Origin: Patescibacteria group bacterium
GTDB lineage: Bacteria; Patescibacteriota; Minisyncoccia; Portnoybacterales; UBA2143
Direction: 5' to 3'
Assembly (NCBI GenBank): GCA_034660935.1
Contig: JAYEKG010000008.1
Span: forward strand, 1-24,493
Length of the DNA stretch: 24,493 nucleotides
This document shows, piece by piece, positions 1 through 24,493 of this stretch. Within the stretch, counting starts at the first letter, position 1; every line of letters begins with the position of its first letter. Below the pieces are notes generated by a model. It saw only the letters and a program-made list of their open reading frames with translations. It searched no databases and was not told where the DNA came from. Position numbers and translations under genes: made by a program.

Positions 1-2
1 AA

Positions 3-413
3 GTCCCTCGGTCGGATATTCAGGGTAAAAAAATCTTTGAAATCAATGACAAATATTATTTTGAAGACCTTGGATTAAGACATTCAATAATTGGGTATAA
101 ACAGCCCGATATTAATAAGATATTGGAAAATTTGGTTTTTCTACATATGCAAATTGCGGGCTATAAGGTGACAATTGGCAAACTCGGCAACAAAGAGGTA
201 GATTTTGTCTGCGAAAAAAATGATAAACGGTTATATATCCAGGTCGCTTATAGAATTACCGAAGAAAATCGCGAAAGAGAATTCGGCAATTTATTAGCGA
301 TTCCTGATAATTGTCCTAAAATAGTGGTTTCTATGGATGAAATGATAGATAAAAGCGAGTATAAGGGGATTAAACAATTCAATATTAGAGAATTTTTAAC
401 TAAACAAAATTAA
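3..413 (+). CDS. ATP-binding protein, AAA_14/DUF4143 family, C-terminal part (5'-truncated by window edge)
   Basis: Frame is open from nt 3: VPRSDIQGKKIFEINDKYYFEDLGLRHSIIG...ILENLVFLH...KEVDFVCEK...YIQVAY. The KYYFxDxG, LEN and EVDF motifs are typical of the DUF4143 C-terminal domain. The stop overlaps the next ATG (TAATG). Confidence 0.85.
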   Translation, partial: VPRSDIQGKKIFEINDKYYFEDLGLRHSIIGYKQPDINKILENLVFLHMQIAGYKVTIGKLGNKEVDFVCEKNDKRLYIQVAYRITEENREREFGNLLAIPDNCPKIVVSMDEMIDKSEYKGIKQFNIREFLTKQN

Positions 414-2155
414 TGATCAAATCAAAAACCCTGTCTCGCCGACAGGCGGATAAAACCTGCCAGAATTGCAAAGCCAAATTTGTCATAGAGCCGGAGGATT
501 TTGAATTTTATAAAAAAATAGGCGTTCCCGCACCTACTTTTTGTCAGGAGTGTAGAATGGTGAGAAGATGGTCTTTCCGTGATGGAAGAATGCTATACAA
601 AAGAAAGATTGAAAATTTTGACAAAGAAGTTTTTTCCAGCATACCTCCAAATTCTCCGTTTAAGGTTTATCATTCTGATTATTGGTGGTCTGATAAAATG
701 GATGCTATGAAATATGGCCGAGAATACAATTTTTCTCGTCCTTTTTTTGTCCAAATAAAAGAATTGATGCATGAAGTAGGTTTGCCTCATATGGCAAACA
801 TAAAAATAGTAAATAGTCCTTATTGTGGAAATGTTTCTTATCTTAAAAACTGTTATTGGGTTTTTAATACTGGCATGTCAGAAAATTGCGCCTATGGCAT
901 TGACGTTATTAAATGTCGAGACAGTTATGATTTAATCAAAACAAATAATAGTGAATTATGTTACGAACTGTTTGATTGTGATAAATGTTATCAGGTATTT
1001 TTTTCAAATGAATGCAAGGAAAGTTCAAATATCTGGTTTTCTAAAAATCTAGTAGACTGTCATAATTGTTTTGGCTGTGTCAATCTACGCCACAAAAAAT
1101 ATCATATTTTTAATAAGTCGCATACCAAAGAAGAGTATTTAAAAAAAATAAAAGAACTTGGTTTAGGCAGCTGTAAAAATATTTCAGAATTAAAAGAAAA
1201 AGCTAAGAAATTTTGGTTAGGTTTCCCAAATAAATTTATGTATGGCAACAAAAATGTTGATGTTTTGGGCAACTATCTTAATAATTGTAAGAATGCTAAA
1301 AATTGTTTTTTAAGTCGAGATCTAGAAGATTGCTCGCATTGCCAAATGATTCTTTTTGCGCCGAGTAAAGATTGTTATGATATAACAATCGCTGGCGGTG
1401 AATTATGTTACGAACTTTCTATAGGTGGAGGATATAAGTTAAAGTTTTGTTGGTTAATGCCACCTAAAGATTTAAAGAATCTTGACTTTGGTCTTTTTGA
1501 TTTAGAGTATACTGTATTAGCGCTTGACTCCTCCAACCTCTTCGCCTGCGTCGGCCTCAGACATAAGAAGTACTGCATCCTCAACAAACAATATACAAAG
1601 GAAGAATACAATAAATTAGTTCCTAAAATAAAAAAGCATATGAATGATATGCCATATACAGATAAGAAGGGTAGAGTATACAAATATGGAGAGTTCTTCC
1701 CCATAGAACTGTCTCCCTTCGCCTATAACGAAACAATAGCCAATGAATACTTTCCATTAACCAAAGAACAAGCATTAGAACGGGGATATAATTGGTATGA
1801 CAAACCAAAGAACGAGTACAAACCAACAATCAAAGCAAAAGACCTCCCGGACAACATAAGGGATGTAGATGATACCGTCTTAAAAGAAATAATAGAGTGC
1901 GACAGCAAGCATTGCGCCGGTTCTGGCGTCTTCCGCATTATTCCCCAAGAGTTGAAGTTCTACAAAAAGATGAATCTTCCTCTGCCCAGATTATGTCCTG
2001 ATTGCAGACACAGAGAAAGAATCAAACAAAGGAACCCTCTCAAACTATGGAAGAGGAAATGCATGAAGTGCGGCAAAGAAATCCAAACAACATATTCCCC
2101 GGACAGAAAAGAGATTGTTTACTGCGAAAGTTGTTATAATAAGGAGGTGGGATAA
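413..2155 (+). CDS. Cys-rich conserved hypothetical protein (CPR-type): terminal CxxC zinc-ribbon modules and central Cys-repeat region
   Basis: 580 aa, about 33 Cys by manual count. N-terminal CQNC...PTFCQECR, C-terminal PRLCPDCR...CMKC...YCESC, and twice-repeated (C/F)xCVxLRHKKYxIxNK. Function unknown. Confidence 0.85.
   Translation: MIKSKTLSRRQADKTCQNCKAKFVIEPEDFEFYKKIGVPAPTFCQECRMVRRWSFRDGRMLYKRKIENFDKEVFSSIPPNSPFKVYHSDYWWSDKMDAMKYGREYNFSRPFFVQIKELMHEVGLPHMANIKIVNSPYCGNVSYLKNCYWVFNTGMSENCAYGIDVIKCRDSYDLIKTNNSELCYELFDCDKCYQVFFSNECKESSNIWFSKNLVDCHNCFGCVNLRHKKYHIFNKSHTKEEYLKKIKELGLGSCKNISELKEKAKKFWLGFPNKFMYGNKNVDVLGNYLNNCKNAKNCFLSRDLEDCSHCQMILFAPSKDCYDITIAGGELCYELSIGGGYKLKFCWLMPPKDLKNLDFGLFDLEYTVLALDSSNLFACVGLRHKKYCILNKQYTKEEYNKLVPKIKKHMNDMPYTDKKGRVYKYGEFFPIELSPFAYNETIANEYFPLTKEQALERGYNWYDKPKNEYKPTIKAKDLPDNIRDVDDTVLKEIIECDSKHCAGSGVFRIIPQELKFYKKMNLPLPRLCPDCRHRERIKQRNPLKLWKRKCMKCGKEIQTTYSPDRKEIVYCESCYNKEVG
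430..446. repeat. Small palindromic insertion CCTGTC-TCGCC-GACAGG, translated in frame
   Basis: Perfect 6-bp arms. Absent at the equivalent position of the mini-copy at 3264. Confidence 0.6.
457..540 (+). repeat. Direct repeat R5 copy 1 (5' end of Cys-rich gene)
   Basis: 84 nt matching 3314-3397 with 4 mismatches by manual alignment. Confidence 0.95.
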
Positions 2156-2159
2156 AGCA
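2092..2159 (+). repeat. Direct repeat R3 copy 1 (3' end of Cys-rich gene)
   Basis: 68 nt matching 3398-3465 with 1 mismatch; identity extends 4 nt past the stop codon. Confidence 0.95.
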
Positions 2160-2232
2160 AGTGAAATCCACCTCAGACGGGCGGGGATTGTCATTTAAAG
2201 GAAATTGGGTAGTTATGATTAAATATTGCCGC

Positions 2233-2285
2233 TTGACAGATTCGGGAATGTCTAATAAAATAGACATATGTCTAATAAAATAGAC
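2233..2285 (+). promoter_or_regulatory. Sigma70-type promoter with tandem palindromic operators for the MNT-HEPN pair
   Basis: TTGACA (2233-2238), 17 nt, TAAAAT (2256-2261). ATGTCTAATAAAATAGAC is repeated at 2248-2265 and 2268-2285; the first unit extends to the perfect inverted repeat ATGTCTA-ATAAAA-TAGACAT (2248-2267). Confidence 0.8.
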
Positions 2286-2843
2286 GACAGAATAAAACGG
2301 GTTTTTATTTCATCAGGCGAGCAAAAAATTCTTGAGTATTTGTCTTTTGTCGATGAATGGAAAACAATTCAAGAAATCAAAAAAGCGAGCCAATTATCAA
2401 AAGCGGCTGTTTATTTAATTTTGGATAAATTATTTAAATTAAACCTGCTGGAACGAGACCAAAAAGGAAAAACCTATCTTTATAGAGTTAGTTCGGCTTT
2501 TCCTATTCTTTGCGTTTTAAGCCAATTTAAGGTTTTGAATAATTTAATCAATCTTTTGCCTTTATTGAAAAAATTAATTCCTGTTAGCCAAAAAATAATT
2601 TTATTTGGCAGCGCCAGCCGCGGAGAAGATTTAAAAAATAGTGATATAGATATTTTTGTAGTTGCGCATAATATTCAAGAAGTTAATAAATTAGTTAAAA
2701 AACATAGCGCGGACAGAAAAATACAGCTTATTACCCGCGCGCCGATAGATTATATTAAATTAGAACAAACAGCTCCTGCTTTTTATAATGAAATTAATTC
2801 CGGAATTGTCGTTTGGGAAAGGGAAAACCATTATGCAGAATAA
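2268..2843 (+). CDS. Winged-HTH + minimal nucleotidyltransferase (MNT) protein, putative antitoxin/autorepressor
   Basis: N-terminal HTH (TIQEIKKASQLSKAAVYLILDKL) and pol-beta-type NTase motif LFGSASRG...SDIDIFVV. Confidence 0.88.
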   Translation: MSNKIDDRIKRVFISSGEQKILEYLSFVDEWKTIQEIKKASQLSKAAVYLILDKLFKLNLLERDQKGKTYLYRVSSAFPILCVLSQFKVLNNLINLLPLLKKLIPVSQKIILFGSASRGEDLKNSDIDIFVVAHNIQEVNKLVKKHSADRKIQLITRAPIDYIKLEQTAPAFYNEINSGIVVWERENHYAE

Positions 2844-3267
2844 ATTCAAAAAGTGTTTGGAATACAAAAAAATAGTTCGTTTTAATCGCGGACCAAATTT
2901 GGTTTCTAAGGAATTAAAATTGTCTTTGGATGATTTGAATTCCGCCAAAGATATTTACAAAAGAGGAAATTATAAATGGGCGATAGTTCACGCGTATTAT
3001 TCAATGTTTCATGCAGGGAGGGGTTTATTGTATATAAAAAGATATCGTGAAAAGAGCCATTATTGCCTAATTGAAGCCATTAGGGAATTATATGTCAAGA
3101 AAAAGGAATTAAGTTTTATTTTTGTTGAAAGCATACATAAAGCTAAGGTCTTAAGAGAAGAAGCGGATTATTATGGTGAATATAAAAAATCGATGGCCGA
3201 AGAATTAGTTAAAAAATCAGGAGAATTTTTAGACGAGGTAAAAAAAATTATAAATAATAAAAGATGA
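2833..3267 (+). CDS. HEPN domain protein, cognate of the MNT (ATG at 2833 preferred over the track's 2788)
   Basis: AIVHAYYSMFHAGRGLL and LREEADY motifs, all-helical, about 144 aa; overlaps the MNT stop by 11 nt. Confidence 0.85.
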   Translation: MQNKFKKCLEYKKIVRFNRGPNLVSKELKLSLDDLNSAKDIYKRGNYKWAIVHAYYSMFHAGRGLLYIKRYREKSHYCLIEAIRELYVKKKELSFIFVESIHKAKVLREEADYYGEYKKSMAEELVKKSGEFLDEVKKIINNKR

Positions 3268-3461
3268 ACTCAAAAACAAAAACCCCCGTAAAAAGTAGAC
3301 TTAACGGGGCATGCTGCCAGAATTGCAAAGCCAAATTCGTCATAGAGCCGGAGGATTTTGAATTTTATAAAAAAATAGGCGTTCCAGAACCGACTTTATA
3401 CTCCCCGGACAGAAAAGAGATTGTTTACTGCGAAAGTTGTTATAATAAGGAGGTGGGATAA
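3264..3461 (+). CDS. 65-aa internally deleted mini-copy of the Cys-rich protein (CQNC...CESC); may be a pseudogene
   Basis: In-frame fusion of the R5 and R3 ends, lacking 1551 nt (517 codons, equivalent to 541-2091). ATGA overlap with the HEPN stop. Confidence 0.7.
   Translation: MNSKTKTPVKSRLNGACCQNCKAKFVIEPEDFEFYKKIGVPEPTLYSPDRKEIVYCESCYNKEVG
3284..3309. repeat. Small palindromic insertion CCCCGT-N14-ACGGGG, translated in frame
   Basis: Perfect 6-bp arms; part of a 30-nt segment (PVKSRLNGAC) not present in the full-length copy. Confidence 0.6.
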
Positions 3462-3465
3462 AGCA
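3314..3465 (+). repeat. Fused R5+R3 direct repeats, copy 2
   Basis: 3314-3397 matches 457-540 and 3398-3465 matches 2092-2159. Confidence 0.95.
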
Positions 3466-3467
3466 GT

Positions 3468-3494
3468 TTTTTTAGGGACCGAGTCCCTAAAAAA
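3468..3494. repeat. Tight palindrome TTTTTTAGGGAC-CGA-GTCCCTAAAAAA
   Basis: 12-bp perfect arms and 3-nt loop. T-run precedes and A-run follows on both strands, so it is not a canonical terminator. Confidence 0.65.
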
Positions 3495-3510
3495 GGATAG
3501 GATAGGAGGG

Positions 3511-3539
3511 TTGGAAACCAAGTTTTTAGGTGGTAAAAT
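3511..3539 (+). promoter_or_regulatory. Putative promoter for the VirD4-like gene
   Basis: TTGGAA, 17 nt, TAAAAT with extended TGn; ATG follows after 9 nt. Confidence 0.5.
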
Positions 3540-3548
3540 AAGGTTATT

Positions 3549-4982
3549 ATGAATAGAGAAAAAATTCGTAAAATTAAATACGCGCCGCCTCCTCCGGAAC
3601 TGCCGATTTATGGCAAGGTGGATACTAAAGAATGCTCTTTTTTTGGCAGGACAAATTATGAGGCCGCTTTGGAAGCGAAGAAATTTATCTTTGGCATTAA
3701 GCGGGAAGATAGAAGAAGACATATTTACACTGTTGGGAAAAGCGGGGTTGGGAAAAGCAAATTTTTAGAGCTTTTAATCCGCCAAGATATTGCTTACGGG
3801 CATGGCGTATGTTTAATAGACCCGCACGGCGATTTAATTGAAAATATTTTGGATTTTATTCCCAAAGAAAGAGTAGGCGATGTTGTGATGATTAACCCGT
3901 CAGACATTAATTTTCCGGTTTCTTTTAATCCTCTTTTGAATGTTGTTCCGGAATTAAAACATCAAGTTGCGCAGGGGTTGATAGAGGTTTTAGAAAAGCA
4001 ATTTGGCGCCAACTGGACGCCACGATTAGAACATGTTTTCAGATTTACCGTCTTGGCTCTTCTTGATTATCCGGAAGCGACAATGCGCGGAATGATTATG
4101 ATGCTGACAGACAGGCACTATAGGCAAAAGGTGGTGGACTACATTGAAGACGATATGGTCAAAAGATTCTGGGCGGTGGAATTTGCCGATTGGTCGGAGA
4201 AATTTGACACGGAAGCCATTATTCCTTTGGTGAACAAATTGAGCCAATTTCTTTCCAATCCGATGTTGCGCAATATTTTTGGCCAAAAGGAAAACAAAAT
4301 TGATTTGGATAATATTATCAATAGCAAAAAAATTCTTTTAATCAATTTAGCCAAAGGCAAGTTAGGGGAGGAAAATAGTTCGTTTTTTGGTTCAATGTTT
4401 ATCACCAAGCTTTATCAGACGGGTATGTCAAGGGCCTCAATGGAAGAGAAAAACAGGGAAGATTTCTATTTTTACATAGACGAGTTCCAAAATTTAGTAA
4501 CGACGACTTTTGAAAATTTATTTGCCGAATCAAGGAAATACGGGTTTTGTATTACGGTTGCCCATCAATATATGGCGCAATTATTGCCGCAAGTTATGGC
4601 AACTGTTTTGGGAAATATTGGAACAATAGTTGTTTTTAGGGTAGGCGGAGATGACGCGGCAAAGCTGGCTATGGAAATGAAACCGATTTTTCAAGCAGAA
4701 GATATGCTTAATTTGGGCATTCGGGAATTTTATATTAAAATGGCTATTGACGGCGAGACATTTGACCCTTTTTCCGCGGAAACATTAAAAGTTTTGCCCG
4801 CTACGCATAAAACTTGCAAAAAGGAAATTATAGAGCAAAGCCGAAAAAAATACGCTCTTTCGCTGGAAGAGGCAAAAAAGAAACTGGACGAAGAAGAAGC
4901 GCTGAAATTAAAGAAAAACGAAAAAGACAAGAAGGAAAAAAGAGGCGAGAAGGACAAAACAGAGCCAGAGCCGTTGGTGTAA
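3549..4982 (+). CDS. VirD4/TraG/HerA-like (type IV coupling protein family) ATPase with no predicted membrane anchor
   Basis: Walker A GKSGVGKS, IDPHGDL, FNPL, LINLAKG, Walker B FYFYIDEFQN, ESRKYG...AHQY...Q; charged Lys/Glu tail. Confidence 0.85.
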   Translation: MNREKIRKIKYAPPPPELPIYGKVDTKECSFFGRTNYEAALEAKKFIFGIKREDRRRHIYTVGKSGVGKSKFLELLIRQDIAYGHGVCLIDPHGDLIENILDFIPKERVGDVVMINPSDINFPVSFNPLLNVVPELKHQVAQGLIEVLEKQFGANWTPRLEHVFRFTVLALLDYPEATMRGMIMMLTDRHYRQKVVDYIEDDMVKRFWAVEFADWSEKFDTEAIIPLVNKLSQFLSNPMLRNIFGQKENKIDLDNIINSKKILLINLAKGKLGEENSSFFGSMFITKLYQTGMSRASMEEKNREDFYFYIDEFQNLVTTTFENLFAESRKYGFCITVAHQYMAQLLPQVMATVLGNIGTIVVFRVGGDDAAKLAMEMKPIFQAEDMLNLGIREFYIKMAIDGETFDPFSAETLKVLPATHKTCKKEIIEQSRKKYALSLEEAKKKLDEEEALKLKKNEKDKKEKRGEKDKTEPEPLV

Positions 4983-4996
4983 GAAAAAGACGGGAT

Positions 4997-5025
4997 TTGT
5001 TTTAAGGCGGAAAATAGTGTATTAT
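4997..5025 (+). promoter_or_regulatory. Putative promoter for the FtsA-like gene
   Basis: TTGTTT, 17 nt, TATTAT; ATG follows after 7 nt with no SD. Confidence 0.45.
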
Positions 5026-5032
5026 ACGGTTA

Positions 5033-6337
5033 ATGGCGCGGGTGAAAAAAATTTTCAAAAATAGTTTATTCAGAAGAAAAAAAAGAGCGAAAGATTACTT
5101 GCTGGCTTTGGATATTGGGACCGAATTTGTCAAAGCGGTGATTTTTAAGAAAGAGGAAGATTTTTTTGGCGATAGGGAAAAACAGAGAGGAGTGGTTGTG
5201 GGAGTTGGGCGCGCGAGACAGCCATCGGGATATATGCTTGCCGGGGCGGTCGCTAACATAGAGGGGGTATCTTACACTTGCGGGCAAGCTATTAAGCGGG
5301 CCGCGCAAATAGCTTGCGTGGAGCCAACCAAAGCGGTTATCGGCGTGGCGGGGGAATTTATTAAAGGAGCTACGACAAATTTTATTGAACAGAGAGAAAA
5401 GCCGGAAAAAGAAATTGATTTAAGCGAACTTAAAAATATTATTCAAAAAGCGCAATGGAAAGCGTTTAGCCAAATTCGCTCGCAATTGGCGTGGGAAACC
5501 GGACGTTCGGAAGTTGAGATTAGACTGGTTAATGCTTTAATTACTGAAATTCGCATTGATGGATATCAGGTGACTAATCCTTTGAATTTTCAGGGAAAGG
5601 AAATCTTTTTGGGTATTTTTAATGTTTATGCGCCTTTAATTCATTTGCGCGCGCTTGAGGCCATCGCCCCAAAACTTAATTTAGAATTGCTTTCAGTGGC
5701 GGCGGAACCGTACGCGCTTACCAAATTATCAGGTTTTAATCCCAAAGCCGGCGCGATTTTCATTGATACAGGAGGAGGAACGACGGATATTGCCTTAACT
5801 CGCCAAAGGAAAATAGAGGGGATAAAAAGTTTTGCTCTGGCCGGCAGGGCTTTTACCTCCCGATTAGCGCGAACGCTGGGCCTTAATTTTACCGAAGCAG
5901 AGGAGGTTAAAATAAGATATGCCCAAAAAAAATTAAGCAGAAGCGCTAACGGAAAAATTAGGCAGATTCTCAAAAGAGATGTGGAAATATGGCTTAGCGG
6001 CGTTGAACTGATTTTAGAGGAATTTGGGCAAACCGAATATTTTCCTTCAACGATTTTGCTTTGCGGCGGAGGAAGTTTGCTCCCGGGCATCAAAAATATT
6101 TTGAAAAGAAGCGCGGTCAGTGACCGATGGATAAGCAAATTTCCTTTCAGCCAAATGCCTCAAGTGGATTTTATTAACCCTGAACAAGTAAGCAATATTA
6201 GCGATCCGACAGACGCCTTGAAGGGACCCGAGAATATTACGCCGTTGGCATTAGCCGGTTTAACATTAGACATATCTACCGATGAAAAAGAAATTTTGCC
6301 TCCTATCTTGCGCCGAGTGGCGAGAATAATGAGATAA
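5033..6337 (+). CDS. FtsA-like actin-fold ATPase (paralogue outside the dcw cluster)
   Basis: Phosphate-1 LALDIGTEFVK, phosphate-2 IDTGGGTTDI, adenosine LLCGGGSLLPG, FtsA-type 1C-like insertion, and amphipathic C-terminus ILRRVARIMR. Confidence 0.8.
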   Translation: MARVKKIFKNSLFRRKKRAKDYLLALDIGTEFVKAVIFKKEEDFFGDREKQRGVVVGVGRARQPSGYMLAGAVANIEGVSYTCGQAIKRAAQIACVEPTKAVIGVAGEFIKGATTNFIEQREKPEKEIDLSELKNIIQKAQWKAFSQIRSQLAWETGRSEVEIRLVNALITEIRIDGYQVTNPLNFQGKEIFLGIFNVYAPLIHLRALEAIAPKLNLELLSVAAEPYALTKLSGFNPKAGAIFIDTGGGTTDIALTRQRKIEGIKSFALAGRAFTSRLARTLGLNFTEAEEVKIRYAQKKLSRSANGKIRQILKRDVEIWLSGVELILEEFGQTEYFPSTILLCGGGSLLPGIKNILKRSAVSDRWISKFPFSQMPQVDFINPEQVSNISDPTDALKGPENITPLALAGLTLDISTDEKEILPPILRRVARIMR

Positions 6338-6371
6338 GCGGTAAAACTGTTTAAAAATTAAAAATTAATTT

Positions 6372-8162
6372 ATGACAAATATTTATCTTGAGCCAGACGA
6401 AGAAATCATTTCAATTATCGATCGGCTTGTTCAGGCAGATGATGAACAAATCAATTTAATCATTCCCGCAGGGGCGCTGGTTTGGCAAAGTTCAATCAAT
6501 TTGAAATTACTTAAGCGGGAAGCCGATAATCTTAAAAAAGATGTTATTTTAGTTGTGGCAAACGATTTAAATATTGAAATGGCAAAAAAAATAGGTTTTG
6601 CGGCAATGCGGGAGAATGATTTTTCCGCTGAATTGGCGGTTCAAAAAAACGAAAATCAGCCAAAAAAGAAAAAAGATATGATTGAATTTTTGGCTGATGA
6701 ATTGGAATCGGGAAAGAAATCAGGCGAGCCGTTTGGCCCATTTCTGCCAGATGAAGAAAAACTCGCGGAGGATAATTCCTCAATAAATATTTCCACTGCC
6801 GCGGCCGAAAAACAATCAAGGAAAAGAATGGCGGATATAGTTAATCCCGCCAAAGATGTTAAGGTTAATTTTTTTCATCGCAGGACTCCAAAGAGCGGAC
6901 CAAATGTTATGCAAAAAATAGTTTCAGGATTAGTTAAGAAAAAACCGGCATTAAAGGAAAAAGTTCCCGCAGTTCTTCCCGTCACAAAGACGGTTTCTTC
7001 TCCAAAATGGCCTAAGATTTTCTTTGTTTTTATTGCTTTGGCTTTTGTGGCGGCGTTCGCAGTTGGCTATGCTGTTTTGCCTGCCGCAGAGATAACCATT
7101 TTTCCTAAAAGAGAAGAAATTAGTTTTGATTTATTATTAGTCGGTTCAAAGAAACTTTCTCATTCCGATAGAAACGAGAATAAGATTTCCCTTAGAGAGA
7201 TAGAAGTAACAAAAACGAAGAGCAGAGAATTTTCGGCAACAGGCGAGGAAGATCTTATCAAAAAAGCTTCCGGTTTTATTACTATTTACAATGAATTTAG
7301 TTCTAAACCCCAGCCGTTAGTGGTGAGAACTCGTTTTGAGTCGCCCGATGGAAAGGTTTTTAGAATAACGCGGAGCGTGACTGTGCCAGGCGCCAAAATA
7401 GAAAACGGCGCGATTATTGCCAGCGCTATCAAAGTAAAAGTGGTTGCCGACCAGCCGGGAGCTGGTTATAATATAGGGCCGGCTGATTTCACGATACCCG
7501 GATTCAAAGGAACCTCTAAGTATGTCGGTTTTTACGGAAAATCGGAGGAACCGATGACGGGTGGAATAAGGGGGAAAACAAAAGTGGTTTTGTCCAAAGA
7601 CATTGAAAAAGCGAAAGAGATTTTAGAAGAGGAGTTAAAAGAAGAAATTAAGGCGGCTTTTGAAGAACAAATTCCATCAGATTTGACAATAGTAGAAGAG
7701 AGTTTGAAAGAAGAAACAATTAAGGTTTCTTCAAGCGCCAATGAAGGAGAGCCGGCGGATAAGTTTGCCGTTGAAGTGGAATCCAAAATTTACGCGCTTC
7801 TTTTCAGCGAGAAAAAACTTAAAGAAATGGTTGATTTCAATTTAACTTCTATGATTTCAGAGGACAAAATTCCACTATTAAACAGCCAGCAAATCAGTTG
7901 GAGCGAATTAGAAGTTAATTGGGGTAAAGGAGAAGTTAATTTCCCTTTGCATATTGATGAAGATTTGGCTTGGAGAATAGACATTCAGGCGTTAAAAAAT
8001 AATTTGGCGGGGCAAGCCGAGGTGGAGGTTAGAAAATACTTAAGCAACCAGCCGGAAATTGAAAGCGCGAAGGTTTCTTTTTGGCCATTTTGGGTAAAAC
8101 AAGTTCCTTCGCATATGGAAAAAATCAAAATTATCGTGGATGATTACGCGGATGAGTATTAA
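6372..8162 (+). CDS. Single-pass membrane protein with extracytoplasmic baseplate-J-like domain
   Basis: Globular N-terminal ~80 aa, charged disordered linker, TM helix IFFVFIALAFVAAFAVGYAVL. Then ASGxITIYN...RFxSPDGKVF...VVADQPGAGYNIGP..FTIPG, recognised as the baseplate J/gp47-like pattern (not HMM-verified). Confidence 0.65.
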   Translation: MTNIYLEPDEEIISIIDRLVQADDEQINLIIPAGALVWQSSINLKLLKREADNLKKDVILVVANDLNIEMAKKIGFAAMRENDFSAELAVQKNENQPKKKKDMIEFLADELESGKKSGEPFGPFLPDEEKLAEDNSSINISTAAAEKQSRKRMADIVNPAKDVKVNFFHRRTPKSGPNVMQKIVSGLVKKKPALKEKVPAVLPVTKTVSSPKWPKIFFVFIALAFVAAFAVGYAVLPAAEITIFPKREEISFDLLLVGSKKLSHSDRNENKISLREIEVTKTKSREFSATGEEDLIKKASGFITIYNEFSSKPQPLVVRTRFESPDGKVFRITRSVTVPGAKIENGAIIASAIKVKVVADQPGAGYNIGPADFTIPGFKGTSKYVGFYGKSEEPMTGGIRGKTKVVLSKDIEKAKEILEEELKEEIKAAFEEQIPSDLTIVEESLKEETIKVSSSANEGEPADKFAVEVESKIYALLFSEKKLKEMVDFNLTSMISEDKIPLLNSQQISWSELEVNWGKGEVNFPLHIDEDLAWRIDIQALKNNLAGQAEVEVRKYLSNQPEIESAKVSFWPFWVKQVPSHMEKIKIIVDDYADEY

Positions 8163-8181
8163 AATTTTTCACTAAAAATTG

Positions 8182-8210
8182 TTGACTAATTTAAAGCTAT
8201 CGTTTATCAT
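8182..8210 (+). promoter_or_regulatory. Putative promoter of the infA-rpsI operon
   Basis: TTGACT, 17 nt, TATCAT; the infA GTG follows after 6 nt. Confidence 0.7.
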
Positions 8211-8216
8211 ACAAAA

Positions 8217-8441
8217 GTGCCGCAATCAAAAGAAACAATTACCAAAGAAGGCGTGGTCTTGGAAAGTTTGCCGGGGGCAACCTTTAAGGTTAAATTAAAT
8301 AACGGCGAAGGGGAGATATTGGCCCACCTTTCGGGGCGTATGCGCTTGCACCGCATTAGGGTGCTTATTGGCGACAGAGTTAGAATAGAGATGAGTCCTT
8401 ACGATAAAACGAAAGGCAGGATTATTTACCGGGATAAATAA
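8217..8441 (+). CDS. infA: Translation initiation factor IF-1
   Basis: [17 protein letters not shown]...[10 protein letters not shown]...[22 protein letters not shown]; GTG start. Confidence 0.97.
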
Positions 8442-8511
8442 TACACGGATTTAGCGCGAATGCGCAGATACGCAAATAAGCGTGTTTGCGTGTTTGTGTT
8501 GTTTGTAAGTT

Positions 8512-8625
8512 ATGAAAGTCAAATCATCAGTTAAAAAAATTTGCGCGCAGTGTAAAATAGTTCGGCGAAAGGGCCGGGTTCGCGTTATCTGTAAAGACCC
8601 AAAACACAAACAAAGACAGGGATAA
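8512..8625 (+). CDS. rpmJ: 50S ribosomal protein L36 (not in ORF track; Zn-ligand type)
   Basis: Own translation: [37 protein letters not shown]. Confidence 0.97.
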
Positions 8626-8629
8626 TTTT

Positions 8630-9019
8630 ATGATTCGCATAGCAGGAATAAATATTCCGGATAACAAAAGAATAAAAATTGCTTTGACCTATATTTACGG
8701 CATAGGAAATTCTTTGAGTGAACAAATTTTATCTCAATTGAAAATTAATTTTGACACCAGAACAAATAAATTATCAAGCCAGGAAATTAATAAATTACGC
8801 GAGACGATTGAAAAAAAATATATGGTGGAAGGCGATTTAAGGCAGAAAATAATGATGAACATTAAACGATTGAAAGATATTGGCTGTTATCAAGGGGAAC
8901 GTCACATAAAAGGACTGCCGGTTCGCGGACAACGAACAAAAACGAACACCAGAACAGTTAGGGGGAATGTTCGCGGTACTGCTATTAGCGGTAAAAAGAA
9001 AGCGGCGGCAAAAACATAG
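8630..9019 (+). CDS. rpsM: 30S ribosomal protein S13
   Basis: [10 protein letters not shown]...ALTYIYGIG...[14 protein letters not shown]. Confidence 0.98.
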
Positions 9020-9026
9020 GAATGGA

Positions 9027-9161
9027 AATTTTCAATTTTTAATTTTCATTAAATTTTCAATTTACAATTTTCAAACAGAGAAAAAATACGCGAAAAAGCA
9101 TTGGTTTGGAAATTTAATCATCGAAAATTGATTGAGAATTGAAAAGTGAGAATTGAAAGTT
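9027..9161. repeat. Heptamer-period (AATTTTC)n / (GAAAATT)n imperfect long hairpin
   Basis: Six AATTTTC-like units ending in CAAAC, a ~30-nt loop, then GTTTG and six GAAAATT-like units; fills the rpsM-rpsK gap. Confidence 0.8.
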
Positions 9162-9171
9162 ATATTAAAGT

Positions 9172-9645
9172 ATGGGAAAAAAGAAAGTTATTAAAAAATC
9201 GCAAGAAGAGCTTCTAAAAGAGGCCGAAGACAGAGAAGCGGCTGAAAAAAAAGCAACAGGCAGTATTGAGCTAAAAGGCGGGAAAACAAAAGCCGGCAGT
9301 TTGGGTCGCGCTCTGATTTATATCCAGTCAAGCTATAATAATACGATAGTTACTTTGACCGATACTCAGGGCAATATTGTCGCTTGGTCAAGTTCCGGCG
9401 CGGTTGGTTTTAAGGGACCCAAAAAGGCGACTCCTTTTGCCGCTTCACGGGTAATAGAAACCTTGATTGGGAAAGTAAAAAAGTTGAATGTCAGGGAAGT
9501 GGCTGTTTTTGTCAAGGGTGTGGGAAGCGGCCGAGACGCGGCTATTCGGGCGCTGGTCAACCATGGATTAGAAATCAGTTCTATAAAAGACATGACTCCT
9601 GTTCCGCATAATGGCTGCCGCCCACGCAAACCAAGAAGGGTTTAA
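9172..9645 (+). CDS. rpsK: 30S ribosomal protein S11 with charged N-terminal extension
   Basis: YIQSSYNNTIVTLTD.QGN..AWSSSG..GFKG.KK.TPFAA...D.TPVPHNGCRP.K.RRV. Confidence 0.98.
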   Translation: MGKKKVIKKSQEELLKEAEDREAAEKKATGSIELKGGKTKAGSLGRALIYIQSSYNNTIVTLTDTQGNIVAWSSSGAVGFKGPKKATPFAASRVIETLIGKVKKLNVREVAVFVKGVGSGRDAAIRALVNHGLEISSIKDMTPVPHNGCRPRKPRRV

Positions 9646-9655
9646 TTTTATTATT

Positions 9656-10285
9656 ATGATTATTATTGACGCAAAATGCAAAAAATGCCGAAGGGCCAAC
9701 CAAAAACTTTTTTTGAAAGGAGAGCGGTGTTTTGGTCCAAAGTGCGCTATGACGCGGCGTCCTTACGCCCCGGGTGTTCATGGTAAGGCGTTCCGAAGAA
9801 GAAGTTCGGAATATGGGCAGCAATTGGCGGAAAAACAAAAAGTTCGGTATGTGTATGGCGTTTCTGAAACGCAATTTAAAAATTATTTCAAAGAAATAGC
9901 CAAGAAACGAAAGGGCGACAAGGAAGAACTTTTAATTCGCCGGCTTGAAAGCCGTTTAGATAATGTTGTTTTCCGCTTAGGTTGGACCAGCTCAAGAAGA
10001 GCGGCCAGACAAGCAGTTAGTCATGGGCATATTTTAGTTAATAAAAGAAAAGTAAATATTCCTTCTTATAGAGTTAAGCTTGGAGATGTGATTCAGATTA
10101 AAGAAAAAAGCAGAAAATCTAAGATTTTTGAAAATCTTAAAACGCTTTTAAAGAAATATGACGCTCCTGGCTGGCTTTTATTGAATAAGGAGAAAATTGA
10201 GGGGAAGGTAAAGAATATGCCCGACATAGGGGATGTGGACAAGGTTGGCGAAATAAGCAAGATTATTGAATTTTACAGCCGGTAA
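9656..10285 (+). CDS. rpsD: 30S ribosomal protein S4 (ATG 9656 preferred over the track's 9611)
   Basis: KCKKCRR...LFLKGERC..PKC, SEYG.QL.EKQK, LESRLDNVVFRLG, RQAVSHGHILVN. Confidence 0.97.
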   Translation: MIIIDAKCKKCRRANQKLFLKGERCFGPKCAMTRRPYAPGVHGKAFRRRSSEYGQQLAEKQKVRYVYGVSETQFKNYFKEIAKKRKGDKEELLIRRLESRLDNVVFRLGWTSSRRAARQAVSHGHILVNKRKVNIPSYRVKLGDVIQIKEKSRKSKIFENLKTLLKKYDAPGWLLLNKEKIEGKVKNMPDIGDVDKVGEISKIIEFYSR

Positions 10286-10333
10286 AAACATAAAATATAG
10301 AACATAAAGTTCTAAGTTGTAAGTTATAATATT

Positions 10334-11311
10334 ATGATTACATTACCTAAAAAACCAAAAATTACCAAGAAGGGTGAAAACAGGGCGACATTTGAAATAG
10401 AGGCCTGTTATCCTGGATATGGAATTACTTTAGGAAACGCTTTTCGAAGAATTCTTTTATCTTCTTTATCGGGAGCGGCTATAACCGATGTTAAAATCAG
10501 CGGCGTTCAGCATGAATTTTCCACTATTCCTCATGTAGTAGAAGATGTTATTCAAATTATACTAAATCTTAAACAAATTAGATTTAAGCTGCAGACAGAA
10601 GGTCCTGTTAATGTTCAACTTAAGGTAAAAGGAGAAAAAGAAGTAAAGGCGGGCGATATTCAAACAGTGGCTGGTTTAGAGGTGGTTAATAAAGATGCCC
10701 ATATTGCCACACTAACGAACAAAAAAGCGGAATTGGAAATGGAAATCAAAGTGGATTCCGGCTTAGGATATTCTCCCTTGGAAAGCCGTAAAAAAGAAAA
10801 AATAGAGATAGGCAAGATTGCCATAGACACTATTTTTAGTCCCGTCCGCAGAGCGAATTATGTGATAGAAAATATGCGGGTAGGGGAAAAGACAAATTAC
10901 AATCGCCTAATTTTTGATATTGAAACAGATGGAACGATTACTCCGGCAGAAGCGTTTTTAAAGGCGGGCCAAATCCTAGTTAAACAATTTAAGGTTTTCA
11001 CTCTTTTAGAGAAAAAAGAAAAGAAAAAAACGGTTAAAGCAAAAATTGCCGCTGCTAAAAAAACAAAGATAAAGCCCGCAAAAAAGAAATCTGCTTCCAA
11101 TATGGCGACAGAAGCCGCTAAACAAAAAATTAAAGATTTGAAAATCTCTCCCCGTGTTATTGCTTCCCTCGAAGCAGCTGGTTTTAAAACAGTAGCCGGT
11201 TTAATTAGAAAAAGCGAGGGTGATTTGAAAAAACTTGAAGGGTTGGGCGGTAAGGGCATTATTGAGATTAAAAGAGCAATCGGTAAACTTGGGTTGACTT
11301 TAAAATCATGA
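10334..11311 (+). CDS. rpoA: RNA polymerase alpha subunit
   Basis: GYGITLGNAFRRILLSSL.GAAIT.VKI.GV.HEFSTI..V.EDV; alpha-CTD after a Lys-rich linker. Confidence 0.98.
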   Translation: MITLPKKPKITKKGENRATFEIEACYPGYGITLGNAFRRILLSSLSGAAITDVKISGVQHEFSTIPHVVEDVIQIILNLKQIRFKLQTEGPVNVQLKVKGEKEVKAGDIQTVAGLEVVNKDAHIATLTNKKAELEMEIKVDSGLGYSPLESRKKEKIEIGKIAIDTIFSPVRRANYVIENMRVGEKTNYNRLIFDIETDGTITPAEAFLKAGQILVKQFKVFTLLEKKEKKKTVKAKIAAAKKTKIKPAKKKSASNMATEAAKQKIKDLKISPRVIASLEAAGFKTVAGLIRKSEGDLKKLEGLGGKGIIEIKRAIGKLGLTLKS

Positions 11312-11658
11312 AGCATCGCAATAAGATAAGAAAATTTGGGCGTGAAAAAGGACAGCGCGCGGCTCTTTTAAAAACTTTAGCCGTTAATTTGATTTTGAAG
11401 GAAAAGATTACCACTACCGAAGCCAAGGCAAAATCGGCGCGGTCTTTTGTTGAGAAATTAATTACTAAAAGCAAAAAGAACGATTTATCCGCGATAAAGT
11501 ATTTGGCGAAGTACTTGCCTGAAAAGGCCCGTAAAAAAATTGTTGCGGAAATCGGTCCCCGTTATCAGAACAGACAGGGCGGTTATACGAGAATTATTAA
11601 ATTAGGTCCGCGCAAAACGGATGGAGCCAAAATGGTGGTGATTGAGCTGATGAAATAG
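11308..11658 (+). CDS. rplQ: 50S ribosomal protein L17
   Basis: MKHR...RKFGR...R.ALLK.L...I.TT.AKAK...R.GGYTRIIKLG.R..DGA.M; ATGA overlap with rpoA. Confidence 0.98.
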   Translation: MKHRNKIRKFGREKGQRAALLKTLAVNLILKEKITTTEAKAKSARSFVEKLITKSKKNDLSAIKYLAKYLPEKARKKIVAEIGPRYQNRQGGYTRIIKLGPRKTDGAKMVVIELMK

Positions 11659-11697
11659 TGTTTTAACTGTAGCATTTCCAAATTTACAAGTATCTTT

Positions 11698-12057
11698 ATG
11701 AAAAAGCATATTATTGACGCGGAAAATAAAATATTAGGGCGATTGGCCGTTGAAGTTGCCAATTTGTTGCGAGGAAAAGGAAAGGTGAATTTCGTCCCTT
11801 ATTTAGATGTGGGTGATAATGTCGTGATAATAAATACCGATAGAATTAAAGTGACGGGACGAAAATTGAAACAGAAAATTTATTATCGGCATTCCGGCTA
11901 TCCGGGCGGGATTAAAGGAGAAGCGTTGGGAGCTCTTCTTAAAAGGGATTCTCGCAGAGTGATTAAAGCGGCTGTTTATGGAATGTTGCCCAAAAATAAA
12001 TTACGGGATAAGATGATTAAAAAATTAAAATTGTATAGGAGAGAAGTTTCAAAATAA
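11698..12057 (+). CDS. rplM: 50S ribosomal protein L13 (short N-terminus)
   Basis: IIDAE...LGRLA.EVA..LRGK...D.GD.VV.IN...YYRHSGYPGG.K...V.GMLPKN.L. Confidence 0.97.
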   Translation: MKKHIIDAENKILGRLAVEVANLLRGKGKVNFVPYLDVGDNVVIINTDRIKVTGRKLKQKIYYRHSGYPGGIKGEALGALLKRDSRRVIKAAVYGMLPKNKLRDKMIKKLKLYRREVSK

Positions 12058-12644
12058 TGACCGCTCAAAAGAAAGTTACAAAAGAAAAAATTTCAAAAAT
12101 AAAACCAAAGAAAACTTTGGTTAAGAAAACCGCGCCCAAAAAAACAGCAATAAAAAAGAAAACAGCAATAAAAAAGAAGGAAATAACAAAACTCAAAAAG
12201 GAGACAATAAGGAAAAAAACTACCGTTCAAGACAAACCCAAACATTATTACGAAGCAGTAGGGCGCCGAAAAACGGCAAGCGCTCGTGTTCGCCTTTTTA
12301 CTTGTCAGCTGTTTGAAGACAAAAAGGGGCGAATTACGGTTAATGGGAAGCCTTATGATGAGTTTTTTCCAACCTTTGAACTTCAGCAAATAGTTAGCAG
12401 TCCGCTTGAAAAGATGAAATCGCTTAACAGGTTTGAGGCAACCGTTAAAGTAAAAGGAGGCGGCATTAAAGGGCAAGCTGGAGCAATTAGACATGGTTTG
12501 TCCCGAGTATTGGTAAAATTTAATGCCGATTTTTCAAAGAAACTGAAAAGAGCGGGATTTCTTAGCCGCGATCCGCGCAAGAAAGAAAGAAAAAAACCAG
12601 GCCTCAAAAAGGCCCGGCGCGCTCCGCAATGGAGGAAGAGATAG
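12057..12644 (+). CDS. rpsI: 30S ribosomal protein S9 with Lys-rich N-terminal extension
   Basis: AVGRRKTASARVRL...V.GGG..GQAGAIRHGLSR...RDPR.KERKKPGLKKARRAPQW.KR. Confidence 0.97.
   Translation: MTAQKKVTKEKISKIKPKKTLVKKTAPKKTAIKKKTAIKKKEITKLKKETIRKKTTVQDKPKHYYEAVGRRKTASARVRLFTCQLFEDKKGRITVNGKPYDEFFPTFELQQIVSSPLEKMKSLNRFEATVKVKGGGIKGQAGAIRHGLSRVLVKFNADFSKKLKRAGFLSRDPRKKERKKPGLKKARRAPQWRKR
12141..12176 (+). repeat. Perfect 18-bp tandem duplication AAAACAGCAATAAAAAAG (KTAIKK x2)
   Basis: Units 12141-12158 and 12159-12176 are identical. Confidence 0.9.
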
Positions 12645-12646
12645 CC

Positions 12647-12681
12647 AATCAAAGGACACCCCTAAGGGATGTCCTTTGATT
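12647..12681. terminator. Hairpin between convergent rpsI and PEGA genes (probable bidirectional terminator)
   Basis: AATCAAAGGACA / TGTCCTTTGATT perfect 12-bp arms located directly between the two stop codons. Confidence 0.75.
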
Positions 12682-13668
12682 TTATTCCAGGGAAATTTGG
12701 ATTAGTTTTTTGTTTTTAACAATCAAGATTGCTTCGTTTTTTGGGTTATAGGCGATTTGCTCGACGCCTAACTCAATTATATCCGTTATATTTCTTTCAT
12801 CGCGTCCGTCTAATTCGGCGATTTTAATATTTTGCCCCGTTAAAAAAATAATATGTCTGTTGGTTTTCTCGTACCAAACCGCCTTTTCAATTTTTTGCTC
12901 AAGGCGCGTAAGCAGTTCTTTTCCCTTTGCTTTTTTATTTGGCTGGTTTAAAATGTTCTCCAGATAATAAATCCATATTTCGTTAGGGGTGAAATACAGC
13001 ATTTTTTTATTGTCGCTGGAAAACTGGATTTCTTGGACATTTCTATCAATTAAATCAAACGCTCTTGTTTCCGGGTTTAGCAAATACAACTCGTTGTTTT
13101 CGCTCAAAACGGCTATTTTTTCGTTTGAAGAAACGATAATATCGTATTTTTGGACCGGCAGAGGAGTCAAGCTAATTTGTTCCTTTGTGGAATTATTTTC
13201 ACCGGTCTTGTAAAGAATTTGGTTTTGTTTTTGGATGTTAAAGGTATTATTAGATTTTTGAACAGATAAAAATTCATCAAGCAAAAAATTGCCAGGCAAG
13301 TTTTCGCTAATAATTTCAATTTTTGGATTTAAGGGAATTAGAAGAATATTTCTTGCTTCAGCAACTAATCCCGAATCTATCTTTAATCTTTTTTGCCAAG
13401 GGTGAAATCCGTCTTTTGTGATTTTAATTTGATATTCTCCGGGCAGAAGCCGTTTTATGAAGGCGGGAGTTTTTTTTGTTTGTTTGCCATTAACATAAAT
13501 TTCCGCTTTTTTGGGGAATGACTCAAAATAGAAACCGCCGGTTAAAACGGTTTTTTTCTTTTGCCAATCAAAGCCGTATCCCCAAGAATAAAGAAGAATT
13601 GCCGGGGCAGCTAAGGCGAAAAAAAATATTGCCAAACAGAGAATGATGCGCCGTGTTATAAGAGTCAT
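12682..13668 (-). CDS. Membrane-anchored PEGA domain protein with beta-propeller-like C-terminus (ATG 13668 preferred over the track's 13713)
   Basis: N-terminal TM (RRIILCLAIFFFALAAPAILLYSWGY) and PEGA motif S.PKKAEIYVNG...TPAFIKRLLPGEYQIKITKDGF.PW.K. Confidence 0.85.
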   Translation of the reverse strand: MTLITRRIILCLAIFFFALAAPAILLYSWGYGFDWQKKKTVLTGGFYFESFPKKAEIYVNGKQTKKTPAFIKRLLPGEYQIKITKDGFHPWQKRLKIDSGLVAEARNILLIPLNPKIEIISENLPGNFLLDEFLSVQKSNNTFNIQKQNQILYKTGENNSTKEQISLTPLPVQKYDIIVSSNEKIAVLSENNELYLLNPETRAFDLIDRNVQEIQFSSDNKKMLYFTPNEIWIYYLENILNQPNKKAKGKELLTRLEQKIEKAVWYEKTNRHIIFLTGQNIKIAELDGRDERNITDIIELGVEQIAYNPKNEAILIVKNKKLIQISLE

Positions 13669-13674
13669 AATATG

Positions 13675-13700
13675 ATAAGATAGTTTTGCAACTATCTTAT
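13675..13700. promoter_or_regulatory. Perfect inverted repeat ATAAGATAGTT-TTGC-AACTATCTTAT (operator-like)
   Basis: 11-bp arms, 6 nt upstream of the PEGA start, in the divergent PEGA/murA intergenic region. Confidence 0.5.
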
Positions 13701-13775
13701 TTTCAGAATACACTGTTCAAAATCTCCGTCAAGTTTGAAAACCAAATTCTTAAGGCGCTTTTTTTTATTGCCGTC

Positions 13776-13804
13776 TTGCCAAGCAGGTTAGGATGGGATA
13801 AAAT
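13776..13804 (+). promoter_or_regulatory. Putative murA promoter
   Basis: TTGCCA, 17 nt, TAAAAT. Confidence 0.55.
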
Positions 13805-13849
13805 AAGGGATAAAACAGCCCTTCAATAGGCTCAGGGGATAAAATTATT

Positions 13850-15112
13850 ATGGAGAAATTTATTATTCAGGGAGGGCGGAAATTAAGCGGGGAAATTAAG
13901 GTTAATGGCGCCAAGAACGCCGCTTTGAAAGTATTGGCGGCATCGCTTTTGACCGACCAAGAATGGAATATTTCTAATGTCCCCCAAATTGAGGATATTT
14001 TTCGGCTGTTGGAACTGTTAAAAAATATTGGCGTTGAAGTAGAAAATGGCTCAAAGGGCGCTTATCGGCTTAAAGCGAACAAAATTCAAACATCTCGTTT
14101 AGAGCCGAGCATTGCCAAGAAATTGAAAGGTTCAATTTTAATGGCGGGACCCTTGCTCGCTCGTTGCGGTTCAGCGGTTTTTCCGCGGCCGGGCGGATGC
14201 GTAATTGGCCAGAGGCCGCGAGACATATTTTTAGACGGGTTTAAAGCGTTTGGCGTTAATGTTAAAGAAAACAGAGAAGGTTATTACTTAACGGCGAAAG
14301 GGAAATTAAAAGGAATTAATTTTGTTTTTCCTATTATTAGCGTGACTGCCACCGAAACAATGCTGTTGGCAGCGGTTTTAGCCAAAGGAACGACTATTTT
14401 AAAAAATGCCGCTTGCGAGCCGGAAATCGTTGCTTTAGCTGATTTTTTGAACAAATGCGGCGCTAAAATCAAAGGAGCAGGCACGCCTTTTATAAGAATT
14501 GAAGGAGTTAGTTGTTTAAACAAAGGGAGTTGCCGAATAATTCCAGACAGAATTGAAGCGGGCAGTTTTGTTCTTTTGGCGTTGGCAGCAGGCGGTTCTG
14601 TCAAAGTGGCGAATTTGAACCCGAACCATTTAGATGTTCTTTGGTTTTTATTAAATAAAGCGGGCGCTAATTTGGAAATAGGGAAAGATTTTGTTTTAAT
14701 TAAGCCGTCGCCAAAATTGAAAGCGATTAATGTGAAAACGCATGAATATCCCGGATTTCCGACTGACTTGCAGGCGCCGTTTGCCGTTTTAATGACCCAA
14801 GCAAAAGGAGTGTCTTTGATTTATGAAACAATTTTTGAAGGGCGGCTTTTTTATACCGATACGCTAAACCAAATGGGAGCCAATATTATTATGTGCGACC
14901 CTCATCGGGTAATTGTCCAGGGTCCGACAAAATTATACGGGCGCAATTTGATTAGTCCAGATATTCGCGCCGGGATTGCTTTAATTGCGGCCGCTTTGTC
15001 CGCGCGCGGCGAATCAGTGATTGAAAATATTTATCAAATAGACAGAGGATATGAAAGGATTGAAGAAAGATTGCGCGGATTAGGAGCGAGGATAGAACGC
15101 ATGGGCGCGTAA
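13850..15112 (+). CDS. murA: UDP-N-acetylglucosamine 1-carboxyvinyltransferase
   Basis: GAKNAAL, PGGCVIGQRP (catalytic Cys present), SVTATE, NAACEPEI, IPDRIEAG, YPGFPTDLQ, DIRAG, IDRGYE. Confidence 0.98.
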   Translation: MEKFIIQGGRKLSGEIKVNGAKNAALKVLAASLLTDQEWNISNVPQIEDIFRLLELLKNIGVEVENGSKGAYRLKANKIQTSRLEPSIAKKLKGSILMAGPLLARCGSAVFPRPGGCVIGQRPRDIFLDGFKAFGVNVKENREGYYLTAKGKLKGINFVFPIISVTATETMLLAAVLAKGTTILKNAACEPEIVALADFLNKCGAKIKGAGTPFIRIEGVSCLNKGSCRIIPDRIEAGSFVLLALAAGGSVKVANLNPNHLDVLWFLLNKAGANLEIGKDFVLIKPSPKLKAINVKTHEYPGFPTDLQAPFAVLMTQAKGVSLIYETIFEGRLFYTDTLNQMGANIIMCDPHRVIVQGPTKLYGRNLISPDIRAGIALIAAALSARGESVIENIYQIDRGYERIEERLRGLGARIERMGA

Positions 15113-15165
15113 CAATTCTTAATTTTCATTATGACAAGAACACCCCTGCTCAACAAAATTCAAGA

Positions 15166-15232
15166 AAATTCAAGGGCAGCCATAAAAATACAAGGGCAGC
15201 CCTTAAAGATGGAAAGGGCTGCCCTTGAATTT
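15166..15232. repeat. AAGGGCAGCCCTT palindrome cluster
   Basis: Units at 15172 (partial), 15192-15204 and 15214-15226 (inverted). Outer arms 15166-15181 and 15217-15232 are perfect reverse complements. Confidence 0.85.
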
Positions 15233-15258
15233 CCAGATAATACGGTAGCAATTTAGCA

Positions 15259-16275
15259 ATGAATTTTATGTTTATCAAAAAAATCGGTATTGATTTGGGC
15301 ACGGCGAATACTTTGGTTTATCTTCCTAAAAAGGGGGTTGTTGTTAATGAGCCAACAGTAGTAGCTGTTTCTATTGAAGACAACAAGATTGTTGCGATTG
15401 GTAACGAAGCGAAAGAAATGCTTGGAAAATCGCCGGAGGCAATCAGCGTTTTTCGTCCGATGAGAGACGGTGTTATTGCCGATTATCGCATAACCGAAGC
15501 GATGCTCCGCTATTTTATCAGCAAAGTGCTGGGTGGCTGGAGAATTTTCCGTCCCGATGTAATGGTTTCCGTCCCGGCCGGCATTACTTCTACGGAAAGG
15601 CGGGCTGTTATTGAAGCAACCGTAAAAGCCGGCGCTAAAAACGCCTATATAGTCAAAGAGCCTGTTTTGGCGGCTATTGGCGCGGGCCTTTCCATTAATA
15701 AGCCGATTGGCAATATGATTGTTGATATCGGCGGCGGGACATCAGAAATGGCCGTTCTTTCTTTGGGCGGAATTGTTTCCTGCGAATCGGCCAGAATTGG
15801 CGGGGATAAATTAGACCAGGCCATTGGCGAATACATCAGAAAAAAACATAATTTAGCTATTGGCGACAGAACGGCTGAAAGGATTAAAATAAAACTGGGT
15901 AGCGCTCTGCCTCAAAAAGAGGAAGCGTCCATAAAAGTTCAGGGTCGTGATTTAGTCGGCGGTTTGCCAAAAACGGTTGAAATTAAAAGCGGTGAGATAA
16001 CAGAGGCGATTTCTGAAAATCTCAGAGAAATTATCAAGACAATTGAAAATGTTCTTCGAGAAACGCCTCCTGAATTAGTAGCTGATATTATGGATAGTGG
16101 AATGATTTTGAGCGGCGGCGGCGCTTTACTTAGGAATTTGGACAATTTGATTATGGAAACAACCAGCGTGAGTTGTCACATCGCGAAAGAACCCCTGCTT
16201 TGCGTGGCGAAGGGGACTGGTATCGCTTTAGACCATTTAGAAATTTATAAAAGAAGCATAATGTCAAAAAAATAA
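15259..16275 (+). CDS. mreB: Rod shape-determining protein MreB/Mbl (alternative start 15268)
   Basis: IGIDLGTANT, VFRPMRDGVIAD, VPAGITSTERRAV, VDIGGGTSE, LSGGGALLRNLD. Confidence 0.96.
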   Translation: MNFMFIKKIGIDLGTANTLVYLPKKGVVVNEPTVVAVSIEDNKIVAIGNEAKEMLGKSPEAISVFRPMRDGVIADYRITEAMLRYFISKVLGGWRIFRPDVMVSVPAGITSTERRAVIEATVKAGAKNAYIVKEPVLAAIGAGLSINKPIGNMIVDIGGGTSEMAVLSLGGIVSCESARIGGDKLDQAIGEYIRKKHNLAIGDRTAERIKIKLGSALPQKEEASIKVQGRDLVGGLPKTVEIKSGEITEAISENLREIIKTIENVLRETPPELVADIMDSGMILSGGGALLRNLDNLIMETTSVSCHIAKEPLLCVAKGTGIALDHLEIYKRSIMSKK

Positions 16276-16276
16276 A

Positions 16277-17488
16277 ATGATTATTGGCATTAACGCTACG
16301 GCGGCTTTTATTGAGCCGCGAACGGGCGTTGAGGAATATACCGCGCAATTAATTAAACATTTAACGATACTTGAAGAGAGCGCAAAGCATCGTTTTCTTT
16401 TATATTCTCCATTTAACAAGGAATTTGATTTCCATTTGCCGACTAATTTTAAGATTAAAAGATTGAAATGGGGATTACCCGCATGGACGCAGATGAGATT
16501 ATCTGCCGAAATGGCGGTTAACAGACCAGATATTCTTTTTATTCCGGTTCATGTTTTACCCTTGATTCACCCCCAAAATTCAATAGCTGTCATTCATGGG
16601 TTAGAGTATGAATATGAGCCGAAAATGTATCCAAGAAGGCATTTGAAGTATCTGCGCTGGAGCGCCAAATACGCGCTAAAAAATGCCGCGCGAATTATTG
16701 CTATTTCCGAAAACACCAAAAACGATCTCATAAAAATATACGGCGCTAATCCGGAAAAAATATCAGTTGTCCATCATGGATATGCGGGACTTCGTCATTG
16801 CGAGAAGCGGAGCGACGCGGCAATCTCAAGTGAATTTATTGAAACAACAGGATTGCCACGCTTCGCTCGCAATGACAGCGTTGGAAGCGCGGAGGTTCAA
16901 CCTCCGAAATATATTCTTTTTATCGGGCGGCTGGAGATGAAAAAAAATATCGGGGGATTGGTTGAGGCGTTTAATTTGTTTAAAAAAACATACGGTTTGC
17001 CGCATAAATTGCTTTTGGCGGGAAAGAGGGGTTATAGTTATAACACATTTGCTGATGAGCTTGCGAGAAACGAGGACATTATTGAAATGGGTTATGTGGA
17101 TGAAGACGAAAAATGGCGATTGCTAAAAAATGCCGCGCTGTTCGCTTTTCCTGTTCTTTATGAGGGTTTTGGAATGCCGATTTTGGAAGCGCAAGCGGCG
17201 GGTTGTCCGGTAATCTCTTCGGGGATATCATCTCTACCGGAGGTGGCGGGGGAAGGCGCGGCGTTTGTTTCGCCGAAAAACATTGAACAAACCGCCGAAA
17301 TGATGTATAAGATAATAAGCGATAAAGAATTGAAAGATGATTTAATTGAAAAAGGTTTTCAGAATATTAAAAGATTTTCGTGGGAAAAGTGCGCGCGGGA
17401 GACATTGAAGATTTTAACGAATAGTAATTCAAAGGCAGCCCTTTCCATAAAAATACAAGGGCAGCCCTTTCAGAAAACTAAAATTTAA
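16277..17488 (+). CDS. Glycosyltransferase family 4 (GT-B), with palindrome-derived insertions
   Basis: RTGVEEY, IIAISENTKNDL, FIGRLEMKKN, FPVLYEGFGMPILEAQAAGCPVISS, SLPEVAGE. Confidence 0.93.
   Translation: MIIGINATAAFIEPRTGVEEYTAQLIKHLTILEESAKHRFLLYSPFNKEFDFHLPTNFKIKRLKWGLPAWTQMRLSAEMAVNRPDILFIPVHVLPLIHPQNSIAVIHGLEYEYEPKMYPRRHLKYLRWSAKYALKNAARIIAISENTKNDLIKIYGANPEKISVVHHGYAGLRHCEKRSDAAISSEFIETTGLPRFARNDSVGSAEVQPPKYILFIGRLEMKKNIGGLVEAFNLFKKTYGLPHKLLLAGKRGYSYNTFADELARNEDIIEMGYVDEDEKWRLLKNAALFAFPVLYEGFGMPILEAQAAGCPVISSGISSLPEVAGEGAAFVSPKNIEQTAEMMYKIISDKELKDDLIEKGFQNIKRFSWEKCARETLKILTNSNSKAALSIKIQGQPFQKTKI
16794..16876. repeat. GTCATTGCGAG...CTCGCAATGAC palindromic element, in frame in GT1
   Basis: Perfect 11-bp terminal inverted repeats and inner GGCAATC/GATTGCC stem. 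Confidence 0.92.
16890..16906. repeat. Tight palindrome CGGAGGTT-C-AACCTCCG, in frame in GT1
   Basis: Perfect 8-bp arms around a single central base. Confidence 0.7.
17426..17470. repeat. AAGGGCAGCCCTT-family element in the 3' end of GT1
   Basis: 17445-17469 (CCATAAAAATACAAGGGCAGCCCTT) is identical to 15180-15204. Confidence 0.85.
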
Positions 17489-17496
17489 TTACCAAG

Positions 17497-18750
17497 ATGA
17501 AAATAGCTTTGTTGCATGATTATTTAATCCGCTTTGGAGGGGCCGAGAAGGTCTTTTTAAATTTGCGGAAAATTTTTCCAAAAGCGGAAATTTATACTCT
17601 TCTCTACGATAAAGAAAAAATGGGAAAATATTTTCCCGGAGAGAAAATTCAGACATCTTTTTTGCAGAGGTTTCCGAAATTTTGGCGCAAGAGACAGAAA
17701 TATCTTCTGCCTTTTATTCCTATAGCCGCGGAGACGATTGACTTGAGAGATTTTGATTTGGTTATTTCTTCCTCTAACAGTTTTATTAAAGGAATTATTA
17801 CCAGGCCGCAAACTATTCACATTTGTTATTGCCATAGCCCGATGAACTTTAGCTGGGACAGATATTACAAATATATTAAAGAACAGAAAAAAGGATTTCT
17901 TGTTGGCGCGGCGATTAAGATTATTATGCACTATATCAGGATGTGGGATAGGGCAGCTTCCAATCGTGTTGATTATTTTATCGCTAATTCAAAAACAACG
18001 GCAAGGAGGATAAAGAAATATTATGGCCGCGAAGCAAGGGTGATTTATCCGCCGGCTTGCATACCTATTATTATGAGCGAAGCAAAGCAATCTTGCGGTG
18101 ACAACAACAAGATTGCCGCGTCGCAGACTCCTCGCAATGACACTCTTTTGTCATTGCGAGCGAAGCGAAGCAATCCCGGAGAAGAAAGCGAGATTGCCGC
18201 GTCGCAGACTCCTCACAATGACGGAGGGAGAGACGACGGCTTTTTTCTGATTATTTCCCAGTTAACTCCGTATAAGAGAATTGATTTGGCTGTTGAGGCA
18301 TTTAATAAATTAGGACTGCCTTTGGTAATTATCGGGGAAGGTCCTGATTATAAACGGCTTAAAAAGATAGCTCACTCCAATGTTAAATTGCTTGGATGGC
18401 AACCGGATAAAACAACAGAGGAATATCTTAAAAATTGCCGCGCATTTATTTTTCCCGGCGAAGACGATTTTGGCATCGCTCCTGTTGAAGCGATGAGTTT
18501 TGGAAAGCCCGTTCTCGCGTATCGCAAGGGCGGAGCCACAGAAACGGTGATAGAAGGGGTTACCGGCGAATTTTTTGATGAACCGGCAGTAGAGGTTTTA
18601 GCCGACGGCGTTCGCCGCTTGTTAATTAATCTAGACCGATACAGCCCTTTGGTTATCAGGAAAAGAGCGGAAAAATTTTCCCGAGAAAGATTTGAAACAG
18701 CAATCAAAGAGTTTGTTATAAGGGTGGTTGAAGAAAATAGAAGGGGATGA
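17497..18750 (+). CDS. Glycosyltransferase family 4 (GT-B, mannosyltransferase-like), with tandem palindrome-derived insertion
   Basis: MKIALLHDYL..FGGAEKV, HICYCHSPM, FIANS, YKRIDLAVEAFN, EDDFGIAPVEAMSFGKPVLAY..GGATETV. Confidence 0.94.
   Translation: MKIALLHDYLIRFGGAEKVFLNLRKIFPKAEIYTLLYDKEKMGKYFPGEKIQTSFLQRFPKFWRKRQKYLLPFIPIAAETIDLRDFDLVISSSNSFIKGIITRPQTIHICYCHSPMNFSWDRYYKYIKEQKKGFLVGAAIKIIMHYIRMWDRAASNRVDYFIANSKTTARRIKKYYGREARVIYPPACIPIIMSEAKQSCGDNNKIAASQTPRNDTLLSLRAKRSNPGEESEIAASQTPHNDGGRDDGFFLIISQLTPYKRIDLAVEAFNKLGLPLVIIGEGPDYKRLKKIAHSNVKLLGWQPDKTTEEYLKNCRAFIFPGEDDFGIAPVEAMSFGKPVLAYRKGGATETVIEGVTGEFFDEPAVEVLADGVRRLLINLDRYSPLVIRKRAEKFSRERFETAIKEFVIRVVEENRRG
18067..18222. repeat. Two tandem GTCATTGCGAG-family elements (18067-18141 decayed at left; 18150-18222), in frame in GT2
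   Basis: The 32-nt right halves (18110-18141 vs 18191-18222) differ at 1 position. The junction forms a 12-bp stem with a 6-nt loop. Total length 156 nt = 52 codons. Confidence 0.92.
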
Positions 18751-18756
18751 TACAAT
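18728..18756 (+). promoter_or_regulatory. Putative promoter for holB and downstream genes
   Basis: TTGAAG, 17 nt, TACAAT with extended TG (TGATACAAT). Confidence 0.6.
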
Positions 18757-18774
18757 AAAGGTAGAAAAATAAAT

Positions 18775-18914
18775 AATTTCCAATTCTCAATTCTTAATTT
18801 CCAATCAATTTCCAATAATTAAATTCTCAAACTATTATCCAGTATCTGTTTTTTTTGTTTGAGAATTAATTCATTGAAAATTTAATGAAAATTGAAAATT
18901 AGAAATTGAAAATT
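18775..18914. repeat. Second heptamer-period long hairpin
   Basis: AATTTCC/AATTCTC units; perfect inner stem AATTCTCAAAC (18822-18832) / GTTTGAGAATT (18857-18867); GAAAATT units at right. Confidence 0.85.
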
Positions 18915-18920
18915 TTATCT

Positions 18921-19847
18921 GTGATAATTGGGCATCGGCGAGTTTTGAATTTTTTACGGAAAAATATCAAGAATAAGCGGCTTTCTCACGCATATTTATT
19001 TTCGGGTCCCGCTCATTTAGGAAAGAAGACAATTGCGTTTGATTTTATCAAGATGTTGACAGGCATAGAGGCCGGTCAGGCTGTTCATCCAGATGTCTTA
19101 ATTGTTGAACCGGAAATTACCGAAAAAAACGGCATTAAAAAAGAGTCAGAAATAAGCATTGTTCAAATTAGGGAAGTTCAGCATAGAATGAATTTGTTTG
19201 CCTATCAGGCGCCGTATAAAATAGCGGTAATCGATCGGGCGGATAAGATGACCGCGGAAGCGGGCAATTGCCTTTTAAAAACACTGGAAGAGCCGTCCGG
19301 CAACGCCATTTTGATTTTAATAACATCTAATTTTCAATCGCTTTTGCCTACAATTATTTCCCGCTGCCAGTTAGTTAATTTTTTGCCGGTTGCCCGAAAA
19401 GAAATAGAAAAAAAACTCGGTTATCTTTACAGTGGCGCTGATATAAAGAAAGTAATGGGTTTAGCGAACGGCCGTCCGGGATTGGCGCTTGAGTATTTGA
19501 ATAAACCGGAGCTTTTAGACAAACAAAATAAAACGATATCCGACTTGGAAAAATTGTTAAATTCCAACTTGAACGCGCGATATTGTTATGCCGAAAAGAT
19601 AGCCAAGAACACTCCTGAAGCGCGCCGTATTTTAAGGTATTGGCTGGTTTGGTTTAGAGATTTGCTTTTGTCAGCCGCTAATTGTCCGGATTTAGCGCTT
19701 GAACGGAATTTTTCCCGCTATAGCGGATTTTATTCATTGCCAAAGTTAAAAAATATTATTCAATCAATCAGGAGAACAGACCGGCTTTTGGCTAATTCAA
19801 GCATTAACGCGCGATTAGCTTTGGAAGTTTTAATGTTGGAGTTGTAA
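18921..19847 (+). CDS. holB: DNA polymerase III delta' subunit (GTG 18921 preferred; the track's TTG 18906 lies inside the repeat)
   Basis: IIGH...HAYLFSGP.HLGKKT, HPDV, ISI.QIRE, YKIAVID.ADKMT.EA.N.LLKTLEEP, LLPTIISRCQ, N.RLALE. Confidence 0.9.
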   Translation: MIIGHRRVLNFLRKNIKNKRLSHAYLFSGPAHLGKKTIAFDFIKMLTGIEAGQAVHPDVLIVEPEITEKNGIKKESEISIVQIREVQHRMNLFAYQAPYKIAVIDRADKMTAEAGNCLLKTLEEPSGNAILILITSNFQSLLPTIISRCQLVNFLPVARKEIEKKLGYLYSGADIKKVMGLANGRPGLALEYLNKPELLDKQNKTISDLEKLLNSNLNARYCYAEKIAKNTPEARRILRYWLVWFRDLLLSAANCPDLALERNFSRYSGFYSLPKLKNIIQSIRRTDRLLANSSINARLALEVLMLEL

Positions 19848-19901
19848 CAAAATTAATGACATCTGATGTCGTTACGATGTCGTTATGGTGAGTTCGTTAT
19901 T

Positions 19902-20960
19902 ATGAAAGATTTTATTTTCATTGTTATTATCGCTCTTATTCTTGTTTTTTGGTATTTCGCGCCGGCGCGGGTTCAGGAAAGAGTTGGTAATGGAGGGATT
20001 TACTATTCAGAAGACGGAGGGGAAACATGGGAACAAATGGCGATTAAAGAAAACCGCTTTTTAATAACATCCTTGGATATTTTATCTATGGCGGTTCATC
20101 CCGGCAATTCAGATGTTCTCTATTTAGGCGCCAAAAAAGGGGGTCTTTACAAAAGTTATTCCAGAGGAAAGTATTGGCATCAAATTACGGGCGAAGAAAA
20201 AAACCTTTTCGATGACGCTGATATTTATGATATCGCTATTGACAATAAGGACGCCGATAAAATTTATTTAGCTGTTTATCAAAACAAAAGGGGAAGAATT
20301 TTTAGAAGCGAAGATGGCGGAGAGCGTTGGGAAGAGGTTTATGCCGTTTTAGAAAAACAGCAGATTATTTCGCAAATTGTGATTGACAGCTACGATTCTT
20401 CAGTAGTTTACGCCGGGACAACCGAAGGCGGTTTTTTAAAAAGTGTTGATTGTTGCAAATCATGGCAAGCGGTTAAATGGTTTGACGGCGCTGTTTCGAA
20501 AATCGCAATTAATCCGAAAGATACGCGCGTAGTTTATGTCGGGTTGGCTGACGGCGGCGTTTATAAAACGCGCGATAAAGGAATTACTTGGCATTCGCTG
20601 GAGGATAATTTAGAAGAATTTGACAAAAATAGAGCGATAAGCGCGGCAGGCGTTGACCCGAAAAATCCAAATACTGTTTATCTTGGCTCTTTATACGGCC
20701 TTTTGGTTTCGGGAGACGGAGGATTGAATTGGCAGGCGGTGAAAACGGTAATGCCATCAGAATCAAAATCGGTTTTATCTTTAAACCTTGGCTTGGGCGA
20801 GGTTAGCCAATTAATTTATGGCGCCGATTCTATAGTATATCGCAGTTCAGATGGAGGAAAAAACTGGGTTGTCAGCCAATTGCCTGCGGACAAAAAAATT
20901 AAGGAAATTGTTATTGACCCGCAAAATCCGAATTTAATTTATGCGGGGGTAGGGGAATAA
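19902..20960 (+). CDS. Membrane-anchored Asp-box (BNR) repeat beta-propeller, YCF48/Vps10-like (ATG 19902 preferred over 19866)
   Basis: N-terminal TM; Asp-boxes YYSEDGGETW, FRSEDGGERW, YKTRDKGITW, LVSGDGGLNW, YRSSDGGKNW. Confidence 0.85.
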   Translation: MKDFIFIVIIALILVFWYFAPARVQERVGNGGIYYSEDGGETWEQMAIKENRFLITSLDILSMAVHPGNSDVLYLGAKKGGLYKSYSRGKYWHQITGEEKNLFDDADIYDIAIDNKDADKIYLAVYQNKRGRIFRSEDGGERWEEVYAVLEKQQIISQIVIDSYDSSVVYAGTTEGGFLKSVDCCKSWQAVKWFDGAVSKIAINPKDTRVVYVGLADGGVYKTRDKGITWHSLEDNLEEFDKNRAISAAGVDPKNPNTVYLGSLYGLLVSGDGGLNWQAVKTVMPSESKSVLSLNLGLGEVSQLIYGADSIVYRSSDGGKNWVVSQLPADKKIKEIVIDPQNPNLIYAGVGE

Positions 20961-20966
20961 AAAATT

Positions 20967-21524
20967 ATGCATAAAGAAATAATCAAAAAATTAAAACCGA
21001 ATCTTGATAAAACTTATGAATACTTAAAAAGCGAATTGGCCGCTCTGCAGGCGGGGCGGGCTACGTCGAGTTTAATAGAGAATTTAACGGTTAATTGCTA
21101 CGGGCAGCAATTGCCAATAAAGCAATTGGGAGCCATTCAAACACCAGAACCAAGAGTAATTATTATCCGTCCCTGGGACAAGGAAATTATTGGCGATATT
21201 GAACGGGCGATTAAACAGTCAAGTTTAGGAATAACTCCAATGACAGATGAAGAATCTATTCGTTTAAATATTCCGCCTTTGAGTGAAGAAAGAAGGCGCG
21301 AGCTGGTTAAAATTCTCCAAGAAAAAGTGGAGGAATGCCGAATTAGCGTTCGCCGGCAAAGAGAAGATGTTTGGCGCGAAATTCAGGATTTAGAGAAGGC
21401 AAAAGAAATTTCTGAAGACAACAAATTCAGAGCCAAAGATGAAATTCAAAAAATAGTTGATGAGTATAACAAGAAAATAGAGGAAATAAAAAAGAAAAAA
21501 GAAGAAGAGATAATGAAGGTGTAA
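20967..21524 (+). CDS. frr: Ribosome recycling factor
   Basis: AGRA...LIE...V.CYG...I.PWDK..I..IE.AI...LG..P...IRLNIPPLSEERR.EL.K. Confidence 0.97.
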   Translation: MHKEIIKKLKPNLDKTYEYLKSELAALQAGRATSSLIENLTVNCYGQQLPIKQLGAIQTPEPRVIIIRPWDKEIIGDIERAIKQSSLGITPMTDEESIRLNIPPLSEERRRELVKILQEKVEECRISVRRQREDVWREIQDLEKAKEISEDNKFRAKDEIQKIVDEYNKKIEEIKKKKEEEIMKV

Positions 21525-21536
21525 TAACTATAAAAT

Positions 21537-22637
21537 ATGTTTTTAACTATTGTTGCGTTTGTTTTAGTTTTGGGCCTGCTTATTTTCGTCCATGAATTGG
21601 GGCATTTTGTTATGGCAAAGAGGGCTGGGATTAAAGTAGAAGAGTTCGGCTTTGGTTTTCCGCCAAGGGTTTTTGGCGTTAAGCGGGGGGAGACGATTTA
21701 TTCCATTAACCTTTTGCCTTTGGGCGGGTTTGTTAAAATTTTTGGGGAAAACGGGGTTGATAAGAAAGATATCAAGGAATCTGACAAGGGAAGGGCTTTT
21801 GGCGATAAGCCGATTAAGACCCGCGCGATTGTCTTGGCCGCGGGAGTAACAATGAATTTAATTTTGGCGGCTTTTCTTTTGGGATTTGGGAATTGGGTAG
21901 GGCTTCCGACAGCGATTGGGGATGAGGAGATGATTGGCGCGAGGGGCGCGAAAGTTCAAATTGTCCAGGTCGCTTTTGATTCACCGGCCGAAAAGGCGGG
22001 AATTCATATCGGAGATACGGTGGCGTTGCTAAAAGCTGGCGGAGAAGAAATAAAGGTGGATAGGGTCATTCAAATGCAGAACTTTATTGATAGGCATAAA
22101 GACAAGGAGATTATAGCGGTTATTCAAAGGGGAGATGAAGTTTTAGAAAAAACAATGCTTGCGCGGGCTAATCCTCCCGAAAACGAAGGAAGTTTAGGAG
22201 TCGCTTTAGTAAGAACCGCCATTGTTTCTCATCCGTGGTATAAGGCGATTTATCTTGGAATCGCGGACACTTTCAAAATGACGGTTGCTATTGTTGTCGC
22301 TTTGGGCGGTTTGTTATGGCAGTTGATTTCAACAGGGAAAACGGCGATAGAAGGAGGCGGCCCGGTATATATTTTTAATTTAACAGGCCAAGCGGCACAG
22401 CTTGGCTTTATTTATGTTCTTCAATTAGCGGCTATTCTTAGCATTAACTTGGCGATTATTAACATTCTTCCTTTTCCCGCTCTTGACGGGGGGCGATTGC
22501 TTTTCCTGGCGATTGAAAAAATTAAGGGGACACCCGTCAGTCAAAATATTGAAAGAATAGCGCATACGGCAGGTTTCGCGCTCTTAATTCTTTTGATGAT
22601 TGCTATTACTTGGCGGGATATTGCGATGCTGTTTTAG
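21537..22637 (+). CDS. rseP: RIP metalloprotease RseP-like (M50, PDZ domain)
   Basis: HEXXH FVHELGH, NLLPLGGFVK, AGV..N, PDZ (SPAEKAGI..GD), NILPFPALDGG. Confidence 0.9.
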   Translation: MFLTIVAFVLVLGLLIFVHELGHFVMAKRAGIKVEEFGFGFPPRVFGVKRGETIYSINLLPLGGFVKIFGENGVDKKDIKESDKGRAFGDKPIKTRAIVLAAGVTMNLILAAFLLGFGNWVGLPTAIGDEEMIGARGAKVQIVQVAFDSPAEKAGIHIGDTVALLKAGGEEIKVDRVIQMQNFIDRHKDKEIIAVIQRGDEVLEKTMLARANPPENEGSLGVALVRTAIVSHPWYKAIYLGIADTFKMTVAIVVALGGLLWQLISTGKTAIEGGGPVYIFNLTGQAAQLGFIYVLQLAAILSINLAIINILPFPALDGGRLLFLAIEKIKGTPVSQNIERIAHTAGFALLILLMIAITWRDIAMLF

Positions 22638-22661
22638 AAATTTTATTATTGTTTGATTTTG

Positions 22662-22689
22662 TGTTAGTATTGAAACATAATTAAGGAGG
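22662..22689 (+). promoter_or_regulatory. Extended -10 (TGtTAGTAT) and canonical SD (AAGGAGG) of the heptad-repeat gene
   Basis: TG 22662-22663, TAGTAT 22665-22670, AAGGAGG 22683-22689, 7 nt before the ATG. Confidence 0.55.
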
Positions 22690-22696
22690 GAAAAGC

Positions 22697-23125
22697 ATGT
22701 TAAGAAAAAATAAGGACAACCAATTAATAACTAAAAAGGTTTTAGAAAAAACCTTAGAAAAAACGCTAATAAACCAAAGCAAGGTTATTTTAGAGGCAGT
22801 TGATTATAAGTTTAATAAAATTGACAAGAAATTTGATAATGTGGATAAGAAATTTGATAACATTGACAATAAATTTGATAATGTGGACAAGAAATTTGAT
22901 AATATTGACAATAAATTTAATAACGCGGACAAGAAATTTGATAATATTAAACAAGAAATCGGAAATAAGTTTGATAAAATTTTAGGGGGCCAAGATAAAA
23001 TTTTTAAAAAGTTAGAGAAATTAGAACAAGAAAACACGGTCTCAACCGAACTTTACAAAAAACATGATAAAAAAATAGAAGAACACAGCGAAAGAATACT
23101 TGCGCTGGAAATTAAATCGCAATAG
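22697..23125 (+). CDS. Small coiled-coil protein with heptad tandem repeats (FDNxDxK)
   Basis: 142 aa, SD-led, seven heptads, no TM; function unknown. Confidence 0.8.
   Translation: MLRKNKDNQLITKKVLEKTLEKTLINQSKVILEAVDYKFNKIDKKFDNVDKKFDNIDNKFDNVDKKFDNIDNKFNNADKKFDNIKQEIGNKFDKILGGQDKIFKKLEKLEQENTVSTELYKKHDKKIEEHSERILALEIKSQ
22811..22957 (+). repeat. Coding tandem repeat, 7 x 21 nt with alternating 42-nt super-period
   Basis: Units such as TTTGATAATGTGGA(T/C)AAGAAA alternate with TTTGATAA(C/T)ATTGACAATAAA. Confidence 0.92.
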
Positions 23126-23140
23126 TACAACGAGACATAT

Positions 23141-23170
23141 AAACGACCCCATTGAGGGGTTGTTTTTTTT
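23141..23170 (+). terminator. Rho-independent terminator
   Basis: AAACGACCCC-ATTGA-GGGGTTGTTT followed by a T-run. Confidence 0.85.
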
Positions 23171-23171
23171 A

Positions 23172-23180
23172 TGGTAGAAT
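23172..23180 (+). promoter_or_regulatory. Extended -10 promoter for proS
   Basis: TGgTAGAAT; ATG follows after 9 nt with no SD. Confidence 0.55.
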
Positions 23181-23189
23181 TGGTTTAAT

Positions 23190-24458
23190 ATGAGACAATC
23201 AAAACTTTTTACTAAAACGGTTAAAGAGGTTCCAAAAGACGAAACCAGTTTTAACGCTAAAACTTTAATTAGGGCTGGTTTTATAGAAAAAACAAGCGCT
23301 GGTATTTATTCTTTCTTGCCTTTAGGATTAAGGGTCCATAATAAAATTTGTAATATCGTTCGGGAAGAAATGGACGCGATTGGCGGACAGGAAATTTTAA
23401 TGCCCGCCTTAACGCCTAAAAGAGTTTGGGAAAAGACGGGTCGTTGGGATAATTTTGATGTTTTGTTTAAATTAACGGGCGCTGATAAAAAAGAATACGC
23501 TTTAGGCGCTACCCACGAGGAAATTGTTGTTCCTTTGATGAAAAAGTATATTTCTTCGTATAAAGAACTGCCTGTTTATGTCTATCAAATCCAGACGAAA
23601 TTCAGAAACGAATTACGCGCCAAAGCAGGTCTGATTAGAGGGCGTGAATTTTCCATGAAAGACCTGTATTCTTTTCACGCGGATGAAAAAGATTTAGACA
23701 GATTTTATGAACTGGCAAAGAAAGCATATTTTAAGATTTTCAAAAGATGCGGACTGGGGGCTTTGACTTATTTAACCTTTGCTTCGGGAGGAGGTTTTTC
23801 AAAATATTCCCATGAATTTCAGACATTAACGAAAGCAGGCGAGGATACAATCTATATCTGCGATAAATGCAAGATAGCGGTTAATCAGGAAATTATTGAA
23901 GAACAAAAAACTTGTCCGTCTTGCCATAGTGGTGATTTGCGCGAAGCAAAAGCAATTGAAGTCGGCAATATTTTTAAATTAGGAACTCGTTTTTCTAAGC
24001 CATTTAATCTTGCGTATGCCGATACCGATGGCAAGGAACATCTTGTTGAAATGGGATGTTACGGTTTTGGCCCAAGCCGGACAATAGGAGCCATTGTGGA
24101 GGCTTTCCATGACGACAAGGGAATTATTTGGCCTGAAGAAGTGGCCCCTTACAGAATTCATTTATTATCTTTGGGCGAAGGAAAGGAAGTGAAAGATTTT
24201 GCGGAAGGCGTTTATAATAAACTGTTGGAAAATAAAATTGAAGTTCTCTATGACGACAGGAGAGATATTTCCGCGGGCGCGAAGTTTGCCGATGCTGATT
24301 TAATTGGTTGTCCGTATCGGCTGGTGATTAGCAAGAAGACAATTGAACAAAACGCGATTGAGGTTAAAAAAAGAGATGGCGAGGAAATTGAAATGGTTGG
24401 GATAAAAAATATAATTTCTGTTATTGCGAAAAGTTCGCCGCGGCGAACAGCGCGGTAA
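23190..24458 (+). CDS. proS: Proline--tRNA ligase, short bacterial form without the INS editing domain
   Basis: AGIYSFLPLG, GATHEE, QIQTKFRNELR...GLIRGREFSMKDLYSF, SHEF, IEVGNIFKLG, MGCYGFG.SR, and anticodon domain DDR...G.KFADADLIG.P; 422 aa. Confidence 0.97.
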   Translation: MRQSKLFTKTVKEVPKDETSFNAKTLIRAGFIEKTSAGIYSFLPLGLRVHNKICNIVREEMDAIGGQEILMPALTPKRVWEKTGRWDNFDVLFKLTGADKKEYALGATHEEIVVPLMKKYISSYKELPVYVYQIQTKFRNELRAKAGLIRGREFSMKDLYSFHADEKDLDRFYELAKKAYFKIFKRCGLGALTYLTFASGGGFSKYSHEFQTLTKAGEDTIYICDKCKIAVNQEIIEEQKTCPSCHSGDLREAKAIEVGNIFKLGTRFSKPFNLAYADTDGKEHLVEMGCYGFGPSRTIGAIVEAFHDDKGIIWPEEVAPYRIHLLSLGEGKEVKDFAEGVYNKLLENKIEVLYDDRRDISAGAKFADADLIGCPYRLVISKKTIEQNAIEVKKRDGEEIEMVGIKNIISVIAKSSPRRTAR

Positions 24459-24493
24459 TCTTGCAGAGTAGCAACGAGATTGCTTCGCTTTGC
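24420..24493. repeat. GTCATTGCGAG-family element overlapping the proS 3' end (truncated by window edge)
   Basis: GTTATTGCGAA start, internal perfect palindrome GTTCGCCGCGGCGAAC (24433-24448), GCGGTAATC...GAGATTGCTTCGC. Confidence 0.8.

Follow-up and report, generated by a model that had tools for sequence, protein, structure and literature searches.

In the window, by which we mean the whole 24,493-nt stretch of DNA analysed here (contig JAYEKG010000008.1 of a Patescibacteria group bacterium), the locus comprises the following features:

3..413, + strand: AAA_14-DUF4143 ATPase, truncated at the contig start to its C-terminal 136 aa (Pfam DUF4143)
413..2155, + strand: Cys580, full-length 580-aa member of a Patescibacterial zinc-finger-capped Cys-rich family, orthologue of the relatives' "Cys-B"
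457..540, + strand: R5, 5' repeat (Cys580 codons 16-43, first half of the N-terminal treble-clef finger)
2092..2159, + strand: R3, 3' repeat (last 21 codons of Cys580, stop codon and 4 nt)
2233..2285, + strand: predicted TA promoter TTGACA-17-TAAAAT (2233-2261) with tandem GTCTA-N6-TAGAC palindromes (inverted repeat I5)
2268..2843, + strand: HTH-MNT, Pol-beta-type nucleotidyltransferase with GS...DxD, presumed antitoxin and repressor
2788..3267, + strand: HEPN protein, UPF0332/AF0298-like, likely start 2833, presumed toxin
3264..3461, + strand: mini ORF (65 aa), probably what an in-frame internal deletion left of the TA-linked Cys-B orthologue
3283..3314, + strand: palindromic in-frame insertion of ~30 nt (CCCCGT...ACGGGG), lacking in the relatives' Cys-B and present in L040
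3314..3465, + strand: R5' (3314-3397) and R3' (3398-3465), abutting at 3397/3398 inside the mini ORF
3468..3494, strand not assigned: terminator-like hairpin (12-bp stem, T/A runs either side), closing the MNT-HEPN-mini unit
3549..4982, + strand: orphan VirD4/TraD-like ATPase #1 (Pfam TrwB_AAD_bind, DUF87, TraG-D_C), conserved right border of the variable array

Cys580 belongs to a large Cys-rich family that Patescibacteria keep as recombining tandem arrays with an orphan VirD4-like ATPase gene on either side. It has at least 7976 homologues, each annotated as "hypothetical", and gave weak matches to zf_Tbcl, zf_Tbcl_2 and TIGR04272; across this beta-solenoid-like family only the ends match these models (Pfam PF13451 and PF23477, and the NCBIfam entry). 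Its AlphaFold2 model reached a pLDDT of 81. With 580 aa, fingers at both ends, a Cys ladder and a position between two VirD4-like ATPase genes, Cys580 is typical of the family. The setting is less usual, as a TA pair is here translationally coupled to a member and, unlike in the tandem arrays, the genome holds a single intact copy. In the tree, Cys580 was the sister of rel_CysB (support 100/99), and its core is 71-84% identical to the relative's B vs 50-71% to A.

The first-pass annotation of this DNA had an AAA-DUF4143 ATPase abutting the first Cys copy, and we confirmed this by the Pfam DUF4143 match and a TAATG overlap with Cys580. The N-terminal 268 aa of the ATPase (AAA_14 and the beginning of DUF4143) lie at the start of contig C35 (1-804, minus strand); the two halves span profile positions 2-64 and 77-159, and 268+136 aa agrees with the 403-405 aa of the orthologues in genomes G001 and G009. 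Joining C35 to C8, we infer the order ~458-aa protein, ATPase #2, AAA_14-DUF4143 ATPase, Cys580, HTH-MNT, HEPN, mini ORF, ATPase #1. ATPase #2 carries a CxxC-x17-CxxC finger of the same type as the family's, ATPase #1 is 80-87% identical (aa) in relatives, where it adjoins their arrays, and the locus order around the arrays is conserved among relatives. No tyrosine recombinase was found on either contig of the locus. The flanking cargo does vary, as had been proposed: Cys genes are multi-copy and the guests of the arrays differ by genome (AAA_14-DUF4143, MNT/HEPN, NUDIX, a queuosine-precursor transporter, an unknown 219-aa protein and, by eye, a 49-aa NYN-like fragment), and the 3.1-kb Cys580-TA-mini block is missing in the same-genus G001, where a 0.68-kb gene takes its place and the flanks are conserved (87% and 77% nt).

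A TA pair with its own promoter had also been placed between the two copies, and the matches agree with it. HTH-MNT matched Pfam Polbeta (1.4e-10) and NTP_transf_2 (2.1e-9), with weak TrmB/MarR HTH matches, and shares 70% aa identity with its counterpart in G013 and 81% with that of the G009-like relative. HEPN matched Pfam HEPN (4.6e-14) and PDB 2hsb, AF0298 (E 8.7e-7), is 86% and 90% identical (aa) to the relatives' proteins, and has R-E-E-A-D-Y at the position expected for Rx4-6H. The predicted promoter is the top promoter-like site within 5 kb (11/12 matches), and homology to the TA unit of G013 begins inside it, at 2249. The mini ORF, whose start overlaps the HEPN stop via ATGA, is probably co-transcribed with the pair, ending at the strong hairpin.

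Comparison of the mini ORF with Cys580 by blastn gave two direct repeats, R5 (457-540 vs 3314-3397; 84 nt, 95%, 4 mismatches, E 1e-33) and R3 (2092-2159 vs 3398-3465; 68 nt, 99%, 1 mismatch, E 8e-29), with copies 2857 and 1306 nt apart, as previously calculated, so that 1551 nt of Cys580 are missing from the mini ORF. At 3397/3398 the 5' source matches up to ACTTT and the 3' source from ATA; they share no base, therefore there is no microhomology, and the join is in frame (PTL/YSPDRK). Of the fingers that full-length members carry, the mini ORF retains just the N-terminal one's first half and the last one's second half. The earlier reading of the ORF as a fusion of the two ends of Cys580 stands for these pieces, their mismatches, the gap and the frame, but not for the first ~50 nt, which belong to a different lineage, that of the TA-linked Cys gene, and were not copied from the Cys580 5' end. 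The mini ORF and the Cys-B of L125 both begin with MNSK, show the ATGA overlap and contain VPEPT; three of the four R5 mismatches lie within the last 12 nt, and two, including an A-to-E change, agree with the TA-linked lineage. The pieces are 95-99% identical to Cys580, vs 73-81% to the relative's A, B and C and 74-80% to G013.

Judging from the alignments, the HTH-MNT/HEPN pair and the following Cys gene, with their ATGA stop/start overlap, form an inherited three-gene unit. The pair and its downstream Cys gene are collinear at 81-82% nt identity in two other lineages, with the overlap kept, which argues against a freshly captured cargo. In G013 (contig C4) the unit has a full 578-aa gene, window positions 2249-3281 match it gaplessly (81.8%), and no Cys gene lies on its left side. 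The corresponding site in G000 is occupied by a tRNA-Gly. The unit's location differs between G000 and G013, and no recombinase lies close to it. The G009-like population has the order [ATPase#2][Cys-A][MNT][HEPN][Cys-B][49 aa][Cys-C][NUDIX][Cys-D][AlaRS], its [Cys-A][MNT][HEPN][Cys-B] part is the same on all ~10 contigs, and window positions 1528-3282 are collinear (80.6%) with a segment running from the 3' third of Cys-A through the spacer and the TA pair as far as nt 18 of Cys-B. The position orthologous to the mini ORF holds a full-length gene in both relatives.

We compared gene-end identity among 19 copies from 10 genomes. Median identity was 0.75 within genomes vs 0.74 between genomes for the 5' end and 0.76 vs 0.73 for the 3' end, no higher than that of conserved core blocks; these values do not bear out the suggestion that the ends are near-identical recombination handles, and the ends just code for the conserved zinc fingers. 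Recombination between the paralogues flanking the TA pair, on the contrary, found support, as a 640-nt stretch is 92% identical between the relative's Cys-A and Cys-B, with 30-codon bins at 97-100% over codons 481-570.

Shortened copies exist elsewhere. The relatives' arrays hold internally deleted in-frame copies, for example a 441-aa frame in G013 (residues 12-242, 389-554 and 541-580), and the AlphaFold DB contains many truncated relatives of the family. P0121 (91 aa; it occupies the canonical site, ahead of an 82-aa membrane protein and AlaRS), P0123 (61 aa) and the frameshifted L040 are independent collapsed or decayed copies. As only 7 short relatives were found among 5.8 billion proteins, minis are sporadic; of the short forms found, 2/3 are TA-linked or TA-like-linked.

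We consider it probable that the mini ORF is a collapsed second Cys copy, produced by ordinary paralogue recombination and decay beside an inherited TA guest and not by a dedicated cassette system. The region would be the variable part of a gene array between the two orphan VirD4-like ATPase genes. The genes upstream and downstream of the TA pair would have been made near-identical either by gene conversion over a long tract or by duplication through unequal crossover, the latter inside an already homogenised 3' third, which would leave the upstream gene with a core of the downstream (B) type; since Cys580 is indeed B-type, either event would explain its near-identity with the mini ORF. The redundant downstream copy would then have lost the 1551 nt in one non-homologous in-frame deletion, giving the 65-codon ORF, and the 84-nt and 68-nt direct repeats would therefore be scars of recombination and decay. 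Through these repeats, as with any direct repeats, RecA could occasionally delete the TA pair. The repeats, the junction, the orthology, the collinearity and the mosaic structure are observed, whereas TA activity, co-transcription and the order of events are inferred; this order could be conversion and then deletion, or deletion followed by two short conversion tracts. Moreover, Cys580 adjoins AAA-DUF4143, as does another Cys gene in the relative, so rearrangements beyond the two proposed would be needed.

It is very improbable that the junction is an assembly artefact, produced by collapsing a full-length second copy or by joining two strains, even though the contig begins inside a gene and several related strains and paralogues are present in the sample. 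We used a 61-nt probe (3368-3428), in which 30/31 possible 31-mers cross 3397/3398; both sampled 31-mers were found in the Logan contigs of runs X1 and X2 (two samples, both perhaps the source of this DNA). The junction thus exists in the reads, independently of the genome's own assembler, in line with the check that had been suggested for it. None of the listed unitigs crosses 3397/3398 because k=31 unitigs break within both repeats; copy-specific variants lie within 12 nt left and 4 nt right of the junction, and De Bruijn assemblers make no novel adjacencies. Given a real junction, the in-frame deletion, the kept CxxC...CxxC and the coupling overlap could reflect selection for a small protein instead of plain decay. 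The mini ORF would then encode a functional zinc-finger protein as third member of the MNT-HEPN operon, perhaps modulating the TA pair or serving the VirD4-like ATPases as decoy or adaptor. CQNC and CESC are kept 27 residues apart, near the native 24 of the N-terminal finger, relatives share the ATGA coupling to HEPN, and the ORF is followed by a terminator; finger-only relatives also occur on their own (in the Atlas a 92-aa cluster with zf_Tbcl + zf_Tbcl_2, and P0121 and P0125), P0123 directly follows an HTH-MNT gene and, where HEPN would sit, a 136-aa gene without Pfam hit, and ATPase #2 has the same type of finger. We nonetheless judge such a function doubtful at best, considering the rarity of short relatives, whose junctions all differ and none of which has the hybrid architecture, the low-confidence AlphaFold2 model (single-sequence, pLDDT 62), the full-length gene at the orthologous position in both relatives, and the 5 differences from Cys580, too few for a selection test.

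The finger-coding ends could also serve as homology arms, by which RecA would gain, lose or swap cargo (TA pairs, ATPases) and gene cores without an integrase, while the TA pair would stabilise the array. Several observations are in agreement with this: the differing guests, the indel with respect to G001, the unit at different loci in G000 and G013, the mosaic genes with a 640-nt repeat bracketing the TA pair in the relative, the presence of RecA in the genome, and L040, from the same sample, in which a different HEPN/MNT pair immediately precedes a Cys 5' end that matches the mini's at 87% over 131 nt. The unitig depth of the TA region was also about half that of the downstream ATPase gene (X1, 13.6 vs 27-28.5; X2, 6.5 vs 10-11), suggesting that only about half of the population sharing this gene carries the TA region and leaving room for a presence/absence polymorphism. 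We still find this scheme unlikely. The ends show no general excess of identity within genomes, their typical ~75% is below the need of efficient homologous recombination, the TA position is inherited across ~20% nt divergence with a constant order on ~10 contigs, the G013 unit has no left-hand Cys gene, and among 80 loci with related HEPN genes a Cys gene lies no more than 4 kb away in just one, that of G013. As for the predicted excision circles, no joint of a 1306- or 2857-bp circle was found among the unitigs, which would miss rare ones. A single joint that "goes back 2853" was rejected as a circle, as it corresponds to a third paralogue, L040.

The probable collapse of a second copy beside an inherited TA guest can be compared with known systems. 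In rhs/cdi loci, orphan modules are truncated gene fragments with a short conserved stretch, which follow the main gene and its immunity gene and recombine with the former. Similarly, a full gene is followed here by small protective genes and a truncated copy with short near-identical stretches, and homologous recombination between full gene and fragment is possible. Unlike in rhs/cdi, the mini fragment offers neither a different toxin nor a different core for exchange, the Cys family is cytoplasmic and zinc-binding, without a polymorphic toxin domain, and what lies in between is an MNT/HEPN pair that stands alone, in place of a cognate immunity gene. This pair resembles HEPN/MNT systems (type VII MntA-HepT; UPF0332/AF0298-type HEPN with a Pol-beta nucleotidyltransferase) in having MNT before HEPN in overlapping frames, the MNT motif, the HEPN matches, and a strong predicted promoter with putative palindromic operators and an HTH on MNT. 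The pair, whose TA activity is putative, differs by R-x4-Y in HEPN instead of the expected Rx4-6H, as also in AF0298, and by the third gene coupled to it.

TA cassettes stabilise integron cassette arrays, and bacterial tandem gene families show concerted evolution. As in integrons, the TA pair lies between direct repeats otherwise able to delete the segment, and we may speculate that it stabilises the array; unlike in integrons, there is no integrase, no attC-like site and no cassette organisation of the array. As in tandem families under concerted evolution, gene conversion gives mosaic paralogues.

The architecture of the window is best read as an inherited array of paralogues with an embedded TA pair, caught after gene conversion and the in-frame collapse of one copy. 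Its elements are as follows (window positions).

1-413, final 136 aa of an AAA_14-DUF4143 gene
413-2155, Cys580, a Cys-rich gene of 580 codons
457-540 and 3314-3397, the 5' direct repeat R5 (84 nt, 4 mismatches, blastn E 1e-33)
2092-2159 and 3398-3465, the 3' direct repeat R3 (68 nt, 1 mismatch, blastn E 8e-29)
2233-2261, the best promoter-like site in 5 kb (TTGACA-17-TAAAAT)
between the two Cys copies, the HTH-MNT and HEPN genes (the TA pair)
3264-3461, the mini ORF of 65 codons
3549-4982, ATPase #1, an orphan VirD4-like ATPase

We looked at the mini ORF using the ORF list and a repeat search, and its description in the first-pass annotation, as the two ends of Cys580 fused in frame, proved exact to the base. 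The second copies of R5 and R3 abut within it, and 1551 nt of Cys580 are absent between them. Sequence reading and alignment showed a blunt, in-frame junction with no microhomology, and a search of the whole genome (GCA_034660935.1) found no further copy of the repeats. The sample is a brine metagenome, and the window is present in four public runs as k=31 unitigs. No listed unitig of these runs spans 3397/3398, because k=31 unitigs break inside repeats. We also used a 61-nt junction probe (3368-3428), in which 30 of the 31 possible 31-mers cross the junction, and both sampled words were found in contigs of two runs from two samples. The reality of the junction, which had been singled out as a point to check, was thus borne out, and a misassembly is unlikely. 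Variants specific to the mini ORF lie near the junction, at most 12 nt to its left and 4 nt to its right.

The mini ORF retains only the residues equivalent to 16-43 and 560-580 of Cys580. As it has neither the solenoid core nor complete terminal fingers, it is in structural terms a remnant, not a family member. The ORF is in frame and coupled to the HEPN gene, keeps CQNC-x27-CESC, and is followed by a terminator, with a 12-bp hairpin downstream. The single-sequence AlphaFold2 model of the mini protein is weak (pLDDT 62). Only 7 short relatives were found among 5.8 billion proteins, and every short form has its own junction. One of them, P0121 (L038:220-495), is an independently collapsed member of 91 aa, in which the N-terminal finger is joined to the C-terminal fingers at the homologous PTFC/PDCR point; it occupies the canonical array site, where relatives carry a full-length copy, and is followed downstream by an 82-aa membrane protein and AlaRS. 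Another, P0123 (61 aa), is preceded by an HTH-MNT gene and by a gene of 136 aa without Pfam match. Taking all this together, we consider a selected function for the mini ORF very unlikely. A further candidate mini gene, P0126 (44 aa), was rejected, its contig being translatable only with TGA=W and its fragmentation due to gene calling. On the L037 contig, readable only with TGA=W, standard-code gene calling has cut a tandem series of at least three family copies into ORFs of 32-126 aa; such shredding puts false "mini" proteins into databases.

We also analyzed the genes between the two Cys copies. Pfam identifies an HTH-plus-nucleotidyltransferase (MNT) and a HEPN gene, with matches above cut-off for the nucleotidyltransferase and HEPN domains, and a DUF4143 ORF in front. 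The MNT (Pol-beta nucleotidyltransferase) and HEPN genes are adjacent and overlapping, and the pair is conserved in relatives. The GS...DxD motif of MNT is readable as GSASRG...SDID. The HEPN protein is closest to AF0298/UPF0332 and, where the Rx4-6H motif is expected, reads LREEADYY (R-x4-Y), as do 3 of 3 aligned homologues and AF0298; the R-x4-Y at this position makes the RNase function of HEPN uncertain. HEPN is a plausible but still putative toxin.

Results showed that this pair belongs to a larger inherited unit. Three lineages have the same MNT/HEPN pair with a Cys gene behind it, the start codon of the Cys gene overlapping the stop of HEPN (ATGA). In the relative G013 the unit lies at a different locus (lepA, 140-aa gene, unit, tRNA-Thr), where our genome has tRNA-Gly instead, and ends in a full 578-aa gene; the window gives a gapless alignment with it over 2249-3281 (81.8%), starting at the operators and reaching codon 6 of the Cys gene. 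In a population resembling the relative G009 (about 10 JGI and ENA contigs), the order is ATPase #2, Cys-A, MNT, HEPN, Cys-B (574 aa), a 49-aa fragment, Cys-C, NUDIX, Cys-D and AlaRS. Compared with the window, its MNT and HEPN proteins are 81% and 90% identical, and collinearity with window 1528-3282 (80.6%) extends from the 3' third of Cys-A through the spacer and the TA pair into Cys-B, of which it covers the first 18 nt. The MNSK start and VPEPT are common to the mini ORF and Cys-B, and the mini ORF is therefore the Cys-B orthologue, with its middle lost. Among the best 80 HEPN relatives (one-genome-per-species contigs), a nearby Cys gene was found in G013 alone; therefore, the TA-Cys linkage is not general but lineage-restricted.

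Cys580 is also B-type. A maximum-likelihood tree places it as sister to Cys-B (100/99), its core shows 71-84% identity with Cys-B versus 50-71% with Cys-A, and the collinearity of its 3' third carries on into the spacer behind Cys-A. Within the relative, Cys-A and Cys-B share 640 nt at 92%, with 98%, 100% and 97% in the 30-codon bins over codons 481-570. The simplest history, one of two steps, would start with a long conversion, or with a duplication by unequal crossover in the homogenised 3' third, giving two near-identical B-type genes flanking the TA pair, one of which would then have collapsed. Such a history would explain why the mini pieces are 95-99% identical to Cys580, while identity falls to 73-81% with the copies in the relative and to 74-80% with those of G013. 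It would also explain the clustering of three of the four mismatches of the 5' piece within its last 12 nt, two of which, including an A-to-E change, match the TA-linked lineage. A comparison with the AAA, Cys, AAA, ATPase #2 arrangement of the relative indicates that more rearrangements occurred than could be ordered.

Considering the wider locus, Cys580 is located within or next to a tandem array that adjoins orphan VirD4-like ATPase genes. Such arrays, present in 40 relatives, hold 1-4 or more copies, some of them internally deleted in frame. The usual order is a protein of about 458 aa, ATPase #2 (with a CxxC-x17-CxxC finger), the Cys copies and ATPase #1, followed in many relatives by AlaRS and an FtsA-like gene; some genomes depart from this order. 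Contig C35 of the same genome, when reversed, closes with ATPase #2 followed by the first 268 aa of AAA_14-DUF4143, whose remainder opens the window. As the two halves of this gene stand at two contig ends (window 1-413 and C35:1-804, L044), beside a T12 run, C35 in reverse leads into the window contig; ATPase #2 then stands upstream of the AAA gene at a distance of about 190 nt, and the whole array is AAA-DUF4143, Cys580, MNT, HEPN and mini. The genome has 6 DUF4143 genes in all. In ATPase #2 of our genome (C35:998-2776, L044) and in that of relatives, the finger matches TIGR04272 above cut-off and shares its type with the C-terminus of Cys-family proteins, which hints at a shared partner or shared recognition. 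Exact-protein look-ups of ATPase #1, the window HEPN and the HEPN of a further locus (L040) gave no additional context.

The first-pass annotation had proposed that the conserved gene ends are kept near-identical as recombination handles of an integrase-free cassette, or pop-out, system. We compared nucleotide identity block by block in 19 copies from 10 genomes, and the medians within versus between genomes were 0.75 and 0.74 for the 5' finger block, 0.76 and 0.73 for the 3' block, and 0.77 and 0.76 for the conserved core blocks. These near-equal values indicate that the ends are alike because they encode conserved zinc fingers, with no general homogenisation; the key prediction of maintained identical ends therefore fails and the cassette system is not demonstrated. 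Local conversion occurs sporadically, as in the 3' ends of a G005 pair (L029, 79 nt at 95%), the 3' third of Cys-A and Cys-B, and the window. In the unitigs of the four runs, which cannot phase repeats of 68-84 nt and drop rare variants, we found no 1306-bp or 2857-bp circle and no TA-less joint. Two candidate joints were rejected: one going back 2853 nt (3328 to 476), close in size to the junction of a 2857-bp circle, is L040, which is a third paralogue and has a HEPN gene and SNPs of its own, and one skipping 1331 nt (2136 to 3468), considered as a deletion haplotype, is a mapping ambiguity (2136 is equivalent to 3442 in the repeat) at the gene end of a divergent strain.

Other observations keep the idea of handles alive. 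As the same annotation had expected, the guest genes between copies vary among related genomes, and array content is clearly fluid. In the same-genus genome G001, the 3.1-kb block of Cys580, TA pair and mini ORF is swapped for a 219-aa gene without match in Pfam or NCBIfam, between flanks 87% and 77% identical; over window 404-3544 (against L032), homology ends 8 nt before the AAA stop codon and returns 4 nt before the ATPase #1 start. On the opposite flank of the AAA gene, G001 retains a Cys copy that belongs to a divergent subfamily and is missing from our genome. L040, a Logan unitig from the window's own sample, carries a second, unrelated HEPN/MNT pair (HEPN 150 aa) and, 16 nt downstream of it, a Cys-family gene with a frameshift near codon 110; over its first 131 nt, palindrome included, this gene is 87% identical to the mini ORF. 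The depth of the TA unitig is about half that of the downstream gene in two runs, and as the depths of L040 (11.5) and the window TA unitig (13.6) together approximate that of the downstream ATPase gene (27-28), L040 may be an allele of the window locus in a sister strain. RecA is present in the genome, and tyrosine recombinase matches (PF00589) occur in it only on contigs C92 and C97, with none on C35 or the window contig. In a reading based on these points, finger-coding ends would serve as portable homology arms for a RecA-dependent, integrase-free exchange of cores and guests (MNT/HEPN pairs, AAA_14-DUF4143 ATPases, NUDIX, nuclease fragments) among array members and co-occurring strains, embedded TA pairs would protect the arrays, and the window would be a snapshot. 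We regard this as improbable and retain the inherited array with conversion and collapse.

We also noticed different short palindromes, in frame and at the same spot after codon 5-6 (TC.AAAAC), in three members: Cys580 (430-446), the mini/L040 lineage (3283-3314) and the AAA-flanked copy of the G009-like relative (L142:1236-1290). Cys-A and Cys-B of this relative have no insert, and the pattern suggests either a hotspot for insertions or selection for a 5' hairpin. Between the Cys copies of the same relative's array lie a NUDIX gene (L138:4946-5341) and a 49-aa ORF (L138:2984-3133) starting MNTLENKNFAYIDGANLHKR, which by eye resembles the start of an NYN/LabA-type nuclease.

In conclusion, the novelty of this locus lies in the collapsed copy, in the conserved unit of three genes (MNT-HEPN-Cys) and in the direct evidence for mosaic evolution that surrounds this unit. 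The locus alone reveals no new mobility mechanism; it shows how such arrays evolve, adjacent copies swapping sequence and redundant copies collapsing, at times in frame, while small addiction- or defence-type genes settle between copies and are then inherited along with them. In three lineages a family member is translationally coupled to the MNT-HEPN pair, which also offers an experimental handle.

Our literature search returned no description of the Cys580 family. Cys580 has at least 7976 homologues at E≤1e-3, all unnamed and from Patescibacteria/Minisyncoccota, the best being 77% identical across 98% of its length. Homology is full-length (about 570-620 aa), with N-terminal zf_Tbcl-like and C-terminal zf_Tbcl/zf_Tbcl_2 fingers and invariant Cys columns in the family alignment; Pfam and NCBIfam matches cover the fingers only, below curated cut-offs. 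The predicted fold is confident (pLDDT 81), and family clusters in the Atlas reach a structural TM of 0.93-0.96 to it. A search of AlphaFold DB returned only uncharacterised CPR proteins, with many shortened versions of the family. Compared with solved structures, a PDB fold search gave no significant relative, the best matches being left-handed beta-helix enzymes (E of at least 2). Patescibacteria genomes carry about two VirD4 homologues each, mostly distant from virB4 (PMC12102498). The Cys580 family, among the largest undescribed protein families of these ultra-small bacteria, adjoins VirD4-like ATPases.
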